Virus record (IMG/VR): IMGVR_UViG_3300046542_000168
Span: 43,408 to 107,407 of that record
DNA length: 64,000 nucleotides
Source of the DNA: a virus
Strand: one strand, 5' to 3'
Positions 1 through 64,000 of the stretch are shown one piece after another. Numbering within the stretch: the first letter of the stretch is position 1; every line of letters starts with the position of its first letter. The notes below the pieces were generated by a model. The model made no database searches and was not told where the DNA came from. It worked only from the letters and a program-made list of their open reading frames with translations. The position numbers and the translations under genes are program-made.

Positions 1-21
1 ACACTTTCTCAACTTTCCCTG

Positions 22-49
22 TTGACAGGAGTTGAAAGTCGTGTAGTAT
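22..49 (+). promoter_or_regulatory. sigma70-type promoter
   Basis: TTGACA(22-27)-N16-TAGTAT(44-49), inside an imperfect inverted repeat (3-39). Confidence 0.7.
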
Positions 50-130
50 GGCGTCTCCAGTTTGCTCAAGGGCAGACTGACGTAAGAACAGAATTTATTT
101 CAGTAAGTCAGTAAGACAGGAAGAACTAAA

Positions 131-745
131 GTGACCCAGATTTCCGTAACTCGTGCTCTCGCCCAGGTTAAGAGCCTGAATGACCGCATTCAACGTGGCA
201 CCGTAGCACAGTTCATCGCAATTGCCGTAGGTGGTAAGGTTTCCGGTAAGTCCTCTGTTCAAGAGGCAGAGCAAACCGTTACTAGCAACCTACAGTCCGT
301 CCAGGGCCTAATTGCCCAGCGGAACACCCTCAAATCAGCCATCGTCAAGAGCAACGCGACCACTACGGTGTCGATCGCCGGTAAAGTCATGACTGTGGCT
401 GAGGCCATCGAGCGTAAGTCCTCGATCATCCTCGAACACAACCTACTCCAGCAGATCCGTGGCCAGCAGAATCAAGCCATTGCTGCTGTAGATCGCCACA
501 ACGTCGATGTACGTCAACGCTGTGACAATCTCCTGGCCCAGGCTTATGGCCGTGACGTGAAGATCAGCGAGGCCGACAGTCAGGCTATCACCGGCCCATA
601 CGAAGAGAAGCACAAAGCTGCTCTGGTAGATGCGAACAAGCTGGACACTGTTATCGAAAAGATGCAGGCCGAGTTGGACGCTTTTACCCTGGAAGTAGAC
701 TTCGCCCTGAGTGAAGTAAACGCTAAGACTCTGATCGAAGCGTAA
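131..745 (+). CDS. conserved coiled-coil phage protein, DIP1984-like
   Basis: 204 aa helical ORF with RBS; motifs TRALAQVK..RI, SNATTTV..G..MTVAEAIERK and DFALSEVNAKTLI resemble DIP1984-type proteins by eye. Confidence 0.6.
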   Translation: MTQISVTRALAQVKSLNDRIQRGTVAQFIAIAVGGKVSGKSSVQEAEQTVTSNLQSVQGLIAQRNTLKSAIVKSNATTTVSIAGKVMTVAEAIERKSSIILEHNLLQQIRGQQNQAIAAVDRHNVDVRQRCDNLLAQAYGRDVKISEADSQAITGPYEEKHKAALVDANKLDTVIEKMQAELDAFTLEVDFALSEVNAKTLIEA

Positions 746-760
746 CACAGTTCAAACAAG

Positions 761-1070
761 TTTTCTCTTGTGACAGCGAGTTGTCTTAACTTAGCTGGGC
801 TTCTAGGGGTGAGCCTATCACCTCTAACAATTACTGGCATGTAATCATAAACGACCAGTCCCGCCATTTCTGGGACATATCCTTCGTAGGGATTTTAAGC
901 AGTGACTAAGTTCATCGCTCAACGTTTAACCAGTAAAGATGCAACGCTCAACGAAGAAACTTTTAAACAGGTAACTTCTAAAGGCCAAAGCTTCTAAAAT
1001 CCCAGAACAAGGTTGAGTAGTGGTTAGCTATCGACTCTGACGACGCCCTGGGCTGCTGTTCACAAGAAAC
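761..1070 (+). ncRNA. putative ~310-nt structured ncRNA with periodic A-rich loop
   Basis: 766-777 pairs with 1055-1067; GGGATTTTA(889-897)/TAAAATCCC(995-1003) closes a 97-nt loop of AA(A/C)-initiated 7-8-nt units; hairpin 804-826. Confidence 0.65.
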
Positions 1071-1077
1071 CCATTAT

Positions 1078-1153
1078 AGAGGATTGGCGAAGTGGGAACG
1101 CTACGGGCTTTGATCCCGTCATTGACTAGGTTCGATCCCTAGATCCTCTTCCA
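1078..1153 (+). tRNA. tRNA-Gln(UUG)
   Basis: cloverleaf, anticodon TTG, TTCGA T-loop, CCA. Confidence 0.9.
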
Positions 1154-1315
1154 CATTCGAAGTATCGTTGAAAACTACGGTTGTCTACGCGCAAACGCCG
1201 GACTTCGAACTCTACATACCTGGGAACTCAAGCGCCTTGGTTTGTACAATCCACTCGACCAACCGGATGGATTCAGACGCATGGGATCGTCTCTAACTTA
1301 TCCCTACCTATTTCT

Positions 1316-1391
1316 ACCCAGGTAGCTCAACTGGCAGAGCAGCGGCCTCCAAAGCCGTTGGTTGTAGGTTCGACTCCTACCCTCGGTGCCA
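1316..1391 (+). tRNA. tRNA-Trp(CCA)
   Basis: cloverleaf, anticodon CCA, CCA end; one C.C acceptor mismatch. Confidence 0.9.
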
Positions 1392-1395
1392 CTTC

Positions 1396-1471
1396 GCAGA
1401 TATAGATTAAACGGATAAATCACGCGGCTTTCAACCGCACGTTCCGAGTTCGATGCTCGGTATCTGCACCA
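1396..1471 (+). tRNA. tRNA-Glu(UUC)
   Basis: cloverleaf, anticodon TTC, CCA. Confidence 0.88.
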
Positions 1472-1493
1472 TTATTCAAGTTAAGGAAGACTC

Positions 1494-1637
1494 ATGGCTC
1501 AGAAGCCTTACGATGCAACTAAAGAACACACCCCGTTCGACCGTACCCGTAAAACAGATGGGAAAGGTCGTCACCCTAATAAGGGGTTGAGTTCGAAGCA
1601 CCCGGTGTCGGGCAAGAAGAACCGATACTTCGAATGA
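1494..1637 (+). CDS. small basic protein (47 aa, MAQKPYDATK...NRYFE)
   Basis: ATG with AAGGAAG RBS, fills an inter-tRNA gap; below the ORF-track cutoff. Confidence 0.55.
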   Translation: MAQKPYDATKEHTPFDRTRKTDGKGRHPNKGLSSKHPVSGKKNRYFE

Positions 1638-1642
1638 TTCCA

Positions 1643-1763
1643 CCAGGGAGGCTATAGGGGTCTTATGACCGCTCCCCGCTGCTGAGGCTACTCAGTTGTC
1701 CCGATGACAGGCAACAGCGTCCTACCCGCTCCCTGGAGCGCTGAGGCACTAGAGAATAGTGCC
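1643..1763 (+). ncRNA. putative multi-stem ncRNA
   Basis: CCAGGGAG(1643-1650)/CTCCCTGG(1729-1736) encloses several perfect hairpins; GGCACTA/TAGTGCC hairpin follows. Confidence 0.5.
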
Positions 1764-1773
1764 GTTTATATTC

Positions 1774-1849
1774 GCATTCTAAGCTAACCCGGTGAAAGCG
1801 ACGGATTGAAAATCCGTAGAGACTGGTTCGACTCCAGTAGATTGCACCA
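1774..1849 (+). tRNA. tRNA-Phe(GAA)
   Basis: cloverleaf, anticodon GAA, CCA. Confidence 0.9.
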
Positions 1850-1850
1850 T

Positions 1851-1980
1851 AACAATGAGAACCAGGGTACTGGTTGAGTAGCAGCCCATGGAGCCGCCAA
1901 AGGCGCTGGGCCCGGTTCATTGTTGTACTGTACGCACTGGCCAGCGTACTTCGCGTTTACGGTAGAGGTCGCAAACCGCT
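1851..1980 (+). ncRNA. putative structured ncRNA
   Basis: AACAATGA/TCATTGTT closing stem, AACCAG/CTGGTT and GCCCA/TGGGC arms, then GTACGC/GCGTAC hairpin. Confidence 0.45.
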
Positions 1981-1991
1981 TTATTTTCCCT

Positions 1992-2068
1992 ACTGGTATA
2001 GTTCAACTGGAAAGAGCATCCGCCTTCTAAGTGGTTAGTTGGGGGTTCGAATCCCTCTACCAGTGCCA
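1992..2068 (+). tRNA. tRNA-Arg(UCU)
   Basis: cloverleaf, anticodon TCT, CCA. Confidence 0.9.
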
Positions 2069-2116
2069 GATATGCAAGAAAGTTGTAGAAAGTTCGAACT
2101 ATTTTCATATTGCCTA

Positions 2117-2145
2117 TTGACAAAATAGAAAAGTGTGAGAATATT
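2117..2145 (+). promoter_or_regulatory. internal sigma70-like promoter of the tRNA array
   Basis: TTGACA-N17-AATATT in an AT-rich gap. Confidence 0.5.
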
Positions 2146-2203
2146 CACGGACTCGAAGTTACCTTCGACTGAATTACCCCTCTTGTATGTAGTTCCCCTC
2201 TTA

Positions 2204-2279
2204 GCCTAATGATTCCTCTGGGAAGGAAGACGCACTGTCGATGCGTTCGCTGCGGTTTCGAATACCGTATTAGGCGCCA
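2204..2279 (+). tRNA. tRNA-Asp(GUC)
   Basis: cloverleaf, anticodon GTC, G73, CCA. Confidence 0.88.
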
Positions 2280-2284
2280 TATTT

Positions 2285-2362
2285 GCCCTTGTAGCTCTTA
2301 ACTGGCAGAGCAGCCGCCTTGTAAGCGGACGGTTGGGAGTTCGAATCTCTCCTGGGGCACCA
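2285..2362 (+). tRNA. tRNA-Thr(UGU)
   Basis: cloverleaf, anticodon TGT, CCA. Confidence 0.9.
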
Positions 2363-2369
2363 TATTCTT

Positions 2370-2445
2370 TCCGGTATAGCTCAGTTGGTAGAGCAGCGGC
2401 CCGATAAGCCGTTTGTCACTAGTTCAAGTCTAGTTACCGGGACCA
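2370..2445 (+). tRNA. tRNA-Ile(GAU)
   Basis: cloverleaf, anticodon GAT (loop CC-GAT-AA, so C33), CCA. Confidence 0.88.
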
Positions 2446-2450
2446 TCTAT

Positions 2451-2524
2451 GGGCTGTAAGAATTACGACAGTTCGCCTGCCTTGCACGCAGGAAGCCAGG
2501 GTTTGACTCCCTGACGGTCCACCA
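2451..2524 (+). tRNA. tRNA-Ala(UGC)
   Basis: cloverleaf, anticodon TGC, G3:U70 pair, CCA. Confidence 0.88.
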
Positions 2525-2592
2525 TTACAAATGCAGAGACTTACGGCTTATGTCGTTACAAGTCAAACCGGGGATATGCACCCCTTTACAAT

Positions 2593-2674
2593 AGCGAGAG
2601 AGTTAAGACTGTCTGGTGATGTCGCCCGGCTCATAACCGGCTGCTTTGTGGTTCGATTCCACCTCTCGCCACCA
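2593..2674 (+). tRNA. tRNA-Met/Ile2(CAU), atypical
   Basis: anticodon CAT, GCGAGAG/CTCTCGC acceptor, unpaired top position (initiator-like), long acceptor-D linker, CCA. Confidence 0.7.
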
Positions 2675-2678
2675 TATT

Positions 2679-2767
2679 TGAAGAGAGAACCTGGGTTCAA
2701 GTCCCTTGTCTCGGAAGGCCCGCCTGTATAACAGGGCTGATAGCTTAGTGGATTAAAGCGCTCTTCA
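2679..2767 (+). ncRNA. circularly permuted tRNA-like element (YrlA-like topology)
   Basis: T-arm (GGG TTCAAGT CCC) precedes D-arm (TAGCTTAGTGGATTAAAGC); ends pair as TGAAGAG/CTCTTCA. Confidence 0.6.
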
Positions 2768-2838
2768 TCTCACACACTGGGTTGCTCCCCATGTGAACAC
2801 TCGCCACAGAGTGTATAAATAAGTGTGGCACGATCAAT

Positions 2839-2915
2839 TGGACATAAGCTAACTAGGCGGAAGCGGGTGGCTGTTAACCACCAGATGCTAGGTTCGAATC
2901 CTAGATGTCCAGCCA
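2839..2915 (+). tRNA. tRNA-Asn(GUU)
   Basis: cloverleaf, anticodon GTT, CCA. Confidence 0.9.
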
Positions 2916-3031
2916 ACTTTGCGACGTGAGGTTTTATGCCCACGATCCTTCCAGGGCTTACCTGGGAGAGATGAGAGTCGCGCATTAAGCTGTCTGCTAG
3001 GCCCGGACGTTAAATGGGCGACAAGATCAAT

Positions 3032-3107
3032 ACCCCGATGGCTGATCGTCTTAGGCAATCGCCTGCAAAGCGATATCAGGCTGGTTAGATTCCAGCTCGG
3101 GGTTCCA
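3032..3107 (+). tRNA. tRNA-Cys(GCA)
   Basis: cloverleaf, anticodon GCA, U73, CCA. Confidence 0.88.
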
Positions 3108-3115
3108 GTTATAAA

Positions 3116-3201
3116 GGTCGTTGTAGAGTCAGATGGCTACTGACAGGGCGCTGTAAACGCCCCGCTTCTGCTAGAGGTTCAATTCCATCCTTCGACCACC
3201 A
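3116..3201 (+). tRNA. tRNA-Tyr(GUA), atypical
   Basis: GGGCG-CT-GTA-AA-CGCCC anticodon arm, long variable arm, CCA; imperfect acceptor and T stems. Confidence 0.75.
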
Positions 3202-3287
3202 ATTTGCCGTATAGGTGCCATACCCGAAAGCATTCGTGCAGTGAGGGCAGGTTATCGTCCCCTTCCCAGGGCGGCAGACGCGAGAAT

Positions 3288-3364
3288 GAGACGTTGGCCG
3301 ACCGGCGCTAGGCAACAGGCTTTTAACCTGTATTAATCTGGTTCGATTCCAGAGCGTTTCACCA
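3288..3364 (+). tRNA. tRNA-Lys(UUU)
   Basis: cloverleaf, anticodon TTT, CCA. Confidence 0.9.
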
Positions 3365-3369
3365 ACAAT

Positions 3370-3436
3370 GGAGGGTCCGCTGGGACGGGACTACTGAAGA
3401 AGTAGAGAGTGTGGTTAGAATCCACTACCCTTCGCC
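3370..3436 (+). ncRNA. non-canonical tRNA-like RNA / pseudo-tRNA
   Basis: GGAGGGT/ACCCTTC acceptor, short D-arm, CTAC-TGAAGAA-GTAG arm, GTGG-TTAGAAT-CCAC T-arm, no encoded CCA. Confidence 0.55.
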
Positions 3437-3442
3437 TTATAT

Positions 3443-3530
3443 AGTAGATTGACCGAGAGGCCGATGGTAGGGGATTGCTAATCCCTACGGTGTAACAGCC
3501 GCACAGGTTCGAATCCTGTATCTACTGCCA
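3443..3530 (+). tRNA. tRNA-Ser(GCU)
   Basis: cloverleaf, long variable arm, anticodon GCT, CCA. Confidence 0.92.
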
Positions 3531-3635
3531 TATTCCAGGCAAACAAAAGCCGCCTTAGTAGGGCGGCTCTTGACAACGAACTCTACCGTTCATTGTAGGT
3601 GGGATGCACTGGCGTACTCCGAGGGGAATCCTATC

Positions 3636-3941
3636 ATGTGGACGAATGGCCGACAAGGCACCGGGTACGCGAAACTAACGCTCCTAGCCACCTCCAGGCT
3701 CGACTGTCACGTTTTACGATATATGCCTGGGGATAGCATTCCATCTCACACAGATAAGCTTGTGGACGGCAGGAAGCACTTCAGGATGAACATCCGGCTA
3801 GCCGGTGAAGACACTTTCAAGTGCTGCAAGGTATTGTTTAGATTCTGGCGGGTTACGATCTTCCGACCGGACCTCTATGAGCACTCAGTACCGGCAGTAA
3901 AGAGAAAACGATACATGCTCAGCATCGGCTGGGTAATATGA
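3636..3941 (+). CDS. small 2OG-Fe(II) oxygenase-like protein
   Basis: HTD...H...R arrangement (IPSHTD, YEHSV, RYMLSIGW); RBS GAGGGG before ATG 3636. Confidence 0.65.
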   Translation: MWTNGRQGTGYAKLTLLATSRLDCHVLRYMPGDSIPSHTDKLVDGRKHFRMNIRLAGEDTFKCCKVLFRFWRVTIFRPDLYEHSVPAVKRKRYMLSIGWVI

Positions 3942-3946
3942 TACAA

Positions 3947-4031
<85 letters not shown>

Positions 4032-4083
4032 TTTACAACGATTGAAGGTTGAGCCTATCGCTCCCTCTCGTTACAACGAATAC

Positions 4084-4171
4084 GGCGTGTAGGCTCCATG
4101 GGGAGATGCGGTCTTGAAAACCGTCCCATTGCAGAGATGTGGTGAGGGTTCGATTCCTTTATGCGCCTCCA
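4084..4171 (+). tRNA. tRNA-Ser(UGA)
   Basis: long variable arm, anticodon TGA, CCA. Confidence 0.85.
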
Positions 4172-4272
4172 ACTTAACGCACGAGACTGGAGGCTGAAAT
4201 GCCCGTGCGATCCGGCCGATACGGCTCCCAGCCTTGAGCGGGTATGAAAGGATAATGCCTGTAACGCACAAA

Positions 4273-4296
4273 CAAAAACACCGCCTTTCGGCGGTG
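4273..4296 (-). terminator. intrinsic terminator of the mvaT-like gene
   Basis: CACCGCC-TTTC-GGCGGTG with A-tract on + (U-tract on -). Confidence 0.7.
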
Positions 4297-4316
4297 CTCA
4301 GGAACGCAAGTGAAGA

Positions 4317-4706
4317 TCAGCCCAGGATAGTTACCCAGCTCTCTACGGACTCATTACCCCACTTCGCTTTCCACTCTTTCAGAGTCTTGTGGTTGCCACC
4401 TTTCGTCTCGATGACTTCGCCGTTGTGCGGGTTTTTGTACTGCTTAACGTGACGCTGACGACGAGTAACGGAAGAGGATTTATCAGAAGCCTGCTTCGAA
4501 GACTTACCGCCGTGGCGACCGTCTGGGTCCATAATACCCAGGATGTCTTTCAACGACTTGCTATATTCGCCCATCAAGCTACGCAGCTTACCTTCGAATT
4601 CCAGTTCTTCTTGCAATTTACCGTCCGACTGGAGGGTAGCCATGCGGGCCTGGAGTTCTTTAATTGCGGCTTCTGTAGCGCGGTATTCAGCAATAACTGA
4701 CGACAT
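4317..4706 (-). CDS. mvaT: MvaT/MvaU-family H-NS-like nucleoid protein
   Basis: N-terminal EYR..E..IKELQ..LEFEGKLR.LM.EY and C-terminal YKNPHNGEVIETKGGNHKTLKEWK.KWG...VESW signature. Confidence 0.93.
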   Translation of the reverse strand: MSSVIAEYRATEAAIKELQARMATLQSDGKLQEELEFEGKLRSLMGEYSKSLKDILGIMDPDGRHGGKSSKQASDKSSSVTRRQRHVKQYKNPHNGEVIETKGGNHKTLKEWKAKWGNESVESWVTILG

Positions 4707-4800
4707 ATTTGCGTTCCCCATGGGATGTCTGTGTGATGTGTCAGAGGATATACACGGCTTATTATTATGTAAAGCCCTTAGTGTAAAAGTTTTTTAAAAT

Positions 4801-4877
4801 CTCGCTGTAGCTCAGATCGGTAGAGCGCCTGCTTTGGGAGCAGGAGGCCGGGGGTTCGATGCCCTCCAGCGTGACCA
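4801..4877 (+). tRNA. tRNA-Pro(UGG)
   Basis: cloverleaf, anticodon TGG, CCA. Confidence 0.92.
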
Positions 4878-4892
4878 TATTAAGATGTAGTC

Positions 4893-4967
4893 GTGGGGCC
4901 GTGCTGCCTGGATGTAGCCATCAGGTTGTGACCCTGTTGTCGGAGTTCGAATCTCCACCTCACCCCA
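4893..4967 (+). tRNA. tRNA-His(GUG), atypical
   Basis: anticodon GTG, C73-CCA, TTCGAAT loop; 5' boundary approximate. Confidence 0.75.
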
Positions 4968-4972
4968 ATTTA

Positions 4973-5049
4973 GCGTGCTTCGTATAGCCAGGTTATTACC
5001 TCCGGCTTCCACCCGGATGACAACAGTTCGAATCTGTTAGCCCGCACCA
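4973..5049 (+). tRNA. tRNA-Gly(UCC)
   Basis: cloverleaf, anticodon TCC, A73, CCA. Confidence 0.87.
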
Positions 5050-5053
5050 ATTC

Positions 5054-5127
5054 GCTCGATTAGCTCAATGGGAGAGCAGAGCCCTTACAAGGCTTTTACG
5101 GTGGTTCGATTCCATCATTGAGCACCA
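5054..5127 (+). tRNA. tRNA-Val(UAC)
   Basis: cloverleaf, anticodon TAC, CCA. Confidence 0.9.
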
Positions 5128-5187
5128 TATTACGGATGAATGAGGTACATGCCCTCAGCCCTTACGGGTGCCGTAACCCCACCTCTG

Positions 5188-5213
5188 AAACCCAGCCCTC
5201 TGCTGGGTTTTTT
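5188..5213 (+). terminator. intrinsic terminator ending the tRNA array
   Basis: AAACCCAGC-cctct-GCTGGGTTT followed by T-tract. Confidence 0.75.
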
Positions 5214-5230
5214 CGTTCCTGAGAAAAGAT

Positions 5231-5641
5231 ATGGCCGGAAACCCGAACCTACAAAAAGGTGGTGCCTCGCTGAATCCAGCAGGACGCCCGAAAGAAACCC
5301 CCGAACAGAAAGCCGCGAAGCTGAAGCAAAGTAAGCTGCGGAAGACTGAGAAAGCCCTACTTAACCTCAATGCGGCTGCCCTGGAGAACATCCGGCGAAG
5401 TGTAGAGGGTGAAGACATCGATAAAGAAGTGGTTAACACCAGTAAGTGGGTTGTAACGACAACTGTAACCGTTTCTAAGGCCGCAATGACCGAAGAGATG
5501 GAGTTGAACGGCCTGAAGGACAAAGCGGGCAGAGAGGCCCTAACAGAGGCCCAGGCAGATGAAGATGACGCCAGTGATGCTATCGCTGAGTTCTCGCTTC
5601 ACATGCTCCCTACCCCAGCCCAGTTGAAAGGCGTTAAGTAA
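5231..5641 (+). CDS. putative terminase small subunit
   Basis: N-terminal GNPNL.KGG.SLNP.GRPK motif; lies upstream of TerL. Confidence 0.65.
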   Translation: MAGNPNLQKGGASLNPAGRPKETPEQKAAKLKQSKLRKTEKALLNLNAAALENIRRSVEGEDIDKEVVNTSKWVVTTTVTVSKAAMTEEMELNGLKDKAGREALTEAQADEDDASDAIAEFSLHMLPTPAQLKGVK

Positions 5642-5931
5642 TGCCAGCAGGTTTACAAACCTGGGATGAATACGGACGCCTCCGATTAGATACCAGTGTG
5701 CGTATGGCAAACATCGTTGGCCTAGTTTATACAAACGGGACAAACGGTAGTATTGCTACTGACACATCTAAGGGCACACCGTTCTTCTATGTAACCCTTC
5801 CCTTCGACCCCTCCATTAGTACGCTTCTCCCGACTGTATATTTCAGTGGTAACACACTTATCTGGCAGTACATAGGCGGTACTGGGTATACCGCCCCAGT
5901 CGGTGTCTACATAACATATGGATTCTTTTAA
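5641..5931 (+). CDS. small virion/tail-tip protein
   Basis: MPAGLQTWD..G...LD N-terminus typical of small genes following gpJ-like fibres. Confidence 0.55.
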   Translation: MPAGLQTWDEYGRLRLDTSVRMANIVGLVYTNGTNGSIATDTSKGTPFFYVTLPFDPSISTLLPTVYFSGNTLIWQYIGGTGYTAPVGVYITYGFF

Positions 5932-5933
5932 CC

Positions 5934-6611
5934 ATGCCAGCAGGGTTTCAATCTATCAACGATAGCGGTACGGTCCAGATTGATGAAAACTACTCGACTC
6001 TGACCCTTATCGCTGCACCGACGATCACAATCAATGGTGCAGGCCCAGGGTCAGCGTATCCTGGCACAATGTGGGCAAGTTACACGGTTAACAGCCCCAA
6101 CCCCCAACTTTTTATCGGCAACACCTCCGGCGTATATGTAGCGGTTGTTAGCCGAACAAACCCCAGTGCTGGAGTCTGGACCTACACGTTCGCAGCAGGC
6201 GCTGCGGTTTCTGTACGGTTATTTATTTATTCACAAGCAGTAATGACTGCCGGTAACTGCGGAATGCAGGTATTTAATTCCGGTGGTGGACTCGTCTTCG
6301 ATAGTTCTGCTCCATTCCTCCGTATGTCTGCGGTATATCAGATTGGTGGTGCAGCGGGCAGTAGCTCCTTCGGTATTCCGCAAGACGGTCGGGCCTACGC
6401 TGCCGCTCTCTCATATAGTCGGTGCTCGATCACTGGCCCAGGTGCTGGTTATTACTACTGGATGGCTGAGTGGATTAACGTCAGCGGGACCACGATTACA
6501 ACATCTACTCAGGGACCAATCTACCGGTTTCCTGCAAACAACCCGTATGCCTATCCCCCTCTTGCTAACGCACCCCCGCAAGTGTTGATGGTCGATGTGA
6601 CATATATTTAA
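5934..6611 (+). CDS. virion/tail-tip protein
   Basis: G/T/S-rich beta protein with repeated G.Q..N.SG..V.D motif, ends PQVLMVDVT. Confidence 0.55.
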   Translation: MPAGFQSINDSGTVQIDENYSTLTLIAAPTITINGAGPGSAYPGTMWASYTVNSPNPQLFIGNTSGVYVAVVSRTNPSAGVWTYTFAAGAAVSVRLFIYSQAVMTAGNCGMQVFNSGGGLVFDSSAPFLRMSAVYQIGGAAGSSSFGIPQDGRAYAAALSYSRCSITGPGAGYYYWMAEWINVSGTTITTSTQGPIYRFPANNPYAYPPLANAPPQVLMVDVTYI

Positions 6612-6618
6612 AGGATTA

Positions 6619-7053
6619 ATGATGACCGAACAAGCAATCGCTGAAGTGGTGACTACCTCTGTAGTCAAGCCAACTAAAGCCACAAAGAAAGTAAAACTAG
6701 TCAAGCAGAAGATTACATTGTTCTCTGCTGACCCGATGACCCTTATCGCTAAGCTTGAGGAATACATCCTCGCAGGCGCTAAGGTAGACCCAACGGAATT
6801 CTCCTACCTCAAGACACTGCCGATGCGAATTGGCCTGTACGTCGAAGGTCCGGCAGATAAAGACGACTGGTTGTGGAAGAGCGATGCCCACCTTAATTGC
6901 TTCGGCATTGATGTAGCAGAGTTCACATATGATGCAAAGGCTCTTGATGCCCTGGAGTGGAACGACTTCCGTAAAGTCTGTGCTGCTGTGGACGTTAAAG
7001 GCCGGGACCGCGCCAAGATGACTAAAGAGTATCTGGCCGCGATTGCTGAATAA
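6619..7053 (+). CDS. hypothetical protein
   Basis: 144 aa ORF with RBS within the late operon. Confidence 0.7.
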   Translation: MMTEQAIAEVVTTSVVKPTKATKKVKLVKQKITLFSADPMTLIAKLEEYILAGAKVDPTEFSYLKTLPMRIGLYVEGPADKDDWLWKSDAHLNCFGIDVAEFTYDAKALDALEWNDFRKVCAAVDVKGRDRAKMTKEYLAAIAE

Positions 7054-7062
7054 GGTTGACCT

Positions 7063-8568
7063 ATGGCCAATCCTCCATTTCAGCAGAAGAAGGAGCTGAT
7101 TGGCCCCGCCTCAGCAAAGCAAGTAATGATGTTACAAGCCGCTGCATCTACCGCCGTTATCGGTGGAGCTGCTGGCTCTGGTAAAAGTCACATTGCCCTT
7201 CTATTCCCTCTCAAGTACAAAGATGACCCCTACTTCCGTGGCGTTATCTTCCGTAAGACTACAGGCGAACTTCAAGACCTGTGGGACCGTGCTTGCGAGA
7301 TGTATCCGAAGCTCTACCCGAAAGATGATCGCGGTAGAAGCCCCGTCAAGATCCACCAGCAGAAGATGCGTATTACCTTCCCTTCTGGTGCGACTGTTTT
7401 ATTCTCTTACCTCGATCACGAGAAAGATAAATACAAGCATCAGGGTAAGGAATACACCTTCATTCTTTTCGATGAAGCAACGCACTTCTCGCAAACTCAA
7501 ATTGAATACCTACGTGGTCGTCTGCGTAGTTCCCGCTCTGAAAATCCAATTCAGATGATCCTCACGGCAAACCCGGACCCCGACTCAATTTTATTTAACT
7601 GGGTTGAATGGTACTTGCACGAAGACGGGCTGCCTAATCTTGATAAAGATGGCGTTGTTCGTTACTACGTGATGGAAGGCGGTGAATACATCTGGGCAGA
7701 CACTCGTGAGGAACTAGAGGCCATTCACGGCACCGGTCATGAAAGTGGTATCCAGTCGTTCACGTTCATCTCTGCAACGTGTTATGACAATCCCGTGTTG
7801 CTCTCCAACGACCCTTCATATCCGAGTCGGCTTAAAGCGAACAACGAAGTGGACGTGCAGCGGTTGCTATATGGTAACTGGAAAGTACGCCCTTCTGCTG
7901 CCGGGATTATGAAGCGTGAATGGTTCCACGAACTAGAGCAAGAGCCCGCCTGGACAGAGATTATCAAGTCGGTACGTGCGTTTGATTTCGCAGGTACGTT
8001 AAAGAGTGATTCAAACCCCAGCCCCGATTACACCGCTTGCGTGAAGATGTCACGACTCAAGAGCAGTACTTACCACATTCATGAAGTTCGCCGTACACGT
8101 ATTCGTTACGGAGACTGGGTGAAGTGGATTCTACACTGCTGTGTCGATGATGGCCCGAAAGTCGATGTAATTATCCCTATCGACCCTAACCCTGCTGCCG
8201 CTGCTGCATCAATGATGCTGGCACGAACTCTCAGCGAACATGGGTTGTATGTTCGAAGGTTTAAAGCCTCCGGCAAAAAGATTGATCGTGCAAGGCCATT
8301 CGCCTCGATGCTGCTTAATGGTGGCGTCAGTATCTCTAAAGACTGTGCAGTCGATGAAGAGAACAAAATCAATTACGACAACACTTTCTATTTCAAAGAG
8401 TGCGAAGCATTCGATGGTGAAAAGAGGAAAGGCGAGAACGGTCACGACGATATGGTCGATGCCACTTCCGATGCCTTTATGGCCCTCGCTCAGAAAGCTG
8501 TTATCCCCAACGTTTCTCACGGATTGAAGCAATTCAATACCTCTTTCAGTAACCCATTCTCACGATAG
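7063..8568 (+). CDS. terL: terminase large subunit
   Basis: Walker A GGAAGSGKS, Walker B FILFDEATHF, TANP motif, nuclease HDDMVDA. Confidence 0.95.
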   Translation: MANPPFQQKKELIGPASAKQVMMLQAAASTAVIGGAAGSGKSHIALLFPLKYKDDPYFRGVIFRKTTGELQDLWDRACEMYPKLYPKDDRGRSPVKIHQQKMRITFPSGATVLFSYLDHEKDKYKHQGKEYTFILFDEATHFSQTQIEYLRGRLRSSRSENPIQMILTANPDPDSILFNWVEWYLHEDGLPNLDKDGVVRYYVMEGGEYIWADTREELEAIHGTGHESGIQSFTFISATCYDNPVLLSNDPSYPSRLKANNEVDVQRLLYGNWKVRPSAAGIMKREWFHELEQEPAWTEIIKSVRAFDFAGTLKSDSNPSPDYTACVKMSRLKSSTYHIHEVRRTRIRYGDWVKWILHCCVDDGPKVDVIIPIDPNPAAAAASMMLARTLSEHGLYVRRFKASGKKIDRARPFASMLLNGGVSISKDCAVDEENKINYDNTFYFKECEAFDGEKRKGENGHDDMVDATSDAFMALAQKAVIPNVSHGLKQFNTSFSNPFSR

Positions 8569-8580
8569 TAGGGAACATGA

Positions 8581-10077
8581 ATGGACGAAGATAATATCTC
8601 CCTGGAAACTGGGAGTAACGATACTCCTACGCTTACTATGGGTGAGATTGGCCGTTCTGGCTTGATCGTACTAGGTGGGAACATCTTCGAAGAGTGTCAG
8701 GATGAACTTCGGTGGCCACAAGCCGCTGAAACATATAAAGAGATGTCTAAAGACGCCTCTATTGCTGCCGCTCTCGATTATGTAGATAACAAAGTAGCCA
8801 CAGCCGAGTGGGAAGTAAAGATCCCAGAAGGCTATGACGAAAAGCTCAAGACTCATGCAATCTTCCTGAAGCAATGCATGAACGATATGGAACACACATG
8901 GACCGACTTCATTAAGCAAGCTGCTTCTTTCGGTCGATATGGCTTCGCTCCTATCGAGAAGGTTTACCGCTACAGAGACAAGACAAAGGGAAGCAAGTAC
9001 GGCGATATGCTGATTGCCCCCCGTAAGCTCGTTCTACGCTCCCAGGACTCTATTGATAGATGGAGATGGGGCACAAGCGGCAAAGACCTTCAGGGGTTCT
9101 ACCAGAACGTCTGGAGCATGACATCCAACCCGATCAACAGTGAAGGTTGGGGCTACATTGATGGCCCACGCGAATTAGCACAGAAGTTTATCCCGCGTAA
9201 AAAGTTTCTCCTGTTCCGCCATAACCCACAGAAGGATAGCCCTACCGGCACATCCCCTCTGGCAAGTGTATGGCAAGCCTGGAAAATGAAGCAGGCATAT
9301 CAAGAGGCTGAGGCCCTAGGTGCTGCTCAAGACGCAAACGCATTTAAGATCCTCTTCCTTCCGCCAGAGTATCTGGTATCGGACGCGGATGAAGATAAGA
9401 AAGAAGCCCTTAAGATTTTCCAGAAGGCTCTTTCAAACTCTCACAGAGCCCTGGAATCAGGAATCATCCTGCCTTACGTCACTGACGAACAAGGCAAGAA
9501 GATGTTCGACTTTGAAATTAAGAACATCGCCGGTACTTCCCGATATGACACTGACACCATTATTAATCGCTACAACCAAGAGATTCTTGTCGGCCTATTT
9601 GCCGACGTACTTGCTCTAGGAAGTGGTGGCGGTGGCGGTAGTTATTCACTCTCTGAATCGAAACTATCAGTTATCGACCTCGCTGTCCGGGCCCGCCTGG
9701 ACGAGATTCGTAATCAGATCAACCACGACCTAGTTCGACAAATCTTCGAACTTAACGGATGGGACACTGAGGTAATGCCGTACTTCGAATACAGGCTACC
9801 AGAAGCAGTCAACTTAGAAGAACTAGGTAAGTTCATCCAGCGTGTTAAAGCGGTTGGTATGTTGCCTATTACTCCGAAAGTTGTGAACTGGGTACTTAAG
9901 CTCGCTGAGATTCCTTATCAAGTTGATGAAGACGCCACTACAGAAGAACTTCTGAAGATGATGGGCGCCGATGAATCAGCATCTGGTGAGGGAATGAAGG
10001 AAGGGTTGAGTTCGGGAACTGGCAAATCGTCGGGAGGAAGCGGTGACGCCTCTACCGGCAATAAAGAAAATGCCTAG
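8581..10077 (+). CDS. portal protein
   Basis: 498 aa directly after TerL; YGFAPIEKVY and P.G.SPL motifs. Confidence 0.88.
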   Translation: MDEDNISLETGSNDTPTLTMGEIGRSGLIVLGGNIFEECQDELRWPQAAETYKEMSKDASIAAALDYVDNKVATAEWEVKIPEGYDEKLKTHAIFLKQCMNDMEHTWTDFIKQAASFGRYGFAPIEKVYRYRDKTKGSKYGDMLIAPRKLVLRSQDSIDRWRWGTSGKDLQGFYQNVWSMTSNPINSEGWGYIDGPRELAQKFIPRKKFLLFRHNPQKDSPTGTSPLASVWQAWKMKQAYQEAEALGAAQDANAFKILFLPPEYLVSDADEDKKEALKIFQKALSNSHRALESGIILPYVTDEQGKKMFDFEIKNIAGTSRYDTDTIINRYNQEILVGLFADVLALGSGGGGGSYSLSESKLSVIDLAVRARLDEIRNQINHDLVRQIFELNGWDTEVMPYFEYRLPEAVNLEELGKFIQRVKAVGMLPITPKVVNWVLKLAEIPYQVDEDATTEELLKMMGADESASGEGMKEGLSSGTGKSSGGSGDASTGNKENA

Positions 10078-10085
10078 GAGTAGAG

Positions 10086-11480
10086 ATGGCTCACACCCTT
10101 ATTAGACTCAGGGAGAAGTATTACAACACTCCCCTGTTGGTAGACACAGAGACATTTAACTCTGTGATGTCCTACCTAGATACACGCAACGACGGCAATG
10201 TAGAAATTAACGCTCGAAGCGGAGAGGACGAAAGCGGGCATTCCCGCATCCTCTACAACGAAGATACACAGACCGCTGTTATGCACATTGAAGGTCCACT
10301 GACATATCGTCCAGTTACTTTCATGGGCTTCGACTGCGGCGGAACTAACTACACCGATCTAAAGCAAGATGTTGAAACGGCCATTGATATGGGCGCCAAG
10401 ACAATTGCCTGGATGGTAGATAGTGGTGGTGGTGAAGCACATCAGATGTCGGACTCTGCGAAGTACATTCGCAAGCTACTTGATGAAAGTGGTGTTCGAC
10501 TCCTGGCGTATGTAGATGGCCGGTCGGCCTCTGCTGCTTACGGCCTTACAGCTATCGCTGATGAAATCATTGCCTCACGAGATTCCGAACTAGGAAGCAT
10601 CGGGGTACTTGTTCAACTCATCAACGATTCCCAGGCCATGAAGAAAGAAGGCTATGAACGCACGTTCATTACTGCCGGTGACGACAAGATCCCGTTTGCC
10701 GAAGATGGAAGTTGGCGTGAAGGATTCTTAGCTGATCTTCAGAAAAAAGTAGACATCACCTACAAAGACTTTACCGAGCATGTTGCTGACCACAGAGGCA
10801 TCTCAGTAGAAACAGTTAAGTCCACTCAAGCACGAATGTTCTTTGCAACAGATGCTATCGGGTTGGGCCTCGCTGACAAAGTAATGACTCCTGAAGAGTT
10901 CTATACATATCTGGCTGATGAAGCCCAATCAAACATGAGTGGAAACGCTGTGTTCAAACCACGCATTTTTAAATCTATGTCCGCACAGGATGACCCTATG
11001 AAACTAGCTGAACTGGAAGCTCAACTTACCGAGCTGACAACTAAACTAGCCGACGCCGAAGCAACTATCGCTGCAAGCGTAGAAGCTAACACATCAGCCG
11101 CTCAGGCTGTTGTCGAGGCTCTGGCAACTAATGAAACTCTGGCTTCGCAACTACTGGCTGCTCAAGACGAACTAACTTCGCTTAAAGCAGAGAAAGCAGA
11201 AGCTGCTCTAGCCTCTCGTAAAGCTTCCCTACTTGCTGCTGCTGTTCCGGCTGATCGTGTTGAAGGAATGATGACAAGTCTGTCGTCGCTTGATGACGCA
11301 ACCTTCCAGACTGTAGTTGATGGCTTCGCTGCCACTAAAGCAACTGTAGAACAATCTGCACTTATGACCGAACTAGGTCAAGACGCAGAAGTTGAAGCTC
11401 CTGCAAAAGCAACTGCTGATGCTGACGCAGCAGACGCTGCAACTCGTGCCGCTATCGCTCGTCGCGCTAACCGCAAGTAA
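10086..11480 (+). CDS. prohead protease (S49) fused to scaffold
   Basis: DSGGGE, ASAAY and GSIGV S49 motifs; Ala/Glu-rich coiled-coil C-terminus. Confidence 0.9.
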   Translation: MAHTLIRLREKYYNTPLLVDTETFNSVMSYLDTRNDGNVEINARSGEDESGHSRILYNEDTQTAVMHIEGPLTYRPVTFMGFDCGGTNYTDLKQDVETAIDMGAKTIAWMVDSGGGEAHQMSDSAKYIRKLLDESGVRLLAYVDGRSASAAYGLTAIADEIIASRDSELGSIGVLVQLINDSQAMKKEGYERTFITAGDDKIPFAEDGSWREGFLADLQKKVDITYKDFTEHVADHRGISVETVKSTQARMFFATDAIGLGLADKVMTPEEFYTYLADEAQSNMSGNAVFKPRIFKSMSAQDDPMKLAELEAQLTELTTKLADAEATIAASVEANTSAAQAVVEALATNETLASQLLAAQDELTSLKAEKAEAALASRKASLLAAAVPADRVEGMMTSLSSLDDATFQTVVDGFAATKATVEQSALMTELGQDAEVEAPAKATADADAADAATRAAIARRANRK

Positions 11481-11507
11481 TTACCCCCCGAACTTTAAGG
11501 AATAAAA

Positions 11508-11960
11508 ATGCCATTCCAAGCTATGCCTGTGCGTGAAAAACGCCTATCTGACCTAGTTGTTTTCGAAGGTTTCGAACCAACAGTTGGTTATAACCGTCGT
11601 GACATTAACGTCACCCCTCCTGCCGCTAGTGCTCCAGTAAAACTAGGGACCATCGTGTTCCGTGCTAAATCGACTGACGAAGCTGCTCCATTCGCAGTAG
11701 TTGCGGCTGTTGGTGACATTGCTCTGACTAACGAGTACGCAGTCGTTATTGGCGACCACTACGGCTACAAGCCTTCATTTGTTCCTGCCGCTATTGCTGC
11801 TGGCAAGTTCAACTCGATTGGTTACACAAGTGGTCCGATGAAAATCAAAGACTACCTGCCTAAACAAATCCACTCCGCCCTCAACCCTACTCAGTTTGCT
11901 GCCCTGGCACAAGCACTAGAGAAGCAGGGCATCGTCGTAGTTGACCACGTAATCGTTTGA
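11508..11960 (+). CDS. head decoration protein
   Basis: size and position between protease and MCP (lambda gpD slot). Confidence 0.75.
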   Translation: MPFQAMPVREKRLSDLVVFEGFEPTVGYNRRDINVTPPAASAPVKLGTIVFRAKSTDEAAPFAVVAAVGDIALTNEYAVVIGDHYGYKPSFVPAAIAAGKFNSIGYTSGPMKIKDYLPKQIHSALNPTQFAALAQALEKQGIVVVDHVIV

Positions 11961-12010
11961 TTACGTGTTTCACCACAACTAACTAATATCATAGGACATA
12001 GAGACTTATT

Positions 12011-13096
12011 ATGGGTATCACTCTTAACCGTAACAACCTTGGTAAGGTTGTTGACCGTACCGACGTACTGGTAGATGTACCGTACACAGCGGACATCACC
12101 GAAGCACTGGGTCTGTTTACTGACCACTACAGCACACAGAAGACTGTTGAAATTGTTCGTAAGAGCAGCAACCAACAAATTCTGACCGACAGCAACTGGG
12201 ATAGTGGCCGTGGGCAAACACTGACTGTAGAACCAACTCGTGAATTCGTTCACGCTAGCATCCCGCACATCAGTGCATCGGACGCTATCTACCCGCACGA
12301 CCTAGACGGCGTAGTGCAGATCGACGACAGCGTTGAAATCATGAATCTCGCTCAGGTAGCGGACATTCGTGCAGAGAAGATGCTGACTCTGAAAGATGCT
12401 CACAACCTGACTCAGGTTGCAGCTCGTTTCCAACTTCTGCGTGACGGTACTGTTTACGCACCGAACAAAACCCTGCGTACAAGCTACGGCGACACCATCA
12501 ACTTCTACACAGAGTTCGGTGTTACACGTCAGTCTATCGCAATGGACTTCGGCAACACAGTAGACCCGCGTGCTCAGTCCCGCGAAGTACTGGCCAACCT
12601 GCGTAAAGACCTGCGTGGAACAACTGGCGCCCTTCGTGGTGTAGTTGCACTAGTAGGTAGCGAGTTCTTCACCAAGGTGATTATGAACCCGTATGTAACA
12701 GAAATGCTTAAGAGCCTGCCGACTTCCCAGTCCCTGGCAACTCTTCTGGGTGTTAATGCTGATGACCCGCGCTTCGCTGGTCTGAATGAGCGTTTCCCTA
12801 GCATCAGCCTGTTCGGTATCACCTATGTAGACGTAGGTGTTTCGGGTTACGACGTAGGGAACTCTTTCGTTCCGTTCGTTGCTGATGACGAAGGTATTCT
12901 GCTGCCAGTAGGTCTGACCAACTTGGCGAAGACTTACTACGCTCCAGCTAACCGCTTCAGCTCGGTTAACAAGAAGTCGCAAGGTAGCTACTGGTTCGAA
13001 TCCGCTTCTGACCAGAAGATCACCATCGACACAGAACAGAACTTCATGAACGCCCTGCTATGGCCAGCGGCTGTGAAGACTCTGACCCTGGCGTAA
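12011..13096 (+). CDS. major capsid protein (lambda gpE-like)
   Basis: 361 aa, strongly biased codons, followed by terminator. Confidence 0.88.
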   Translation: MGITLNRNNLGKVVDRTDVLVDVPYTADITEALGLFTDHYSTQKTVEIVRKSSNQQILTDSNWDSGRGQTLTVEPTREFVHASIPHISASDAIYPHDLDGVVQIDDSVEIMNLAQVADIRAEKMLTLKDAHNLTQVAARFQLLRDGTVYAPNKTLRTSYGDTINFYTEFGVTRQSIAMDFGNTVDPRAQSREVLANLRKDLRGTTGALRGVVALVGSEFFTKVIMNPYVTEMLKSLPTSQSLATLLGVNADDPRFAGLNERFPSISLFGITYVDVGVSGYDVGNSFVPFVADDEGILLPVGLTNLAKTYYAPANRFSSVNKKSQGSYWFESASDQKITIDTEQNFMNALLWPAAVKTLTLA

Positions 13097-13102
13097 TTGA
13101 AC

Positions 13103-13127
13103 TGGGGCGGTCTTGTGCCGCCCCATT
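13103..13127 (+). terminator. hairpin/terminator after MCP
   Basis: TGGGGCGG-N-CCGCCCCA. Confidence 0.6.
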
Positions 13128-13147
13128 CTGCCTTCTAGGAGAAGTAT

Positions 13148-13354
13148 ATGAAACTTGATGACTTGTTCATCCAGGCTGGCTGGATTGCTACTTGCCGCCA
13201 ACTTGCCGCTACGCTGCCGAATAAGGCTGGTATTACCGCTCTTACTCCAGTGTCAGTTGCAAACGCTACAGACGCTACAACTGCTGCAACCCTGGCTAAC
13301 GCTAATAAGGTTGCTATCAACGCAATCATTGCTGCACTAAAGAACGTGGCGTAA
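13148..13354 (+). CDS. small head-fibre-like protein
   Basis: RBS AGGAG; ATDATTAATLANANK..INAIIAALK motif. Confidence 0.6.
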   Translation: MKLDDLFIQAGWIATCRQLAATLPNKAGITALTPVSVANATDATTAATLANANKVAINAIIAALKNVA

Positions 13355-13360
13355 ATAAAG

Positions 13361-13999
13361 ATGGCGTATCAACTCCCTAACGGATCTACTTTTGAATTTG
13401 CTAGCGGGTATACGCCGTTTTTAACAATCACGGCGATTTCTCGTGCTGCAAACGCTGTATGTACCGTATCAAGTCACACCCTAACAATCAACCAGATCGT
13501 AATGATTAAGTCTGGCTGGTGGGACATTGACGGACGCGCATTTAGAGTTTCAGCAGTTACGGCTACAACATTCACGTTGGCCGGTGCTGATACTACAGAT
13601 ACAAAGAGGAACGTTGGAACTAACTACGGCACAGCCCGTGGAGTTACCGCATGGGTACAAGTACCCCAGATCCTCAATCTCACTCTCTCCGGTGGAGAGC
13701 AGCAATACACAACATTTAGCCCCTCACGTTCCGGCAAGGAAGTCAGTCGCCCCACTATAAAGAGTGCAGCGGTCATGACACTTGAGGTAGCTGATGACAA
13801 ATCCCTCCCCCTGTTTTCCACAATTGAACTTGCATCGGAAACAGAAGAGATTCAGGTGCAACGCCTGACACTTATTAACTCCGATTACATCTTGTACGCA
13901 AGCTTAGCCTCGATGACTAAGACGCCTAAGATGCAACGCGATCAGTTAATGACAAGAACAATTTCCCTGGCTCTCCAGGGAGACAACACCCGATATTAA
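13361..13999 (+). CDS. tail tube protein paralog 1
   Basis: MAYQLPNGSTF...VPQI...SGGEQQY; clearly homologous to 15678-16319. Confidence 0.8.
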   Translation: MAYQLPNGSTFEFASGYTPFLTITAISRAANAVCTVSSHTLTINQIVMIKSGWWDIDGRAFRVSAVTATTFTLAGADTTDTKRNVGTNYGTARGVTAWVQVPQILNLTLSGGEQQYTTFSPSRSGKEVSRPTIKSAAVMTLEVADDKSLPLFSTIELASETEEIQVQRLTLINSDYILYASLASMTKTPKMQRDQLMTRTISLALQGDNTRY

Positions 14000-14008
14000 G
14001 GAAGCAAG

Positions 14009-14443
14009 ATGGCTGCAACAACTGAAGAAAAGATTGCTTTTATCAAGCTCCGTATCGGTGATGTAACTAGTAACCCTATCTTCCCTATGTTTACCGATGA
14101 AGAGTACACAGTTGTACTTGATGGGAACAGTGGGAACATTGAACGAACTACCCGCATGATGGCTATCAGTGCCACGATGATTGTTGGCTCTGTTAGCACT
14201 AGGGAAATGGTTGGTGACATCGAAGTACAGAACGTCTTCGCTACGAACTACCTGAAAGCCCTGGACTACCTGATTAACGATCCGATGACCCGCATTCCAG
14301 CGAACCTAATGCCGTGGGTAGCAGGTATGGATAGCCAACCAACTAAGTTGGAACAGGCTTCCGACCTATCTTGTGGATGCCGCAACGGCCTAACATTCGG
14401 CGGATATCAGTCAAGTTATCACCTCTGCACTTGCGGAGGTTGA
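14009..14443 (+). CDS. head-tail adaptor
   Basis: LRIGD...FTDEE motif and gene order. Confidence 0.7.
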   Translation: MAATTEEKIAFIKLRIGDVTSNPIFPMFTDEEYTVVLDGNSGNIERTTRMMAISATMIVGSVSTREMVGDIEVQNVFATNYLKALDYLINDPMTRIPANLMPWVAGMDSQPTKLEQASDLSCGCRNGLTFGGYQSSYHLCTCGG

Positions 14444-14444
14444 T

Positions 14445-14834
14445 ATGGCCGATCTATTCGACCGACTGAGGAAGACAGTTGTTAAGCAACTGGCTCCCCG
14501 CTCTGTTGGTGGTAAGGGTATGGCTGGACTCCTTATTCGTAAGGAACGCACTTACAACCCCGATACTGACATGAACGAAGTGGTTGATACCACTTACGAC
14601 ATCTCCGGCCTCAAGGCTACTTACAAGCTCCACTACGTCGATGGCTCGCTTATCCGTATGAGCGATGTGAAGTTCGATCTTAGTCCGTCGCTGTTAGATG
14701 GCACCGTATGCCCTACCCCAACTACTTCCGATCAGATTCAACTTGATGGAAAGGTTTACACCGTCGTCACAGTTGCTAACTGGAATGGTGCTGGTGATGA
14801 CCTGGGCTGGGTCTTGCAACTGAGGACAGCCTAA
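14445..14834 (+). CDS. head closure protein
   Basis: gene order; YNPDT, DG..Y.V..V, LQLR end. Confidence 0.7.
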   Translation: MADLFDRLRKTVVKQLAPRSVGGKGMAGLLIRKERTYNPDTDMNEVVDTTYDISGLKATYKLHYVDGSLIRMSDVKFDLSPSLLDGTVCPTPTTSDQIQLDGKVYTVVTVANWNGAGDDLGWVLQLRTA

Positions 14835-15253
14835 TGGCTAATGGATTCGACTCTTTCACAAAAGACCTCGAAGGCTTTGTTAAGCGTACAGAGAAGGCTC
14901 TGACAGATTCATTCAGAGAGTTGGTAGTAGAGATTGGTGCAACAGTAATCAAGTTCTCTCCAGTCCTTACAGGCCGCTTTAAAGGCAACTGGCAGATGAC
15001 TGTCGGTTCACCTTCGACCCACAGTGTACCTAACTACGATCCTGAAGGGGCAGCAACACTCGCTCAACTCAAGATCATGGCTTCAACACTTACTCCAGGC
15101 GAGATTGCTTACATCGTCAATAACCTCTCCTACGCCTATAAGGTCGAAGTTGAAGGTTGGAAAGTTACACCCGCCTATCAGCCAGTGCTACGCACATACG
15201 CAGAGTTTGATGCTCTTGCGAATGAGGCAGTACTAAGGAACAGGGTGGGCTAA
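14834..15253 (+). CDS. HK97 gp10-like neck/tail completion protein
   Basis: SPV.TGRFKGNWQ and YI.NNL.YA motifs. Confidence 0.8.
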   Translation: MANGFDSFTKDLEGFVKRTEKALTDSFRELVVEIGATVIKFSPVLTGRFKGNWQMTVGSPSTHSVPNYDPEGAATLAQLKIMASTLTPGEIAYIVNNLSYAYKVEVEGWKVTPAYQPVLRTYAEFDALANEAVLRNRVG

Positions 15254-15663
15254 TGAGCGATAGTAAAATTCGCAAAGCTTTTAACGACATCGTTCGAGGA
15301 TATGGAACTTCGAAAGGTTGGGTAGTTGTTATTGAGAACTCAGTAGCCACGCCGCCGCCTAATCAACCATATCTGAAAACAACACTTGGCCCATCTACAC
15401 CTAGGGCCAGTACTTTAGCAGGTGATGGCAAGACTTACCGTGGAGCATTCCAGGTGATGGTTGTTGTTCCTGCTGGAGAAGGAACAGGACGTGTCACGAC
15501 CATCATTGATGAGTTGCAGGAACTCTTCCCGCTCTATGGGCGAGTAAGTTACGGCACTAATGAAGCCGTGATTATGACGCCGATTCAAACATTAATGGGC
15601 ATTACAGATGGTGGAAATTACTCCACCCCAGTCTCTTTTACCTACCGCTCTGATACAAACTAA
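15253..15663 (+). CDS. tail terminator protein
   Basis: G.FQV.V.VPAG.G motif, precedes tail tube. Confidence 0.75.
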   Translation: MSDSKIRKAFNDIVRGYGTSKGWVVVIENSVATPPPNQPYLKTTLGPSTPRASTLAGDGKTYRGAFQVMVVVPAGEGTGRVTTIIDELQELFPLYGRVSYGTNEAVIMTPIQTLMGITDGGNYSTPVSFTYRSDTN

Positions 15664-15677
15664 CGAGGAAACTCAAT

Positions 15678-16319
15678 ATGGCATATGCATTGCCGAACGG
15701 CAGCACCTTCGACGTGGCAAGTGTCCTTGCTGCTGCGAAACCAATTACAACCATCACTAACGCTACTACCCCGCTAGTTACATCGACAGCTCACGGTCTT
15801 CTGACTGGTGATTATGTTGTCGTTACATCGGGCTGGTCGAAGCTAAACAACCGCGTTTTCCGTATCACAATCGGTACTGCAAACGACTTCACACTTCAGG
15901 GTGTAGATACTACTTCTACTGCCAACTTCCCTGCTGGCCAGGGTGTAGGTACATACCAGAAAGTGACTACCTGGGTAAACATCCCACAGATCACTGAAGT
16001 ATCGTTCTCTGGTGGTGAGCAACAATTCATTAACTTCGCCTTCCTTGAAGATGTTGATGAGAAGCAGATGCCAACAAGTAAGTCGGCTATCTCGATGTCA
16101 CTGACTGTAGCGGATGACCCATCCCTTCCATACGTGACTATTGTTGAAGCTGCGGACGTTGACCTGAAACCTCGCCCAGTTCGCCTTAACCTAGTCTCTG
16201 GCTCGGTAATGGCTTACAACGCGATTGTCAGCATCACTGCAACTCCGACTGTTACCCGCGATGAACTGATGACCCGTGTTATCACCCTCTCGCTGCAAGC
16301 ACGTCCAACACGTCTGTAA
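15678..16319 (+). CDS. major tail tube protein
   Basis: MAYALPNGSTF...SGGEQQF; canonical position before chaperones. Confidence 0.88.
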   Translation: MAYALPNGSTFDVASVLAAAKPITTITNATTPLVTSTAHGLLTGDYVVVTSGWSKLNNRVFRITIGTANDFTLQGVDTTSTANFPAGQGVGTYQKVTTWVNIPQITEVSFSGGEQQFINFAFLEDVDEKQMPTSKSAISMSLTVADDPSLPYVTIVEAADVDLKPRPVRLNLVSGSVMAYNAIVSITATPTVTRDELMTRVITLSLQARPTRL

Positions 16320-16369
16320 GGACATAGCCGCCCTTCGGGGCGGCATTTTATAACAAGGAAAAAGTTATA

Positions 16370-16747
16370 ATGGCTAAATTTAAGATTGCCCAGAATCCAA
16401 CATTCACTACTACCGTATCTATTCCACGGGTTGGTGGTGATCCGATTGATGTACCGTTCACATTTCGCAACCTAGGCCGTACCCAGCTCGCTGCTGTTTA
16501 CGACAAGTGGAGCGATGCAGCTAGCCAATTCTCGCTAGATGACGATGACATTACATTTACATCGCTGGCTGATGCCGACAAGACCGTCCAGGCACAGCAA
16601 ATTAAAGATATCGTGCTGAGCTGGGGATTCGAAGATGACTTCAATGAAGAAAACATCCTCGCCCTTTGCGACACATGCACCCTTGCTGCACAGGCTATTG
16701 TTGAAGCGTACCGTAAAGAGTATGCCGAGGCCCGCCTAAAAAACTAA
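16370..16747 (+). CDS. tail assembly chaperone (gpG-like)
   Basis: MAKFKIAQNPTF...WGFEDDFNEEN; slippery site at the stop. Confidence 0.85.
   Translation: MAKFKIAQNPTFTTTVSIPRVGGDPIDVPFTFRNLGRTQLAAVYDKWSDAASQFSLDDDDITFTSLADADKTVQAQQIKDIVLSWGFEDDFNEENILALCDTCTLAAQAIVEAYRKEYAEARLKN
16738..16744 (+). other. programmed -1 frameshift site A-AAA-AAC
   Basis: the -1 frame is open (LRSAARALYD...) into the 16795 ORF. Confidence 0.8.
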
Positions 16748-16794
16748 GAAGCGCCGCCCGTGCGCTATACGACAGAGCCCCAGACGCTAACAAG

Positions 16795-17064
16795 ATGGCG
16801 GCCTGGGGCTTTTCTATGGGCGACTTGCTAGAAGAAGAGATTGAACTATGGCCAGACTGTTGGCCTGCATTCCTTATCTTCGAAGCAATGTCCACTCAAT
16901 GGAGAGTCGGTATGGGCGGTGCTATCGGTCTTGACTATCAGGCCCTTCCCGTCGTTGTGAAGTACCTCGAAGTCGATGAACAAGATATGCCCCTGGCGTT
17001 TAATGACATTCGCGTAATGGAAGCGGAAGCTCTGAAGAAGATGGCCGAGGGGAGAGATAAGTAA
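16795..17064 (+). CDS. tail chaperone frameshift extension (gpT-like, DUF1799-like)
   Basis: WP..WPA..F.AMSTQWRVGMGGA.GLDY. Confidence 0.8.
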   Translation: MAAWGFSMGDLLEEEIELWPDCWPAFLIFEAMSTQWRVGMGGAIGLDYQALPVVVKYLEVDEQDMPLAFNDIRVMEAEALKKMAEGRDK

Positions 17065-17078
17065 GACTTGGAGACACA

Positions 17079-20000
17079 ATGACATATATTGCTAATTTGC
17101 AAATCAAGGTTGACTCCACGGAAGTTGAATCAGCCACAGATAAACTTCATGAACTGATCCAGGCTTCTAAGGGCCTGGGCAACAGTCCTCTCTCGAAACC
17201 ACTTCCCCCTGTTAAGCCGCCTCCACAGCCGAAGCAACCTAAGAGTAGTCCAGATGATAAGTCTGCTGATAAGCTCCTGGCTCAGATTGATAAACAGACC
17301 GGTAGCCTACAGAAACTGACTAAGCAGCAGTCCATGCTTAATCAGGCCCGTGATGCTGGTACTGTATCTGATGATAGCTTTGCTAAATACAATCAGATTA
17401 TCGAGACAAACAAGAAGGCAGTACTCGACCGGGGTAATGTTGTAGAGCAAGCCAGCAAGAAGGAAATCGCTGCTGAGCAAGCCCGCCTCGATGCGTGGTA
17501 CAAAAGTGCTGATGGACGTAAAACGGTTGACTCAGAGTATCTAGACTCACTTGCAAAAGGCTCCCAGGCTCGCCAGAAGAGAGTTGCGGAAGAAGATGCC
17601 AGCGAGCGTCAGCGCCTTGATAGCTGGTTCGCTAACGCGGACAAACAAAAGAAGGCCGAAGCTAAGGATATTGAAGACCGGCATTCAGCTCTTGCAACAG
17701 CTTCGAAAGATCGAATTAAACAAGAAGCGGCTGCTCAAAAAGCCCGTGATGCTATTGACAAAGCGAAAAAGGATAGTACACTTGCGGCATCTAAAGCAGA
17801 TGATGATGCAGCCGCAAAAGCTGAACTAGCCTCGAAGAAACGTCAGAAGGCGTTGGACGATGAGGCTAAAGGTTTACAGAACCTTCTAGCAGCAATTGAC
17901 CCTGTTACAAAAGAGCGTCAACGCCTCGCTAAGCTAGAAGCTGAGTTAGAGAAAAATTACAGTAGCGGTAAAATCACTGAGCAACAACGCGGCCAATACC
18001 AGTCGGTAATTGACGAAGCTCGGCAGAAGACTGACCGCTATAAAAACTCCCTAGGCCGAACTGCCCTGACTGCTAAGCAGCTTCAGATGGCACAAGCTGG
18101 CCTCCCCGCTCAGTTTACTGACATTGCTGTTTCCCTTCAGGGTGGACAAGCGCCGCTAACTGTCTTCCTGCAACAGGGCGGGCAGATTAAGGACATGTTC
18201 GGTGGAACAGTCCCTGCAATTAAGGGTGTTACATCGGCATTTGTCGGTCTGATTAATCCTATTACTATCCTCGGCGCCACGGTCCTAGCACTTGGCGGTA
18301 TCTGGTATGACGCTGAGCGCCGGATGTCTGCTCTCAATGCGGCCATCTATAAAGGCAATGAATTGGTCGGAACTTCTAAGTTCGGGCTTGAGGTAATTGC
18401 TGAAGGTGCAACTGTTGCTGGCAACTCTGTTGCTGAAGCTCAAGAGGCCATCACGGCCCTGGCTGCAACTGGTGAAGTATCCTCTAGCCGTCTCGCTAAC
18501 TTCGGTAAGGCCGCTCAGGCTATCGCTGTAACGTCTGGTAAAGACATTAGTGCAGTAGCTGAAGAGATGGCAACCCTGGGCGACACGGCCACAGAGAAGG
18601 CTGAGAAGCTTAGTGAGAAGTACGCGATTGTAACTGCTGAACAGTATGAAACAATCCGTGCCCTGGAGAAGAAAGGCGAAACTGAAGAGGCAATGGACGT
18701 ACTTAGTTCAAGCCTCGCAGGAAACGCTCAGGAACGCTTGCAGCGCTACCGTGACTCCCTCTCCGACCTCGAAAGAGATTGGATGGATGTTAAGACCGCG
18801 ATCAGCAATGCCTATGGCGCAGTTCGTGCGGAACTCTTCCCCGACCTCAACGATGAGATTACCCAACTTCAGCGTATTATCAAGACGCGGAAAGAAGGTG
18901 GTGTAACTGGCACTATCTCTAGCTTCCTCGGCTTCGGTGATAATTCAGACGAAGCTCTGAGCCAGCAACTACAGTCGCTAATTAATCGCAGAGACTTTAA
19001 GAACAAGTATGATGCGGAAGTTGCTCGCCGCAATCAGGCCAACAAAGAAGTAGTTGAGTCTGAGAAAAAGCTATTCAAGGATCTTGAGAAAGCTGGCAAG
19101 ACCGTCAAGAAGAACGAATACCTTGAAGACCTCAATAAGGAATTCGATTCTCTTGTTGAGAATGCTAAGACTCTTAAAACTATCCCTAAACTGCTGGAAG
19201 GCGTCACATGGACGACAGAAGGTGGATACAAGGGTGGTGCCTACGATACCCTGAAAGCTGAAGCTGAGCGTAAGTTTAAAGAGAAACAGCCTAAAACTCC
19301 TAAGTCCGCTATCCTAGATAACACTGACGCTAACGAGTTCCAGAATCAAGTTAACGAAGTTAAAGCCCGCTATAAGTCGATGAATGAGGACATCATTCAG
19401 GCACAGAACGCTGGCACAATTTCAATGGCTGCTGGTGTAACTAAGCGTAAAGCTCTACTGGAGCAAGAAGCTACCCAGGTTAAAGATGCCTATGAGAAGC
19501 AGATTGCTTCCCTTGAGGCATTGAAGGGCAGTAAGAACATCTCTGCCAATCAGGTTATCTCGATTGATCGTCAGATTGCTGATGCTCGCTCGAAGATGGT
19601 TGTTGCCCAGGAAGAGTCTGAGAAGCAACTGAAGAAGCTTGCCGGTGATGAAGAGACTCGCCTTAAAAAGCAGAGTCAAGCAATCTCCGCATACGCTGAA
19701 AACCTCAATCAGATGGTGAAGAACCTCGAAGTTGCTGGCCAGCGTCAACGTGCTGCTCTATCAATGAGCAGTGGGCAGGCCGGACTTCAGGACCAACTTA
19801 GCTCGGAAGATGACCGTTACAACGAAGAGCAACGTACTCTTACCCTGCAACTGGGTGAGGCTGGACGCGACCAGACTGAAGTAATTGCTAACTTGCGGGC
19901 TTCTGCTGCCGCTCACACTGCTATGAAAAAGCAGATCGTTACCAACTACGAAGAGATGAAAGCCGCCCAGGCTGATTGGGGAGCCGGTGTTAGTAGCGCC

Positions 20001-20690
20001 TTCCACCAATATATCGAAGACGGTCAGAACTACGCTCAGATGACGAATCAGGCGTTCACAAGTGCCTTTACAGGTATGGAAGACGCACTGGTTAACTTCG
20101 TTACAACTGGCAAGCTCTCCTTCGCTGACCTAACTAAATCCATCCTCGCTGATATGGCACGTATTGCTGTCCGCATTGCTGCGTCTAGAGCGCTTATGGC
20201 GATCTTCCAGGTATGGGGTGGACCTAAGACTGCTGATACGGCTTCGATGAACAGTGCTACAGCTTATGGCGACGGCATCGCAGCGGCGAAAGGTGCGGCC
20301 TTCGACGGCGGTACTCAGTACTTCGCTAAAGGCGGATCGTTCACCAACTCAATCGTAAGTAAGCCTACATCGTTCGCTACCAACAAGAGCAACAACAATG
20401 TAATGGGTGAAGCTGGGCCAGAGGCGATTATGCCGCTGACTCGCTCTGCCGATGGTTCGTTGGGTGTTCGTGCTTCGGTCGATGTATCTGGCCTACAGCA
20501 AGGTGGAGGAAGTGGTGTACAGGTTTACATCACTGTTGACGGTCAAGGGAATACGAAAAGCTCAGCTACTGATTCTGGCTACTCGTCGTTCGGTAATGAT
20601 GTTGGTCAGTTTGTTGACCAGCGTTATAAGCAACTCATCAGCAAAGACCTACAACCCGGTGGCGACATCTGGAAGTCAATGCAATCTTAA
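17079..20690 (+). CDS. tape measure protein
   Basis: 1203 aa helical; LPAQFTDI..SLQGGQ.P..V.LQQGGQ and lambda-type C-terminus MGEAGPEAIMPL. Confidence 0.93.
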   Translation: MTYIANLQIKVDSTEVESATDKLHELIQASKGLGNSPLSKPLPPVKPPPQPKQPKSSPDDKSADKLLAQIDKQTGSLQKLTKQQSMLNQARDAGTVSDDSFAKYNQIIETNKKAVLDRGNVVEQASKKEIAAEQARLDAWYKSADGRKTVDSEYLDSLAKGSQARQKRVAEEDASERQRLDSWFANADKQKKAEAKDIEDRHSALATASKDRIKQEAAAQKARDAIDKAKKDSTLAASKADDDAAAKAELASKKRQKALDDEAKGLQNLLAAIDPVTKERQRLAKLEAELEKNYSSGKITEQQRGQYQSVIDEARQKTDRYKNSLGRTALTAKQLQMAQAGLPAQFTDIAVSLQGGQAPLTVFLQQGGQIKDMFGGTVPAIKGVTSAFVGLINPITILGATVLALGGIWYDAERRMSALNAAIYKGNELVGTSKFGLEVIAEGATVAGNSVAEAQEAITALAATGEVSSSRLANFGKAAQAIAVTSGKDISAVAEEMATLGDTATEKAEKLSEKYAIVTAEQYETIRALEKKGETEEAMDVLSSSLAGNAQERLQRYRDSLSDLERDWMDVKTAISNAYGAVRAELFPDLNDEITQLQRIIKTRKEGGVTGTISSFLGFGDNSDEALSQQLQSLINRRDFKNKYDAEVARRNQANKEVVESEKKLFKDLEKAGKTVKKNEYLEDLNKEFDSLVENAKTLKTIPKLLEGVTWTTEGGYKGGAYDTLKAEAERKFKEKQPKTPKSAILDNTDANEFQNQVNEVKARYKSMNEDIIQAQNAGTISMAAGVTKRKALLEQEATQVKDAYEKQIASLEALKGSKNISANQVISIDRQIADARSKMVVAQEESEKQLKKLAGDEETRLKKQSQAISAYAENLNQMVKNLEVAGQRQRAALSMSSGQAGLQDQLSSEDDRYNEEQRTLTLQLGEAGRDQTEVIANLRASAAAHTAMKKQIVTNYEEMKAAQADWGAGVSSAFHQYIEDGQNYAQMTNQAFTSAFTGMEDALVNFVTTGKLSFADLTKSILADMARIAVRIAASRALMAIFQVWGGPKTADTASMNSATAYGDGIAAAKGAAFDGGTQYFAKGGSFTNSIVSKPTSFATNKSNNNVMGEAGPEAIMPLTRSADGSLGVRASVDVSGLQQGGGSGVQVYITVDGQGNTKSSATDSGYSSFGNDVGQFVDQRYKQLISKDLQPGGDIWKSMQS

Positions 20691-20731
20691 AATAGGGGGC
20701 TCTCGGGCCCCTTATTCTTTCAAGGGTAGTT

Positions 20732-21070
20732 ATGGCAACTTCAACATTCACTTGGGTAGTAAGTACCCAGGCCACATCAACTATGGGCTACACCATCCGT
20801 TCTGCACAGTTCGGTGATGGGTATAGTCAAGATGTTGGTGAAGGCGTAAACAATAAAACTGAATCCTGGGAAGTCTCGTTTACCGGCAGTGACACTGAAG
20901 TGCTTGCCATTATGAGCTTCCTCGATTCCATGGCTGGATACAAGTCCTTCTTCTGGACAAATCCACTCGGCCAACTCGGCCTGTATAAGTGTAAAGACCC
21001 TAAGCCTACAGAACTAGGTGGGAATACTTTCAGCTTCTCAGGCACATTCACTAAAGCATACGCAGCTTAA
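20732..21070 (+). CDS. distal tail protein (lambda gpM-like)
   Basis: AQFGDGYSQ...G.NN, F.WTNP. Confidence 0.88.
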   Translation: MATSTFTWVVSTQATSTMGYTIRSAQFGDGYSQDVGEGVNNKTESWEVSFTGSDTEVLAIMSFLDSMAGYKSFFWTNPLGQLGLYKCKDPKPTELGGNTFSFSGTFTKAYAA

Positions 21071-21082
21071 CTAGGAGGGCCA

Positions 21083-21814
21083 ATGCCGATCAAGTTAGAC
21101 GTGCAGAAGCTCGAACCGGGGCAACGTGTCCGGCTAGTCGAAGTTGACTGTACAGAATTTAATGGTCCTGTGATGCACTTCCATAACTACAATGTGGAGT
21201 ACACTCAGGCAGAACTTCTAGCGGCTCAAACTGCTGGAACAGAACTAACCCCAAAGAAAATTACGTGGAAGGGTCAAGCATATGATTGCTGGCCTTACGA
21301 TATTGACGGGATCGAACTAGATGGTACTGGTTCAACCGCATCTCCTAACCTGACAGTCGCTAACGTTGATTCAACTATTAGCTCGCTCTGTCTGGCTCTC
21401 AATGACCTTGCACAAGCCAAGGTAACAATTCACATCACCTTCCAGCATTATCTAGATGGTGAGCCTGGGGCAGACCCGACACAAGAGTTTACTCAAGTCT
21501 GGTATATCGACCGCAAGACTAATGAAGATAACGTTTCCATCTCTTGGAGCCTATCTAACCCAGCGGACACTACAGGCAAACTTATCCCTGCTCGCCAGAT
21601 CCACGGTATCTGCTATTGGATGTTGCAGGGACAATACCGTGGTGCTGATTGCGGATATACCGGCACAGCATACTTCGATGCTGACGGGAACTCAGTAGCT
21701 AACCCAGCCCTGGACAGACCATCTGGTCTTCTATCCACATGCTGCAAGGTACGCTTCGGTGCAAGTAACCCCCTCCCCTTCGGTGGTTTTCCTGCATCAG
21801 CACTTATGAACTAA
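21083..21814 (+). CDS. tail tip protein (lambda gpL-like)
   Basis: IPARQI..C.W...YRG.DCGY, CC..RFG, PFGGFP. Confidence 0.9.
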   Translation: MPIKLDVQKLEPGQRVRLVEVDCTEFNGPVMHFHNYNVEYTQAELLAAQTAGTELTPKKITWKGQAYDCWPYDIDGIELDGTGSTASPNLTVANVDSTISSLCLALNDLAQAKVTIHITFQHYLDGEPGADPTQEFTQVWYIDRKTNEDNVSISWSLSNPADTTGKLIPARQIHGICYWMLQGQYRGADCGYTGTAYFDADGNSVANPALDRPSGLLSTCCKVRFGASNPLPFGGFPASALMN

Positions 21815-21822
21815 GGAAATAC

Positions 21823-22644
21823 ATGGAAGTATTTGATAACGAGAATTTGCGTGAGGATATTCGTCGTCACGCAGCCAGGGAATATCCACGGGAAAGCTGT
21901 GGCGTCATCGTGAGTATTCAAGGCGTACCTCAGTACTTCCCTTGCAAGAATATCTCTGAAGATCCTACGCAAGAGTTCCAGATGTGCCCAGAGGATATGA
22001 CTGATGCTATGGACCTGGGAGAACTGGAGGCCATTGTGCATTCACACCCAGACGCCACAAGCCAGCCTAGCACTTTCGACCTGGCCTTCATGGAGCGCTA
22101 TTACGCTCTTGAGCGCCTTCTAGACCCTGACGCACTACCTACTCCATGGATCATCGTATCGTGGCCTGACGGAGACTTCAGGCAGGTTGTAGCCCAGGGC
22201 GGCGTACCTCTCACCGGAAGAGAGTTTGTTCATGGCCTACATGACTGCTGGCAATGCTGTGCAGATTATTACCATCGGACATCCGGCCTCACCTTCCCCA
22301 ACTTCGAACGTGAAGATAATTGGTGGGAGAATAAAGAGGGAGTGTCGCACTATGAAGACAACTTCCTTTCTTGCGGATTCTATAAAGTACCGCTAGACGA
22401 AATTAAAGTAGGTGATCTAATAGTAATGCAAATAGGGCGAACTTATCACCCTAACCACGCAGCTATCTACCTCGGCAATACACCAAAGCTTCCTGATGAA
22501 GAGTTGGATGTATTCGGTCAAGGGCCATTCATCCTACACCATATGTATGCACGAAAATCTGCCGTTGAAATCTACGGCGGACAGTGGCTACACCGTACAT
22601 CATTTGTTTTAAGGCACAAAGATTATGTCGGAGAGACTAGTTAA
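21823..22644 (+). CDS. tail tip assembly protein (gpK-like, MPN + NlpC/P60)
   Basis: YPRESCG, VHSHPD, DCW, NHAAIY. Confidence 0.9.
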   Translation: MEVFDNENLREDIRRHAAREYPRESCGVIVSIQGVPQYFPCKNISEDPTQEFQMCPEDMTDAMDLGELEAIVHSHPDATSQPSTFDLAFMERYYALERLLDPDALPTPWIIVSWPDGDFRQVVAQGGVPLTGREFVHGLHDCWQCCADYYHRTSGLTFPNFEREDNWWENKEGVSHYEDNFLSCGFYKVPLDEIKVGDLIVMQIGRTYHPNHAAIYLGNTPKLPDEELDVFGQGPFILHHMYARKSAVEIYGGQWLHRTSFVLRHKDYVGETS

Positions 22645-23260
22645 AGTAAAACTCTACGGCCACTTGCGAAAGTTCGGGCGAGAGTTCGAAGTATCTGTTA
22701 AGAGCCCAGCGGAAGCTGTACACGCACTTAGTGTGATGCTTCCAGGCTTCAAGCACTTCATTGAAACATCAGAACATCGTGGAATGGCCTTTGCTATTTT
22801 CAATGGCAAAAGGAATATCACTGAGGAAGAACTTACGCTAGGTGCGAAAGACGAGATTCGTATTGCCCCTGTGTATGGTGGCCGTAAGAACAGTGGTGGC
22901 TTCGCCGTAGTTGTTGGTATCGCTCTGATGGCCATTGCCACAGTTATGACTGGTGGTATTGCTGGCCTTGCTTCAGCGGGTGCTTGGGGTGCTGCCCTGG
23001 GTGGTACTGGTGGAGCCTTCGCGGGTGCTATCGCTATGACAGGCTTCGCGATGGCAGTTGGTGGAGTCATTCAAATGCTCACCCCTACAGCTAACACTGG
23101 CTTGAAGACAAGTAGCGATAGCGAGAACACATCGGCCTACGCATTCGGCGGGCCAGTTAACACCACAGCACAAGGCACACCAGTCGGCCTCCTATATGGA
23201 GAGCGAGAAATTGGTGGGGCAGTGATTTCAGCCGGAATCTTCGCAGAGGACCGGACGTAA
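22625..23260 (+). CDS. tail assembly protein (gpI-like)
   Basis: LYG.L..FG, YAFGGPVNTTAQG.PV..YG. Confidence 0.9.
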   Translation: MSERLVKVKLYGHLRKFGREFEVSVKSPAEAVHALSVMLPGFKHFIETSEHRGMAFAIFNGKRNITEEELTLGAKDEIRIAPVYGGRKNSGGFAVVVGIALMAIATVMTGGIAGLASAGAWGAALGGTGGAFAGAIAMTGFAMAVGGVIQMLTPTANTGLKTSSDSENTSAYAFGGPVNTTAQGTPVGLLYGEREIGGAVISAGIFAEDRT

Positions 23261-23270
23261 GAGGAATATA

Positions 23271-26200
23271 ATGGAACAAGTTATCCTACAAGGCCACAAG
23301 GGCGGCGATAGTAAAGCTCACACGCCTGTCGAGGAAAAGAATACCCTGCTATCGAAGTCTTACGCTAAATTGCTTCTGGCAATTGGTGAAGGTGAGTTCG
23401 CAGGAACCCCAACCGCTGAAAACATCTTCCTCGATGGCACCCCTCTTAAAAGTGCTGGTGGTCTAGATAACTTCGGTGGAGTTAAGTGGGACTACCGTTC
23501 TGGTCGTTCTGACCAGACATACATCACTGGCTTACCAGACATCTCTAATGAGTTCGCCGTCAATCTAGCATTGACTGATGCAACTCCCTGGACACGCCTG
23601 ATTAGCACGCAGCAGATCGATGCCGTTCGTATTACCCTGGCATGGCCAGCAGTGTATGAGCAGAAAGACAACGGCGATGTCGTTGGATATAACATTGAGT
23701 ATGCTATCGATGTTTCCACTAATGGTGGAGCATATGCCGAGCAAGGTAAGTGGAGCACCAACAGCCAGAAGACTACTGTTGAGTACAACCGTACACACCG
23801 TATTAATCTACCTAAGCCTGGAACTTCATGGACAGTACGTGTCCGTCGTCTTACCCCGAACAAAAATAACGGTAAGTTCGGTGACATAATGTCCGTCAAG
23901 TCGGTTGCAGAAGTAATCGACGCCAAGCTTCGCTACCCTAACACAGCCCTTCTGTTCCTTGAGTTTGACGCAGAGGCTTTTGGTGGATCTTCAATCCCGA
24001 AAGTGTCTATCAAGACTAAGGGCCGATTGATTCAAGTACCATCTAACTATGACCCAGACACTAGAGTTTACTCTGGCGTGTGGAACGGTACTTTCAAATG
24101 GGCCTGGACTAACAACCCTGCCTGGGTTTTCTACGACCTAGTTATTAACGAACGCTTCGGCCTCGGTGCTCGCATTAAGCCAGACATGGTTGATAAGTGG
24201 ACCTTGTACCAAGTATCGCAATACTGCGACGTTATGGTATCGAACGGTAAAGGTGGCCAAGAGCCCCGTTACACTTGCAACATCTACATCCAGTCACGTA
24301 AAGAAGCGTGGCAAGTATTGCGTGACATTGTTTCCATCTTCAACGGTATGTTGCACTGGAGCGGTACACAGATTGTTGCAACGGCGGATATGCCTGTTGC
24401 AGTCAATACTCTGCGTACCTACAGCCGTAGCAACGTTGTCGAAGGTAAATTCATTTACGGATCTACATCAGAGAAAACAATCGCTACAACAGCCCTTGTC
24501 TCGTTTGACGATCCAGACAACCACTTCGAAACCGCTGTAGAGGCCGTTAACGACCTCAATCTAGTCCAGCGGTACAAGACGTGGAATCAGGCTGAAATCG
24601 CAGCCATGGGTGTTACAAGCCGTGGTCAGGCACAGCGTAAAGGTAAGTACACGATGCTTACCAACTCGTTGAACCGCATGGTTACATTCAAGCTCGGCCT
24701 GGAAGGTTATCTGCCACGCCCTGGTGAAGTAGTCGGAGTTGCTGACCAAGTGTTGGCAGGTTCTAACTTCTCCGGTCGTATCAGTGCTGCCACCATTAAG
24801 ACTGTGACCTGTGACCGTGTACCGAACGTAGTTGCCGGGGATATCCTGTACGTTAACAAACCTGATGGAACTACCGGCGAAGGTCGCACAGTCCAGAGTG
24901 TTAGCGGCAAGGTAATCACTGTTACAGCAAACTACTCTGCGATTCCTACTGTTGAACTCGGCTGGTATGTCGAGAAGACAACACTGAAGTCTCAGCTCTA
25001 TCGCATCACAAAAGTTACTTGGTCCGATAACGACGCTAAGTTCGAAGTTACCGGCGTGCAATACGAAGACAGCAAATATGCTGCCGTAGATAGTGGTGCT
25101 CGACTGGAGAGCCGCCCTATCACAACTATCCCGGCTGGTGGTCAGGCTGCTCCAACTGGTCTAACAATTTCAAGCTTTACTTACATTGAACAGACAATGG
25201 CTGTTACAACCCTTTCGGTTAAGTGGACTCCAGCAGTTGGGGCCATGAACTATGAAGGGCAATGGCGTAAGGATGGTGGTGACTGGAACAACGTTGGACT
25301 GACAGCAAGTACTGGGTTCGATGTTAAAGGTATTTATTCAGGAGCCTATCAGGCTCGTGTTCGAGCTATCAACGCCCTGGGCACTAAGTCTGTCTGGGTA
25401 GAGTCTACAAACACCCAGTTAACGGGTAAAGTTGGTGCTCCACCAACACTAACCGCCTTTACTACCCTACCGGAAATCTTCGGTATCCGCATCAACTGGG
25501 CATTCCAGGCTGGATCGGACGACGGCGCATTCATCCAGATTCAACAAGCAGACACCATCGCTGGTGGTAACACTACTGAGTTAACTCTAGTCGCCTACCC
25601 TGCTCAGACTTACGTTAAGTCCAACATGCTTGGTGGTGTAGTTAAGTTCTTTCGTGGCCGCTTGATTGACCGTACAGGAAACCAAGGCGCATGGACAGCC
25701 TGGACTTACGGTATCTCGGAATATGGTACAGATAAGATCCTTGAAGCGATTGTCGGTGAAATCAAAGAGACGCATCTAGGGCAAGAGTTGCTAACTGAGA
25801 TTGATAAGATCGAAGTAATCGAGCGCTCTAATGAACTGCTTGAAGCTCAACTTGGTGCAGCGGAAGCAAGTGTTGCGGAAGTTAAAGCTGCCGCTGATGC
25901 CGCTGTAGCTGACTTGAATAATAGTGTAACTCTGCTGAATGGCGACTTGTCGGCATTGCATACACAAGTAAACAACATCAAGGATGCCGCACTCTACGAC
26001 CCTACAAAGACATATGCGAAAGGAACTAGTGCCCGCGTTGGTGATCGCCTGTATCAAGCTAAGCAGGCTGTTCCGATTAACACTTCCCCACCTAACACCA
26101 CTTACTGGCTTGATGTCGGTCAAGTTATTGAAGAGGCAGGGGCTGTCGCTACACAGGTTGGATTGAACACCGTAGCAATTACGAATCAAGGTGGCACCCT

Positions 26201-29200
26201 TACTGCACAAGGCCAGAAACTTGACGCCTTCGATGTACGTCTCGTAGATGCTGAGGGCGATATTATCACTCAAGGTGATGCACTCACCAATCTTCAAACA
26301 ACAGTTACAACTCAAGGCAACACCATTACCTCTCAGGGTAATAACATCACTTCCTTGAACAACAACCTAACCACAACCAACAGTAACGTCACAGCCGCTC
26401 AGAATGCCGCTAACGCAGCAAACACTCTGGCTGGTGGTAAAGGTAAGGTACTTGTCCAATCGACTACTCCAGTCACTGCTGACCAGCTTGCACAGAACTT
26501 GTGGATCGATACAACAGGTGGTGCTAACACACCTAAGCGTTGGTCCGGTAGTGCATGGCTCGCTGTAACTGACAAGGTTGCTACGGACGCAGCAGCAGCA
26601 GCTTCAAGTGCATTGACGCAGGTAGCAACTAAAGCTGATTCCTCTGTTGTGTCTGCATTGACTGGCCGTGTTACAACAGCCGAAGGTTTGATTACTTCAC
26701 AGGGCAGCAGCATCACGTCATTGAACAACAGTTTAAGTGTACTTGGTGCATCTGGCGTAAACATTTTACCTGCTGAATATACAGTGTTTTCGGCAACACC
26801 ACCAGTAACAAACCTTGCAGCAGCGGTGACAACTGAGGTTGATACAGCGACATTACGTGGTTATGCATTGAAGATGGCAACAACCAATGGCACGTCTCAG
26901 ACTGCAACATTTGGTGCTGCACTTACAGCAGATTCATGTAACATTCCGTTCAAAGCACAGAAATACATCTTGTCGTATTGGGCAAAGGCTAACGTTGTTG
27001 GTCATCAGATTGCAAGTTATTTGCGTGTACTTCTTAGTGATGGTGTTACTTTCACAACAGGGCCAGCAACGCTTGTAACATTGACTGATACATGGGCACG
27101 TTATTCGGTGGTCATGGATGTATCGAACGCGACAACTTACAGCGGTATTAAAGCTCAATTGAGCTTCCAGTTTAACCGTTCTGCTGTTGCTGGTCGTATG
27201 GTGTGGTTTGATGGTATTATGCTTGAGGCTGCATTGAATAATGTGTCTACACCATCAAACTTTGTGATTGGACAAAGCTTTGACCAGAACTCAGCTACAA
27301 GCAATGCCGTATCAGCATTGACTTCAACTGTGACACAACAAGGTGACACACTAACCAGTCAAGGCAACAGTATTGTATCGCTGAATAACACGATTGGTAG
27401 TTTGGGTGGTGAAAACCTCCTGTACAACCCTTCGTTCGATAAGCCTAGTACCACTACCGGATTAGCCGATGGTTGGACATCAGGCGGAACAGCAGTTGTT
27501 GTACCTACACTCGTAGCCTCTACCTTAGACCCTGCCGGGTTCGCACAACGAGTTGATGCAACTAGCCTGAGTGCATCAGTCTATGCAGATGTGATCACCG
27601 CTGTAACTAAACGTCCAGCAGCAGTGACAGGACAGATTCATACCGTGTCGGCTTATGTTCGGGCAACGGCAGGGTGTAGTGTACGTCTTTATGTGCAGTG
27701 TGTTAACTCTGCTGGATCTGCAATTGGTACAACCACTGGGACACTAGTTACTACTGATGGAACTTGGCAGCGGATAGTTGTTACATCTAACGCAGCCCCA
27801 GCAGGTGTTGCTAAAATCTCCATTATTGCTCGTTTCTACGGAACAGCAGCAATCAATGCAGGGTTTGCGGAATGGGATCGGGCACAGCTTGAGATTTCTC
27901 CTGTAGTAACTGGCTGGAGAGATAGTGGACTTGCATTGTCGTCGGCTCAATCAGCAACTTCGACAGCAGTAGACGCTTTAACTAACCGTGTTACTGCCAC
28001 TGAAACCGCGATCACGGCATCGGCTCAAGATATCACGAGTCTAACAACAGAAGTTCACTTCCGTGAGTTGGAAGAGTTGTATGCCGGTGATGAAACAGAT
28101 GCTCAGATTGATGATACTTTGCGTATCGCAAGTGGGGCAGCAAATGCTACAACAGCCCTTACTTCAACTGTGACGCAAGTTGATGGGAAAGTTACCGCAC
28201 AAGCACAGCAAATCACTGACTTGACCGCAAGCCTTAGTACCACCAACGGCACTGTGGCAGGACAAGCACAAGCTGTATCTGATTTAACAGCGACGGTTAC
28301 GGCTCAAGGTAATACGCTGACTACACAAGCAGGCAGTCTCACTCAACTGCAAAGTACAGTTGGTGGTATTGCTGGTAACGGTTCTAACCTCCTACCGGAC
28401 ACTTATAGCTGGATCACTTCGACAACTCTACCAGCAACGGTTATGGGAACATCGATGACCCGTGTTGGTGTAGCTGTAGCAGGCTCGGTATCAGGGTTCG
28501 GCTACAAGATGACAACAGCCAGCACATCTACTGCTCAGTACATGATGCTGTCACCCACAAACGACGCCGCAGGCCGTAACGTATCACTTGAACCGGGTAC
28601 TTACCTAGTTTCCATGTTTGTGCAAGGTTCTGTCGCTGGCACTGCAAGAGTTTCACTGTTCGATGGAACGCACCGTAACTCACCAGTTCTGGATTTCACT
28701 ACAACAAGACAACGATTGACATTCATTTGTACAGTGACGAGTTCTACTCAAGCGAGTGTAATCATTTACTCGAACTTGTCTGGGCTGGCTGCTGGAGTTG
28801 ATATCACAGTTGACAGTGTGATGGTTGAAAAGCAGATCGGTACTTCCGTAGTTCCATCTCCGTTCGTAGCTGGTAGTTCGGCAGCAACATCGTCTGGACA
28901 AGCAACTGCTATTGACGCACTCAATACTTCAGTAACTCAGGTGAATGGGAAGATCGAATCAGTTGCACAGAGCGTTCAATCACTTACAGCTACGGCTCGA
29001 CAAGATGATGGCTCAGGTGATCTAGCTGACGCCCTAAACCTGTGGCAGAACACTGCTTCAATCCAGACCGAAAGTATTGCTCGTGCTGACCAAGACGGAG
29101 CAATGGCGGCTAAGGTTGAAACAATCATCGCCCAGGTGAACGACAACACTGCGTTGATTCAACAAGAGTCAGTAGCAAGGGCCACAGCAGACTCAGTAAA

Positions 29201-29738
29201 TGCTACGTACACTACGTCTGTACAGGCTAGTTTGAACAATACTAACGCAATGGTTCAAACTCAAGCAAGTGCAATCGCCACAACCGATGGCAACCTGAAT
29301 ACTCTAAACACCAAGGTAGCTGCCGCGTACAGTATCAAGTTGGGAGTTGCTTCTAACGGGCAATACTATGCTGCTGGGATGGGTATCGGGATTGAAAATA
29401 CCCCGGCTGGTATGCAGTCGCAAGTGATCTTCACTGCGGATCGCTTTGCGATCATGAACCAGACCAATAACGTAACTACATCTCCTTTCGTAGTTCAAGG
29501 CGGTCAGACAATCATCAACAGTGCAGTCATCGGTGATGCAACTATCGGCTTCGCTAAGATTGCGGACAACTTGCAATCCACCAACTTCGTTTCTAACTCT
29601 ACTGGGTGGGCACTAACTAAAGGTGGCTATCTGGAGCTAAACGGAAGTGGCGGACAGGGAAGAATCTCCATTACTAACAACGTCATCATGGTGTTTGATG
29701 CTGGTGGTGTTCTCCGTGTACGGCTAGGGCTTTGGTAA
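23271..29738 (+). CDS. central tail fibre / host specificity protein (gpJ-like)
   Basis: 2155 aa; WTNNPAW, FN3 domains, CBM-like inserts, C-terminal F.ADRFAI...LRVRLGLW. Confidence 0.93.
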   Translation: MEQVILQGHKGGDSKAHTPVEEKNTLLSKSYAKLLLAIGEGEFAGTPTAENIFLDGTPLKSAGGLDNFGGVKWDYRSGRSDQTYITGLPDISNEFAVNLALTDATPWTRLISTQQIDAVRITLAWPAVYEQKDNGDVVGYNIEYAIDVSTNGGAYAEQGKWSTNSQKTTVEYNRTHRINLPKPGTSWTVRVRRLTPNKNNGKFGDIMSVKSVAEVIDAKLRYPNTALLFLEFDAEAFGGSSIPKVSIKTKGRLIQVPSNYDPDTRVYSGVWNGTFKWAWTNNPAWVFYDLVINERFGLGARIKPDMVDKWTLYQVSQYCDVMVSNGKGGQEPRYTCNIYIQSRKEAWQVLRDIVSIFNGMLHWSGTQIVATADMPVAVNTLRTYSRSNVVEGKFIYGSTSEKTIATTALVSFDDPDNHFETAVEAVNDLNLVQRYKTWNQAEIAAMGVTSRGQAQRKGKYTMLTNSLNRMVTFKLGLEGYLPRPGEVVGVADQVLAGSNFSGRISAATIKTVTCDRVPNVVAGDILYVNKPDGTTGEGRTVQSVSGKVITVTANYSAIPTVELGWYVEKTTLKSQLYRITKVTWSDNDAKFEVTGVQYEDSKYAAVDSGARLESRPITTIPAGGQAAPTGLTISSFTYIEQTMAVTTLSVKWTPAVGAMNYEGQWRKDGGDWNNVGLTASTGFDVKGIYSGAYQARVRAINALGTKSVWVESTNTQLTGKVGAPPTLTAFTTLPEIFGIRINWAFQAGSDDGAFIQIQQADTIAGGNTTELTLVAYPAQTYVKSNMLGGVVKFFRGRLIDRTGNQGAWTAWTYGISEYGTDKILEAIVGEIKETHLGQELLTEIDKIEVIERSNELLEAQLGAAEASVAEVKAAADAAVADLNNSVTLLNGDLSALHTQVNNIKDAALYDPTKTYAKGTSARVGDRLYQAKQAVPINTSPPNTTYWLDVGQVIEEAGAVATQVGLNTVAITNQGGTLTAQGQKLDAFDVRLVDAEGDIITQGDALTNLQTTVTTQGNTITSQGNNITSLNNNLTTTNSNVTAAQNAANAANTLAGGKGKVLVQSTTPVTADQLAQNLWIDTTGGANTPKRWSGSAWLAVTDKVATDAAAAASSALTQVATKADSSVVSALTGRVTTAEGLITSQGSSITSLNNSLSVLGASGVNILPAEYTVFSATPPVTNLAAAVTTEVDTATLRGYALKMATTNGTSQTATFGAALTADSCNIPFKAQKYILSYWAKANVVGHQIASYLRVLLSDGVTFTTGPATLVTLTDTWARYSVVMDVSNATTYSGIKAQLSFQFNRSAVAGRMVWFDGIMLEAALNNVSTPSNFVIGQSFDQNSATSNAVSALTSTVTQQGDTLTSQGNSIVSLNNTIGSLGGENLLYNPSFDKPSTTTGLADGWTSGGTAVVVPTLVASTLDPAGFAQRVDATSLSASVYADVITAVTKRPAAVTGQIHTVSAYVRATAGCSVRLYVQCVNSAGSAIGTTTGTLVTTDGTWQRIVVTSNAAPAGVAKISIIARFYGTAAINAGFAEWDRAQLEISPVVTGWRDSGLALSSAQSATSTAVDALTNRVTATETAITASAQDITSLTTEVHFRELEELYAGDETDAQIDDTLRIASGAANATTALTSTVTQVDGKVTAQAQQITDLTASLSTTNGTVAGQAQAVSDLTATVTAQGNTLTTQAGSLTQLQSTVGGIAGNGSNLLPDTYSWITSTTLPATVMGTSMTRVGVAVAGSVSGFGYKMTTASTSTAQYMMLSPTNDAAGRNVSLEPGTYLVSMFVQGSVAGTARVSLFDGTHRNSPVLDFTTTRQRLTFICTVTSSTQASVIIYSNLSGLAAGVDITVDSVMVEKQIGTSVVPSPFVAGSSAATSSGQATAIDALNTSVTQVNGKIESVAQSVQSLTATARQDDGSGDLADALNLWQNTASIQTESIARADQDGAMAAKVETIIAQVNDNTALIQQESVARATADSVNATYTTSVQASLNNTNAMVQTQASAIATTDGNLNTLNTKVAAAYSIKLGVASNGQYYAAGMGIGIENTPAGMQSQVIFTADRFAIMNQTNNVTTSPFVVQGGQTIINSAVIGDATIGFAKIADNLQSTNFVSNSTGWALTKGGYLELNGSGGQGRISITNNVIMVFDAGGVLRVRLGLW

Positions 29739-29779
29739 TAAAGAGGGGCTACGGCCCCTCATTCTTTTAAGGAATTCAC

Positions 29780-30622
29780 ATGGCTTGGTACTCTACCGGG
29801 ACAATCACTGCCACTAACAATAGTGGCGCCATTACGGGTGTTGGTACACTCTTTATGGCAAACGTGAAGATTGGAGATGGTGTTACCATTGCTGGTAGCA
29901 CGTCGATTCACGAAGTTATTAACGTAACAAGCGATACGCAACTAACTGTATCGCCAGTTTATGCAGGAACTACCGGAAGTGGCAAGACTTTCGGAGTTGT
30001 TCCGGTCCAGGGGTATGTAAAGGACTTGGCTAATCAGGCTAAGTCACTACTCCTAACTTTCAGTACTGTTGGGGCAAGTGTAAGTGTAAATGCTTTAGCG
30101 GGTATTACCGGCGCGGCCAATCAGATTCCTTACTTTACATCTGGCTCCACGATGTGGACAACCCCACTGACAGCCGCTGCCAGGACGCTACTGGATGACG
30201 CAGATGTCCCAGCGATGCGTACAACTCTTGGGTTGAAGGCAGCCGCACTAGCAGACATCAAGGGTACTGTTTCTCAATCTGGGGGTGTACCTACGGGTGC
30301 GATTATTGAGACTGGAAATAATGCAAACGGTTACTACACAAAATTCGCAGATGGCACACTCATTTGCACCAACGCAGCAGGTGTTGCATCCCCGACGATT
30401 GTAGCCAATGGTTCAACTCAGTTCAACGTTAACCTTCCCTCTGCATTCGTTGCTGGAACAATCTCCGGCTGGGCTTGTGGCTACCCTATGGGATCTTGGG
30501 AGTATTACGGCACGCTCGTGGTAGTGGGTAGCGGCACTAGTGCCATGACCGTTTTCATGAGAAACGGCCCATACCCACAACAGTTCTTCGTCTATTACAA
30601 CGCCATAGGGAGATGGTACTGA
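29780..30622 (+). CDS. side tail fibre paralog 1
   Basis: MAWY..GT N-terminus; NANG.Y.KFADGT.IC C-terminal domain ending GRWY. Confidence 0.85.
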   Translation: MAWYSTGTITATNNSGAITGVGTLFMANVKIGDGVTIAGSTSIHEVINVTSDTQLTVSPVYAGTTGSGKTFGVVPVQGYVKDLANQAKSLLLTFSTVGASVSVNALAGITGAANQIPYFTSGSTMWTTPLTAAARTLLDDADVPAMRTTLGLKAAALADIKGTVSQSGGVPTGAIIETGNNANGYYTKFADGTLICTNAAGVASPTIVANGSTQFNVNLPSAFVAGTISGWACGYPMGSWEYYGTLVVVGSGTSAMTVFMRNGPYPQQFFVYYNAIGRWY

Positions 30623-31458
30623 TGGGCTGGTACAACGGCGGAACTGTCACCGCAACAAATAACAGCGGAACACTAACTGGAGTTAGTACAGCCTTCATTG
30701 CGAATGTTCGGGTTGGTGATGGCGTTACTATCACTGGAAGCACTTCCATTCATGAAGTTACAAACATCACCAGCGAAACACAACTAACTTTCTCACCAGT
30801 TTATGCTGGAACTACTGGGAGCGGTAAAGCTTACGCTATCGTTCCCGTTCAAGGGTATCCACAGGCCCTGGCCGATCAAGCAAAGTCGCTCATCCTTAGC
30901 TTCGGTAACGTAGCTGCTAACGCTTCAGTTAACGCTCTCATGGGCGTAACTGGTGCAGCAGATAGACTGCCGTATTACACCTCGGCTTCAGCAATGGCAG
31001 TAACTACGTTTACGGCTGCTGCAAGAACTCTGTTGGACGATACGACTGTTGCAGCAATGCGTACAACACTAGGTCTTAAAACATCCGCTACAGCAGACCT
31101 CATCGGTACTGTTTCTCAATCTGCCGGGGTTCCAACTGGGGCAGTAATCGAGCGTGGGTATAATGCGAATGGCCACTACACTAAGTGGGCGGATGGAACG
31201 ATGATATGTCGCCAATGGATGACATATACCAGTGTTGGTGCAGGAGCTGTTGCCACTGGAACGTGGACCTTCCCTGTAGGGTTCTCTGCCACGCCGAACG
31301 TCAATATCACAGCCGGTGGATCGGGTTGGGGGTATCTAACAACTGTAGGGTTTGAGGGCTTGCCCGGTACTACTGGAGTTGGCTACTCGTACCAAAACAC
31401 ATTCAGTTCGGCAAAGACGGTCTATCTCAGTTGTCAAGCGACTGGATTGTGGTTCTAA
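30622..31458 (+). CDS. side tail fibre paralog 2
   Basis: paralog of its neighbours; TGATG overlap start. Confidence 0.85.
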   Translation: MGWYNGGTVTATNNSGTLTGVSTAFIANVRVGDGVTITGSTSIHEVTNITSETQLTFSPVYAGTTGSGKAYAIVPVQGYPQALADQAKSLILSFGNVAANASVNALMGVTGAADRLPYYTSASAMAVTTFTAAARTLLDDTTVAAMRTTLGLKTSATADLIGTVSQSAGVPTGAVIERGYNANGHYTKWADGTMICRQWMTYTSVGAGAVATGTWTFPVGFSATPNVNITAGGSGWGYLTTVGFEGLPGTTGVGYSYQNTFSSAKTVYLSCQATGLWF

Positions 31459-31473
31459 CACAAGGATTAATAC

Positions 31474-32325
31474 ATGGCGTGGTATAACGCTGGCACATTA
31501 ACTGCCACAAACAACAGTGCAACTATTACAGGGGCTGGAACGCTGTTTCTTGCTAATGTGAGTGTTGGGGACGGTGTAACTATCGCGGGTAGCACGACTA
31601 TTCATGAAGTTACTAACGTTGCCTCTAACACACAACTTAGCATCTCCCCTGTTTACACCGGCACAACGGGATCGAGCAAGACTTATTCTATTATCCCTGT
31701 CCAGGGATATGTAAGAGACTTAGCCAATCAAGCTAAACAACTCATCCTCACCTTCTCTACCGTAGGCTCTAGTGTCAGTGTTGGTGCATTAGCTGGCATT
31801 ACGGGGGCTGCTGACATGATCCCCTACTTTACTTCCGGCTCGACAATGTGGACTACTCCACTCACATCTCAGGCACGTAGTCTATTAGCCAATACAACAG
31901 CAGCTAATATGCGTACAACTCTCGGATTAAAGGCTGCCGCTCTGGCAGACATCACTGGAACTGTCTCTCAATCTGGGGGCGTTCCAACTGGTGCGGTAAT
32001 TGAGTCTGGCACCAATGCCAACGGCTTTTATATCAAGTGGGCAGACGGGACGATGATCTGTCGTCAAATTAGTGGCTCGACAGTAACAAACAACGCTGGA
32101 GCAGGTGGCATCTACTATTCCAACGGAGTTGGATTCACCTATCCGGTAACATTCGCCGGTAACGTTCCGTGTGTGTCATTGAGCGCTCTAACCGCAAATG
32201 GTTACTTCTGCTCGACTGCTGTAGAGGGACCGACCACTACAAGCGGAATTGTCTCACGACTTACCTCGTATATTCCTACAGCCACAGGGTACGTGTGTTA
32301 CATCGCCGTTGGTCGCTGGTATTAA
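31474..32325 (+). CDS. side tail fibre paralog 3
   Basis: paralog of its neighbours. Confidence 0.85.
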   Translation: MAWYNAGTLTATNNSATITGAGTLFLANVSVGDGVTIAGSTTIHEVTNVASNTQLSISPVYTGTTGSSKTYSIIPVQGYVRDLANQAKQLILTFSTVGSSVSVGALAGITGAADMIPYFTSGSTMWTTPLTSQARSLLANTTAANMRTTLGLKAAALADITGTVSQSGGVPTGAVIESGTNANGFYIKWADGTMICRQISGSTVTNNAGAGGIYYSNGVGFTYPVTFAGNVPCVSLSALTANGYFCSTAVEGPTTTSGIVSRLTSYIPTATGYVCYIAVGRWY

Positions 32326-32342
32326 TAATTAAGGAACAAACA

Positions 32343-32633
32343 ATGAAACTAACATTTAGCCCGCAACGTCGGGACGATACACTCGCACTCATTAAAGCGA
32401 ACGATACGCTAATCATCAATGGCGAAGTTCTTGACTTCAGCCCACTACCAGAAGGTGCCACTCTACCAAGTAGCGCTGTTGGCAATGACTGGATTATCGG
32501 TGACATCACCCGCAAAGATGGACAGATTGAATTAACTCTAATTCTCCCGCACGGACCAGACGCCTCTGAAGCAGCTCGCTTCCCAGTGCCACTAATCCTA
32601 ACTGAGAATGGTGCAGTGGAGCTGCCAGTATGA
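32343..32633 (+). CDS. tail fibre-associated protein
   Basis: MKLTFSPQRRDDTL...LILPHG; RBS AAGGA. Confidence 0.7.
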   Translation: MKLTFSPQRRDDTLALIKANDTLIINGEVLDFSPLPEGATLPSSAVGNDWIIGDITRKDGQIELTLILPHGPDASEAARFPVPLILTENGAVELPV

Positions 32634-33028
32634 CTAGTATGATCGACTGGGGAAAACTGGTAACAGTTGAAGACAAGGCTGTAGAAGCCCTGGCTGCCCT
32701 AAAGAAACAAGTAGCGACAGTTCGTTACAATAATGAAGTAAAAGGAATCACCGTCTCTGGAATGTTGGTTGATACAGGACGTGACAGCCAGGGGCTCATT
32801 GCTGGAGCCTGTCTTGCAGCCGTAATTGATCCTGAATACTTGGTGAACTGGAAGTGTGTGAGCGGAGAATTCCTACCTCTTAACGCACAGCAAATCATTG
32901 GACTTGCTACGGCTGTCCGTGCTCATGTTCAAGCCTGCTTCAACAGAGAGAATGAATTGCTAACCGCCATCGAGGACAACACTTTCACAGAAAGTATGTT
33001 GACAGAAGGATGGCCGTCTAATGAGTAA
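32630..33028 (+). CDS. DUF4376-like tail fibre assembly protein
   Basis: TGRDSQ...WK...AVRAHVQACF.RE. Confidence 0.75.
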   Translation: MTSMIDWGKLVTVEDKAVEALAALKKQVATVRYNNEVKGITVSGMLVDTGRDSQGLIAGACLAAVIDPEYLVNWKCVSGEFLPLNAQQIIGLATAVRAHVQACFNRENELLTAIEDNTFTESMLTEGWPSNE

Positions 33029-33383
33029 CGGCTTTCCTCTTCCGCTTAACGTTCAATACATGAATACCGCTAAGAACTGGAAACTTCTTCAGCCTTTTAT
33101 CTTCGTTGATGAAGTTGAAGGACCGATAGACATCCCAGCTCGTTTTACCACCAATGGTCTTACCCTCCCCCGCATTCCTCTAGTGCTCGCCTTGTTCGAT
33201 AACTACGGCTTCCCAGCAGCGGTTGTACACGATTATCTGTACGACGCCTCTGGGGTAGGCCGTAAAGAATCCGATCAAGTCTTCTACCGGGCTCTCAGAG
33301 CCTCTGGTGTAGCAAGATGGCGGGCTAGCCTGATGTATGCAGGTGTAAGGGTCTTTGGCCGCTTTTACTACAAGGGGCTGTGA
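33021..33383 (+). CDS. DUF1353-like protein
   Basis: AAVVHDYLY...D.VFY.AL...MYAGVRVFG. Confidence 0.75.
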   Translation: MSNGFPLPLNVQYMNTAKNWKLLQPFIFVDEVEGPIDIPARFTTNGLTLPRIPLVLALFDNYGFPAAVVHDYLYDASGVGRKESDQVFYRALRASGVARWRASLMYAGVRVFGRFYYKGL

Positions 33384-33961
33384 TGGCTAAGGCAACTTAT
33401 ATCAACGCCACTACTGGCGGCAACTGGGTTGATATCGTAGCGGGTGAATGCACCATTGCATCGCTCGTTATGAACGCAACCTCTCAAGATACAATCGTCG
33501 CATTGCGGATTCTTAAGGGAGGTACAACACCGTCTCTGGTTATCCCGTGCAACCTGTTAAAGTATAACGCTCCGCACAGACCAGCAGTAGGTGGGATCGC
33601 TCTTAAGCCAACAGATAAGCTGCAATGCTTGTCTGAGTATCCTGTCGATTGGATTACCACGACCATTACTGGTACTGCTTACAACACCCTGGTTGCAATC
33701 TCCCCCGCTGGTAAGGCATGGACAACTCTTGTTAGCGGACCTATTACCGTCCGGGCAATATTTGCGTGCGTACCGAATGGCGGGGTTGTAGGAATTCGAC
33801 TCCACAAGACAGCTTCTGATGCAGCAGTTGTCCTGGCAGAGGATGTTGCAGCAGCAGGCTCTAAACGGCTAGTTACCCCCATCGTCCTAGCTACAGGGGA
33901 TTCAATTCAAGTTCAAAGTACAGAAAGCGCCCAGTGGATTGCGACCGGCGTGGGCACATAA
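33380..33961 (+). CDS. putative virion protein with internal two-fold repeat
   Basis: two similar ~95-aa beta halves (W..IV.G..TI...L...D.LQ..S..P..WI). Confidence 0.55.
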   Translation: MMAKATYINATTGGNWVDIVAGECTIASLVMNATSQDTIVALRILKGGTTPSLVIPCNLLKYNAPHRPAVGGIALKPTDKLQCLSEYPVDWITTTITGTAYNTLVAISPAGKAWTTLVSGPITVRAIFACVPNGGVVGIRLHKTASDAAVVLAEDVAAAGSKRLVTPIVLATGDSIQVQSTESAQWIATGVGT

Positions 33962-33976
33962 ACAAGGAATAATAAC

Positions 33977-36661
33977 ATGAGTGCAATGGGTCTTGTGACC
34001 ACACTTCCGGGTGTAGACAACACTGCTAACTTGAACCTAGACTTCATTAACCAGAAGTATTCGGTTAACGGGGTTAGCAAAAACTTTAACGAAGTTATTA
34101 CGTTCTCCCGTAATAGCACTGCAACTTACTTCGGCAGCGACGGCCTACTTAAAACTGCTGGAGTTAACACGCCAAGGTTTGAGTTCGATCCTGTCACTAA
34201 AGCTAATAATGGCTTTCTGGCCGAAGAGGCACGGACTAACTTCCTGACATACAGCGAACAGTTTGATAACGCTGCATGGGCCAAGGCAGGCAGCATCCTA
34301 GTGACACCCAACGCAACAGTTGCTCCAGACGGAACTGTATCTGCTGACAAGATAATCACACTAACAGGCGTGGCCACAGCATCATCCAGCGTGGTTCAAA
34401 CAGTTGCTAAAGCTGCAACACCTAATACCTATACCGCCAGTGTTTACGCAAAAGCTGGTGAGATGGATATTATTAGATTGTTCATGTATGGAGCAAACAC
34501 AACTACAGCCCGGTGCTTGGCCAACTACAACCTATCTACGGGTGTAACCAGCGCCTTGAACCAAGGAAGTGATGGCTTTAATAACGCCACTGTATCAATG
34601 ACTGCCGTTGGTGGTGGTTGGTACAGATGCACGATGACCGCCACTACTGACAGCGCTACTACTGTGGGTGTCCGATTCTATTCCATGCACACCACGATTG
34701 TGACTGGGGATAGCGTATCGGGTATGTATGTATGGGGTGCCCAACTAGAGGCTGGCCTATTTGCAACATCGTATATCCCATCTCAAGTAGGGTTTACGGG
34801 ACGGACTAGTACTGCTACTTACTTAGATAGCACTGGGGTATTGAGAACGGCTGCTGCCGGTGTTGCCCGCAATGGTTACAGCTTGAATGGTAGTACATGG
34901 ACTCCACAAGGACTGGTACTAGAAGCTGCTGCAACTAATATCACAACATACTCCGCCCTGAATCATGCTTCGTGGACAAGAGGGACAGGCGCTACATGGA
35001 CCGACGGGCAGGTATTTGTTGATGGCACTAATACAGCAATACTAGCTACAGGGCTTACAGGGAGTACCATCACAGGTACAGGTACAGCCATGTATCGTAC
35101 ACTTATTCCTGTGACTGCTGCTTCGACCTACACATTCAGTGTGTTTGCTAAGTTGAAGACTGCGAGCACTACAGGGATTAGACTGCGAGTACAGTCGAAC
35201 CCATCTGCCACTAACTTCAACGTTGATGTCCCGCTGATAACAACTGATTGGACCCGAGCCTCTATCACCGTGACGATTCCGGCTGGAGACACGAGTGTTG
35301 TACTCCTGATGGGTACTGCTACATCACCTATCGATGTCTACCTTGGCGGTGTTCAACTGGAGCTAGGAACATACCCAACATCCTATATTCCGACACCAGC
35401 AACTTTTACATCCCGCTCTAGTGTTGCCACCTACCAAGACTCCGCTGGAGTATTGCAGACAGCAGCAACTAACGTGGCTCGCAGTGATGCTTACAGCTAC
35501 GACTCGGCAGGCACTCTGCGTCCAATCGGACTGCTGCTGGAGACTGCTGCTGCAACCAATCTTCAAATATACAGCGAGCAGTTCGATAACGCTGCATACT
35601 CGAAGAGCGCTGCTACGATTGTTGCAAACTCTACAGCCGCCCCAAACTCGGCAACGACTGCTGATAAAATGGTTGAAACCGTGGCGACAGGTGTTCATTA
35701 CCTTGACTATGTATATAACGGTACATTTGCAACAGGGGATACATATACATACTCGGTATTTGTGAAGCCTGCTGGTCGTACTTTTGTTCGGCTTAACTTC
35801 TACTATGCAATCGGCTCGTCTGGCGGTGGTAACGCACTCTTTGATCTTACGAACAAGGCCATTACGTTTTCTGGTGGTGTTACAACTACACAGGGTATGG
35901 TCACTATGGCTAATGGCTGGGTTCGTTGCTGGATTTCTGGCGTGGTTGACACCCCGGCTGAAACGCGCCTTCTAACAAGGGTTCTGATTAGTGATGGTAC
36001 TTCTGGCAGTTCATATACTGGAGATGGTACATCTGGTCTTTATCTGTGGGGTAGTCAACTTGAGACTGGTAGGAACTTCACTAGTTACATCCCAACAGTA
36101 GCAACAAGTGTAACTCGCTCGGCGGATGTTGCTACCAGCGTAGCTGCCACAAGAGCTGCTGATGTATCCACTAGTTCTACTGCAACCCGTGCGAAAGACG
36201 CTGTATCTATCGAGACACTAACTCCTTGGTACAACCCATCGGCTGGGACTATCTCACTAAACTATACACCCCTTGGACCTAGAACTGGATCGGGCTTCAC
36301 TGCTTCGTTTTCGAGCGGCACTAACGACTACCTAGGGTTCTGTTATCAGAATACTAGTGCTACCGGCGCTGTTGGTAACACTTATTGGAGGAATGGAGGT
36401 AGCGGTATTATTTCCACTTTCATCAACGGGAACTTCGGTGCTCGACATAAAGTGGTCAACGCTTGGTCAGGAACTACGCTATCAACTTCTGCTGATGGGG
36501 CAACAACTGTTACAGGCACATCTGTTACAGCAATCCCTACCGCAACGAAGTTCGAACTTGGCGACAGATTGGGTGCCTACCCAACTTCGAACTACTTCAG
36601 TAGCGTTCAATTCTATGCTCGTAGATTGACGGACAGCATGATTCAAATACTGAGTTCTTAA
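33977..36661 (+). CDS. large virion appendage protein with three CBM-like modules
   Basis: 894 aa T/S/G-rich; repeated N.L.YSEQFDNAA and WG.QLE.G..TSYIP. Confidence 0.75.
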   Translation: MSAMGLVTTLPGVDNTANLNLDFINQKYSVNGVSKNFNEVITFSRNSTATYFGSDGLLKTAGVNTPRFEFDPVTKANNGFLAEEARTNFLTYSEQFDNAAWAKAGSILVTPNATVAPDGTVSADKIITLTGVATASSSVVQTVAKAATPNTYTASVYAKAGEMDIIRLFMYGANTTTARCLANYNLSTGVTSALNQGSDGFNNATVSMTAVGGGWYRCTMTATTDSATTVGVRFYSMHTTIVTGDSVSGMYVWGAQLEAGLFATSYIPSQVGFTGRTSTATYLDSTGVLRTAAAGVARNGYSLNGSTWTPQGLVLEAAATNITTYSALNHASWTRGTGATWTDGQVFVDGTNTAILATGLTGSTITGTGTAMYRTLIPVTAASTYTFSVFAKLKTASTTGIRLRVQSNPSATNFNVDVPLITTDWTRASITVTIPAGDTSVVLLMGTATSPIDVYLGGVQLELGTYPTSYIPTPATFTSRSSVATYQDSAGVLQTAATNVARSDAYSYDSAGTLRPIGLLLETAAATNLQIYSEQFDNAAYSKSAATIVANSTAAPNSATTADKMVETVATGVHYLDYVYNGTFATGDTYTYSVFVKPAGRTFVRLNFYYAIGSSGGGNALFDLTNKAITFSGGVTTTQGMVTMANGWVRCWISGVVDTPAETRLLTRVLISDGTSGSSYTGDGTSGLYLWGSQLETGRNFTSYIPTVATSVTRSADVATSVAATRAADVSTSSTATRAKDAVSIETLTPWYNPSAGTISLNYTPLGPRTGSGFTASFSSGTNDYLGFCYQNTSATGAVGNTYWRNGGSGIISTFINGNFGARHKVVNAWSGTTLSTSADGATTVTGTSVTAIPTATKFELGDRLGAYPTSNYFSSVQFYARRLTDSMIQILSS

Positions 36662-36699
36662 CAAACCGGGGCTTCGGCCCCATTCTATTGGAAAATAAA

Positions 36700-37122
36700 A
36701 TGACTAATGAAAAAGACTTAGACGTACTCGCCCGAACACTATGGGGGGAGGCACGCGGGGAAGGATTCAACGGCATGGTCGCTGTAGGCTGGACGATCCG
36801 CAATCGGGTATTCGACGGTAAGTCGAACTCGTGGTGGGGAGAAGGCTATGCGGGGGTTTGCCAGAAAGCCTGGCAATTCTCTTGCTGGAACAAGAGTGAC
36901 CCTAACTCTGCGTACTTGCGTGGAGAGAAGGCTATCCCGTTTGCTCAATTCGATATGGCTAAAGAAGCTGCAAAGGCTGTGTTGGAAACACTCATCCCAG
37001 ATCCTACTGGTGGAGCGACACACTACTACAGCACATCAATGAAGAAAGCGCCTGCCTGGGCTGCTGTAGGCACTCAGACGGTACAACTCGGAAGACACTT
37101 GTTCTACAAGGATGTCAAATAA
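36700..37122 (+). CDS. endolysin, SleB/Hydrolase_2 family
   Basis: LARTLWGEARGE, QFSCWN, DPTGGATHYY, GRHLFY. Confidence 0.9.
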   Translation: MTNEKDLDVLARTLWGEARGEGFNGMVAVGWTIRNRVFDGKSNSWWGEGYAGVCQKAWQFSCWNKSDPNSAYLRGEKAIPFAQFDMAKEAAKAVLETLIPDPTGGATHYYSTSMKKAPAWAAVGTQTVQLGRHLFYKDVK

Positions 37123-37131
37123 GGAGGCCGC

Positions 37132-37389
37132 ATGGCCATTCTATCCCCTGATAGTAAAAGACTACACAAGAGCAGCACAGTCGTCCTTAGTGTCCTGCTC
37201 TTCGTGATTACATTGCTGGAAATCCTCCAGCCCCAGGTAGAGATACTGGCGCCTCTTGTGCTGCCTCCAGGGACTTACCCTTATGTCTCTGCTGGACTGA
37301 GTATTGCAATCGGAGTAGGCCGCTATGTAAGCCAAGAGTGCCTACGCATTAAAAAGGAAGAGGACGCTTCAGATGACGGCGCTGTTTAA
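37132..37389 (+). CDS. putative holin
   Basis: 85 aa, two TM segments, charged C-terminus, next to endolysin. Confidence 0.65.
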   Translation: MAILSPDSKRLHKSSTVVLSVLLFVITLLEILQPQVEILAPLVLPPGTYPYVSAGLSIAIGVGRYVSQECLRIKKEEDASDDGAV

Positions 37390-37888
37390 TTTGTTTAGTT
37401 CCCTGCCGCTTACAACGGTATGGGGCAAAGTTAAAGTCGGCCTATTGGCCGGTGCTGTTGCCTTCATGGTATGGCAAGGATGGCAAATGACCGTCCTCCA
37501 GAAGGATGTAACTAAACTAGAGACGGTACAGAGTAGCCTCCAGGCCCAGGTTCAACAGATGTCTGTTGACTATTCAGTCCTCCGAGATAACTACAAGAAT
37601 AACGCTAAGACTAGCGAACAGTATGTGCTGTCCCTTAACCAGCTAAATGGTAAGTCAACAGAGCTGGAGAAAACCTTTACAGCCCTGGACAAGAAGGGCG
37701 TTGAGACGCAGCCAACGCAAACAGGTACTACCCCGAGGGTCTACCATGAAACAAGCTCTACACAAGCTCACACGAGCCCTGTCCGGGGTAATGGTGGTGG
37801 GGTTAGTAGCTCTGATGCTGAGTGGCGCCAGTTGCTCGACTCTACCTTCTGCTCCACCTTCCCCACCGACAACAAATGTTCTAAGTGA
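37373..37888 (+). CDS. i-spanin (Rz-like)
   Basis: N-terminal TM, coiled coil, C-terminal Cys residues. Confidence 0.7.
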   Translation: MTALFNLFSSLPLTTVWGKVKVGLLAGAVAFMVWQGWQMTVLQKDVTKLETVQSSLQAQVQQMSVDYSVLRDNYKNNAKTSEQYVLSLNQLNGKSTELEKTFTALDKKGVETQPTQTGTTPRVYHETSSTQAHTSPVRGNGGGVSSSDAEWRQLLDSTFCSTFPTDNKCSK

Positions 37889-38075
37889 CATTCAAGTCCC
37901 ACACTATCTTCTAGTGCCTTGCCAATATGAAATGGTCAACTGGGACGAAGAACGCGGCCTAGAGAAAGCATACACAAGAAACTTGCTTATCGGCAAAGGA
38001 TGTAACGATAAGATCGAGGCGTTTAGAGACTGGGTAGACGGTACGTTCCCTGTCGCGAAAGAAAAGAGTAAATAA
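37746..38075 (+). CDS. o-spanin (Rz1-like lipoprotein), overlapping
   Basis: signal peptide ending LSGASC, Pro-rich linker, LLVPC and CND motifs; overlaps i-spanin in +1 frame. Confidence 0.7.
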   Translation: MKQALHKLTRALSGVMVVGLVALMLSGASCSTLPSAPPSPPTTNVLSDIQVPHYLLVPCQYEMVNWDEERGLEKAYTRNLLIGKGCNDKIEAFRDWVDGTFPVAKEKSK

Positions 38076-38076
38076 G

Positions 38077-38370
38077 ATGGCCGAAAATGGAGAGATGAGT
38101 ACAGTAGGTAAAGCCCTGCTGGACTTCAGTAGTAAGTGGATGCTCCCTTTTGTCCTGGCCTTTGTATCCTGGCAATACACCGAGATATCGAAGCTAGAAG
38201 ATCGGGTGGGTGCCCTTCAACGTGAAGCAGTTACGCATTCGGAACTGCAACTTACAGAAAGCAGGATGGTCGGCCTGCTGGACCTTAGAATTAAAAACCT
38301 CGCAGATCAACAGAAGGTTACTAACGAGTATCTTCGTATTCTGATCGACCAAAAAGCAAGCCGCCCGTAA
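38077..38370 (+). CDS. membrane-anchored coiled-coil protein (holin/antiholin candidate)
   Basis: single TM plus coiled coil at the end of the lysis cassette. Confidence 0.5.
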   Translation: MAENGEMSTVGKALLDFSSKWMLPFVLAFVSWQYTEISKLEDRVGALQREAVTHSELQLTESRMVGLLDLRIKNLADQQKVTNEYLRILIDQKASRP

Positions 38371-38382
38371 GGGCGGCTTTTT
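38358..38382. terminator. terminator between convergent operons
   Basis: AAGCCGCCC-gtaa-GGGCGGCTT followed by T-tract. Confidence 0.8.
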
Positions 38383-38399
38383 ATTTGTCTGGAGAAAAG

Positions 38400-38624
38400 T
38401 TACATCCACGTCTCAACAAGTTGTGGCACGTCTGATTCGTCCCGTAGGAAGCATATCAACCCTGGAGGTACATCCTTACGAATATCTTCTAACGTCTTAG
38501 CAAACTTCGTGACTGGTGTGATGATTAGCCTGCCGTTCACAACGAGCCACAGCCTCATTACATAGTGCTCAGGGTAGTCTTGAGGCCGCTCATAGATCAC
38601 CCAGTTCTTCATATGCTCGCTCAT
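38400..38624 (-). CDS. hypothetical protein
   Basis: 74 aa, ATGA-coupled to the upstream gene. Confidence 0.7.
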   Translation of the reverse strand: MSEHMKNWVIYERPQDYPEHYVMRLWLVVNGRLIITPVTKFAKTLEDIRKDVPPGLICFLRDESDVPQLVETWM

Positions 38625-38872
38625 GATGGTTGCCTGAGTTGCTTATCTTCAGCTTCTCGCAATGCCCGCTTCAACTTCGCCCTAGTGTTCATGTACGCCC
38701 GGTGATCGCTTGGCGTCATCGATGACGAAACTAGTGGAGTATTAGGGCGACGAAACCTTATGTGGGAACCCCTGGTCCGCTCGCATTCAAATCCTAATTC
38801 CTTTGCCCATTCAACTAAGTCGCGCAATTCAGTACCAGCACGAACTACCTTACCAGTGTTACCCTTGTGCAT
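38621..38872 (-). CDS. HicA-like dsRBD-fold protein
   Basis: A.ELGF...RTRGSHIRF.RP...V....TPSD. Confidence 0.65.
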   Translation of the reverse strand: MHKGNTGKVVRAGTELRDLVEWAKELGFECERTRGSHIRFRRPNTPLVSSSMTPSDHRAYMNTRAKLKRALREAEDKQLRQPS

Positions 38873-39170
38873 TGGAGTCCTCCCGGTTGTAAGCCAGCAT
38901 TTCCTGATATTGGGCGTTCATATTGCTATACAAGCGAACATGCCGATATAACTTGTACATCATGTAGACAACAAATACTGCGTATGCACCGAACAGTCCG
39001 CTGGATGGCCACTGCTCGTCTAAGTAATTGGTGACTGCTAGATAAGCGAACACTACTAGCCCCACCACCATTGCGTACATCAGCCGCTTACCCCGGCGAG
39101 TCCACTGCAACGGAATACGCTTCTCGATATATGCCCCTGTCAAGGGACTTACGATCTTCATGCGGCTCAT
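38859..39170 (-). CDS. membrane protein (2 TM)
   Basis: hydrophobic segments, coupled overlap. Confidence 0.7.
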   Translation of the reverse strand: MSRMKIVSPLTGAYIEKRIPLQWTRRGKRLMYAMVVGLVVFAYLAVTNYLDEQWPSSGLFGAYAVFVVYMMYKLYRHVRLYSNMNAQYQEMLAYNREDSNAQG

Positions 39171-39598
39171 TTTCGCTCCAGTTTGATATCTTCGTCCTGG
39201 CCTTCAGGGAAGTGCTCAGCAAAGAAGGCAGCTAGCTTCGTGTCAAGCTCAACCGCTTCCTTGAACGTTTTCCGCTGCCTGTAGACAAGCCAGACGTTCA
39301 AGACCGCCAATGCTAGCCAGTATAGCATAGTTAAGTGCTTGCCCTGACCATAGTATTCATATGTAAGAACTGCGCCTACTACCACTATAGCCGTATTAGC
39401 ACAACTTGCTAACTGGATTGCTTTGTACTTACCACCATGAATACGCACTGCACGAATGAGGTCGAAGACAGCGAAACCCGCCATGAATCCCCATATAACG
39501 GCAAAGGGGGTTTCGCCTGTGCAAACGAAGTAGCCCAGGAACAGAACCGATATGCATAACCACGCTGACAAGAATACAACTGATCTAATTACTTTCAT
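39167..39598 (-). CDS. membrane protein (4 TM)
   Basis: hydrophobic segments, ATGA overlap. Confidence 0.72.
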   Translation of the reverse strand: MKVIRSVVFLSAWLCISVLFLGYFVCTGETPFAVIWGFMAGFAVFDLIRAVRIHGGKYKAIQLASCANTAIVVVGAVLTYEYYGQGKHLTMLYWLALAVLNVWLVYRQRKTFKEAVELDTKLAAFFAEHFPEGQDEDIKLERK

Positions 39599-39945
39599 TT
39601 CTGTTCTGCCTTAAGGAGCAATCTAGTCTTGTTCGCATACTTGGTAGCAACTAGCCAGACCACACAGACCACAGTTTGCCCCATAGCATTTATCCACTGC
39701 TCATCGAAAACGTATTCGATAGCACTGGCACAATGTACGCCTGAAATCAGGAAGAACGTCGGGACAACCCGCCACGGCTGCAAACCAATCTTTATTAACA
39801 TCACGGCAAGGTGGAAGAAAAGGAAGCTCGATGCTCCATTAAAAGCAACCTGGGAGTAGTTGTCAGTAGCAACAGATACTATCGTAGTTAATCCATTGCC
39901 AACGGCGACCAACAGTAATGCCAGGGTAATGATTGTCTTGCTCAT
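39595..39945 (-). CDS. membrane protein (4 TM)
   Basis: hydrophobic segments, ATGA overlap (start MSK). Confidence 0.7.
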   Translation of the reverse strand: MSKTIITLALLLVAVGNGLTTIVSVATDNYSQVAFNGASSFLFFHLAVMLIKIGLQPWRVVPTFFLISGVHCASAIEYVFDEQWINAMGQTVVCVVWLVATKYANKTRLLLKAEQK

Positions 39946-40259
39946 CTCTTGTTCACCCACAGAGCGACACCCAGGGATGCTATAAACGCCCCGCCATTAG
40001 TTGCAGCGAATAAATACTGTCCGTCAAGTGCGAAGTCTACGACGTTCATAAAATAAACAGCAGCGAGGGCTAGAAACAGCTTTACAATTGATTTCAATGA
40101 TGCCTCATTTTTCTTGAGCTTCTGAGCGACTAGAATCCACAGTACCACAAGGGCTGCTGCGTATGATGCACGGGAGTAGTCCCCTCCCCCGACGAAGATG
40201 CCGGAAGTGAGAGCCGCCCAGGCACCCAGGGCGTAGCAGCTAATGACAACGCCGTTCAT
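39942..40259 (-). CDS. membrane protein (4 TM)
   Basis: start MNGVV by ATGA overlap. Confidence 0.68.
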   Translation of the reverse strand: MNGVVISCYALGAWAALTSGIFVGGGDYSRASYAAALVVLWILVAQKLKKNEASLKSIVKLFLALAAVYFMNVVDFALDGQYLFAATNGGAFIASLGVALWVNKR

Positions 40260-40414
40260 TCTGGCTTCACAGGCTTCACGCTCGTCTTGTAGCAAGCCGT
40301 GTTGTATAGAGCCAGCAGGGCCCAGAACGCGCACCACATCTCCCTACCTACCCCCAGGGTCCACAGAGACATACCCGCACAGAACACAGCCGCCCCTACG
40401 CAATACCACCTCAC
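40256..40414 (-). CDS. small membrane protein (52 aa, MRWYCVGAAV...)
   Basis: GTGA/ATGA coupling on both sides, 2 TM; not in ORF track. Confidence 0.6.
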   Translation of the reverse strand: MRWYCVGAAVFCAGMSLWTLGVGREMWCAFWALLALYNTACYKTSVKPVKPE

Positions 40415-40584
40415 CCTCTCACCTGCTTAGAAGTGGTATACGCAAGCACGAACTCCAGGGCAGCAACAACAGCCATGAGAAGACCCACCCAGTAATTACC
40501 CCTTGAACAGTGGATAGCAGCAGTGATACCGAGGGCCACACCGACCCCGAAGAAAACCTTACCTGATGCACTTAACTGTCCCAC
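40411..40584 (-). CDS. small membrane protein (57 aa, MGQLSASGKV...)
   Basis: GTG start with AGGAAGG RBS, 2 TM; not in ORF track. Confidence 0.6.
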   Translation of the reverse strand: MGQLSASGKVFFGVGVALGITAAIHCSRGNYWVGLLMAVVAALEFVLAYTTSKQVRG

Positions 40585-40750
40585 TTGCTGCCTTCCTGAT
40601 CCATTTTTTAGTGTCAGAGATTCTACCTTACCCGGCCACTGGTCACCAGCAAGATCAGCCTTCAGGCGATGAACCGTGAGCCTCCAAGGCGCCAGGGCTG
40701 GACCTCCACTACAGGGGGGTAAAGTGTCGAAGAAAATTTCTCACGCACTA

Positions 40751-40778
40751 TTGACATAGGATTTCAGATCGATAGAAT
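40751..40778 (+). promoter_or_regulatory. strong sigma70 promoter
   Basis: TTGACA-N16-TAGAAT. Confidence 0.75.
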
Positions 40779-41250
40779 GCGGCCCATCGAGAGGAAAACA
40801 CCACGCTCGATACACAGATTCGCTACACAAGATCCCCGCCAGGGAGCTACCACCAAGAGCAACCGGCCCTGGGATCACACAATACGATTTTCTAGCCTGA
40901 TGGAGGTACTAACCATCAGGCTTTGTTGCGTCCAGAGTTTTTCAACCCAGTTTTAACCCGATAGCCGAGGTCCGCTTGCAGTGGGAACTTGAGTGGATAA
41001 GTACGCACATGCATTTGTATACCTCTCCTGAGCATGCAGAGGCTGTTAAACGGAACATCGAAAAGCGGTATCTGATTCTCTGCCTGCAAGCACGCATAAA
41101 GGAACTAGATCCTGGCCAAGAAGAAGAAGGGCAAGAAAAAGAAGTCCCTGCCCCGTAATTTCGTTGCAAAGAATTTGCCACTACAACATAAATCCGTCCC
41201 GTTTCGGGACAAGACAAAATATTCACGGAAAGACAGTAAGGAAGTAAGTC

Positions 41251-41826
41251 ATGATTTTGCCACAGCCGATTAACGAGTTTGCCCAGAAGTACTTTGCCGC
41301 TGAGTCCCGTGCCTCTTATAGCCACGATGGCCGTCGTCTCTCATTCCGTACAGTGGACAAGAAAGCCCTGGCCCGCGAATGTAAGGTTCTGTTGGAATCT
41401 GGTGCTGTAGAACATCTTCATCAGCTATCCACCGATTTGACCAGCTACAACCCAACAAACCCGCCTGAAACTCACACTTATCGGCTGAATGCTTTCGCTG
41501 AAGTAGTGGGCATCAAGTACCCACGCTACAAGCGTCCGTCTGCGTCTAAAGCAGAACCGAAAGCTTCCTCCCTGGCAACCCCTGCCCAGGTTGTACATCG
41601 TGCCCCCGCTCACGGCTTTGATATCCGCGAAGAACTGGGTGCCAGCTTCTCGAAGGCCCTGGTTAACGGCATGACCCTGAGCACTATCCAGGCTCACGCA
41701 AAAGAAGTATTGGTTGACTGCCACTACAAAGTGCAAGTGGGTAAGGCAACTACCGGCCTACAAGAGTTGATGCGCAACACTGGCATGACTGCATCGCAGA
41801 TTGCACAGATCGCACATCGCCTGTAA
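41251..41826 (+). CDS. hypothetical protein
   Basis: 191 aa, GTAAGG leader. Confidence 0.72.
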   Translation: MILPQPINEFAQKYFAAESRASYSHDGRRLSFRTVDKKALARECKVLLESGAVEHLHQLSTDLTSYNPTNPPETHTYRLNAFAEVVGIKYPRYKRPSASKAEPKASSLATPAQVVHRAPAHGFDIREELGASFSKALVNGMTLSTIQAHAKEVLVDCHYKVQVGKATTGLQELMRNTGMTASQIAQIAHRL

Positions 41827-41898
41827 TTCCAGGGCATCTCTTGAACCTATTTAACTTGAAGTCCGGGGGTATTCCCCTGGGCGAGATGTGGATAATTA

Positions 41899-42320
41899 TG
41901 ACTACTACTTCGCGTGACAAGATCGAGCAGCACCTCATTCAACAGAAAGCCCGTGCTGTACAGCCTGGGGAACTGATTGACGATCAAACAGCCGACCGTT
42001 GCCAGTATCGGACAGCCTCTGGCCTGATGTGTGCTGCTGGCTGCCTGATTCCTGATGAAAAGTACATCCCAGAAATGGAAGGTCTTACTGCTCACGGAGT
42101 GAAGAATAACTTCGGTGATATCTTCCCCCAGGATATCAGTGACCGGGAACTGAATCACTGGCAAGACTACCACGATAACTACTCGCTTATTGGTCACTCT
42201 TACTACTCCTACAAGAACTGGATTAATGGTGACGAAACTAATCACCCTAGCGAGTTCAAGAAGATCCTGGCCGAGACTCTTAAGCCAGTTGAACCATCTA
42301 TCGTGGTCTGCGAACCGTGA
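41899..42320 (+). CDS. hypothetical phage protein
   Basis: HL.QQ...CQYR..SGL.CAAGCLIPDE motif; start approximate. Confidence 0.7.
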
Positions 42321-42742
42321 GCTTCGTTAGCCAGCAAGGCCGGGTAGCCCTGGAGAAGGTGGCAGACTGGCTGGAGGCCGGGGCCCCACATACGACCCTG
42401 GACAATGGCCTGGCACTCGATGCGTTCGATATGTCTGTCGCGCTTGAGGTTGACCCTGACTGTGGTACGAGTTGTTGCATTGCAGGGGCTGTGTGCCAGT
42501 TTGAGGGGCTTGGGCTCAATAGCCGTGCAACAGACGGCAGTATGGGCTGGGTGCTCCCAGGCGGCGCCCTGGACCTCGCAGGGGCCTACCTGGGCATGGA
42601 GATGATGGATCAGATCAAGCTGTTCGAGCCCTGGCATCACTTCGAAGGCGGCGCCAGTTCGTTCAATAACCCGGCACGCGGTGCAGCGGTGATTCGCCAC
42701 TTCCTGGCAACAGGCAAGGTGGACTGGGACAACTTCGAATAG
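42317..42742 (+). CDS. hypothetical phage protein
   Basis: FDM...CGTSCCIAGA motif; GTGA coupling. Confidence 0.72.
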   Translation: MSFVSQQGRVALEKVADWLEAGAPHTTLDNGLALDAFDMSVALEVDPDCGTSCCIAGAVCQFEGLGLNSRATDGSMGWVLPGGALDLAGAYLGMEMMDQIKLFEPWHHFEGGASSFNNPARGAAVIRHFLATGKVDWDNFE

Positions 42743-42753
42743 AGGCAGAGTAA

Positions 42754-42906
42754 GTGACGTGGATTTATATCATCCCGATCTTCTTCCTCACTGATGCACT
42801 GTTATACATGAAGTACTGGCAGCAGTTTGCTAAGCGTTACTACTTCGTGGACTATGGCATCGGCATGGGTTGGATGATTGCTTACAAGTTAAGGAACAAG
42901 AAATAG
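42754..42906 (+). CDS. small membrane protein (50 aa)
   Basis: GTG start with GAGG RBS, hydrophobic; not in ORF track. Confidence 0.5.
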   Translation: MTWIYIIPIFFLTDALLYMKYWQQFAKRYYFVDYGIGMGWMIAYKLRNKK

Positions 42907-43025
42907 TGGCGACAGTATTAACTGTAGTTGGTGGTGTGGTAGTTACCTACTTAATTATAAGCGGGCTTTATTACCACTTCAGTAAGAAAGTAGGGGTGAA
43001 AGATGACAGTTCGATATCGGGTTGA
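42906..43025 (+). CDS. small membrane protein (39 aa)
   Basis: TAGTG coupling, single TM. Confidence 0.45.
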   Translation: MATVLTVVGGVVVTYLIISGLYYHFSKKVGVKDDSSISG

Positions 43026-43197
43026 TTTTATCGAGTCGGAGCGAGGCTGGGGGCAGAAGATCGATGATACTCGGTACTTCGATACTGCTGAAGAAGCCCG
43101 CCAGTTCGTCAAGGAATACAACGACAAGCACAACCCACCTGGGCCTGTGCCTGACTGGTACTACATGGCGAGCTATCGCGGCGCTGTACCAGCGTAA
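43003..43197 (+). CDS. hypothetical phage protein
   Basis: 64 aa, ESERGWGQKID...PDWY. Confidence 0.7.
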   Translation: MTVRYRVDFIESERGWGQKIDDTRYFDTAEEARQFVKEYNDKHNPPGPVPDWYYMASYRGAVPA

Positions 43198-43234
43198 TCT
43201 CACAAACACAGTAAGTAAGTAAGACAGGAAGACA

Positions 43235-44539
43235 ATGAACTTTATTAAGAAAGCAGGTATCGGTATTGCAGCCGGTGCCTTGGTACTGATCGGCACATTC
43301 AATAGTGTATTCGTATACAACGAAGCCGGTTATCAAACTCACATTCGTACAATCACGGGTGAAGAGAAAGTAGTTACCGAAGTTGGTTATGCCACTAAGT
43401 GGTTCGGTAAGGCCACGCCCTGGAAGCAGGCACAAACCCTCCAGTTCTCCATCGTTAAAGAAGGTGAAACAAGCCGTGAGGTTGATGACGGCGTAGGGAT
43501 CGACAACTACCGCGTTACCTTCCTGGGCAACGTTGATGGTGTTGTGGAAGCTTCCACACGATTCCGTATGCCCCAGGGCGAACAGTTCCTGAAGATTGCT
43601 CGTGAGTATCGCACTCCAGACAACTTCATGCAGACTGCTGTATTGCCAGCAGTGAAAGAGACTCTGCAAACTACAGCGTCCCTGATGACTGCCGATGAAT
43701 ACTTCGCTGGTAGCCGCTCTGAGTTTAGTTCGAACTTCGATGACCAACTTCGAAATGGCCAGTTCGCAGTTAAACGTAAGGAAGTTCAACAAGTAATTGA
43801 AACCAATCGTAGCGAAGGTGACAAGCTTGTTTCCGGTGCTGGTATTGACGGTGAACAGAAACGTACAGCGTTCGTAACTGAGAAAGAAACTGACGACAAG
43901 GGCCGTGAAGTTCGCAAGTCCCAGGTCTTCGTTGGTATGGGTGTAGACGTTGTAGAGGCTCGTGTCCCTAACATCCTGCCGAACCCTCAGTTCCTGGCTC
44001 GCATGGTCAAGGTGCAATCGGCCCAGGCGGATCTGGTAGTCGCTCGTGCGGATCGTCTGAAAGAGGAAGAGGCGAAGCTGCTGGCCATCGCTCGTGGTCA
44101 ACGCAACGTCGAAGAGAAGCGCCAAGAAACCTTGCGTAATCAGGTCGAGCAGACCACCAACGCAGAAACCACCAAGCTCCTGGCGATCACCGCTGCTAAG
44201 CAGGCTGAAGAGTCGGCAGCCATCTCTAAGCGTACCTCCGTCGAGCTGCTGGCAAAGGCTGAGATTGACGCCAAGGCGACCAAGACCACTGCTGATGCTG
44301 AGGCGTATGCGAAAAAGGCTCTGATCCTCGCTGACGGCGCTCTGACGCAGAAACTGGCTACCCTGGAGAACATCAACAGCGTGTGGGCCCAGGCTGCTGC
44401 TAACGCCCCTGTACCGAGCGTGATGATGGGTAATGGTGGTGGTCAAGGTTCTAGCCGTCAGAGTGAGATTGGTGAACTAATGTCGATCATGGCTGCAAAG
44501 GCTGCGAAAGACTTGTCGGTTGATCTTTCCACTAAGTAA
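43235..44539 (+). CDS. SPFH/Band-7 (flotillin-like) membrane protein
   Basis: N-terminal TM, Band-7-like core, long AE-rich coiled coil, VPSVMMG end. Confidence 0.85.
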   Translation: MNFIKKAGIGIAAGALVLIGTFNSVFVYNEAGYQTHIRTITGEEKVVTEVGYATKWFGKATPWKQAQTLQFSIVKEGETSREVDDGVGIDNYRVTFLGNVDGVVEASTRFRMPQGEQFLKIAREYRTPDNFMQTAVLPAVKETLQTTASLMTADEYFAGSRSEFSSNFDDQLRNGQFAVKRKEVQQVIETNRSEGDKLVSGAGIDGEQKRTAFVTEKETDDKGREVRKSQVFVGMGVDVVEARVPNILPNPQFLARMVKVQSAQADLVVARADRLKEEEAKLLAIARGQRNVEEKRQETLRNQVEQTTNAETTKLLAITAAKQAEESAAISKRTSVELLAKAEIDAKATKTTADAEAYAKKALILADGALTQKLATLENINSVWAQAAANAPVPSVMMGNGGGQGSSRQSEIGELMSIMAAKAAKDLSVDLSTK

Positions 44540-44542
44540 CTA

Positions 44543-44634
44543 ACTGCGGAAGATTCCGTTCCGTGGTAATTACTTACTGCGGAACATTTCTAAAACTAGT
44601 GCGGAGTATTCCTAAAATTACTGCGGAAGATTCC
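44543..44634 (+). repeat. iteron-like direct repeats
   Basis: A(C/G)TGCGGA.NATTYC at 44543, 44576, 44598 and 44620 (spacing 33/22/22), plus an inverted partial copy at 44558-44569. Confidence 0.75.
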
Positions 44635-44677
44635 AGTACGTCAAAAGCGAGTAATCAGTACAGTGGGTAATTCAGAA

Positions 44678-45073
44678 ATGTCGAAAGTCAGTAACACCGA
44701 GTTGACTGGAGAAGTTCGATATAAACATCTCCGACTGCAAGTCTGGGATCAGAACATGCAGGAACAAACTTACAACAAGGGCGGGATCACTATCGCGTAT
44801 CGCTACTTGACCGGCGATGAGGCCGAACGAGTCACTGGCCTGGATATTCAGCCAGCAATCTTGGTGGGGTTCGCGGGGTGTTCCTGGGCAGACAACTTCG
44901 ACCGGAAGGTTGGTCGTTCGATTGCCGAACAGCGATTGGCGAAAAGTCAGGTAGTCATCACCGGGGAGCGAACTATCAAGCGCCTGATGACGGCGACTGA
45001 TCCGATGCACGTTGCCGATATCCTGGGAGAACCGATGGCGACTCAAGGTCTTCGGATCGGACTCTGCGCCTGA
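44678..45073 (+). CDS. hypothetical phage protein
   Basis: GG.TIAY...CS..DNF.RKVGR.IA..RL motif. Confidence 0.65.
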   Translation: MSKVSNTELTGEVRYKHLRLQVWDQNMQEQTYNKGGITIAYRYLTGDEAERVTGLDIQPAILVGFAGCSWADNFDRKVGRSIAEQRLAKSQVVITGERTIKRLMTATDPMHVADILGEPMATQGLRIGLCA

Positions 45074-45316
45074 AACGGGCAGAGCTAAGTTACTGTTTTC
45101 GCTGATGAAATAATTCATCTAGTTTCCCTTCGACAACCCACCGAACAGGCGGATTGATCCCGTAAAAAGTTGTATCGAAGGGGGGCGAATCAGTAGACAT
45201 CCTAGGCTGGTAAGACCTATAATAGGGTCTGCTGAGTCGAGAATCCCAGGCGGCTAAACCAGGTATTCCCCTCGACTCCAGAACAGGTGGGTTGGTATCC
45301 CAGCCGGTTCACTTCA

Positions 45317-45347
45317 AGGCCCCTCTTCGTGAGGGGCTTTGTCGTTT
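45317..45347 (+). terminator. intrinsic terminator
   Basis: GCCCCTC-ttcgt-GAGGGGC followed by TTTGT. Confidence 0.65.
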
Positions 45348-45770
45348 CTGGGGCAGAGGTTAGTCCCGTTCGGAACACTTCGCAATACCCCATCGTAAAT
45401 AACCTTTTTCTTGACAATCAGCTCTGACTGGCGTAGAGAGCTGCGGCACGACGGATTGGCCACCCCAGCGAAGCGCCAGGGTGGACGATGCGTTGGGACG
45501 TAGCCGACAAGCGAAGCGCGTCAGTGTCCCAGGCACCGCGTTCCACCCCGCTAAAACACCCCCTATAAGATAAGAGCTTTTCCGAACTCCCGGTTTTATT
45601 ACCTTTCCCCGATTTTTCATACCGTTAAAGCGTATGAACACTTCCTTTTAAAATTATGACTTGTACCTCTTAAAGGTATAAAAGATAATGGCAAACGGAG
45701 GGTGAAAATAAGCATCCTCTAGTACCTTGATTTAGAAGATTTTATCGATCACTAGGGGAAGGCGAACGCC

Positions 45771-46268
45771 ATGGCTAGCGGCAAGAAAACGGTTAAAAAT
45801 CGTACAGAAATGACCGTCACCGATCACACGACTGGGGAGGCTCTATCGAGTGAAAAAACCGTCACGTACAGAGTCCCGAGAGAGCCGGACTTTGTAAAGG
45901 TGTACACCGGGGCCTTTAAGGAGGTAGTCACAAAGAAGGGTTGCCATCTGGCGATGTTTATGCTTCTGGTTGACAAGATGGGGTATGAGAATGAAATCGG
46001 CCTGACCCCGGCCGGTCGTGTCAGGATCTGCGAAGCCCTGGGTATCCAGGCACAGACCTTCCGAAACCATTTGAATGACTTGCTGGAGCGCGATGTTCTC
46101 CGTCGAACTAGTCACGGAGAGTTCATAGTAAACCCGACGTATATTGCCAGGGGTGAGTTCGAGAAAATTCTGCCCAGGATAGAGGCGTACAATAAGATCG
46201 GGAGGGTGAAAACTAAGAAGGGTCGGGCCCCGAAGCCTAAAGAATCCCTGGAAGAGTCAACTAATTGA
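45771..46268 (+). CDS. RepL-like wHTH replication/maintenance protein
   Basis: D..TGE, FVKVY, HTH (ICEALGIQAQTFRNHL..L), G.FIVNP.YI.RG. Confidence 0.7.
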   Translation: MASGKKTVKNRTEMTVTDHTTGEALSSEKTVTYRVPREPDFVKVYTGAFKEVVTKKGCHLAMFMLLVDKMGYENEIGLTPAGRVRICEALGIQAQTFRNHLNDLLERDVLRRTSHGEFIVNPTYIARGEFEKILPRIEAYNKIGRVKTKKGRAPKPKESLEESTN

Positions 46269-46274
46269 TACAAG

Positions 46275-46296
46275 AAAAGGGCCGAAAGGCCCTTTT
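46275..46296. terminator. bidirectional terminator
   Basis: AAAAGGGCC-gaaa-GGCCCTTTT. Confidence 0.8.
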
Positions 46297-46371
46297 TATT
46301 TGCCCGAAATAAGGGGCTAAAACAACTAAAGGGGCCATATGGCCCCTTGCTATATACGACTTTTTACTGCC

Positions 46372-46965
46372 CTACTGGGGTGGCTGGATAAATCCATGAC
46401 TAGTCAGCCACATATCCAGGGCCTCGGTCATAATGGCTTTCTGTGACTTCTTAGTAAACATCCCAGCCAGTTTCAACAACTGGGCGCGACGGGGATCTAA
46501 TGGGGTGCTGACGTTACACTCCTTTAGAAACTCCGGGTTGAGTCCCCCTGTTTCCATCATTCCAGTTAGCATAGCAGCCATAGCCGCCATTGGATTCTGA
46601 GGTGCATCGCTCACTGGTGCAGCTTCCTGTACTGGTTGCGGTTGAGTGGGTGCAGGCTCTACTACCTGGGCAACTGGTGCAGGTTCCGCTACTTGCTGCG
46701 GTTGAACTGGCGTTGGCTGTGGTGCTGCAACTGGTGCAGGGACAACTTCTTCAGCCTGGGCGATTTCAGTCTGTGCAACTAACACAGGCTGCGGGGCTGG
46801 CTCTTCTGTTACCTGGGGCTGAGCAACTACCGGCTCTTGTACCTGGGCTGCACCTACCGCCGAGATGTTATTCACCGGGGTCGGGTTCGTAAGCATATCT
46901 TGAAGAGATAGGCGATCAGCGGCACGGTCGGCGGCGCGATCTGTTCGAGTTTTCTTGGCGCTCAT
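46372..46965 (-). CDS. ribbon-helix-helix centromere-binding protein with long P/Q/A/V linker (type Ib ParB/ParG-like)
   Basis: C-terminal NVSTPLD..RAQLLK....TKKSQKAIMTEALDMWL; basic N-terminus; downstream of parA. Confidence 0.65.
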   Translation of the reverse strand: MSAKKTRTDRAADRAADRLSLQDMLTNPTPVNNISAVGAAQVQEPVVAQPQVTEEPAPQPVLVAQTEIAQAEEVVPAPVAAPQPTPVQPQQVAEPAPVAQVVEPAPTQPQPVQEAAPVSDAPQNPMAAMAAMLTGMMETGGLNPEFLKECNVSTPLDPRRAQLLKLAGMFTKKSQKAIMTEALDMWLTSHGFIQPPQ

Positions 46966-46980
46966 AATTGCATACCTGCT

Positions 46981-47420
46981 TAATTATTCAACCACTTCTT
47001 TAAGTGGCCGCGTGATGACGTGGTTGAGCCCTCACGTCACTGATGCAGCGCTTACCTGGGCAAGCGGTCACTATAGCAACCACTCCCCTGCGTAACCCCT
47101 CACGCGATTAGATGCCTAACTGACTGATTCGTCAAGCGATCAACCACGCAAGTGACCATTCAAGTAAGCGGACACTCGGTCAATTAGCCGAGTCATCACG
47201 CGGGTGATGAATCAATCGTTCAAGCAATTGATGGATCAATGGACCGATTGAACGATGGATCAATGAAGCCATTGATCCATCGGATGTATATACAACCCAT
47301 GGGTCAATGGATCACTCGTTCAAGCAATTGATTGATCACTCGTTTGCTTGGTCAGTCACTTCGCCGCCTGCTTGCCTGACTGGTCATCCAGTTTGATGCT
47401 TGCGTGCTTGCTCGGCTTCT
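46981..47420. repeat. degenerate 4-nt-period array (candidate centromere, part 1)
   Basis: in-register tetramers caat/tgat/cgat/caag/cact; extends into the 3' end of parA. Confidence 0.7.
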
Positions 47421-48135
47421 TCACCACCTTTGCCTTGCCCACTTCTTCATTAGTAAGTGGGTCGATGATTACTGGGTTTTCGACATGAATGCCCAGCTCC
47501 ATCAGGATGCAGTCGGTTAGGGCGGCAATCTCCCTGGCACCCTTATTACGCTTATCAATCTCGGCCAGGGTGCTACCAGTTCTCAGACAGTTCACGAAAC
47601 CTGCCTTGTAGTGGATGGTAGGGCCAAGCTTCCCGGCAGACGCCAGGGCAATCACTGCATCAGTTGCAATGTTGGTGGTCGGATGTACTTCGTTCAGTAC
47701 GAACAGCCGGGGAGTAGTGATTTCTTTCGAAGTGAGGTCGCTCAACGACTTGACCATCGACCACAGGTCGAAGTAGCTAGCCTTCGAAGGCATAACCAAC
47801 AGGTCAGCAAGTTTGAGCACGTTGAAGATATCGCTGTGGCCGAAACCTGGGGTGTCGATCACCAGGAAATCCAGGCCCCCCGCTTCCAGCTTCGGGATTA
47901 CTGCTTCTAGCTGATCGATGCCGATAGCCAGCAACTCTGGGTCGCCCAACTCGCGCTTGTCCAACCATGTAGTGGTGTTCGCAGTGGGGTCGATGTCCAT
48001 CATGCCAACGTGGTAGCCCTTCGATGCCAGGGTGCCGCCGAGTTGAACGCTGATGGTGGACTTACCACAGCCGCCCTTCTGGTTGGTGACACAGATGATC
48101 TTGAGCTTACGCTTGAACTGACTAGGGAGTTGCAT
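47356..48135 (-). CDS. parA: ParA-family partition ATPase (type Ib, no N-terminal HTH)
   Basis: deviant Walker A NQKGGCGKST, DIDP, VIDTPG, ADLLVMP. Confidence 0.92.
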   Translation of the reverse strand: MQLPSQFKRKLKIICVTNQKGGCGKSTISVQLGGTLASKGYHVGMMDIDPTANTTTWLDKRELGDPELLAIGIDQLEAVIPKLEAGGLDFLVIDTPGFGHSDIFNVLKLADLLVMPSKASYFDLWSMVKSLSDLTSKEITTPRLFVLNEVHPTTNIATDAVIALASAGKLGPTIHYKAGFVNCLRTGSTLAEIDKRNKGAREIAALTDCILMELGIHVENPVIIDPLTNEEVGKAKVVKKPSKHASIKLDDQSGKQAAK

Positions 48136-48160
48136 GGGTGCTTCCTCTATATATAGGTGC

Positions 48161-48980
48161 TCACTGAGTGAGCTATTCCTTGCTAGGTTGACCGCTTACG
48201 CGGCTGAGTGCGTCCGTGCGTGGGCAAGCTATCGATGGGGCAGTCGGTCACTCGCGTAACCCATCACTGCATCAATCGCCTGGGTAATCCCCTAAGTGCG
48301 CAATTCATCGAGCCATTCATTGGCCGATCATTTCACTGCTTGAGTCATCCATCGCTCGATTGGTCGGTAGCGTGCTTCTTCACTTAATCAATGCGTCAAT
48401 CAAGTGCTTCCGCACGCAACCCATCAAGCAAGCCATTAGTCCATCCATCGCTTCCGTAAGCACTCACTGGCGCGATTCACCACTTACTTGGTCGTTCGCT
48501 TGCGTGAGTGACTGGTTACGCGGTGAAGCAACTACTGGCTTGCTCAACCACTCCCTCGCTCGACTATCTGATTGCCCGACCGATTAAGGCAGGAATCAAT
48601 CAATGAGTCAGTCAACGAAGCAGTTGCTCGATCAACCGAGTCATCACTCGGTCAGGAACTCAATCACTTGCGCCCTTGAGGAACCATTTAAACACCCGCT
48701 CGATCCCTTGTCAAACTAATTGATAGCTTAAAGCCTTCATGAATTGATCGTGCGACTGACCGATAGATCGATAGGCTGATGAATTGAGTGACCAACCGAT
48801 GGAGCGATGATTGACTGAAGTAATTGATATCTCCATTCCTGAAGCAAGCAATGCCGCACTGATGTGTGTGAGGCAATGATGACAGGACCGAATGAACAAG
48901 CGTCCAATGGGTCAAGCAATTGATGGATCAATGGGTCGAGCGTTCAATGGGTCAATGGAACCATGGGATGTATATACAAG
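48161..48980. repeat. degenerate 4-nt-period array (candidate centromere, part 2)
   Basis: same tetramer register for ~800 bp; shares TCAAGCAATTGATGGATCAATGG and GGATGTATATACAA blocks with part 1. Confidence 0.7.
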
Positions 48981-49137
48981 TAACGGTCCTACGCCGATTC
49001 TGACCAGTTCACAGGAGCTAAGCCCCTGCCAGGGCACCCAGGGTCGGCATACCGCTATCCAGGCCAATACCAGGGCAGATACGCAACGTCGCTACAGGGG
49101 GCTCATAGGGGCTTCAGGCGGTAAATTCGCAGGAGGG

Positions 49138-49289
49138 TTGCAAGGATGGGAGGAAGTGGATAGAGTGCCGTCCGTCGAACGTTGCTGACCCTCATAATCT
49201 CCCCGGAATATGTTGGTCCGTTGCTTCCTTGCTCTGATCCGTGATTGGTGGCGTTCGATACTAAGCCGCTCCCTCGTGAGCGGCTTTTT
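49138..49289 (+). ncRNA. sRNA cassette 1 (promoter + ~115 nt + terminator)
   Basis: TTGCAA-N17-TAGAGT; terminator AAGCCGCTC/GAGCGGCTT-TTT; no + strand ORF with RBS. Confidence 0.55.
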
Positions 49290-49381
49290 CATGCCCGCAA
49301 TAATTGCCTCACAGGGGCTCTATCCCGCAAGGCCCATCGGTCAGATTGTCCTACACCTCAGATGAACGGTGCCATCACTCA

Positions 49382-49485
49382 TTGCGTCAGGTGCCATCAT
49401 TGGGTAAAATCCCTGGGTTGGTTGTACAGTTCGCCTACTCAGCAACAACATCGAGAAGCCGCCCACACCGGGGCGGCTTTTCTTT
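49382..49485 (+). ncRNA. sRNA cassette 2 (promoter + ~70 nt + terminator)
   Basis: TTGCGT-N17-TAAAAT; terminator AAGCCGCCC/GGGCGGCTT-TTT. Confidence 0.55.
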
Positions 49486-49517
49486 ATCTGATGGAATGGC
49501 TGGACAGGCGAACAGTA

Positions 49518-49533
49518 CTGTATATAATTACAG
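49518..49533. promoter_or_regulatory. LexA (SOS) box overlapping a -10 element
   Basis: taCTGTATATAATTACAG = CTGT-N8-ACAG; promoter TGGACA-N16-TATAAT. Confidence 0.85.
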
Positions 49534-49534
49534 C

Positions 49535-49626
49535 GTTAACCTCGGTAGGGACTCGTCATCCCTTCACCAGTCTTAGGGTGGATTCGTCGTCCACACTTTA
49601 GCCGCCTACCAGGGCGGCTTTTCTTT
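49535..49626 (+). ncRNA. sRNA cassette 3, predicted SOS-inducible ~90-nt RNA
   Basis: lies between the LexA-boxed promoter and terminator AGCCGCC/GGCGGCT-TTT; no credible ORF. Confidence 0.6.
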
Positions 49627-49704
49627 GCTCGATGGGGAAGGAGTAGAGGGAGGGGTAGAGCAGAAATGAAGAAGGGCCTCGATTGAGGCCCTTGCTTGTG
49701 TAGC

Positions 49705-50097
49705 TTATTCGTTGAGAGTGGCCCAACCTTTTACCGCTTCAACTCCCCACTTCTTCCTCCACTCATTGAGCACTGTGTGGTTGCCGTGAGAGCTAACAAT
49801 TTTCTCGTTAGTGTGAGGATTTACCCAGGTCTTTGTGGGCCTTCCTCCCTCTGTTGTAGCTGCTGCCTTAGCTACCTTAGCTGCACCTGTAGCTTGAGCT
49901 TTCGGAGCCTTATAGTTCTCATCAAGGATCTGATTCACATCTACCAGGGAGCGAGAGTGCTTAGCTAGGAGAGCACGTAGCTCACTCTCGAATACCTGTA
50001 GCGACTTAAGCTCAGGGTCATCCTGAAGAGCATCCAGTTGAGCTTTAGCCGCAGCTAGGGCAGCTCGTGCGAGACGGAGTTGAACGATCTTGGACAT
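49705..50097 (-). CDS. second MvaT-family nucleoid protein (divergent)
   Basis: FE.ELRALL..H..SL.DV..IL and W.NPHTNE.I....GNH.VL.EW..KWG.EAV.GW. Confidence 0.85.
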   Translation of the reverse strand: MSKIVQLRLARAALAAAKAQLDALQDDPELKSLQVFESELRALLAKHSRSLVDVNQILDENYKAPKAQATGAAKVAKAAATTEGGRPTKTWVNPHTNEKIVSSHGNHTVLNEWRKKWGVEAVKGWATLNE

Positions 50098-50205
50098 ATA
50101 GCTCTCTTGCGTGATTGGTGGAAAGTCTTACACTAGCAGTGCGTTAAGTCGCGCACTATAAGCTCAAGTAGCTCGCAACGGAAGAGAGTACTCAAGCTTA
50201 AGCTC

Positions 50206-50318
50206 AAAAATTCCATCACAGGGGCCTCTCAAAAACTCCATTACAGGGGGTACAGATTTCCTCACAGTGGGGTACTGAATTTCCCTACAGGGGCTAGCTG
50301 AGTTTCCTCACACGGGGT
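50206..50318 (+). repeat. five imperfect ~23-bp direct repeats
   Basis: YTCC..YACA.GGGG cores with ACA at 50218, 50243, 50264, 50287 and 50310. Confidence 0.7.
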
Positions 50319-50384
50319 AAGCTCGATCTACCCTGGCTCGATGCTGCATTGTGAGCGTCCCCATTCATTCCTGTCTTAGATAGG

Positions 50385-50471
50385 TAGCTAACTATCGATT
50401 TACTTGCATAGCTAGCTATCGATTTAGTTGATTAGCTAACTAAGCATTTAGATGCATAGCTAACTAACTAC
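50385..50471 (+). repeat. 24-bp tandem repeat, ~3.5 copies
   Basis: TAGCTARCTA....TTTA..TG.. at 50385, 50409, 50433 and 50457. Confidence 0.75.
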
Positions 50472-50552
50472 CTGAATAGCGCCCACACTCCCCCCTTGAA
50501 GTCCGGTATCCGGCCCAGGCTGGCAGTGGCTCTGCCTGGGCTTACGTTCCCG

Positions 50553-50581
50553 CTAATACAGCATAGTCTATGCTGTATTAG
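50553..50581. promoter_or_regulatory. perfect 29-bp palindromic operator
   Basis: CTAATACAGCATAG-T-CTATGCTGTATTAG; core matches the early-promoter operator. Confidence 0.7.
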
Positions 50582-50733
50582 AGTCAGGGGCAAGCCCTGG
50601 GAGCATTATTTTTTAACCTGGCGCCCCTAGCTTTTAACCTGGCTCGATTCGCCTCTATATAGTCGGAATGTCCAGGGGGCTAGCCTGGGGCCTGGGCCTA
50701 CCTGGGGAATGAAAAGAAAATGAAAAAACAGCT

Positions 50734-50762
50734 TTACAGCATGGGCCATGCTGCAATAGGAT
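50734..50762 (+). promoter_or_regulatory. early promoter with operator
   Basis: TTACAG-CATGGGCCATGCTGCAA-TAGGAT. Confidence 0.7.
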
Positions 50763-50807
50763 TAACCCCATCGGAAAGAAGCGGCCCAGTAGGGCAAAGG
50801 GGAGCAA

Positions 50808-51590
50808 ATGAAATACCGCATAGAAGTACAGCAAGTTTTCACGGCTCAAGGTTATGACCGTGGCGGGGAATGGTTGGCCCTGGGCGACAAGCCACGCGGC
50901 AAGGCCGCTGCAATCGCCCTGATGGAAACTATCCAGGCCGCTAGTGGTTTGGAGCCTCCTTACCGCGTAGTCTCGGTTGACGCCCTGGGGGATCGCGTGG
51001 AAGTGGCGAGGATCGAAAGCCCGCATAAACCGGCCCCTAAGTATGCAGTCGAAGTAACAGACGCCCAGGGCGAGAAACGCCAGGAATTCGAATCGCTCCC
51101 CCTGGCTATGCAAATGTATACCGCTTGTGTTGACGGTGCCGAGAATGACCCACGCAAGGGCTATACCCGTCGTGTCGCCCTGGTCGGGATTGAGTCCGGC
51201 GATACTTACTATAAATGGGAGTATCTAGTCCCCCAGGCCCAGACCGGCGCTAATAAACGCCCTGAAGGGTTGACCGGCTCCCAGCTCGACTGGGCCTGTA
51301 AGCAGCCATGGTTCCACGCTTGCGAATACTTTAATGAGTTGTCGCGTAACTGGATTGTCTGGGCAAAGGAGGGGGATAAGGTTCACCCCTTTGCTGACTT
51401 TGCGGAGTTGCAAGCCTGGGCAAAGGCTAAAGAAGCCCAGGCGACTAAGCCGGTACTTTATCAAGTTTTCGAAAAGGCAACCGGGGAGGCAGTTGGCAAG
51501 AAGTATCATAATAGGAACGGCGCGGAGAATTATTGCGACGGGTTCCACCCCTACGCCCCCGGCTGTTATGAGGTAAGGCAAGTTCAATAA
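50808..51590 (+). CDS. hypothetical early protein (multi-domain)
   Basis: 260 aa, RBS GGGGAG. Confidence 0.75.
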   Translation: MKYRIEVQQVFTAQGYDRGGEWLALGDKPRGKAAAIALMETIQAASGLEPPYRVVSVDALGDRVEVARIESPHKPAPKYAVEVTDAQGEKRQEFESLPLAMQMYTACVDGAENDPRKGYTRRVALVGIESGDTYYKWEYLVPQAQTGANKRPEGLTGSQLDWACKQPWFHACEYFNELSRNWIVWAKEGDKVHPFADFAELQAWAKAKEAQATKPVLYQVFEKATGEAVGKKYHNRNGAENYCDGFHPYAPGCYEVRQVQ

Positions 51591-51665
51591 TTGATTAACC
51601 GGGCTGGCCCCTACCTGGGGCCAGTCATTAAAGAATCGGCCTAGTAAGGCAAAGGAGTTATAAAG

Positions 51666-51941
51666 ATGTCGGACCAACAAAAGACCATAGCCCAGGTGGT
51701 TATGGCCCTGGTAAGCCAGGGGAAAGCCGCTGTAACGTTAGAAGGGGGCTATGCCGTCGATTATGCCGGAAAGCGTACTATGTTCGCCCCTGGTCACGTT
51801 GTATCTGAAAAGCGCAATAAAGCCGGACGTTGTACAGCCCTGGTCGTAAGCTATAAGGATAATTCTGTATTGTCCTTTACATGGTCGGAAAATGCCGGGG
51901 CCCGTTATCAGGTTAAACCGTCGATTAAGGGGAGCAATTAA
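51666..51941 (+). CDS. hypothetical early protein
   Basis: RBS AAGGAG. Confidence 0.75.
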   Translation: MSDQQKTIAQVVMALVSQGKAAVTLEGGYAVDYAGKRTMFAPGHVVSEKRNKAGRCTALVVSYKDNSVLSFTWSENAGARYQVKPSIKGSN

Positions 51942-51942
51942 A

Positions 51943-52212
51943 ATGCTAAAGGCCCATTTTATTCGCGACACTATAGACGCCGACAAAGGCGCCCCGCGTG
52001 TGGTCCGGGTTATCCTTTGCGATAATCATGGTTATCTAACGTATGCGGGGGAGTGTGGCTGCTCCCGCCAGCACGATTACCAACGCTTTGCAGTAGTCGG
52101 CACTTCCTACGGCTGGCTACATAATACCGCCGGTGATAAACGTTTCTGGCAATCTGAATCGGGCGCCCGCCATGCTCTTAAAAATTATCAGGGGGTTGAC
52201 CATGCCAACTAA
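51943..52212 (+). CDS. hypothetical early protein
   Basis: RBS GGAG, operon packing. Confidence 0.7.
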   Translation: MLKAHFIRDTIDADKGAPRVVRVILCDNHGYLTYAGECGCSRQHDYQRFAVVGTSYGWLHNTAGDKRFWQSESGARHALKNYQGVDHAN

Positions 52213-52543
52213 TAAACCTTTGCAGGCCGTCACCCTGTTACTTGATAGTAACCGTGGGGTTTATATCCCGCGTGACTTCCTGGCCCCTGGTACTAACTTG
52301 CCAGACTGGGACCACTGCCAATCCTGGGGCCTTACTTCTGAAAATCAGGGGCAATGGATAGCAGCTTGTCACCCTGGGAACGATGCCTACTGGGACGCCT
52401 GGACCTGGATTCTGGACAATGCCGAGTTTAAAGACGCAGACGGCAACTTATACCGCTTGCATCATGACGGGGATTTGTTCGGCTTGTGTTATGAGCGTAT
52501 GACGCCAGAAGAGCGTGCGAACTTCGGATTTGATGAGGATTAA
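52202..52543 (+). CDS. hypothetical early protein
   Basis: LLLDSNRGVYIP...YWDAW..ILD...DGDL. Confidence 0.72.
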   Translation: MPTNKPLQAVTLLLDSNRGVYIPRDFLAPGTNLPDWDHCQSWGLTSENQGQWIAACHPGNDAYWDAWTWILDNAEFKDADGNLYRLHHDGDLFGLCYERMTPEERANFGFDED

Positions 52544-52546
52544 AAA

Positions 52547-52780
52547 ATGGCTAGTACTTCAGCCCCTGGGCAGGCTCGCAAGCCGGTAAACGTCGATACT
52601 ATCAGAGTAGGCGACACCGTAGAAATTGACGGGGTTCTAAAAACCGTCTGCCCAGGTGACATTAAATCCGGCTTTATGGGAACTACTCTTTTCGGGGATT
52701 CTTACCGCCTGGGAACGGTGCCGGTTATTAAGGTTACGTTTGTTCTAGTTGAACCTGGGAGCGTTAAGCATGGCTCTTAA
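52547..52780 (+). CDS. hypothetical early protein
   Basis: IRVGDTV..DG..KTVC...GTTLFGDSY. Confidence 0.7.
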   Translation: MASTSAPGQARKPVNVDTIRVGDTVEIDGVLKTVCPGDIKSGFMGTTLFGDSYRLGTVPVIKVTFVLVEPGSVKHGS

Positions 52781-52979
52781 GTCTAAGGAACTTTGCCGCC
52801 GTATCCGGTTATCAGACGGGGCCGTAACTTTCCACGTTGTAACGTCCGAAGGTAAGTTAACCCAGGTTGCGGAATCAACTTTTCGCGATTATGAGGCGCG
52901 GGCATTCCGTACCGATTGTTTCCATGGTCGGCATGATAAGCAGTTCCAACGCTCTTTTAAAACCGTCTATTTCAATTAA
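52770..52979 (+). CDS. hypothetical early protein
   Basis: RBS GGAG, operon packing. Confidence 0.62.
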   Translation: MALKSKELCRRIRLSDGAVTFHVVTSEGKLTQVAESTFRDYEARAFRTDCFHGRHDKQFQRSFKTVYFN

Positions 52980-52989
52980 GGGGCCACGT

Positions 52990-53268
52990 ATGGCACGTAA
53001 TGAAGTTGTGCAAAAAGTTAAAGAATATATCCGCCAGCCTTACGCATGGCCGGGGGGTTATCCTGTTGTGTTGTTTATGGCTGATGGGGAGTGCCTTTGC
53101 TCCCAGTGTGCAAAAGAAAATTACCGCTTGATTAGCAAGGCCACGCGGGATAGTTTGCGCGATGGTTGGAAAGCAGCGGGAACCGATATCCACTGGGAAG
53201 GCGCTCCCCTGGTTTGTGCCAACTGCAATAAAGAAATCGAGTCAGCGTATGGGGAGCCGGAAGAGTGA
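52990..53268 (+). CDS. zinc-ribbon early protein
   Basis: YAWPGGYP, CxxC...CxxC. Confidence 0.72.
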   Translation: MARNEVVQKVKEYIRQPYAWPGGYPVVLFMADGECLCSQCAKENYRLISKATRDSLRDGWKAAGTDIHWEGAPLVCANCNKEIESAYGEPEE

Positions 53269-53537
53269 AAGAGAAACAAAAGGTTTTGAGGGGCCCGCGT
53301 GCCGGTAGTCGTCGGGCTATCTTAGAAGCCCTGGAAACGGGCGAAAGCGCTATTTTCTACGGTGAGCCAGGGGCGAGCCTGCAAAGCCTGCAATCGTCGG
53401 TAAGCTCGACTTACAGGGGCCCGGAAACCCTGGGGACGCAGGGGCTAGTCCAGACTGGCGGGGTTATGATGTTCGAGGGCGAATTGCCTACGCCAGTGAC
53501 CCGCGTTACGCGCCTGGGGCCCCCTGGGGCAGTCTGA
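53265..53537 (+). CDS. hypothetical early protein
   Basis: GTGA coupling. Confidence 0.65.
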   Translation: MKEKQKVLRGPRAGSRRAILEALETGESAIFYGEPGASLQSLQSSVSSTYRGPETLGTQGLVQTGGVMMFEGELPTPVTRVTRLGPPGAV

Positions 53538-53547
53538 AAAATAGTTA

Positions 53548-53576
53548 TTGCAGCATGCCGCATGCTGCTATAGAAT
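53548..53576 (+). promoter_or_regulatory. early promoter with operator
   Basis: TTGCAG-CATGCCGCATGCTGCTA-TAGAAT (17-bp spacer). Confidence 0.8.
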
Positions 53577-53624
53577 ACCTGGACACCACACGGAAACGCC
53601 CCGTAGGGCAAAGGAGTTATAACC

Positions 53625-54326
53625 ATGCAAGACATTAACGAATTGAAGGCTAAGCAAGCGCGTGAACTGGCAGACCTGAAGGCTATGCAGGACTTTGCCC
53701 AGTTGTTGCCCCTGGCGCCTTCCTATGTTCGCGCTAGCCTTGTGGCTGGCACTCCCCGCGCCACTATCAAGGTAGAGGGTATTGGCGGGGCCCTGGAAGC
53801 GCTCAAACTGTTTACAATCGTTCCGTTTACTGAATACCGCGACGGCTGCTTAAATCTAAAGCCTATCGCCTTCTGTAAAGGTATTGATGCGGATAAGCAC
53901 GCCGACCAATGGGCTGCTAGCCTTGTGGCCGAAACTACCTTTATCAGCGACCTGGGCCCCCATACTAAAGTTAAATTGAAGTTTTTCGCCCGTATACCTG
54001 GGGCGCTCCAGGCTAACGGCGTGGTACACATTACGCTAGCTATCAAGGGCCCGGACTATATCGGAATGTTTAACGCCCTGGGGGCAAGTTGCGAACTTAG
54101 CCCAGGGCGCAAGCAAGTTAGGCAGGGGACAAAGCGCCCTAACAATGCTTTGAATGGTTATTGTGATCGCGTTATTAGCTGGGCTAGTGACGATACAACG
54201 GCAAATTATGAATATTTAATTTGTTCTGATTATGCCGATCAAGACGCAACCGGCCCTAAAGAACTTTCGCACCTTTTCGGGCAGTTGCAGAATATGTCGG
54301 ACGAATTCGACAAAGGGGCTAAATAA
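53625..54326 (+). CDS. hypothetical early protein
   Basis: 233 aa, RBS AAGGAG. Confidence 0.75.
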   Translation: MQDINELKAKQARELADLKAMQDFAQLLPLAPSYVRASLVAGTPRATIKVEGIGGALEALKLFTIVPFTEYRDGCLNLKPIAFCKGIDADKHADQWAASLVAETTFISDLGPHTKVKLKFFARIPGALQANGVVHITLAIKGPDYIGMFNALGASCELSPGRKQVRQGTKRPNNALNGYCDRVISWASDDTTANYEYLICSDYADQDATGPKELSHLFGQLQNMSDEFDKGAK

Positions 54327-54682
54327 TGACTAATCGAATCGCTGTTAAAGTCTGCCTTTCCGATTCGCGTTATAATTATGTAACGGAAGTTAACGGCACT
54401 ATTGAAAACGCCCGCCGTTACTTTGTCGGCCAGGAAATAAACGTCGGCAGTGTTGAGGACCACGTACTTAAGTGCCTGGACGTTGTAGACGTTACGAATT
54501 ACAAACGTTTCCGCGTTAATTTCAACGGGCGTACAAAGGGCGCTATCGGTATCTGTTACAGCATTACCGACACCGTATGGGCCCCGGACGTGGAAGGGGC
54601 GCGGCTGGCCCTTTACGATAAGTACGAACATATTCACCGCGTTTATGAAACCGTCGAAGTTCCCCAGGAGGGCCAGCAATGA
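54326..54682 (+). CDS. hypothetical early protein
   Basis: TAATG coupling. Confidence 0.72.
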   Translation: MTNRIAVKVCLSDSRYNYVTEVNGTIENARRYFVGQEINVGSVEDHVLKCLDVVDVTNYKRFRVNFNGRTKGAIGICYSITDTVWAPDVEGARLALYDKYEHIHRVYETVEVPQEGQQ

Positions 54683-55017
54683 CTGCTTTTAATGTTTACA
54701 AAGGCCGTAAACTTATTGATACCGTTTTTTATAGCGGCCCAGGTAATACAGCGGAAAGCGTCAAAGCTTCCCTTATCGGCCACGATGGTTATGCTGCTGA
54801 TATCCGCGTAACTAAAGCCCGTGGCAAGCCTACCACCGAAGTGCAGCACGTTGTCCAGCTTGATTATGGTTATGGGCAACGCTGGGAGGACGTAACCGCC
54901 AGTACTGACTATAAAGAGGCAAAGGCCGATTTAAAGGCATACCGGGAAAATTCCCCGGAATATAAATCACGCCTGATTAAACGGCGCGTTAAAATTGAAC
55001 CGCAAGCAAACCAATAG
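54679..55017 (+). CDS. hypothetical early protein
   Basis: ATGA coupling; YG.G.WEDV...YREN. Confidence 0.72.
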   Translation: MTAFNVYKGRKLIDTVFYSGPGNTAESVKASLIGHDGYAADIRVTKARGKPTTEVQHVVQLDYGYGQRWEDVTASTDYKEAKADLKAYRENSPEYKSRLIKRRVKIEPQANQ

Positions 55018-55029
55018 TTAGGGGGCAAT

Positions 55030-55209
55030 ATGAAAGAGAAAACCGCTTATACAGTCGTGCTACAGGTTGAGAAATTCGCGGGCCTGGGGAAACATACCGT
55101 TAACATCCTGGCAAGCGATAAGGATAACGCCAGGACGGCGGCAATCGAAAAGGCCGAAAAGGACGGCCACAAAGTAACCAACTGCTTTACCGTGGAACTG
55201 GCGGGCTGA
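55030..55209 (+). CDS. hypothetical early protein (59 aa)
   Basis: RBS AGGGGG; just below the ORF-track cutoff. Confidence 0.62.
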   Translation: MKEKTAYTVVLQVEKFAGLGKHTVNILASDKDNARTAAIEKAEKDGHKVTNCFTVELAG

Positions 55210-55293
55210 ATAGTTTTTTAGATGGCCCTGGCTCCCAGGGCCATTTATAAAGACTGTTTATCAATGGCAAGTATGCTAAGCAAGGGGCAAGAT

Positions 55294-55578
55294 ATGAACG
55301 CAAGCGAACTCAAGGCAAAGGTAGAGGAAGCCGGACACGAACCGTATTTTTTCAGCCGTAAGACAATGAAAACCTTCGGCGATTCTATGCGGAATTACGG
55401 CGTGCGTTCTGCCGTCATTGTTAGCGAGTATGGCGCCGATGGTAATTACCTTGGCCAGGAAGGCGAGACGGTCGAAGTCTGGGAGCTGTACCGCAAACGT
55501 CCAGTTAGTGGCGGGCTTTCGGGTTCCTCCTATTTCCGTAAAGACAAGTTCAGTCAAGTTTTCCCGAAGGGGGAATAG
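55294..55578 (+). CDS. hypothetical early protein
   Basis: FFSRKTMK.FGD motif. Confidence 0.7.
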   Translation: MNASELKAKVEEAGHEPYFFSRKTMKTFGDSMRNYGVRSAVIVSEYGADGNYLGQEGETVEVWELYRKRPVSGGLSGSSYFRKDKFSQVFPKGE

Positions 55579-55583
55579 ACCCC

Positions 55584-55940
55584 ATGCATAAGTCTATCTG
55601 CTATCACACTCGGTTAGATGGTAACAATACCATTAAACTGACGGGGGGAAGTTTCAGCGGCTCTATCGATTCCGAAACGGTTAACCGGATTGTAAAGGCG
55701 TTCTTTACTGTTAAAGTAAAACCGTCCGGGCGCCTTGTTTTTGTCGATAAGCAGGAACGTGAAGTTAGTTTGTATCTCTCGATTAGTCCCGACGATACAG
55801 ACGCGGGGAAAGCAGCCCAGGCGGAATACCTGAAAGAGCGGGGCCAACTGCAAAAGGCAGAAGAGGAAAAGGAAAGGCAAATTAACGACCTAATGGGCAG
55901 TTTGTCGAGCGATGAAATTATCAGGCGTCTAACGGAATAA
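55584..55940 (+). CDS. hypothetical early protein
   Basis: RBS, operon packing. Confidence 0.7.
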   Translation: MHKSICYHTRLDGNNTIKLTGGSFSGSIDSETVNRIVKAFFTVKVKPSGRLVFVDKQEREVSLYLSISPDDTDAGKAAQAEYLKERGQLQKAEEEKERQINDLMGSLSSDEIIRRLTE

Positions 55941-55950
55941 GGGGGCTTTA

Positions 55951-56232
55951 ATGAAGTTGCCACCCTGGTTAAGACCTAGCCCCCCGCCACTTATCATAGG
56001 GGATAAGTTAGACTTTAACGCCCTATCCCCTGAGCTTGCCGCCATTCTCAAGGCGATTATAGGTAAGCTAGACCGGGAGGATTTAGGGGATCTAGAGCGG
56101 GCCCAGGTAAAGGCCCTATATCAGAAACTGGACGGCCCCACGTACAGGATAGTAACGCGGGGAATGTTCGACACATACGGGGCTCCAGTCGAGCATATAA
56201 AGGGCTTACCACCTGACCCCCGGCGAAAGTAG
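55951..56232 (+). CDS. hypothetical early protein
   Basis: RBS AAGGGGG. Confidence 0.65.
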   Translation: MKLPPWLRPSPPPLIIGDKLDFNALSPELAAILKAIIGKLDREDLGDLERAQVKALYQKLDGPTYRIVTRGMFDTYGAPVEHIKGLPPDPRRK

Positions 56233-56348
56233 CCTAGGCCCTGGGGAACGCTCCCAGGGGCCCAGGAAGCGGCCCAGGCTCCCCAGGTAAGCCCCTGGCC
56301 CTACGGCCTATCGGTTTTCTCTTACACTAGCGCCGAAAGTGGTATATT

Positions 56349-56376
56349 AAGCCCCGTCCCCTTGACGGGGCTTTTT
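56349..56376 (+). terminator. intrinsic terminator
   Basis: AAGCCCCGTC/GACGGGGCTT-TTT. Confidence 0.75.
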
Positions 56377-56397
56377 AATACACTTAGAATTCCTACC

Positions 56398-56416
56398 GCA
56401 GCATAAGACATGCTGC
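56398..56416. promoter_or_regulatory. operator copy
   Basis: GCAGCATA-AGA-CATGCTGC. Confidence 0.65.
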
Positions 56417-56454
56417 AATAACACAACGTAAAGCTAGGGTAAGGACGTAAGCTA

Positions 56455-56826
56455 GTGAAAAAGAAGTCAGATAATTATGAGCGGTTGCAGTTGGGGTTCC
56501 ACTTGTGGGAGGGGAGCGCTCCGCACCTGGGCCGGTCGCGTAAGGAATCGCAAGCCGACTTGCCTATCAGGGCGAGCGAGCACGATAAGAATTTTGACCT
56601 TTTCAAGCTTACTGACGTGTGGACCCACGACGGCTGGCTAATAACGTCGAGCAGCCTAACCGGGTGCATCGTCCGTTGTAATGTCCGCAAGGGTACTCAA
56701 GTCGGAATGTATGTCGTAGAGGATACCGAACTTTTTTACCACAGTAACAGCGGTTTGCCGCATGAAACTAAATTCGACGACGTACCGACCGCCCTGGGGA
56801 GCGGGCCCAGCATTAAAGCCGCGTAG
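56455..56826 (+). CDS. hypothetical early protein
   Basis: GTG start, TAAGGA RBS. Confidence 0.6.
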   Translation: MKKKSDNYERLQLGFHLWEGSAPHLGRSRKESQADLPIRASEHDKNFDLFKLTDVWTHDGWLITSSSLTGCIVRCNVRKGTQVGMYVVEDTELFYHSNSGLPHETKFDDVPTALGSGPSIKAA

Positions 56827-56967
56827 TAATTAATTGTAAAAACCTAGTCTAGTGGGGGTTGTCGGGGAGGCAAAAAGCCACTAGACTAGGGGCAAGCAAC
56901 AAAAAACGCCCCCAGGGGCACCGGAATTCAGTAAGTCAGTAAGCCACGCAAGAAAGGAGCTAGACCG

Positions 56968-57423
56968 ATGAAATTAACCCCCGTACAAGCCCGCAACAAA
57001 ATCCGCCAGGAACTGGACAAAGGCAACGGTGCATATATTGACGCCCGTTTCTATAACGTCCGCGTATCCGCTGGCGTTCTTCAGGTTAGCTATGATTTTA
57101 AAACCTGGACCGACGTGAAGCCTGGGAGCGAATTCCGTAACTACTGGGGTTCCGCTATGTTCACTTATGAGCTGGAAACTAACTACAAGGCTTTAACTGT
57201 AGTTTCGGCCAGCTTCTATAATCCTGATTCGGAGTTTGTTAAACCCTGGGCCGAAACTTTCCAGGCCGGGGCTATGATCGAAGTTGTACGCGAAACCGCG
57301 ACACTTTATGTCATAGCCCCCATGGGCTTCGAACAAAAGGTTAATAAGTCCACCGGCTTGTTGGTCGCTTATAAGGGTTCGAAAACTTCCGTACAGTTTC
57401 AGGCACCTGGGGCAGGGGTTTAA
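56968..57423 (+). CDS. hypothetical early protein
   Basis: RBS AAGGAG. Confidence 0.75.
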   Translation: MKLTPVQARNKIRQELDKGNGAYIDARFYNVRVSAGVLQVSYDFKTWTDVKPGSEFRNYWGSAMFTYELETNYKALTVVSASFYNPDSEFVKPWAETFQAGAMIEVVRETATLYVIAPMGFEQKVNKSTGLLVAYKGSKTSVQFQAPGAGV

Positions 57424-57425
57424 TC

Positions 57426-58022
57426 ATGGCTAAGACTAAAGCGTATTACCACCTTAAAGGCGTTAACGACTTCGAAGCCGGGAAGCCTTGCGCCCCTGCT
57501 AGCGAATCCTGGCAGAGTGTGGCTTATGTCACTGGCTACAAGTCCGCTCAAGTTGATAAAAAGAACCGTGAGCAAGCGGAACATATATACGCGACCACGG
57601 ACATTATTAAGCATGATGTCGAATCGTTCGTTAATGGTTATTTAGTCGCGGCTCTATGGTCCTCTAGCGATACGCTCCCAGGTAAAGACGGGGAGGAAGG
57701 CGAGACGGTTAACCTAGATAATTTCGATTGGGCAGACGGCCAGGAAGCAAAGTTAATGGGCGATTGTCTGGCGTTTATCCAGGCCAATGCAGCCGACTTA
57801 ATCCATTATGAACAAGTTAAAACGCATGCCCCTGGTTATGGTGCCTGGGAGTGTGCCGGCCACGACTTTTGGCTTACCCGTAACGGCCATGGGGCTGGAT
57901 TCTGGGATAGAGGGCTAGGGGAGCTAGGCCAACGCCTTACAGAAGCATGTAAAGCGTTTAGCGGGGTTGACCTGTACCTGGGCGACGATGAGCAAGTATA
58001 CGCTAGCGGCCTGGGGGGTTAA
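57426..58022 (+). CDS. hypothetical phage protein
   Basis: Y..AALWSS...AGHDFWLTRNGHGAGFWDR motif. Confidence 0.75.
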   Translation: MAKTKAYYHLKGVNDFEAGKPCAPASESWQSVAYVTGYKSAQVDKKNREQAEHIYATTDIIKHDVESFVNGYLVAALWSSSDTLPGKDGEEGETVNLDNFDWADGQEAKLMGDCLAFIQANAADLIHYEQVKTHAPGYGAWECAGHDFWLTRNGHGAGFWDRGLGELGQRLTEACKAFSGVDLYLGDDEQVYASGLGG

Positions 58023-58025
58023 GTT

Positions 58026-58586
58026 ATGGCTAAGTCTAAAGCTGATTTTGTCGCTGAAGGGCGGGCGTCTTATAATCACCCGTCGCGGGTTAGTGGCTCG
58101 ATTACAGATACAACGATGGCACTTTTCGGCCTGGGGCATTCCTGGCAAGCTAAAGCCTTTGCAGAAGGCTGGAAAGCGGCCCATGCTGAAACTAAGCAGG
58201 AAGGCGAGCAAGCCCCCCAGGCTGCCCAGGTAGTCGCCACACAAGGCGAGACTATTCAAGTCCCGACAACTAAAGGGAATACGCCCGTTGAGATCCTGGC
58301 GGAATACGTGTGGCCAGTTAATGGCTCTACTATCCGCTTTGTCTTACATATTGAGCCCAGCGGCCAGGACCGTCTAACTGTTAGCGAATATCGTACCGGA
58401 TTCGGGTTAGGTAATGTCCGCATGCAGTGGGATCTATTCCGGCGATTGTCGGACGGATACACGAAAAAAGACCTAGCCCGCTTTTGTGAGGCTCAAGTAT
58501 TGGAAGTTATCCTAAAGCATGGGACTGATAAGCTAGTCCAGGCCCTGGCGGATAAACCCACTATTAACTCCCAGGGGGGCAACTAA
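58026..58586 (+). CDS. hypothetical early protein
   Basis: N-terminus (MAK.K...G.....SWQ..A...G.K.A) resembles that of the preceding gene. Confidence 0.72.
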   Translation: MAKSKADFVAEGRASYNHPSRVSGSITDTTMALFGLGHSWQAKAFAEGWKAAHAETKQEGEQAPQAAQVVATQGETIQVPTTKGNTPVEILAEYVWPVNGSTIRFVLHIEPSGQDRLTVSEYRTGFGLGNVRMQWDLFRRLSDGYTKKDLARFCEAQVLEVILKHGTDKLVQALADKPTINSQGGN

Positions 58587-58904
58587 ATGCCCATCCTACT
58601 GTCACAAACTTATGAGATTGTAACCGAGGAAAGTGCCCAGGACGGGGAAGCGGCAGAAAACGGGTTCGACTTTGAAAACGTAAGTTACGGCTTTCGTGAA
58701 CTTGTGGACTATATCGATTCCGAAGGTTTTAACGTACCTTCTTGCTCCCCTGGCGTTCCTGGCTGGCTTTCAACTCAAGTTATAGAGGATCGCGCATACT
58801 TCGAACGGGGCGAGCATAGAACGCTTTCCTTGCATCCTGGGAAAGATAAGCGTTCCCAGAAGTACTGGGCTAAAGCTTGTCGGGCTGCTGGGGTTATCAA
58901 ATGA
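58587..58904 (+). CDS. hypothetical early protein
   Basis: TYEIVTEESA.DG motif. Confidence 0.72.
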   Translation: MPILLSQTYEIVTEESAQDGEAAENGFDFENVSYGFRELVDYIDSEGFNVPSCSPGVPGWLSTQVIEDRAYFERGEHRTLSLHPGKDKRSQKYWAKACRAAGVIK

Positions 58905-59095
58905 TAGAGCGTAACCGTAACCCCATTGGCCGCTTAGGTAATATCGTTTTCGGGCTGGCCACCCTGGCAGACGGGTTAATCCGGGTAATTAGCCTGGGTT
59001 ATTTACATACGCGCTTCCCGGTCAACCTGTCTAAAAGCCAAACAAAACGCTATTTAATGCGGATAAAAGCCGCTAGGGTAGTGGGCAAGCAATGA
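58901..59095 (+). CDS. hypothetical early protein
   Basis: ATGA coupling on both sides. Confidence 0.62.
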   Translation: MIERNRNPIGRLGNIVFGLATLADGLIRVISLGYLHTRFPVNLSKSQTKRYLMRIKAARVVGKQ

Positions 59096-59472
59096 CAAGC
59101 AAGGCGCTAGACCGGATAATGGGACGCCTAGATAAGGCGCTTGCAAAGGCTATGCAGATAGCCCTAACCGAGATTGAAAAGGAGGCCAGGAAGGCTATAG
59201 AGGCTAGCCCGGATACAGTTAAAAGCTTTTGTATGGCAATGGGGAGTGCATCTTTCCACGTTGTCTGGCTTGAAAACTGGGACGGGGAGCCGATGCCTAG
59301 GGATGAGCATATAAACCCGGATGAATTCGAAAAGTATGGGCATATAAACCGCCATGCTGGAAATATTGCAAAGCTGTTAAATGAATATAATTGTATGTTG
59401 CGGCTTACCGGCTATCCGATGAAAATAGTACGCGACGACGACGGCGAACTTATTAAACTTAAAGACTGGTGA
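59092..59472 (+). CDS. hypothetical early protein
   Basis: ATGA coupling. Confidence 0.7.
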   Translation: MTSKALDRIMGRLDKALAKAMQIALTEIEKEARKAIEASPDTVKSFCMAMGSASFHVVWLENWDGEPMPRDEHINPDEFEKYGHINRHAGNIAKLLNEYNCMLRLTGYPMKIVRDDDGELIKLKDW

Positions 59473-59476
59473 ACCT

Positions 59477-59755
59477 ATGACGACTCAATCAATTCCTTTA
59501 GATCAACTGCAAACTGTACTAGAACATAAGTTCCAGTTTCGCCATATTAAAAACGCCAGGACTGCTAAAGGCTTTTTTGTAAAATTGGAACGGTGCCCGC
59601 TCCCCATCTATAACGATAATGCGGAATATTCCGGGGCCGATCTATTGTCTATGCTGGGCAAGCTAACCGAGTGGGAAAAGACTATTGCAGAATGTAGGGA
59701 AGGACTCTATGACGCTCTAGCAGCCCAGGTAAAGGCCCAGCAAGCTAACCGCTAA
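59477..59755 (+). CDS. hypothetical early protein
   Basis: operon packing, followed by terminator. Confidence 0.68.
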   Translation: MTTQSIPLDQLQTVLEHKFQFRHIKNARTAKGFFVKLERCPLPIYNDNAEYSGADLLSMLGKLTEWEKTIAECREGLYDALAAQVKAQQANR

Positions 59756-59769
59756 GCTTTAAACCTATC

Positions 59770-59802
59770 GCCCCGCCTGGGCTTACCTGGGCGGGGCTTT
59801 TT
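59770..59802 (+). terminator. intrinsic terminator
   Basis: GCCCCGCC...GGCGGGGC-TTTTT. Confidence 0.75.
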
Positions 59803-59863
59803 ATTGCCCAGGCGTTAACGATCGTTTGACGGCCCCAGGGGGACTAAGTAGCATTCCGCTATC

Positions 59864-60091
59864 ATGGTAGGAGGTAGGCAAGTGAGGGCGTTTCAAACCG
59901 CGTTATTGACTATTTGTGTCGTGCTAGTGGGGGCTAGGCTAGCGGTTAGCTTTAAACAGTCTGTAGAGCCCCAGGAAGCGGCCCAGGTAAGGCCGGACAA
60001 TCCAGACCTATCCCAGGTAGCGGAAAGGGCGGGGACTGCCCACCTATGCCGGGAATCGCCATTCCTAACCGTGTGCAGCCAGATTTTCTAA
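59864..60091 (+). CDS. small membrane-anchored protein
   Basis: N-terminal hydrophobic segment; true start may be GTG 59882 after AGGAGGT. Confidence 0.5.
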   Translation: MVGGRQVRAFQTALLTICVVLVGARLAVSFKQSVEPQEAAQVRPDNPDLSQVAERAGTAHLCRESPFLTVCSQIF

Positions 60092-60108
60092 AGGATGAAA
60101 ATAAGCTA

Positions 60109-60137
60109 TTGCAGCATGCGGCATGCTGCTATAGAAT
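60109..60137 (+). promoter_or_regulatory. early promoter with operator
   Basis: TTGCAG-CATGCGGCATGCTGCTA-TAGAAT. Confidence 0.8.
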
Positions 60138-60200
60138 GCTAAGCACGGGGACGGCAAAGGGCCTAACCGCTAAGCCTAGTAAGGCAAAGGAAGCTAAAAA

Positions 60201-60695
60201 ATGAACATTATGAAATTCGCCCACTTTACCGCTAAACGTGACCGCGCCACCTATCCAACCCTGTACAAGTCCTATCGTGAGGCGCTTTCGTTCAAACTGT
60301 ATAAAGCCCATCAGATGGTTCGCCGTGGGGAATGCCTGGAAGCGGCAGTAACCGAACTTAAGAAAATCGACCGTCGCATTGCTGGGGAAAAGGCAGTTGT
60401 ACGCGCAGCCGTTCGCAATGCCATTAAGTTGGGCCACGCTGTTAGCTTGTACGATGGGGAAGAGTGGTGTGTTAAAGGTTCCACTAGTGAAAAAGAAGTT
60501 ATGGAAAACATATACGCGACCGATATGGAAACGTTGAGTTTCCGCAACTCTACAGGCGTAGTCGGAAAGGTTTATCTAGTTTACGGGAATAGCGCTAGTG
60601 AGGTTATTTCCGATCATACCGACTCTGAAGCCGTGGATATTATCCTGGCCCCTGCTAATCGTCGGGCTGATAAATATGCGGCCCTGGGCCTGTAA
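60201..60695 (+). CDS. hypothetical early protein
   Basis: V..YDGEEW...LVYGN...EVISDHT. Confidence 0.75.
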   Translation: MNIMKFAHFTAKRDRATYPTLYKSYREALSFKLYKAHQMVRRGECLEAAVTELKKIDRRIAGEKAVVRAAVRNAIKLGHAVSLYDGEEWCVKGSTSEKEVMENIYATDMETLSFRNSTGVVGKVYLVYGNSASEVISDHTDSEAVDIILAPANRRADKYAALGL

Positions 60696-60757
60696 GTAAA
60701 CAATCCAGCCCAGGCGAAAGCCTGGGCCCCCTGGTAAGTCAGTAAGGAAGCGCAATT

Positions 60758-61180
60758 ATGAATGCTATGTCTCTAGCCCATAACTTGACTAAGGCCCATA
60801 ACCTGGGCGCGGCAGTTCGCAACTATAAGGAAAGTTTTTCTAACTTCCTGGCCCATTCCCACAAAGTGGAAAAGCAAGTTGTAAAGCGTGACGCTAAGTA
60901 TCTAATTACTTACCCTGTAGCGCGTGGCTTCGCGATTGTCGATATCCGCAACTTGCCAGTGTTTAGCGCTTCCCGCGACGTTATCATGGTGGGGGTTGAT
61001 AACTGGACTATTAAGGGGAATGTTCGGACCCGCCACGGCTGGAATATTGAAAGCCATTCCGGTTATTACCTGGACTGGCTTAATGAAAGCCTGGGGCAGT
61101 TCGTTAACTTCGCCGGGGAATATCGGGAACTTTGCTTGCTACTTGAATTTAACGGCAATCTGTACCGCTTAACTAAGTAA
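60758..61180 (+). CDS. hypothetical early protein
   Basis: TAAGGA RBS. Confidence 0.7.
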   Translation: MNAMSLAHNLTKAHNLGAAVRNYKESFSNFLAHSHKVEKQVVKRDAKYLITYPVARGFAIVDIRNLPVFSASRDVIMVGVDNWTIKGNVRTRHGWNIESHSGYYLDWLNESLGQFVNFAGEYRELCLLLEFNGNLYRLTK

Positions 61181-61190
61181 GGGGCTTACT

Positions 61191-61385
61191 ATGGCACGCC
61201 GTGCGAATTATCTAACCCGTGGTCAATACTGCGCCCTGATTAGGGCCCAGCATGATGCAATAAACGCGGCAATAGAGTGCCGTCTGCCTGTTACGTGCCT
61301 AGACTCTATTTTTGATTGTGCAGTGACCTGGGATAGTGGTTATTCGTGCTACACTATCCACCACAAACGAAAGTACAATTTTTAA
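61191..61385 (+). CDS. hypothetical early protein
   Basis: RBS AAGGGG. Confidence 0.62.
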   Translation: MARRANYLTRGQYCALIRAQHDAINAAIECRLPVTCLDSIFDCAVTWDSGYSCYTIHHKRKYNF

Positions 61386-61396
61386 CCGAGGTTCAA

Positions 61397-61615
61397 ATGT
61401 CACTCCCAGTAGTTAAAGTTTTCGAAGGCGGCGAAGTGCAAGCCGTTGTAAAGCGCGATGCCAAGTGGGATGAATACGTTGTCGAATTCTGGATTCGCGA
61501 AAAGGTACAGGGCCGATTTGCCCACCGGCCCCAGGCTGATTACCGCACTAGTGATAAGCAGGACGCGCTAGACACGGCAAAGGCCGCTGCAAACTCCCGT
61601 GATTTACAGCGCTAG
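61397..61615 (+). CDS. hypothetical early protein
   Basis: GAGGT RBS; W.EYVV.F...DY.T.DK.DA..TA. Confidence 0.68.
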   Translation: MSLPVVKVFEGGEVQAVVKRDAKWDEYVVEFWIREKVQGRFAHRPQADYRTSDKQDALDTAKAAANSRDLQR

Positions 61616-61680
61616 CGTCTAACCCCTACAATCGAGCCAGGGCGGGAAGTGGCCCCCCTGGTTAGATGGTAAGGCAAGGA

Positions 61681-61890
61681 ATGGCACTTAGTAAGCTTGA
61701 TTCGATAGCCCAGGGCGTGACCCTGGCAATGGTTGCGGCCCTCAAGCAATACGCCCAGGACACGCAAGCGGGAAGCTTTAGCGATACAGAATTAACCGAC
61801 CTGCTAGCCCAGCACAGTGGGAGCATGGTTCTAGCCCTGGCATACCTGCAAGCCCAGGGGGAAAGGCGCCGGGGCCCATCTAGAAAATAG
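61681..61890 (+). CDS. hypothetical early protein
   Basis: ORF between neighbours; start uncertain. Confidence 0.5.
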   Translation: MALSKLDSIAQGVTLAMVAALKQYAQDTQAGSFSDTELTDLLAQHSGSMVLALAYLQAQGERRRGPSRK

Positions 61891-61904
61891 TTTATCTTTC
61901 CTTA

Positions 61905-61933
61905 TTGCAGCATGAGACATGCTGCTATAGAAT
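61905..61933 (+). promoter_or_regulatory. early promoter with operator
   Basis: TTGCAG-CATGAGACATGCTGCTA-TAGAAT. Confidence 0.8.
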
Positions 61934-61995
61934 GCTAAGCAAGGGGCAAGGCAAGGGCCAGCCCGGAAAGCCTAGTAAGGCAAAGGAAATAGAAA

Positions 61996-62388
61996 ATGAA
62001 TGCTCAAGACAAACAATCGATTCTGCTGGCTGCCCGTATCGCTAACTACTGCCGTAGCAATGCCCTTTCCCTGGGCGGTCTGGTTGACCGTATCGCTGAA
62101 GACTACCGTTTGACCCAGGCAAATGCAGACGCGGTAATCGAGTATTGCCAGGACCATTGCCTAACCCTAAACGGCCTGCTTAGCGAAATCGCCATCTACG
62201 CTAACGAACTTAACGAACTGGCTAGCGTAGCCAATGAAATTAAAGGCGTAGCGGCTGAATATATCGATGAGCGTTACGACGAATTAACCGAGGTAGAAAA
62301 AGCCTGCTTAGTTGAAATCACCACTAGCGTTTCAATATCTAACAGCCGAATTATTGAGCTGTTCAAGGCTAGCGGTCTGACTTATTAA
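61996..62388 (+). CDS. hypothetical early protein
   Basis: conserved leader plus RBS. Confidence 0.75.
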   Translation: MNAQDKQSILLAARIANYCRSNALSLGGLVDRIAEDYRLTQANADAVIEYCQDHCLTLNGLLSEIAIYANELNELASVANEIKGVAAEYIDERYDELTEVEKACLVEITTSVSISNSRIIELFKASGLTY

Positions 62389-62438
62389 CGCAACTTTTCA
62401 GGGGGAACTTTGTTCCCCCTTCCTGGGAGTAACTTGTA

Positions 62439-62729
62439 ATGACTATGACCGAATTTCTCGCTAATCCAATGGCCCCCGTCGCTATTACCTTTTTCGTTCT
62501 GATGGTCGGTTTTATTGTCGCCCTGGCTTGCCAGTCGAGCGAGCCAACCCCGGAATATCTCCGCATCATGGCCGAACATAACGCCCGCATGGCTGCCTGG
62601 GAGGCTGAAGCCCCGGCCAGGGCTGAAGCATATAAAGCCCAGTATGCCGCACGCCTGGAAACAATGCGCCAGGAATCAGAAGCCCGCCTAGCTTCCTGGC
62701 GTGCTGGCCTTGCGAACAAAGGGGAATAA
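62439..62729 (+). CDS. membrane-anchored early protein
   Basis: single TM plus coiled coil. Confidence 0.65.
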   Translation: MTMTEFLANPMAPVAITFFVLMVGFIVALACQSSEPTPEYLRIMAEHNARMAAWEAEAPARAEAYKAQYAARLETMRQESEARLASWRAGLANKGE

Positions 62730-62733
62730 GACG

Positions 62734-63111
62734 ATGAATAATAAACGCGCTTATGCCCCTTGCTCTAAATGCGGCGCTATTAACCACGGTGCAAGTAAGC
62801 ACCGCCCCGTTAAAGTAGAGGGCGGGGCCTTTTGTGGTCATTGCGGCTCTAAACTAAGCCTCCCAGGCGATGCCCAGGTTAAGCCCGTTACACGCTGGGA
62901 TAAGTTCCCCCCAGCTAATAAACGTTATGTCGTTCGTAAGTTCGAACGGGAATGGGTCGGGAACTATCGCCGGGAACAATGGGTTATTGTTTTCGAGTCT
63001 GATTCTAAAGAGGATGCATTTAATTATTATCAAGCTCAAGCTGGCGGGTATTATCAAGTTGCCGATGAGAGCGTAAGCCCGTTCGACGTTGTTTCAATAA
63101 CTTGTATTTAA
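62734..63111 (+). CDS. zinc-ribbon early protein
   Basis: CSKCG...FCGHCG. Confidence 0.68.
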   Translation: MNNKRAYAPCSKCGAINHGASKHRPVKVEGGAFCGHCGSKLSLPGDAQVKPVTRWDKFPPANKRYVVRKFEREWVGNYRREQWVIVFESDSKEDAFNYYQAQAGGYYQVADESVSPFDVVSITCI

Positions 63112-63151
63112 AGCCTGGGGGCATAGCCCCCAGATTTAAGAGGGTAGCACC

Positions 63152-63466
63152 GTGGTTAAACTTATTCGCTTTGTAGACGGTGTTTTCTTAAACGCTCAAA
63201 ATCCTAGAACTTTCGAGATTCCGTCCGAAGTTGAAAAGGCTAGTGTAGAGCCTGGGCACCATATCAAGGCTGGCGTATTAGTCGGCCTGGGGGATAAATA
63301 CCCTGAAGCCGAACGATTCTGGTTAGAAGTTATATCGAACGATACAGTTAAGCGGGTAGTAACTGGGCGTATTGATAATGACCTAGTTTTAACTGTGGGC
63401 CACGGCTTGCAGTGTGATAATGTGATCGAAGTTCCGTATAACGCTGTATTGGCAACTATGCCGTAA
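63152..63466 (+). CDS. DUF2314-like protein
   Basis: ERFWLEV...GRIDND motif. Confidence 0.6.
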   Translation: MVKLIRFVDGVFLNAQNPRTFEIPSEVEKASVEPGHHIKAGVLVGLGDKYPEAERFWLEVISNDTVKRVVTGRIDNDLVLTVGHGLQCDNVIEVPYNAVLATMP

Positions 63467-63480
63467 TAAGGAGTAAGAAA

Positions 63481-63744
63481 ATGGCAATGAATACAACCCC
63501 AGGCTATATAAAGGCTTTCGTCGATGTTTCTTATATGACGCATGCAGGCGTTAAACATCATATGATGTCGTTTCAACTTGCGACTGGTCGTAATGACGTG
63601 GCCGGTGATATTGACCGCGTAACGCAAAAGAAACTAGCTTGCGAAGCTGACCCTAGTAAAATGCAGGACTATATCAAGGCAGCTATTGCCACGGCTGAAG
63701 CTAACGATTATCAAATTACACTAGACTTCGGCCTTTCGTGCTAA
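63481..63744 (+). CDS. hypothetical early protein
   Basis: RBS TAAGGAG. Confidence 0.72.
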   Translation: MAMNTTPGYIKAFVDVSYMTHAGVKHHMMSFQLATGRNDVAGDIDRVTQKKLACEADPSKMQDYIKAAIATAEANDYQITLDFGLSC

Positions 63745-63798
63745 AGTCCCACCTATAGCCCCAGGGTAAGCCCTGGGGCAACTAAGGAGAGTAACAGC

Positions 63799-64000
63799 AT
63801 GTCTAAAGTTAAAACTATTACTACCGTCGCCCCCGTCAAAGTGGCGGGTATGGAAGTAGGCTCTATCATGCAAGATAAAGACGGTTATTTTTATCGTGCT
63901 AAAGGGCTAAGCGGCGCGCACGACTGGCGGAAAGATAACGACCATCGCCCGACTATCGATGACGTTAAGCAGGACTTGCCCCCAGGCGGTACTATCCCCC
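63799..64000 (+). CDS. hypothetical protein, truncated by window end
   Basis: RBS TAAGGAG, MSKVKTITTV..., open to the end. Confidence 0.6.
   Translation, partial: MSKVKTITTVAPVKVAGMEVGSIMQDKDGYFYRAKGLSGAHDWRKDNDHRPTIDDVKQDLPPGGTIP

What the first reader, a model, noticed from the sequence alone, without database searches (positions are those of the whole stretch)
131..1070. Coiled-coil protein gene followed by a closed ~310-nt RNA with a 7-8-nt periodic single-stranded loop: candidate new protein-RNA system
Seen: right after the stop codon (745), the ends of the intergenic region pair (766-777 with 1055-1067). An inner perfect 9-bp stem, GGGATTTTA/TAAAATCCC, closes a 97-nt, poorly pairing loop. 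The loop parses as AACGTTT AACCAGT AAAGATGC AACGCTC AACGAAG AAACTTTT AAACAGGT AACTTCT AAAGGCC AAAGCTTCT, about 10 units of AA(A/C) plus a variable 4-6 nt. Known: evenly spaced short motifs are how ring or filament proteins bind RNA (TRAP on NAG repeats, Cas7 on crRNA). The protein resembles DIP1984-type helical proteins of unclear function. Inference: the protein oligomerises on its own downstream RNA, one subunit per repeat, so the RNA acts as ruler, scaffold or antitoxin. It heads the tRNA transcript from a strong promoter, so neighbouring tRNA processing could release it.
Basis: partly seen in the sequence, partly recalled or inferred. Interest (0 to 1): 0.88.

Follow-up and report, generated by a model that had tools for sequence, protein, structure and literature searches.

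The report
Phage heptad-repeat RNA with partner protein
Directly behind a small helical-protein gene this phage encodes a real, doubly knotted ~300-base non-coding RNA that displays twelve evenly spaced 7-base units, and the same gene-plus-RNA pair recurs from phage T5 to Bacillus chromosomes and cyanobacterial tRNA arrays, so it is probably an undescribed protein-RNA particle of unknown job.

Summary
Window 766-1067 is a conserved structured RNA. The outer stem (P1) is real and covaries. The A-rich tract 914-1000 carries 12 motif units spaced 7-8 nt (p<1/2000).

In 19 relatives, 41 pairs in six helices, including two pseudoknots, are 96% paired, and 30 show compensatory changes.

The same gene-plus-RNA unit follows every homologue I could examine: 58 phage loci, including phage T5 gene T5.085, and 78 bacterial loci. 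Some bacterial copies stand alone between ordinary cellular genes; others lie inside cyanobacterial tRNA arrays. No other neighbour is conserved.

Nothing in Rfam 15 matches. The protein belongs to no curated family; it is only a remote relative of DIP1984.

DIP1984-like genes are followed by heptad tracts with a different motif (U-N-A-C). This argues that each protein reads its own RNA.

Binding, stoichiometry and function are untested. Recurrent linkage to tRNA genes hints at a role in tRNA or translation.

This scan has already noted the same family on other DNA. I found no paper describing it.

The parts
22..49 (+). promoter-like site TTGACA-16-TAGTAT upstream of the protein gene
   Evidence: 10 of 12 matches; consensus match only
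131..745 (+). 204-aa helical protein gene (T5.085 family, phrog_1491, mislabelled 'tail fiber')
   Evidence: AF2 model pLDDT 88; 3539 clusters at 50% identity
766..778 (+). P1 5' strand (pairs with 1054-1067)
780..785 (+). P2 5' strand GTTGTC (pairs with 1039-1044)
792..796 (+). P3 5' strand TAGCT (pairs with 1026-1030; the window is shifted by one column in alignment A3)
   Evidence: and direct reading
797..825 (+). H-type pseudoknot: stem a 797-800/813-816 interleaved with stem b 805-811/819-825
   Evidence: the same knot is seen in T5, AT-rich phages and Lysinibacillus
   Evidence: a T-arm-like hairpin or a whole tRNA sits at this position in relatives
914..1000 (+). heptad tract: 12 units led by invariant A's (consensus about N-U-Y-A-A-A-G), spacing 7-8 nt
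1001..1005 (+). pseudoknot Px 5' strand CCCAG (pairs with 1048-1052)
1026..1030 (+). P3 3' strand AGCTA
1039..1044 (+). P2 3' strand GACGAC
1048..1052 (+). Px 3' strand CTGGG, in the internal loop between P2 and P1
1054..1067 (+). P1 3' strand
1078..1153 (+). tRNA-Gln, first of the tRNA cluster, 11 nt after P1; takes the place of the intrinsic terminator seen in relatives

Best explanation
Window 131-1067 is one two-part module. It consists of a gene for a 204-aa helical protein (the phage T5 T5.085 family) and, co-transcribed just behind it, a 302-nt non-coding RNA.

The RNA has a rigid scaffold: the coaxial stems P1-P2-P3, an H-type pseudoknot, and a second pseudoknot (Px) that ties the 3' end of the central tract to the loop between P2 and P1. 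This scaffold holds out a roughly 87-nt single-stranded tract of twelve 7-nt units.

The most likely mechanism is that copies of the adjacent protein bind the units one by one, giving a particle of fixed size. The RNA would act as assembly ruler and scaffold.

Shown: the RNA structure, the periodic tract, the strict gene-RNA linkage, the strand, and the recurrent linkage to tRNA genes. Inferred: that the protein is the binder, the stoichiometry, and any function.

Because the module sits in tRNA clusters of many phages and in cyanobacterial tRNA arrays, a role in tRNA or translation biology, or in countering host attack on it, is the leading guess.
For: RNA structure:
- 41 pairs in 6 helices are 96.3% paired, against 74% in shuffles and about 40% in slid controls. 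30 pairs have compensatory changes. The covariation score is 0.665 against 0.24, reached by 0 of 500 shuffles.
- About 86 of 777 cells are G-U pairs. These would be A-C mismatches on the other strand, so the fold is specific to the + strand.
- Relatives carry a + strand intrinsic terminator right after P1.

Heptad tract:
- Twelve invariant anchors at fixed spacing.
- A 7.1-7.5-nt periodicity downstream of the gene, stronger than in the coding-region control in all 58 phage loci and all 78 bacterial loci.
- A spacing of 7 nt dominates: 220 of about 400 intervals.
- The tract is not coding. Indels are not multiples of three and the frame closes early in relatives.

Gene-RNA linkage:
- The element follows the gene in all loci tested.
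- Px plus P1 are detected in 73 of 78 real loci against 2 of 234 shuffled ones.
- Across 18 divergent groups, the protein itself is the only gene shared by more than 3 groups in the 2.5-kb flanks.
- In the Bacillus pumilus group the module is a stand-alone promoter-gene-RNA-terminator unit between a permease and Ig-domain genes.
- Between Bacillus and Lysinibacillus clades only the gene plus about 300 nt downstream stay alignable.

Specificity:
- Remote relatives (the DIP1984 family and a 175-aa intermediate group) are followed by tracts of 6-7 heptads with another motif, NNNU(N)AC. The periodicity is significant in 6 of 7 intermediate loci and in 3 of 6 DIP1984 loci at p<=0.05 (a fourth at p=0.07).
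- Profile-profile comparison aligns the conserved SNA-T...AEAIE motifs.

Protein: the conserved basic residues are R8, K14, R19, R22, R64, K68, R95 and K96.

Transcription:
- There is no promoter or terminator between the gene and the RNA.
- In phage T5, RNA-library contigs from four studies run unbroken across the gene and the RNA.
Against: No direct evidence of binding exists. The protein has a net charge near zero and no recognisable RNA-binding domain. Its fold matches only generic helical bundles. Co-inheritance could also arise if the RNA merely depends on the gene's promoter. The RNA-seq data are assembled contigs, which cannot show a discrete RNA species, its level or its strand.
Confidence: 0.58

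Rival explanations
1. The RNA is a stand-alone ornate non-coding RNA. It would either sponge a universal host factor through its twelve single-stranded units or work as an RNA-only assembly. The upstream protein would be unrelated cargo that supplies the promoter.
For: The RNA has a complex, strongly covarying fold. It lies next to tRNAs as GOLLD and ROOL RNAs do (PMC12286853). The protein has no RNA-binding signature.
Against: The RNA was never seen without the gene, in about 136 loci spanning phages of Proteobacteria and Bacillota and chromosomes of Bacillota and Cyanobacteria. Module boundaries always include both parts. The heptad motif differs between protein subfamilies, which a common host factor would not explain.
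Confidence: 0.2
2. The element is a cis-acting 3' UTR. It would be a stabiliser, a processing platform for the downstream tRNAs, or an operator through which the protein feeds back on its own mRNA.
For: It is co-transcribed with the gene and has no promoter of its own. The closing stem starts 10-35 nt after the stop codon. tRNAs often follow directly.
Against: Two pseudoknots and a precisely spaced 12-unit tract are far more than a 3' stabiliser needs. The element is equally conserved where a terminator follows and no tRNA does. Some members carry a tRNA inside the element, so the RNA would be cut away from the mRNA.
Confidence: 0.1
3. The module is a type III-like toxin-antitoxin or abortive-infection pair. 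The protein would be toxic and be neutralised by stoichiometric binding to the repeat RNA.
For: It is a two-part module with a patchy distribution across phages, chromosomes and mobile tRNA arrays. A repeat RNA lies next to a protein gene.
Against: The repeats are 7 nt, not about 36 nt, and lie downstream rather than upstream of the gene. There is no match to ToxN, AbiE or any PADLOC model. The module is inherited vertically and syntenically in the B. pumilus group and is kept in more than 400 T5-like lytic phages.
Confidence: 0.08
4. The tract is a small protein-coding gene (the 31-aa ORF at 902-997) or a DNA-level element such as iterons of a replication origin.
For: An ORF of 31 codons overlaps the tract. 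The primase/helicase gene lies about 1 kb downstream in relatives.
Against: The frame is broken by 1-nt indels and early stops in relatives. Compensatory changes with many G-U pairs indicate RNA rather than DNA. A period of 7 bp is out of phase with the DNA helix.
Confidence: 0.03

Closest known systems
DIP1984 family (NCBIfam NF038048; Pfam DUF6847 PF20935; crystal structure 3KDQ, function unknown)
   Same: Small helical proteins. Profile comparison aligns the SNA-T / TNA-T and AEAIE / ADALAE motifs and the C-terminal D...N-x-T motif. DIP1984-family genes in Bacilli are also followed by a conserved non-coding region with about 7-nt periodic units.
   Different: The window protein scores 14 bits against a 70-bit cut-off. 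hhalign gives only 12% (true DIP1984) and 54% (intermediate group). It is 55 residues longer. Its RNA has 12 AAAG-type units rather than 6-7 U(N)AC units. The structural match to 3KDQ is not significant.
TRAP (MtrB) on the Bacillus trp leader, and HutP on hut mRNA (my own knowledge)
   Same: These are ring proteins that read evenly spaced short RNA triplets, one per subunit: 11 (G/U)AG repeats for TRAP, and UAG every 7 nt for HutP. Here there is a fixed number of about 12 units at 7-nt spacing in a constrained loop.
   Different: The protein fold and family are different (no Pfam match). The motif is A-A-A-G. The tract sits in a knotted stand-alone RNA behind the gene, not in a regulated leader. 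Binding is not shown.
GOLLD and ROOL RNAs (large ornate phage and prophage RNAs; PMC12286853)
   Same: These are large, strongly covarying non-coding RNAs of unknown function, typical of phages and often next to tRNA genes.
   Different: No Rfam model matches. This RNA is smaller (270-400 nt), has a dedicated adjacent protein gene, and has a long single-stranded repeat tract.
Type III toxin-antitoxin systems (ToxIN)
   Same: A repeat RNA is encoded beside the protein that it is proposed to bind stoichiometrically.
   Different: The repeat unit is 7 nt rather than about 36 nt. The RNA is downstream, not upstream. The protein is not a ToxN-type endoribonuclease.
RAGATH-27 motif (Rfam RF03100), named by earlier notes of this scan for the 5' part of some members
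   Same: It is an orphan candidate RNA motif. Earlier notes say that it covers the first 86 nt of related elements.
   Different: This was not reproduced here. There is no match in this phage genome or at the module in four other phage records. There is also none among the 38 loci scanned at E<=1.

Membership tests
Any Rfam 15 family | covariance-model match at or near the gathering score | tested here: not met
   No match at E<=1 over 746-1077 or over the homologous element in 24 T5.085-family loci.
RAGATH-27 (RF03100) | match to the 86-position model (gathering score 76.1 bits) | tested here: not met
   There is no match in G000. Weak chance-level hits lie elsewhere in three other phage records, and the model also rings in 5 of 14 control genomes.
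tmRNA | tRNA-like domain with acceptor stem and T arm, plus a tag reading frame | tested here: not met
   ARAGORN finds no tmRNA and there is no Rfam tmRNA hit. There is no T arm between P2 and P1, and the tract has no conserved frame.
DIP1984 family (NF038048) | HMM score of at least 70 bits | tested here: not met
   14.2 bits, E = 0.036.
DIP1984 superfamily (remote) | profile-profile homology and a shared fold | tested here: inconclusive
   hhalign gives 54% (E = 1.3e-4) to the intermediate group and 12% (E = 2.3e-3) to true DIP1984. 3KDQ gives E = 0.07 by profile and Foldseek E = 0.44.
PHROG 1491 ('tail fiber protein') | HMM match | tested here: met
   E = 2.2e-65 over the full length. The label is unsupported. 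The gene lies in early or tRNA regions and in non-phage chromosomal sites.
Type III toxin-antitoxin (ToxIN-like) | tandem antitoxin repeats of about 34-36 nt upstream of the toxin gene | tested here: not met
   The units are 7 nt and lie downstream of the gene.
Type III toxin-antitoxin (ToxIN-like) | toxin of the ToxN/AbiEii endoribonuclease type | tested here: not met
   No Pfam or PADLOC match.
TRAP / trp leader | MtrB protein and 11 (G/U)AG repeats with 2-3-nt spacers | tested here: not met
   There is no MtrB match. The motif is AAAG-type at 7-nt spacing. The resemblance concerns how it may work, not membership.
GOLLD / ROOL | match to the Rfam models | tested here: not met

The most novel reading that the evidence does not exclude
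A widespread, undescribed ribonucleoprotein. About a dozen copies (or six dimers) of a DIP1984-superfamily helical protein assemble on a 7-nt ruler that a doubly pseudoknotted scaffold holds as a closed loop. Each protein subfamily reads its own heptad motif. The particle would be an accessory of tRNA gene arrays in phages and bacteria. It would act on tRNA or translation under stress or during infection, for example by shielding, sequestering or processing tRNAs, or by countering tRNA-directed defence.
Probability: 0.35. Interest if true: 0.92.

Novelty: categorically new. Interest (0 to 1): 0.86.

Why it matters
If the reading holds, a model phage studied for 70 years (T5), many therapeutic-type phages, Bacillus and Lysinibacillus chromosomes and cyanobacterial tRNA arrays all carry an unrecognised protein-RNA particle. 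The protein family has thousands of members: 3539 clusters at 50% identity. It would add a new class to the short list of large structured bacterial and phage RNAs. Unlike GOLLD, ROOL or raiA, it comes with an obvious partner protein and a testable rule of assembly, one unit per 7 nt. It would correct the 'tail fiber' label that is propagated through hundreds of phage genomes. It would also give a first handle on why accessory genes ride with tRNA arrays.

Tried and rejected
- **Rfam.** cmscan at E<=1 on the window and 38 loci found nothing at the element. The RAGATH-27 lead from earlier notes was not reproduced.
- **Protein families.** Pfam, NCBIfam, PADLOC and PDB sequence searches gave only sub-threshold hits. 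The ESM Atlas returned only unnamed clusters.
- **Fold searches.** Only generic helical bundles came up: syntaxins, ABC-exporter helices and pore-toxin bundles. Z was at most 8.9 and Foldseek E at least 0.08.
- **Homo-oligomer prediction.** Three copies gave no verdict, 0.38 against a mark of 0.42.
- **RNA-seq.** Only assembled contigs were available. They cover the T5 gene and RNA. Two of them end at the 3' end of the element (L073 3487 and 3505), which is at most a weak hint of a transcript end. They cannot show a discrete RNA.
- **Closed or unused tools.** I did not try a covariance model of the full 310-nt RNA, because calibration would exceed the time limit.
- **Ideas rejected.**
  - The 31-aa ORF at 902-997: its frame is not conserved.
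  - A promoter inside the P1/P2 5' strands (TTGTTC-17-TAGAAT in relatives): covariation requires those bases in the RNA, and none was found in the window.
  - tmRNA or RNase P RNA: no model match.
  - The PAK_P3 sRNA1 and sRNA2 (PMC4933390): these are roughly 100-nt RNAs and there is no evident link.
- **Literature.** Searches for T5.085, DIP1984, heptanucleotide repeats, T5 stable RNAs and structured phage RNAs found no description. The Anabaena tRNA-array papers mention unnamed hypothetical genes embedded in the arrays but not this module.

Full report
**What the window is.** The window is the right-hand 64 kb of a complete 107,407-bp phage genome with direct terminal repeats, held as an IMG/VR record.

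- Its nearest named relatives are 93-101-kb Pseudomonas phages: Bitten, ventosus, UAVern, vB_PF_Y1-MI, phiK7A1 and the phiPsa374 group. The 204-aa protein encoded at 131-745 is 50-59% identical to theirs.
- A promoter-like site (TTGACA-16-TAGTAT) lies at 22-49.
- The first of at least 18 tRNA genes starts at 1078.
- No promoter-like or terminator-like site lies between the gene and the tRNAs.

- The spacer ends pair: 766-778 with 1054-1067, 13 pairs with one bulged T.
- A perfect 9-bp stem (889-897 with 995-1003) encloses 97 nt.
- That stretch parses into A-led units. The tract 914-1000 has an A-periodicity peak at 7.5 nt. Its power is 3.63 against 0.65 +/- 0.39 in 2000 dinucleotide-preserving shuffles, and none reached it.
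- Thermodynamics alone is unimpressive: z = -2.4 on the + strand and -1.4 on the - strand. The case therefore rests on comparison with relatives.

**The RNA is real and more elaborate than described.** In five annotated relatives the gene is followed by an unannotated gap of 380-456 nt. This gap aligns with the window. It ends in a + strand intrinsic terminator where the window has tRNA-Gln.

With 80 further loci from IMG/VR, nhmmer finds the element directly 3' of the gene in every locus with at least 47% protein identity. It also finds the central tract in T5-like phages.

On an alignment of 19 distinct sequences (A3), RNAalifold recovers P1, P2, P3 and a hairpin. By inspection that hairpin is one stem of an H-type pseudoknot. 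A second pseudoknot, Px, pairs the five bases just after the tract with five bases in the loop between P2 and P1. In the window these are CCCAG at 1001-1005 and CTGGG at 1048-1052.

Counting all 41 pairs gives:

| Measure | Observed | Controls |
|---|---|---|
| Cells paired | 96.3% | 74% in shuffles; 36-48% when partners are slid |
| Pairs with compensatory changes | 30 of 41 | - |
| Covariation score | 0.665 | 0.24 in shuffles (0 of 500 reach it) |

About 86 of the 777 cells are G-U pairs, so the fold belongs to the + strand RNA.

It is 37.7% paired, equal to both controls. Its CCC is part of Px. It is therefore a window-specific alternative pairing at best.

P3 in the window is 792-796 with 1026-1030, one column off in the alignment.

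**The heptad tract.**

- In A3 the tract has twelve anchor columns with invariant A. Spacing is conserved at 7,7,7,7/8,8,6,8,8,7,7,11 nt in all 19 sequences. Unit consensus is roughly N-U-Y-A-A-A-G.
- One-base indels and early stops in relatives rule out the 31-codon ORF at 902-997.
- In all 58 phage loci with enough downstream sequence, a 7.1-7.5-nt A-periodicity lies 130-260 nt after the gene. Median power is 3.1 against 1.4 in the coding control, and it is higher in 58 of 58.
- A chain parser finds 7-nt spacing in 220 of about 400 intervals and typically 10-14 units.
- Many members have a short hairpin in the middle of the tract. The window does not have a convincing one.
- The distance from the start of the tract to Px is about 87-100 nt across phyla. 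This fits a fixed geometry.

**Family-wide architecture.** Distant members keep the same order of parts, whether AT-rich or GC-rich and at 31-46% protein identity. That order is a P1 of 8-21 bp starting 10-70 nt after the stop codon, then a pseudoknot, variable hairpins, the tract, and finally A-A-A-U-C-C-N-G-G pairing about 48 nt downstream just before P1.

- Phage T5 itself has the element in the unannotated gap 43142-43504 between T5.085 and the next promoter. The T5 record annotates other stable RNAs but not this one.
- In L043, L062 and L134 a complete tRNA sits inside the element, between the knot and the tract. Four relatives have a T-arm-like hairpin at that position. The RNA may therefore work in two pieces in some hosts.

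**The gene and the RNA travel together.**

- Across 18 divergent groups, the protein itself is the only same-strand gene within 2.5 kb that more than three groups share.
- A scan of one genome per prokaryotic species gave 80 loci in Brevibacillus, the Bacillus pumilus and B. licheniformis groups, Lysinibacillus, Solibacillus, Paenibacillus, Lachnospiraceae, filamentous cyanobacteria and others.
- All 78 with enough sequence have the periodic tract. 73 have Px at 40-55 nt plus a P1 of at least 8 bp, against 2 of 234 shuffled controls.
- In a separate alignment of 24 Bacillales elements, Px is perfectly paired in 23 with seven different pair combinations.
- In Bacillus altitudinis the module is a self-contained promoter-gene-RNA-terminator unit between an amino-acid permease and Ig-domain surface proteins. 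In Lysinibacillus it lies beside an MFS transporter. Neither neighbourhood is phage-like.
- The locus is syntenic over 3.6 kb within the B. pumilus group. Between more distant clades only the gene plus about 300 nt downstream remain alignable.
- The phage genome of the window has exactly one copy of each part.

**Link to tRNA genes.**

- Same-strand tRNAs lie within 2.5 kb in 29 of 48 phage loci, often starting within 10-100 nt of P1 as in the window.
- In Calothrix and Capilliphycus the module is embedded in giant tRNA arrays.
- Published work on the Anabaena array shows that such arrays are induced by translational stress and carry unnamed hypothetical genes (PMC8421152, PMC10272220).
- A PARG-like gene sits next to the Calothrix module. 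TIGR02452 is the NCBI name for this PARG-like family (my own knowledge), and an Anabaena gene of that family (alr1372) belongs to the stress regulon.
- This is context, not proof of function.

**The protein.**

- It matches PHROG 1491, labelled 'tail fiber', at E = 2e-65. Nothing supports that label.
- It matches no Pfam, NCBIfam or PADLOC family above threshold.
- The family is large: 3539 clusters at 50% identity, nearly all 200-215 aa.
- The AlphaFold model is confident (pLDDT 88). It consists of long helices with four short strands. Structure searches return only generic helical bundles.
- Conserved basic residues cluster on helices 1 and 2 and at the start of helix 3. Net charge is about zero.

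**The DIP1984 question.** It turned out to be informative all the same.

- Searching 151 genomes of the class Bacilli for NF038048 gave true DIP1984 genes. It also gave a 175-aa intermediate group.
- Profile comparison aligns the family's signature motifs. Probability is 54% for the intermediate group and 12% for true DIP1984.
- Both groups are followed by conserved non-coding regions with 6-7 units of about 7 nt, but with a different motif, NNNU(N)AC. The periodicity is significant at p<=0.05 in 6 of 7 intermediate loci and in 3 of 6 DIP1984 loci, with a fourth at p=0.07.
- These regions have no Rfam match either.
- A heptad motif that changes with the protein subfamily is what direct recognition predicts. 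It is the best indirect evidence I have for the particle model.

**Expression.** Only phage T5 has public RNA libraries.

- Contigs from four studies run unbroken through T5.085 and the RNA.
- Two of them stop at the 3' end of the element. That is a weak hint of a transcript end and nothing more.

The module is a real, widespread and, as far as I could find, undescribed gene-RNA pair. The protein most likely assembles on the heptad ruler (confidence about 0.6). What the particle does is unknown.

Earlier notes of this scan report the same family on other DNA. I reached the T5, nested-tRNA and cyanobacterial findings before reading those notes. Their RAGATH-27 lead did not hold for this window.

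Noticed in passing
window 1078-5127: There is a cluster of at least 18 tRNA genes with 100-400-nt spacers. It also contains a second promoter-like site (2117-2145), a 47-codon ORF (1494-1637) and a weak tRNA-like hit (2596-2669) that may be a degenerate tRNA.
   Followed up: no
L174-L179 (downstream of DIP1984-family genes in Bacilli): A conserved non-coding region of about 200 nt follows these genes. It has a T-arm-like hairpin, U(N)AC units of about 7 nt and a G-rich tail GGTGAGGGYGGG...GGGG. It has no Rfam match and looks like a second, sister protein-RNA module.
   Followed up: partly
L043 3238-3314; L062 3213-3287; L134 2230-2300: Complete tRNA genes are nested inside the heptad RNA, between the pseudoknot and the tract. 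tRNA processing would split the RNA into two base-paired pieces.
   Followed up: partly
L041 2151-2238: A skipping-rope RNA (RF02924, 63 bits) lies directly upstream of the protein gene in a phage contig.
   Followed up: no
L056 1265-1337: A phage tRNA has anticodon UUA, which would make it an ochre suppressor. It lies in the tRNA cluster upstream of the module.
   Followed up: no
window 100-121: A tandem 8-nt repeat (CAGTAAGT CAGTAAGA) lies just upstream of the GTG start of the protein gene. Another first-reader note reports similar repeats before other genes of this phage.
   Followed up: no
P0256: A 474-aa protein matches the family profile in three stretches, the best at residues 271-472. 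It is a possible fused or duplicated form.
   Followed up: no
L163 2412-3257: In Calothrix the module is followed by a microbial-type PARG gene. TIGR02452 is the NCBI name for this family (my own knowledge), and the Anabaena gene alr1372, annotated as a TIGR02452 family protein, belongs to the TrcR translational-stress regulon (PMC10272220).
   Followed up: no

Follow-up and report, generated by a model that had tools for sequence, protein, structure and literature searches.

The region at about 44.5–50.5 kb of the window (the whole 64,000-nucleotide stretch analysed, forming the right-hand part, 64 kb, of the 107,407-bp genome of an IMG/VR phage from a rhizosphere metagenome) groups iteron-like repeats, a conserved ORF, a structured small RNA, a repL gene, a parA gene with its candidate partner gene and two repeat arrays, a predicted SOS-controlled unit, and an mvaT gene. 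Coordinates are those of the window, with the strand in brackets; no strand is assigned to repeats, arrays, and non-coding DNA. The phage has a GC content of 50%, is closest among cultured phages to Pseudomonas phage phiPMW (TerL 42% identical), and its host is probably a Pseudomonas-type member of the Pseudomonadales. The comparison set comprised the window's phage (G0) and four close relatives with TerL identity of at least 80% (80–96% in those compared); complete genomes were compared for G0, G1, and G2, and an 89-kb genome, G004, represented a distant relative. The gene order of the module is kept in all four close relatives, each an independent assembly. RepL and ParA are encoded in 4/4 of them and XerC and MvaT in all three complete genomes; none of these four genes was found in G004. 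All reading frames of the module are intact, and the DNA of the par/small RNA/mvaT sub-region is not alignable with that of the relatives.

At the left border, four iteron-like direct repeats (44539–44641; spacing 33, 22, and 22 bp) with the unit A(C/G)TGCGGAAGATTCC and the core ACTGCGGAAGATTCC lie upstream of ORF136. A sequence-only reading of this DNA, made before the present analysis, had called them iterons; the repeats are real, but they are no more than candidate replication iterons. The copies are only partly kept in the relatives (four in G2, two in G1), and judged by sequence they may form an operator or an origin. ORF136 (44663–45073, +) encodes a conserved protein 53–56% identical to the G1 and G2 proteins at the equivalent position; it has no match in Pfam, PHROG, or NCBIfam, and searches with its model (pLDDT 71) matched no fold, the best values being a Foldseek E of 0.34 and a VIA Z of 4.2. 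Next come a promoter, TAGACA-N18-TATAAT (11/12 match), and a structured small RNA of ~115 nt (together 45194–45345, +) that ends in an intrinsic terminator at 45315–45341 and adopts a three-hairpin consensus fold, with compensatory changes in 8 of the 38 pairs across three genomes. The non-coding DNA upstream of repL (45346–45770) contains twin AGCGAAGCGC repeats and an AT-rich tract and is a candidate origin or repL leader; the ORF136-repL spacer has a mean column identity of 80%, compared with 53–61% for the flanking proteins. The repL gene itself (45771–46268, +) encodes a 165-aa RepL-family replication initiator, as previously proposed (PF05732, E 5e-10, 39.5 bits against a cut-off of 20.3), which is 57–61% identical to its G1 and G2 homologues. 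It is also ~30% identical to the annotated RepL proteins of 2.3–3.5 kb plasmids of E. coli, Klebsiella, and Aeromonas and of Sodalis phiSG1; in these plasmids the RepL relative is the sole rep gene annotated under the match.

The partition genes are both located on the minus strand. The type Ib ParA ATPase of 259 aa (47356–48135, −), already recognized as such, matches NF041546 ParA_partition (2e-34) and phrog_164, and has a deviant Walker A motif, KGGCGKST, no N-terminal HTH, and a conserved C-terminal tail. The best solved relatives of the profile of its clade are TP228 ParF (4dzz) and a 5u1g chain deposited as ParA, both with E ~3e-16 and full-length alignment. The ParG-like candidate centromere-binding partner of 197 aa (46372–46965, −) is composed of a basic N-terminal helix, a disordered P/E/A/Q-rich linker, and an RHH-like C-terminus. 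The RHH fold given in the sequence-only reading is a prediction: the match to Pfam Antitox_RHH is weak (E 0.032), the beta-alpha-alpha pattern is plainer in the G1 and G2 positional homologues, which keep the three-part build at ~30% identity, and the protein modelled as a monomer reaches a pLDDT of only 49.5, a poor value. When the ParA dimer was modelled with partner residues 1–50, residues 7–30 were placed on ParA with a score of 0.62 (best of three controls, 0.00). Of 80 solved complexes, 58 attained the 0.62 mark, compared with 2 of 110 mismatched pairs; between runs at least 56% of contacts agreed, and the partner pLDDT was at least 49. This model may have passed through memorisation if 5u1g is, as we take it to be, a ParF-ParG complex.

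On either side of parA lies a strictly 4-nt-phased (N-Y-R-N) tetramer array, and the two, of 316 and 830 bp, make up a centromere-like element that is far larger than first described. The left array (47040–47355), between parA and the partner gene, consists of ~79 TYRA tetramers in a single phase, with an autocorrelation of 0.37–0.47 at lags 4, 8, and 12 versus 0.15–0.2 at other lags, and 0.46 bits per position. The right array (48136–48965), upstream of parA, has 207 TYRA tetramers in one phase across 830 bp, and at its end a 27-nt segment of the left array that includes TGTATATACA recurs in inverted form. The period-4 information is 0.38–0.46 bits per position, compared with a maximum of 0.02–0.06 in 500 shuffles. 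Arrays of this kind flank parA in G0, G1, and G2 and are found at no other place in any of these genomes; those of a further relative, G3, are shorter. The preferred tetramers vary between lineages, and ParA (36–42% identity) and its partner (~30%) rank in the lowest 1–9% of shared-protein identities, with TerL at 80–96%. Judged from the sequences, this divergence fits the pattern expected of partition specificity diversifying under incompatibility.

The closest known arrangement is the type Ib partition system ParF-ParG-parH of TP228, an E. coli multiresistance plasmid, whose centromere, made up of degenerate 4-bp boxes that occur in either orientation, is coated by an RHH protein with an N-tail that contacts ParF (PMC3130281). 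In both systems the ParA is a small Walker ATPase without an HTH, degenerate 4-bp elements in the two orientations form a centromere and operator (putative in the phage) upstream of parA, and the partner has a flexible N-tail (its ATPase contact modelled in the phage) and an RHH-type C-end. The differences are considerable: in contrast to the 20 boxes of TP228, the phage has ~286 tetramers on both sides of parA, all box-like, with no AT-rich spacers and no odd/even difference, one array separates parA from the partner gene, and the partner, at 197 aa with its long linker, is only distantly related to ParG in sequence.

To the right of the arrays, two short ORF-free stretches (49190–49485, +) each close with an AGCCGC...GCGGCTTTT-type hairpin, one, with a T-run, read in the sequence at 49263–49289 and the second found by a terminator scan at 49453–49482. 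They are followed by a predicted SOS-controlled unit (49501–49627, +), in which a sigma-70 promoter match (TGGACA-N16-TATAAT, 11/12) is overlapped by the LexA box CTGTATATAATTACAG at 49518–49533. The transcript of ~90 nt has two small hairpins (loops CUCGUCA and UUCGUCG), a terminator at 49600–49619, and no credible ORF. The LexA-box pattern is not rare by itself, with two occurrences in the window against 1.3 expected; the box noticed earlier is credible because it recurs, with the ~90-nt transcript, at the equivalent place in G1 and G2, and is the single such match in each of these genomes. In the phage-plasmids N15 and GIL01 induction is linked to LexA (PMC11652158, PMC4551915), and there, too, the SOS box of an extrachromosomal prophage is located on a switch-region promoter. 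In contrast to these phages, the LexA-controlled product here is apparently an RNA and not an antirepressor protein; according to a reference cited in PMC11652158, the anti-immunity locus of N15 also employs a small RNA.

The 130-aa product of mvaT (49705–50097, −) is an MvaT/MvaU-family xenogeneic silencer, in agreement with the sequence-only reading (NF041859, 92.3 bits against a cut-off of 75; PF22055, 28.1 against 27), and is 37–55% identical to its G1 and G2 homologues. Homologues were found in 261 plasmid records, 243 of them from Pseudomonas, versus a single phage record, the identity to plasmid copies being 32–40%. The protein thus resembles Pmr of pCAR1 in being an MvaT-family protein on a mobile Pseudomonas replicon (PMC4138198, PMC7074111) but differs in being phage-borne; a 2020 review listing phage-borne H-NS and Lsr2 homologues does not have MvaT among them (PMC7074111). 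Upstream of mvaT, at 50203–50466, there are two sets of tandem repeats, ~5 × 23 bp with the core YCACAGGGG and 3.4 × 24 bp (TAGCTAACTATCGATTTAGTTGCA); the former cluster is kept directly upstream of mvaT in G1 and G2, and could serve as an operator or as another origin-type site.

Beyond the module, the phage encodes a full T7-type replisome, ribonucleotide reductase, ThyX, and NAD-salvage genes, and ARAGORN gives 18 tRNAs in the window, not the 21 counted before. That the window contains no integrase is true, but elsewhere the genome encodes a XerC/XerD-like tyrosine recombinase (G000:C1:2144–3076) with a Xer-type N-domain, scoring 280 bits with TIGR02224, under its cut-off of 335. A dif-like palindrome adjoins this gene, and parS is likewise outside the window. 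The replication arm of phiPMW (Plaisancevirus), with primase/helicase and DNA polymerase genes, is similar, and tRNA genes are also present, six in a genome of 45% GC described as non-temperate (PMC5587285). The annotation of the right-hand 43 kb of the phiPMW record includes neither a par nor a rep gene, and the RepL and MvaT queries matched no Pseudomonas phage, phiPMW included, among 50,697 phage records. RepL thus appears dispensable for lytic replication of this phage type, since phiPMW has a similar replisome without a RepL match or an annotated par or rep gene in that part.

The plasmid character of this maintenance and switch module is well supported because it is conserved in the clade, co-occurs with Xer/dif, and includes a ParF-like ParA, RepL and MvaT proteins with plasmid kin, and a conserved SOS box. 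Of the phage-plasmid proposed in the sequence-only reading, the plasmid-type module therefore stands, and for the lifestyle we infer, with moderate confidence, that the phage represents a probable new phage-plasmid lineage in which the module allows the ~107-kb genome to be maintained in a Pseudomonadales host as a circular plasmid prophage of low copy number. RepL would start host-dependent replication from an origin in the conserved non-coding DNA beside its gene, and the ~115-nt RNA may set the copy number. The partner would coat both arrays by its RHH tail while its N-terminal helix, as the structure model predicts, recruits and stimulates ParA, which would then separate sister copies over the nucleoid; dimers would be resolved by the XerC-like recombinase at the dif-like site. 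The MvaT paralogue might help to silence the 50%-GC phage DNA or buffer the host MvaT pool, as Pmr does for pCAR1. Host LexA would repress the ~90-nt transcript, and DNA damage would free it, leading to lytic growth, for which the phage would rely on a T7-type replisome, ribonucleotide reductase, and tRNAs of its own.

A possible, though rather unlikely, alternative is a strictly virulent phage using plasmid-type parts during infection: RepL would mark the origin to be used by the phage replisome; ParA and its partner would act with the arrays to place or arrange phage DNA on the nucleoid while it replicates; MvaT would counter or poison MvaT/MvaU silencing of low-GC phage DNA by the host; and the LexA box would adjust the level of an early RNA when the host is under stress. 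Such a lifestyle agrees with the replisome, the nucleotide and NAD-salvage genes, and the 18 tRNAs, and with the nearest cultured relatives, the phiPMW/Felix-O1-like backbone lineage being treated as non-temperate (PMC5587285); partition genes are also known in SPO1-like phages described as virulent, such as the BigBertha community (PMC7969092). No repressor of a known type (CI/S24) was identified, only a sub-threshold HTH_3 match and one Arc-like protein. Nor was a carrier cell found: the search of bacterial genomes suggested earlier gave none among the matches listed for isolate genomes and GTDB representatives. All close ParA/TerL relatives were in Logan, ENA, JGI, or NCBI records, and the NCBI ones include one cluster labelled compost metagenome and none labelled isolate. 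Among the matches listed for 185,579 representative bacterial genomes, searched with generic Walker-A patterns, none exceeded 36% identity over more than ~110 residues. Two runs filed under an organism name have 3.7–4.7 million contigs each and therefore look like communities, not isolates. Against virulence, partition, dimer resolution, and SOS sensing pay only in dividing cells that keep a circular replicon over generations, the genes of the set occur together and are lacking in relatives with a similar replisome, the divergence of ParA and its partner resembles that of incompatibility determinants, and the relatives of RepL are small-plasmid replicases.

It is improbable that the phage is a temperate integrative one, whose XerC-like enzyme would integrate it into the host, at dif or elsewhere, in an IMEX-like manner, with par and rep serving a transient episomal phase only. 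The Xer-type recombinase beside a dif-like palindrome is compatible with integration, and some elements with partition genes, e.g., P88, are found integrated (PMC7969092), but among more than 20 close relatives there is no contig longer than ~109 kb or with bacterial flanks, metagenome contigs of two runs cross parS, the dif-like site, and xerC unbroken, and a full rep, par, and silencer set would be superfluous for an integrated prophage. Since the record is a metagenome assembly with a sub-region not alignable at the DNA level, one might suspect a chimera of assembly, or else a plasmid fragment that was captured recently, once only, and has no role in the phage. This explanation is highly implausible, and effectively refuted by synteny across independent assemblies: the gene order is repeated in four others, ParA homologues of 55–94% identity sit on several 101–109 kb contigs, and the frames are intact and the non-coding parts conserved or covarying.

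As a phage-plasmid, the element would have partial counterparts. P1 is a tailed phage-plasmid with a RepL-family gene, ParAB/parS, and a tyrosine recombinase (Cre/lox) suited to dimer resolution, and the phage shares a gene or system of each of these kinds. P1 uses RepL for its lytic replication and RepA with iterons for the plasmid replicon; its ParA is of type Ia and its ParB of the HTH type, and it is not known to encode a DNA polymerase; the phage backbone is unrelated to that of P1 in sequence, and P1 RepL is absent from the RepL tblastn matches. SSU5/pHCM2 elements are circular, of ~100–110 kb, and have their own DNA-metabolism genes. They form a supergroup of large enterobacterial phage-plasmids, in which the phage core is conserved and the set of plasmid genes varies (PMC7969092). 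While they are siphoviruses of Enterobacteria with many isolate genomes, the present clade is seen only in metagenomes and has a phiPMW/Felix-O1-type backbone, and its TerL, ParA, and Rep are unrelated to theirs. Along the phage genome, the cumulative GC-skew minimum is located at ~85 kb, beside the module, and the GGGNAGGG motifs, skewed 17:2, flip their orientation between 85 and 101 kb.

The plasmid-maintenance module that the sequence-only reading had placed in this large, tRNA-rich phage was confirmed and extended, and the probable phage-plasmid lifestyle deduced from it is the best reading of the data but not a proven one, as no carrier was found. The element is probably a phage of about 107 kb persisting as a low-copy circular plasmid prophage in a host of the Pseudomonadales. 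A circular replicon kept in dividing cells is the only setting in which a partition system, dimer resolution, an initiator of plasmid type, a silencer typical of plasmids and a conserved SOS box make joint sense. The RepL-like protein, the type Ib ParA, the centromere-like array, the LexA box and the MvaT homologue named in that reading were all borne out, as was the virulent-phage-like character of the genome; the iterons and the ribbon-helix-helix (RHH) partner held in part, and the statement that no integrase is seen holds for the window. Coordinates are those of the window unless prefixed.

The record of 107,407 bp, with a CheckV completeness of 100%, a terminal overlap of 127 bp and a GC content of about 50%, carries a complete tailed-phage gene set, including TerL and a structural block (6-38 kb) syntenic with that of its relatives. 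Pseudomonas putida phage phiPMW shares 42% TerL identity with it, and vB_PpS_SYP and vB_PsaM_M1 come next. Outside the window, the genes of the left arm include those for a family-A DNA polymerase, a primase-helicase like T7 gp4, both subunits of ribonucleotide reductase and ThyX. The virulent-style backbone is real, given these replisome and nucleotide genes, the tRNAs and the phiPMW-type TerL, and the array claimed to hold 21 tRNAs was corrected to 18 genes at 1.1-5.1 kb by ARAGORN. A 434-aa SPFH/Band-7 protein (43235-44539; PF01145; phrog_11908, E 1e-64) precedes the module; its gene belongs to the backbone and not to the plasmid kit, since it is kept even in a distant 89-kb relative without the module. 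In a sequencing-run search all words of the genome were held by a rhizosphere metagenome run, one more run held 0.40 of them and four others small shares only; no RNA run holding them was among the runs listed.

Four relatives were taken from IMG/VR: G001 of 106,866 bp with terminal repeats, G002 of 105,402 bp, G003, a 46.8-kb fragment, and G004 of 89,218 bp. TerL of the first three is 80-96% identical to that of the window. G001 and G002 have in common the order ORF191, ORF159, (ORF141), SPFH, ORF136, RepL (plus strand), partner, ParA (both minus), a long non-coding stretch and MvaT (minus), and the XerC-like gene is also present in both. In G003 the order of SPFH, RepL and ParA is unchanged, and ORF136 and MvaT are missing. 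In the distant G004 (TerL 40%, PolA 25%) RepL, ParA, MvaT, XerC and ORF136 are all absent, and the SPFH gene remains. Homologues of ParA with 55-94% identity sit on 101-109 kb contigs from Logan, ENA or JGI. Against 50,697 phage records, megablast with the region gave no match, the RepL and MvaT queries retrieved no Pseudomonas phage, and there was none among the 25 matches listed for ParA. Joint presence in close relatives and absence from G004 and from Pseudomonas phages thus define the set as one linked block marking a subclade of about 105-107 kb, its parts being gained and lost as a block. ORF136 itself has no family in Pfam, PHROG or NCBIfam and no convincing fold match in a structure search.

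RepL matched PF05732 (E 5e-10; 39.5 bits against a gathering threshold of 20.3), residues 5-151 aligning with profile positions 4-146 of 164, which places it in the RepL family and among the plasmid-type initiators. It is 57-61% identical in G001 and G002. Its wider relatives are of two kinds: RepL proteins annotated on E. coli, Klebsiella, Aeromonas and Bacillus plasmids of 2.3-3.5 kb, on which no rep gene other than the homologue is annotated under the match, and genes on Sodalis phiSG1 and Arsenophonus elements. Between ORF136 and repL lies a 700-bp spacer whose mean column identity is 80%, as against 53-61% for the flanking proteins. The spacer includes an AT-rich tract, a block of 90 bp that is nearly invariant and carries twin AGCGAAGCGC repeats, and, at 45194-45345, 430 nt upstream of repL, a conserved promoter (11/12 match); the RNA behind this promoter, about 115 nt long, has three hairpins and a terminator of its own. 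Compensatory changes among the three genomes affect 8 of the 38 pairs of this RNA, which belongs to no Rfam family; over 40-54 kb, Rfam at E up to 1 gave a chance miRNA match only. The spacer is most likely the origin and control region. The repeats that the earlier reading took for iterons do exist, A(C/G)TGCGGAAGATTCC occurring four times at 44539-44641 at spacings of 33, 22 and 22 bp, but they lie upstream of ORF136, 1.1 kb from repL, and vary from 2 to 4 copies across the relatives; they may represent an operator instead. A second repeat set is located directly upstream of mvaT (50203-50466), consisting of about 5 x 23 bp with the core YCACAGGGG and then 3.4 x 24 bp, and the YCACAGGGG cluster is conserved there in all three genomes. 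In the window the YCACAGGGG repeats, with a spacing of about 23 bp, occupy 50203-50319, and single copies are found at 49093 and 49310 in the small-RNA region; the clusters take the same places in G001 and G002.

The 259-aa ParA has a deviant Walker A motif, KGGCGKST, at residues 20-27 and no N-terminal DNA-binding or HTH domain, as in type Ib proteins, and matched ParA_partition (NF041546) at 2e-34 and phrog_164. Among solved structures the best matches of the clade ParA profile, both end to end, were ParF of the E. coli multiresistance plasmid TP228 (4dzz, E 2.7e-16) and 5u1g (E about 3e-16), which was deposited as ParA and which we take to be the TP228 ParA-ParB complex. Of the RHH partner claimed beside it, the 197-aa protein encoded downstream of parA stands, and its assignment to the RHH class comes from a weak Antitox_RHH match (E 0.032) and a pattern read in G001 and G002. 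The partners of the three genomes, about 30% identical, have the same three-part build: the N-terminus is basic, the linker is P/E/A/Q-rich, and the C-terminal end shows a strand-helix-turn-helix pattern typical of RHH proteins, clearest in the G001 and G002 homologues. The partner profile found no sequence match in the PDB, and the monomer model was poor (pLDDT 49.5) and unusable for a fold search. When two ParA chains were modelled with residues 1-50 of the partner, the score was 0.62, against 0.00 for the best of three controls; of 80 solved complexes 58 reach the docking mark, and of 110 mismatched pairs 2 do so. The docking runs share at least 56% of contacts, with a partner pLDDT of at least 49, and the modelled contacts join partner residues 7-30 to ParA residues 37-44, 62-88 and 192. 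This supports a predicted binding of the partner N-tail to ParA; the pass may in part reflect likeness to a ParF-ParG complex, presumably among the solved structures.

On both sides of parA the DNA is organized in consecutive tetramers of a single phase, 79 of them in the left array (47040-47355) and 207 in the right one (48136-48965). In both arrays autocorrelation at lags 4, 8 and 12 is 0.37-0.48, compared with 0.15-0.21 at the other lags, and the period-4 information amounts to 0.46 and 0.38 bits per position, against maxima of 0.06 and 0.02 in 500 shuffles. The consensus tetramer is T-Y-R-A, the commonest forms being TCAA, TTGA, TCGA and GCAA. An origin from diverged coding sequence was ruled out by period-3 information of about 0, and an 8-bp box-plus-spacer organization by the equal composition of odd and even tetramers. 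In a scan of the three whole genomes such phased DNA was found at parA only; the other segments in the window's own genome were an ordinary 24-bp tandem repeat (score 0.20), the sole one clearly standing out, and 34-234, barely above threshold. The arrays of G001 and G002 also flank parA, a shorter one of about 230-280 bp opposite a longer one of 800-1,100 bp, in one phase, and they conserve the central Y-R step with GTAA, TTAC, GTAC and GTGC as preferred tetramers.

Such short iterated boxes beside parA are typical of type Ib centromeres. In TP228 the centromere/operator comprises 20 degenerate ACTC tetramers in both orientations with regular 4-bp AT-rich spacers, coated cooperatively by ParG dimers whose N-tails recruit ParF (PMC3130281). 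By this likeness in 4-bp boxes and ParG coating, the phage arrays are best read as a putative, greatly extended and spacer-less variant of the ParG/parH centromere; they differ from parH of TP228 in the lack of spacers, a length about 7 times greater and a position on both sides of parA. The centromere-like array seen earlier is real, and at parA it is much more extensive than that reading had described. In G001 and G002 the identities of ParA (36% and 42%) and of the partner (about 30%) fall within the lowest 1-9% of the shared proteins, of which there are 85-87 with a median identity of 70-72%. Together with the changed tetramer preference, this divergence would fit a diversifying partition specificity, as expected of incompatibility determinants. 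The gene parA and its long array lie between the two arms of a 27-nt inverted repeat (85% complementary; 47285-47311 and 48952-48978) that contains the palindrome TGTATATACA, and in the wider 80-bp segments (47231-47311 and 48923-48978) one likewise repeats the other in inverted orientation; these segments may form the high-affinity core of the centromere. As a LexA site, TGTATATACA was rejected for its wrong spacing.

The LexA box itself, CTGTATATAATTACAG at 49518-49533, overlaps the -10 element of a sigma-70 promoter match (11/12). CTGT-N8-ACAG occurs once in G001 and once in G002, both at the position that it has in the window, after a terminator, between the long array and mvaT, and overlapping a promoter, as expected of a gammaproteobacterial SOS box, a palindrome overlapping a promoter. 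LexA-linked induction is known in the phage-plasmids N15 and GIL01 (PMC11652158). Behind the box lies a putative transcript, about 90 nt long in the window, to which short related ones correspond in G001 and G002; it ends in the same AGCCGCC...GGCGGCTTT terminator in all three and contains no credible ORF. Hairpins with YUCGUCR loops number two in G000 (the genome of the window) and G002 and one in G001, and because G001 lacks one of them RNAalifold recovered cleanly the terminator alone. A 7-mer target search with the hairpin loops gave matches at chance level only.

MvaT passed both curated cut-offs, with 92.3 bits against 75 for NF041859 (residues 1-126) and 28.1 against 27 for PF22055 (residues 89-125), so that its oligomerization and DNA-binding parts are both covered. 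Proteins of this family are limited to the Pseudomonadales, and a 2020 review names no phage-borne member (PMC7074111); the studied plasmid-borne homologue is Pmr of pCAR1 (PMC4138198, PMC7074111). Homologues were found in 261 plasmid records (243 of Pseudomonas), mostly large plasmids, versus one of the 50,697 phage records. A second MvaT-like stretch lies in G001 far from the module (G001:C1:91059-91328; 40% identity over 93 aa). The genome contains no S24-type repressor, the repressor candidates seen being HTH_3-like and Arc-like proteins only, both conserved in G001 and G002. The former is a 103-aa protein with a sub-threshold HTH_3 match just left of the window (G000:C1:43008-43319), at the divergent junction of the minus-strand replication arm and the plus strand, and the latter a 175-aa Arc-like DNA-binding protein (G000:C1:8007-8534).

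No integrase is present in the window, as reported earlier, but a single tyrosine recombinase with an Xer-type N-terminal domain is encoded elsewhere in the genome (G000:C1:2144-3076). Its scores, 279.7 bits for TIGR02224 (cut-off 335) and 254 for TIGR02225 (cut-off 330), fall below both XerC/XerD equivalog cut-offs, so by sequence it is considered Xer-like and not an orthologue of XerC or XerD. Beside it are a parS of the chromosomal type (TGTTTCACGTGGAACA, at position 1580 of the genome) and a dif-like palindrome. The cumulative GC skew, which is confounded by gene orientation, reaches its minimum near genome position 85 kb, immediately to the left of the module. KOPS-like GGGNAGGG motifs are found genome-wide in 17 reverse versus 2 forward copies, whatever the gene orientation, with the switch between 85 and 101 kb; the two forward copies lie beyond the dif-like site and beyond the module. 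Skew and motif polarity would both fit replication that proceeds in both directions from the module to the dif-like site.

Close ParA and TerL relatives were found only in Logan, ENA, JGI or NCBI records. One cluster of the NCBI entries, including a 107,168-bp contig, is labelled compost metagenome, and the compost-community paper PMC10462680 does not describe the element. Neither an isolate nor a carrier was found among the ParA/TerL relatives, the representative bacterial genomes or the sequencing runs. The search of bacterial assemblies for carriers, proposed earlier as a check, yielded nothing close to ParA: a ParA-alignment scan of representative bacterial genomes and metagenome contigs gave, among the matches listed, none that exceeded 36% identity over a stretch longer than about 110 residues, the patterns being generic Walker-A. 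Two runs catalogued with a coded organism name are communities and not isolates, as each contains 3.7-4.7 million contigs at about 8x depth. A short contig, X2, with loose ends at 1455 and 1879, was rejected as a host junction and looks like another phage variant.

An integrative lifestyle is improbable, since no close-relative contig exceeds about 109 kb and, in the two organism-named runs and a wastewater run, the contigs continue unbroken across parS, the dif-like site and xerC; the size limit of the relatives cannot separate virions from plasmids. A virulent phage using plasmid-type parts during infection is unlikely, even though SPO1-like phages with partition genes are possibly not phage-plasmids (Pfeifer et al., PMC7969092) and phiPMW is treated as non-temperate (PMC5587285), because partition, dimer resolution and the SOS box fit together only in a replicon persisting through host division. 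Were it true, it would be a clear case of a full partition machine used by a virulent phage during infection, and also new. An artefact is scarcely credible.

Known phage-plasmids come mainly from Enterobacteria, Vibrio, Acinetobacter and Firmicutes and were recognized largely through carrier isolates. If the plasmid-prophage reading is true, the clade would represent a new lineage of phage-plasmids with a phiPMW/Felix-O1-type backbone, a Pseudomonadales group on a backbone universally scored virulent, with a bearing on genome-based lifestyle prediction and on the choice of "strictly lytic" biocontrol phages for plant-associated Pseudomonas. Also new is the ParF/ParG-like system with its phase-locked, spacer-less putative centromere of more than 1 kb split around parA. 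Its roughly 286 phase-locked tetramers with lineage preferences offer a tractable extreme of the ParG/parH type and could reveal the way in which RHH proteins recognize and cover DNA, and the evolution of partition specificity. The conserved LexA-controlled small RNA and the phage-borne MvaT are candidate parts of a lysogeny switch free of a repressor protein. A wider scheme, put forward tentatively, is that a virulent-type myovirus lineage with its own replisome and tRNA array has turned into a plasmid prophage of Pseudomonadales in soil and does so with no CI-type repressor protein. Lysis and lysogeny would be governed by small RNAs, one of them under LexA, and by the phage-borne MvaT, and the centromere would be of a new kind, a phase-locked (N-Y-R-N)n of more than 1 kb on which an RHH protein polymerizes in a 4-bp register, with lineage-specific tetramer codes as incompatibility determinants.

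Between the long array and the LexA unit G001 and G002 carry different small genes, an unrelated 123-aa ORF in the former (L235:11924-12295 of the fetched segment) and, in the latter (L242:5964-6269), a 101-aa ORF which, read by eye, is a candidate XRE-type HTH-like protein; this suggests a cargo slot. The left arm also encodes a nicotinate phosphoribosyltransferase and a PRPP-synthetase-like protein, from adjacent genes in the replication arm (L247:10837-13412, corresponding to G000:C1:30837-33412), and the pair looks like the NAD-salvage pair of phages countering NAD-depleting defences.

Follow-up and report, generated by a model that had tools for sequence, protein, structure and literature searches.

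What is the function of more than a kilobase of DNA that keeps a 4-bp register on both sides of a partition gene? This question is raised by a 107,407-bp virus record of IMG/VR with direct terminal repeats, bases 43408-107407 of which (64,000 nucleotides, referred to as the window) were analyzed. The gene order is that of a large siphovirus, and the terminase is 42% identical to those of Pseudomonas phages phiPMW and vB_PpS_SYP. The region studied contains plasmid-type genes, and the 107-kb element resembles a phage-plasmid. A type Ib parA is flanked by two periodic blocks, designated as blocks A and B, and block A abuts the gene for a putative RHH adaptor. The features of the locus are listed in Table 1.

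Table 1. Features of the parA locus, with positions in the window and the evidence for each.
Feature	Position	Strand	Evidence
RepL-like protein	45771-46268	+	
Terminator-like hairpin closing the parA-adaptor unit	46329-46348	-	
Putative RHH adaptor gene (P0001, 197 aa)	46372-46965	-	Alignment, AF2 model, VIA-align, sub-threshold Pfam, ParA complex model
Lattice block A, ~112 tetramers in one register	46968-47415		Log-odds bounds, period-4 power, phase table
Core module A, best-conserved and locally palindromic part of block A	47207-47350		Repeat families D1-D3, D5, I1, I9, I12, I21
Palindrome TGTATATACA, breaking the lattice inside module A	47285-47294		Sequence; repeat D5/I7
parA (P0002), 259-aa type Ib Walker ATPase	47356-48135	-	Pfam, PHROG 164, codon-versus-lattice table
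Perfect palindrome GCTCACTGAGTGAGC, between parA ribosome-binding site and block B	48159-48173		Sequence; flagged as hairpin
Lattice block B, ~199 tetramers upstream of parA	48172-48968		Fourier power, phase table, log-odds
Core module B, distal end of block B	48899-48980		Repeats D2, D5, I2, I7; sequence
Second copy of palindrome TGTATATACA, outer edge of block B	48969-48978		Sequence; repeat search
MvaT-like protein	49705-50097	-	

An earlier note on this DNA reported a sustained 4-nt periodicity on both sides of parA and named Fourier analysis as the way to check it. In this analysis, the peak is sharp and falls at exactly 4.00 bp, and a harmonic is seen at 2.00. The period-4 power is 22.3 at 46966-47355 and 39.6 at 48136-48980, while 2000 shuffles give a mean of 0.75 (sd 0.44) and a maximum of 3.4. 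The peak is so sharp across ~800 bp that there is no net phase slip over this length, for which a held register with a brief local slip had been described. The A and T phases are constant across both blocks, and only the G and C phases drift at ~48800-48900, where the score is also weaker, which accounts for the slip described. The bounds of the blocks were set by log-odds scoring, and the blocks together contain ~311 tetramers in ~1.25 kb. Block A lies between the start codon of the adaptor gene and parA, directly upstream of the former, and it covers the last ~20 codons of parA, so that the lattice enters the 3' end of this gene by ~60 nt, as had been claimed. In the rest of the 107-kb genome, the sole further period-4 block is a TA-centred one of ~100 bp located beside iterons at 50370-50480. 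The lattice is extreme in strength and is confined to the par locus.

No superstructure with a period of 8 or 16 is detected as an FFT peak in the blocks, and the period-8 power is ~1. The autocorrelation of the tetramers is not significant at lag 2 and is weak at 16 and 32 bp (z ~3). The spacings of all repeats detected are multiples of 4. The two sequences reported to be duplicated on either side of parA, a 23-mer and a 14-mer, are found where the earlier note had placed them, with offsets of 1692 and 1684, both of which are multiples of 4. Modules A and B are paralogous, with 80% identity over 60 nt and an 8-bp indel between them. Blocks A and B share one absolute phase, and parA has 780 nt (4 x 195). 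This shared phase was dropped as evidence, because it is a 1-in-4 coincidence and the gene lengths of the relatives are not multiples of 4.

T is the most frequent base at lattice position 0 (T.56, G.24, C.15, A.05), and pyrimidines, purines and A dominate at position 1 (C.49, T.34, A.03), position 2 (G.45, A.39, T.01) and position 3 (A.55, C.26, T.07), respectively. The consensus is TYRA and the rule is T/G/C, C/T, A/G, A/C/G, a strand-symmetric pattern that equals its own reverse complement. A central YR step is present in 71% of the tetramers (CA 76, TG 65, CG 51 and TA 26, n=307). This phase table agrees with the description of tetramers that, in the register used there, begin with Y, hold a YR step and seldom end in A. 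The most common tetramers are TCAA, TTGA, GCAA and TCAC, and the two orientation classes are mixed without order. The information content is ~1.7 bits per tetramer, which means that specificity would need to come from cooperativity. The GC content of the lattice is ~52%. The blocks had also been described as GATC-rich. They contain 12 GATC, all in one phase, which is fewer than the ~19 predicted from the composition of the lattice. Thus, the abundance of GATC follows from the lattice and is not a separate feature, and the idea that it is related to Dam and SeqA was rejected for this reason.

The blocks are non-coding, because the period-3 power is only 0.1-0.2 in them, as compared with 9-10 inside parA and the RHH gene; their longest ORFs encode 75 aa. 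Instead of a partition site, they might represent a replication origin or long leaders of structured RNA. The RNA folds of the blocks are more stable than those of dinucleotide shuffles (z -5.6 and -4.7). However, when the shuffles preserve the lattice tetramers, z values of -2.2, -1.7, -1.1 and +1.8 are obtained, indicating that the folds are stable because the lattice is self-complementary, and no Rfam family is matched in the blocks. A gene of the RepL type and iterons are found in the neighbourhood, but the iterons and a separate AT-rich array are 1.3 kb away from the blocks, at 50200-50480, and iteron-sized repeats are not found in the blocks. Both of these roles are therefore regarded as very improbable.

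The blocks may also be a neutral by-product, in which old tetranucleotide slippage arrays, now without function, have been eroded by point substitutions. Such an origin would naturally give indels in multiples of 4, and it agrees with the little exact repetition in the blocks and with the low information per tetramer. However, no founder unit dominates, the most common tetramer, TCAA, accounting for only 26 of 307. The constraint is strand-symmetric, A being excluded at positions 0 and 1 and T at positions 2 and 3, and has not decayed to background. At position 0, T-to-G exceeds T-to-C, unlike in mutational decay, and the boundaries of the blocks are sharp. In addition, the design recurs beside parA in unrelated phages and not elsewhere in the 107 kb, and the phase relative to a protein anchor is kept in relatives down to 58% ParA identity, as described below. 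A neutral origin is improbable in view of these features.

The protein anchor is located in ParA itself, the variable C-terminal tail of which is encoded by lattice DNA. Both ParA and the adaptor have close homologues (94-55% identity), those of ParA being found on contigs of ~105 kb. When the tails of 15 relatives, down to 58% ParA identity, are counted from an invariant SKH anchor, they have 15, 23, 27 or 31 aa (4n-1) in 13 of the 15. The exception is a single lineage, P0014/P0038, with a tail of 22 aa. By a rough estimate, there are ~6 independent changes in tail length, five of which are multiples of four codons, and the probability of this outcome is ~0.005. Within the lattice, 77% of the stop codons on the parA strand begin at lattice position 1, as do nine of the ten in-frame stops beyond parA, so that a reading frame entering the lattice can end only at every fourth codon. 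The TGA stop codon of parA begins at this position, and the codons four and eight upstream of it are both CAG. A parA frame that runs into a phase-locked lattice should give tails quantised as 4n-1. The tail lengths therefore support, indirectly, the presence of the lattice in relatives, with a conserved phase, down to ~58% ParA identity, and they likewise offer indirect support for the proposal that indels in relatives are multiples of 4.

P0002 has a KGGCGKS P-loop near its N-terminus and lacks an N-terminal DNA-binding domain. It matches Pfam AAA_31, MipZ, CbiA and ParA, as well as PHROG 164, and it is a small Walker-type ParA, as found in type Ib systems. The neighbouring protein P0001 consists of a basic N-terminal helix (residues 10-26), a disordered linker of ~110 aa and a predicted RHH domain (residues 150-192). 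An alignment of P0001 with eight homologues shows that they share a conserved basic N-terminus, a variable linker of P, Q, A and V, and a conserved C-terminus. In the AF2 model of P0001, the helix at residues 10-26 is followed by a disordered middle region and by a C-terminal strand-helix-helix at residues 150-189 (pLDDT 83-89). When this model is compared with 48,161 PDB chains by VIA-align, almost only RHH proteins are matched, over residues 151-194. The best match is PutA (Z 4.1, rmsd 1.6 A over 40 residues), and ParG (1p94) is matched with a Z of 2.7 and an rmsd of 1.3 A over 39 residues. Other RHH matches are ParD, MazE, AmrZ, NikR, Arc, omega and the ParB of pCXC100. The Z values are modest, because the RHH domain is tiny. 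The Pfam Antitox_RHH match of P0001 is below threshold (E 0.03), and a sequence search of the PDB with P0001 gives no RHH chain at E values up to 10. Thus, an RHH fold is predicted for the C-terminus of P0001 from a small domain with modest Z values, and the RHH domain of a type Ib centromere-binding protein is found in it at the level of prediction only.

Complexes of ParA with adaptor peptides have already been solved for related families. When ParA is modelled together with residues 1-45 of P0001, the complex score is 0.72, as compared with 0.00 for the best control. This mark is reached by 58 of 80 solved complexes and by two of 110 mismatched pairs. At least 73% of the contacts are common to the runs, and the pLDDT of the partner is at least 62. 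This model supports, but does not prove, contact between the adaptor N-terminus and ParA, and the score may reflect likeness to the solved complexes. P0001 is probably the adaptor of this ParA.

We consider it probable that the blocks are an oversized, spacer-less centromere and operator of degenerate tetramer boxes, coated by the RHH adaptor. The two blocks would form a bipartite partition site of a type Ib ParA system, probably doubling as an operator. Adaptor dimers would insert a two-stranded beta-ribbon into the major groove at degenerate, two-fold-symmetric tetramers (T/G/C, Y, R, A/C/G), and the strand symmetry and the central YR step of the lattice fit a two-fold-symmetric dimer that reads tetramers. 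The single register without fixed spacers would allow the dimers to polymerise cooperatively in multiples of 4 bp, the step of a dimer being most likely 8 bp, as in ParG and MetJ. Roughly 150 or more dimers may thus coat ~0.45 kb and 0.8 kb, each presenting an N-terminal helix for the binding of ParA at the end of a disordered ~110-aa tether. These helices would engage nucleoid-bound ParA-ATP, and the element would be segregated in this way. The adaptor would also coat the leader regions, and parA and the adaptor gene would be autoregulated in this way. The binding of the adaptor to the lattice, the size of its step and the functions as centromere and operator are all inferred. The operator function is a conjecture, because a scan for sigma-70-like promoters finds none inside the blocks. 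The perfect palindrome between the parA ribosome-binding site and block B is possibly an operator. The idea of a giant phase-encoded centromere or protein-coating lattice, which had been put forward in the earlier note, is thus supported in part, by the context of a type Ib parA, an RHH adaptor, a ParA model and recurrence at other loci.

To our knowledge, all characterised RHH arrays have steps of 6-11 bp. The missing period-8 signal counts against the centromere reading in this respect.

The most similar known system is ParF-ParG-parH/OF of TP228, which likewise consists of a small Walker ParA and an RHH adaptor with a flexible N-terminal tail (PMC3130281, PMC3413123). ParG coats 20 degenerate ACTC boxes that are separated by 4-bp AT-rich spacers and occur in either orientation, and rearrangement of the boxes is tolerated (PMC3130281). 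In RHH proteins, core tetramer boxes are read by the ribbon, and the spacing of the dimers is set by the helical backbone or scaffold (PMC3413123). In TP228, degenerate tetramer boxes in either orientation are coated cooperatively and double as an operator, and the same is proposed here by the centromere reading. The likeness to parH that had been pointed out holds for the 4-bp register, which is exactly 4.00 in the window, and for the intermixing of both orientations. It does not hold for the arrangement of the boxes. Boxes and spacers alternate with a period of 8 over ~160 bp in TP228, all of them upstream of the operon, whereas the blocks have a period of 4 without fixed spacers. The consensus is ACTC in TP228 and the strand-symmetric TYRA here, where ~311 tetramers are arranged in two blocks flanking parA, one of which, unlike in TP228, overlaps the parA tail. 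The adaptor has 197 aa with a linker of ~110 aa and shows no sequence similarity to ParG of TP228. The lattice is ~10 times longer than the most similar known array. Box/spacer alternation, the ACTC consensus and ParG homology are all absent, and the locus is not a member of the TP228 type.

A second similar system is pB171 par2, which is also of type Ib, has an RHH ParB and has two centromere regions flanking its genes. The centromere regions of pB171 consist of 6-bp repeats in ~17 and 18 copies. The unit is 4 bp in the window, and both blocks are several times longer. In pB171, parC1 and parC2 flank the operon in the order parC1-parA-parB-parC2 (PMC4270457). Thus, parC2 follows parB, whereas the second block here lies between parA and the adaptor gene, the two blocks flanking parA. 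The best reading of these comparisons is that the locus would work like TP228 parH and pB171 parC1/parC2, but belongs to neither.

Contiguous unspaced repeats, each bound by one RHH dimer and coated cooperatively, are represented by the omega heptads of pSM19035 (PDB 2bnw) and by pCXC100. Their units are 7 or 9 bp, present in ~7-10 copies with a clear consensus, whereas the lattice has a unit of 4 bp, hundreds of copies and a weak consensus. Tandem met-boxes, when read as CTAG-ACGT, have YR steps at 4-bp intervals, every other one being covered by a dimer and the rest falling between dimers. MetJ shares this feature with the lattice, but it acts as a repressor of transcription; its operators have 2-5 boxes with a strong consensus, and they are not partition sites. 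The MetJ operators contain tandem 8-bp met-boxes AGACGTCT, and the ParB site of pCXC100 contains nine 9-bp repeats without spacers (PMC3413123 and PMC3074162, respectively).

A blastn search with 46300-49100 gives nothing in phages and just a 112-bp parA match in plasmids. In tblastn searches, ParA is matched at no more than 35% identity in phages and plasmids, and the adaptor is not matched in plasmids. A survey of viral, metagenome and genome collections covered the surroundings of 222 distant ParA loci, the ParA proteins of which are at most 36% identical to P0002 over substantial matches, identities above 36% coming only from short segments. Strong period-4 blocks (power >6 in 200-bp windows) are detected at eight of the 222 loci, in every case less than 1 kb from parA and next to RHH genes. 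The bacterial background, which was taken from 12,006 windows at 80 ParA loci, reaches 5.9 at most, its 99.9th percentile being 3.5. The eight loci form two further families, L047/L049-L058 and L004. In the former, the consensus is C-(A/C)-A-(G/A), and one lattice adjoins a small divergent RHH gene and lies upstream of parA. The second lattice is located inside the linker-coding part of an adaptor ORF of 165-185 aa. This ORF is translationally coupled to parA, and its product begins with a conserved N-terminus and has a canonical RHH at its end. In L049-L058, this linker-coding lattice has 279 nt in five loci, which are 63-88% identical without indels, and 339 nt in a sixth. These lengths differ by 60, which is a multiple of 12, and hence of 3 and 4. 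The MAFFT alignment of the upstream lattices of these loci is too ambiguous for indels to be counted. In L004, lattices of the type N-C-A-K precede parA and also follow its RHH gene. The lattice in the window is by far the longest among those seen.

These results bear on a further possibility, in which a functional lattice has a ligand different from the RHH adaptor. The ligand may be another phage or host protein or ParA, or the lattice may act through DNA mechanics, as a soft tether or boundary element with a YR step every 4 bp. A gene for an MvaT-like silencer is 0.7 kb away from the lattice, but DNA with a GC content of ~52% is not the AT-rich DNA favoured by such silencers. ParA binds DNA without sequence preference, which argues against ParA as the ligand. 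YR steps are the most deformable dinucleotide steps, and one is present every 4 bp; a period of 4 bp, however, sums to no curvature. The third, TA-centred mini-lattice at 50370-50480 beside the iterons suggests a ligand that acts beyond the par locus. On the other hand, a lattice accompanies an RHH gene in three unrelated families. A ligand other than the adaptor, or a purely mechanical role, is rather unlikely on this evidence.

An alternative that keeps the adaptor as the ligand has a minor but appreciable chance of being correct. It assumes a distinct centromere architecture, in which RHH dimers would fill the major groove continuously and form a kilobase-long filament with disordered ParA-binding tethers, as a sequence-encoded substitute for ParB spreading. 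The dimers would be arranged one per tetramer or in freely shifting 8-bp registers, and the constraint on the DNA would be strong enough to run through coding sequence, as in the ParA tail and in the adaptor linker of L049-L058.

The type Ib partition sites known so far are short, their recognisable repeats being arrayed over ~100-160 bp, and no description of kilobase-scale period-4 partition sites was found in the literature. If the blocks are the oversized centromere that is preferred here, a phase-locked array of 1.25 kb almost without consensus would alter this view, and such a centromere would be defined by register and purine/pyrimidine pattern and not by sequence words. RHH adaptors, which are non-spreading, could then build large partition complexes on a 107-kb element, and the constraint of a centromere could overlap coding DNA and quantise the length of a protein tail. 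A period-4 peak beside parA would also provide a simple signature for finding such sites in phage-plasmids. Shorter and weaker tetramer-phased arrays of ~80 bp are present in L091, L043, L206 and L166. The array of L091 consists of boxes and AT spacers, like that of TP228, that of L043 of contiguous ACTC-type boxes, and that of L206 is an NCAA array. A subset of RHH-type partition sites thus seems to have the 4-bp register as a general property.

The C-terminal tail of ParA of the window is encoded by lattice DNA (positions 47356–47415), in which the exact 4-bp phase is kept. The lengths of the ParA tails past the SKH anchor, compared for this protein (P0002) and its relatives P0003–P0014, P0037 and P0038, are quantised at 15, 23, 27 or 31 aa, and at 22 aa in one lineage. 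At L056 and related distant parA loci, a lattice encodes a disordered linker within the adaptor. This linker lattice gives a period-4 power of 6–8 and a period-3 power of ~2, and the length of the linker is constant at 93 aa across five diverged loci of the L049–L058 group. A second small RHH (ribbon-helix-helix) gene is located 5' of parA and divergently transcribed at L056 and the loci tabulated with it.

Tetramer-phased arrays are also located at other parA loci. The arrays of L004, a 147-kb viral contig, flank the genes in a layout similar to that of plasmid pB171. The L091 array resembles the partition site of plasmid TP228, in that boxes alternate with AT-rich spacers, and the L043 array consists of contiguous ACTC-type boxes in 16-bp units.

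Within the window, the lattice is interrupted or bounded by three TATATA-centred palindromes, which could be promoters or sites for a bending protein. Two of them have the sequence TGTATATACA, and these copies lie upstream, one at ~0.3 kb from the adaptor gene and the other at ~0.8 kb from parA.

The RepL-like and SPFH/Band-7 genes are neighbours of the par genes, and the MvaT-like gene adjoins the maintenance module. The stretch that separates the MvaT-like gene from the early region contains five direct repeats, each of which ends in an ACAGGGG-like core. These repeats look like iterons and may mark a plasmid-type origin. A third, short period-4 array adjoins them; its tetramers are TA-centred, and in absolute phase it matches the parA lattices. 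This array could be either a DNA-unwinding element or an additional docking array.

Features of the window and of distant parA loci
Feature	Location	Strand	Remarks
SPFH/Band-7 protein, 434 aa	window 43235–44539	+	PHROG 11908
RepL-like replication protein	window 45771–46268	+	Pfam RepL, E 5e-10
TATATA-centred palindromes	window 47285–47294, 48146–48158, 48969–48978		
Phage-encoded MvaT-like xenogeneic-silencer homologue	window 49705–50097	-	Pfam MvaT_DBD, E 2e-6
Direct repeats	window 50200–50320		~22–25 bp each
Third period-4 array	window 50370–50480		TAGC TAAC TATC GATT and so on
Adaptor ORF with lattice-encoded linker	L056 4758–5315		likewise L049, L050, L051, L053, L058
CATGCAG-type array	L004 3830–3970		upstream of parA
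CATGCAG-type array, inverted	L004 5040–5100		downstream of 104-aa RHH gene
Short arrays adjoining parA	L091 ~2350–2450; L043 ~3900–3990; L206 ~4740–4800; L166 ~4900–4960
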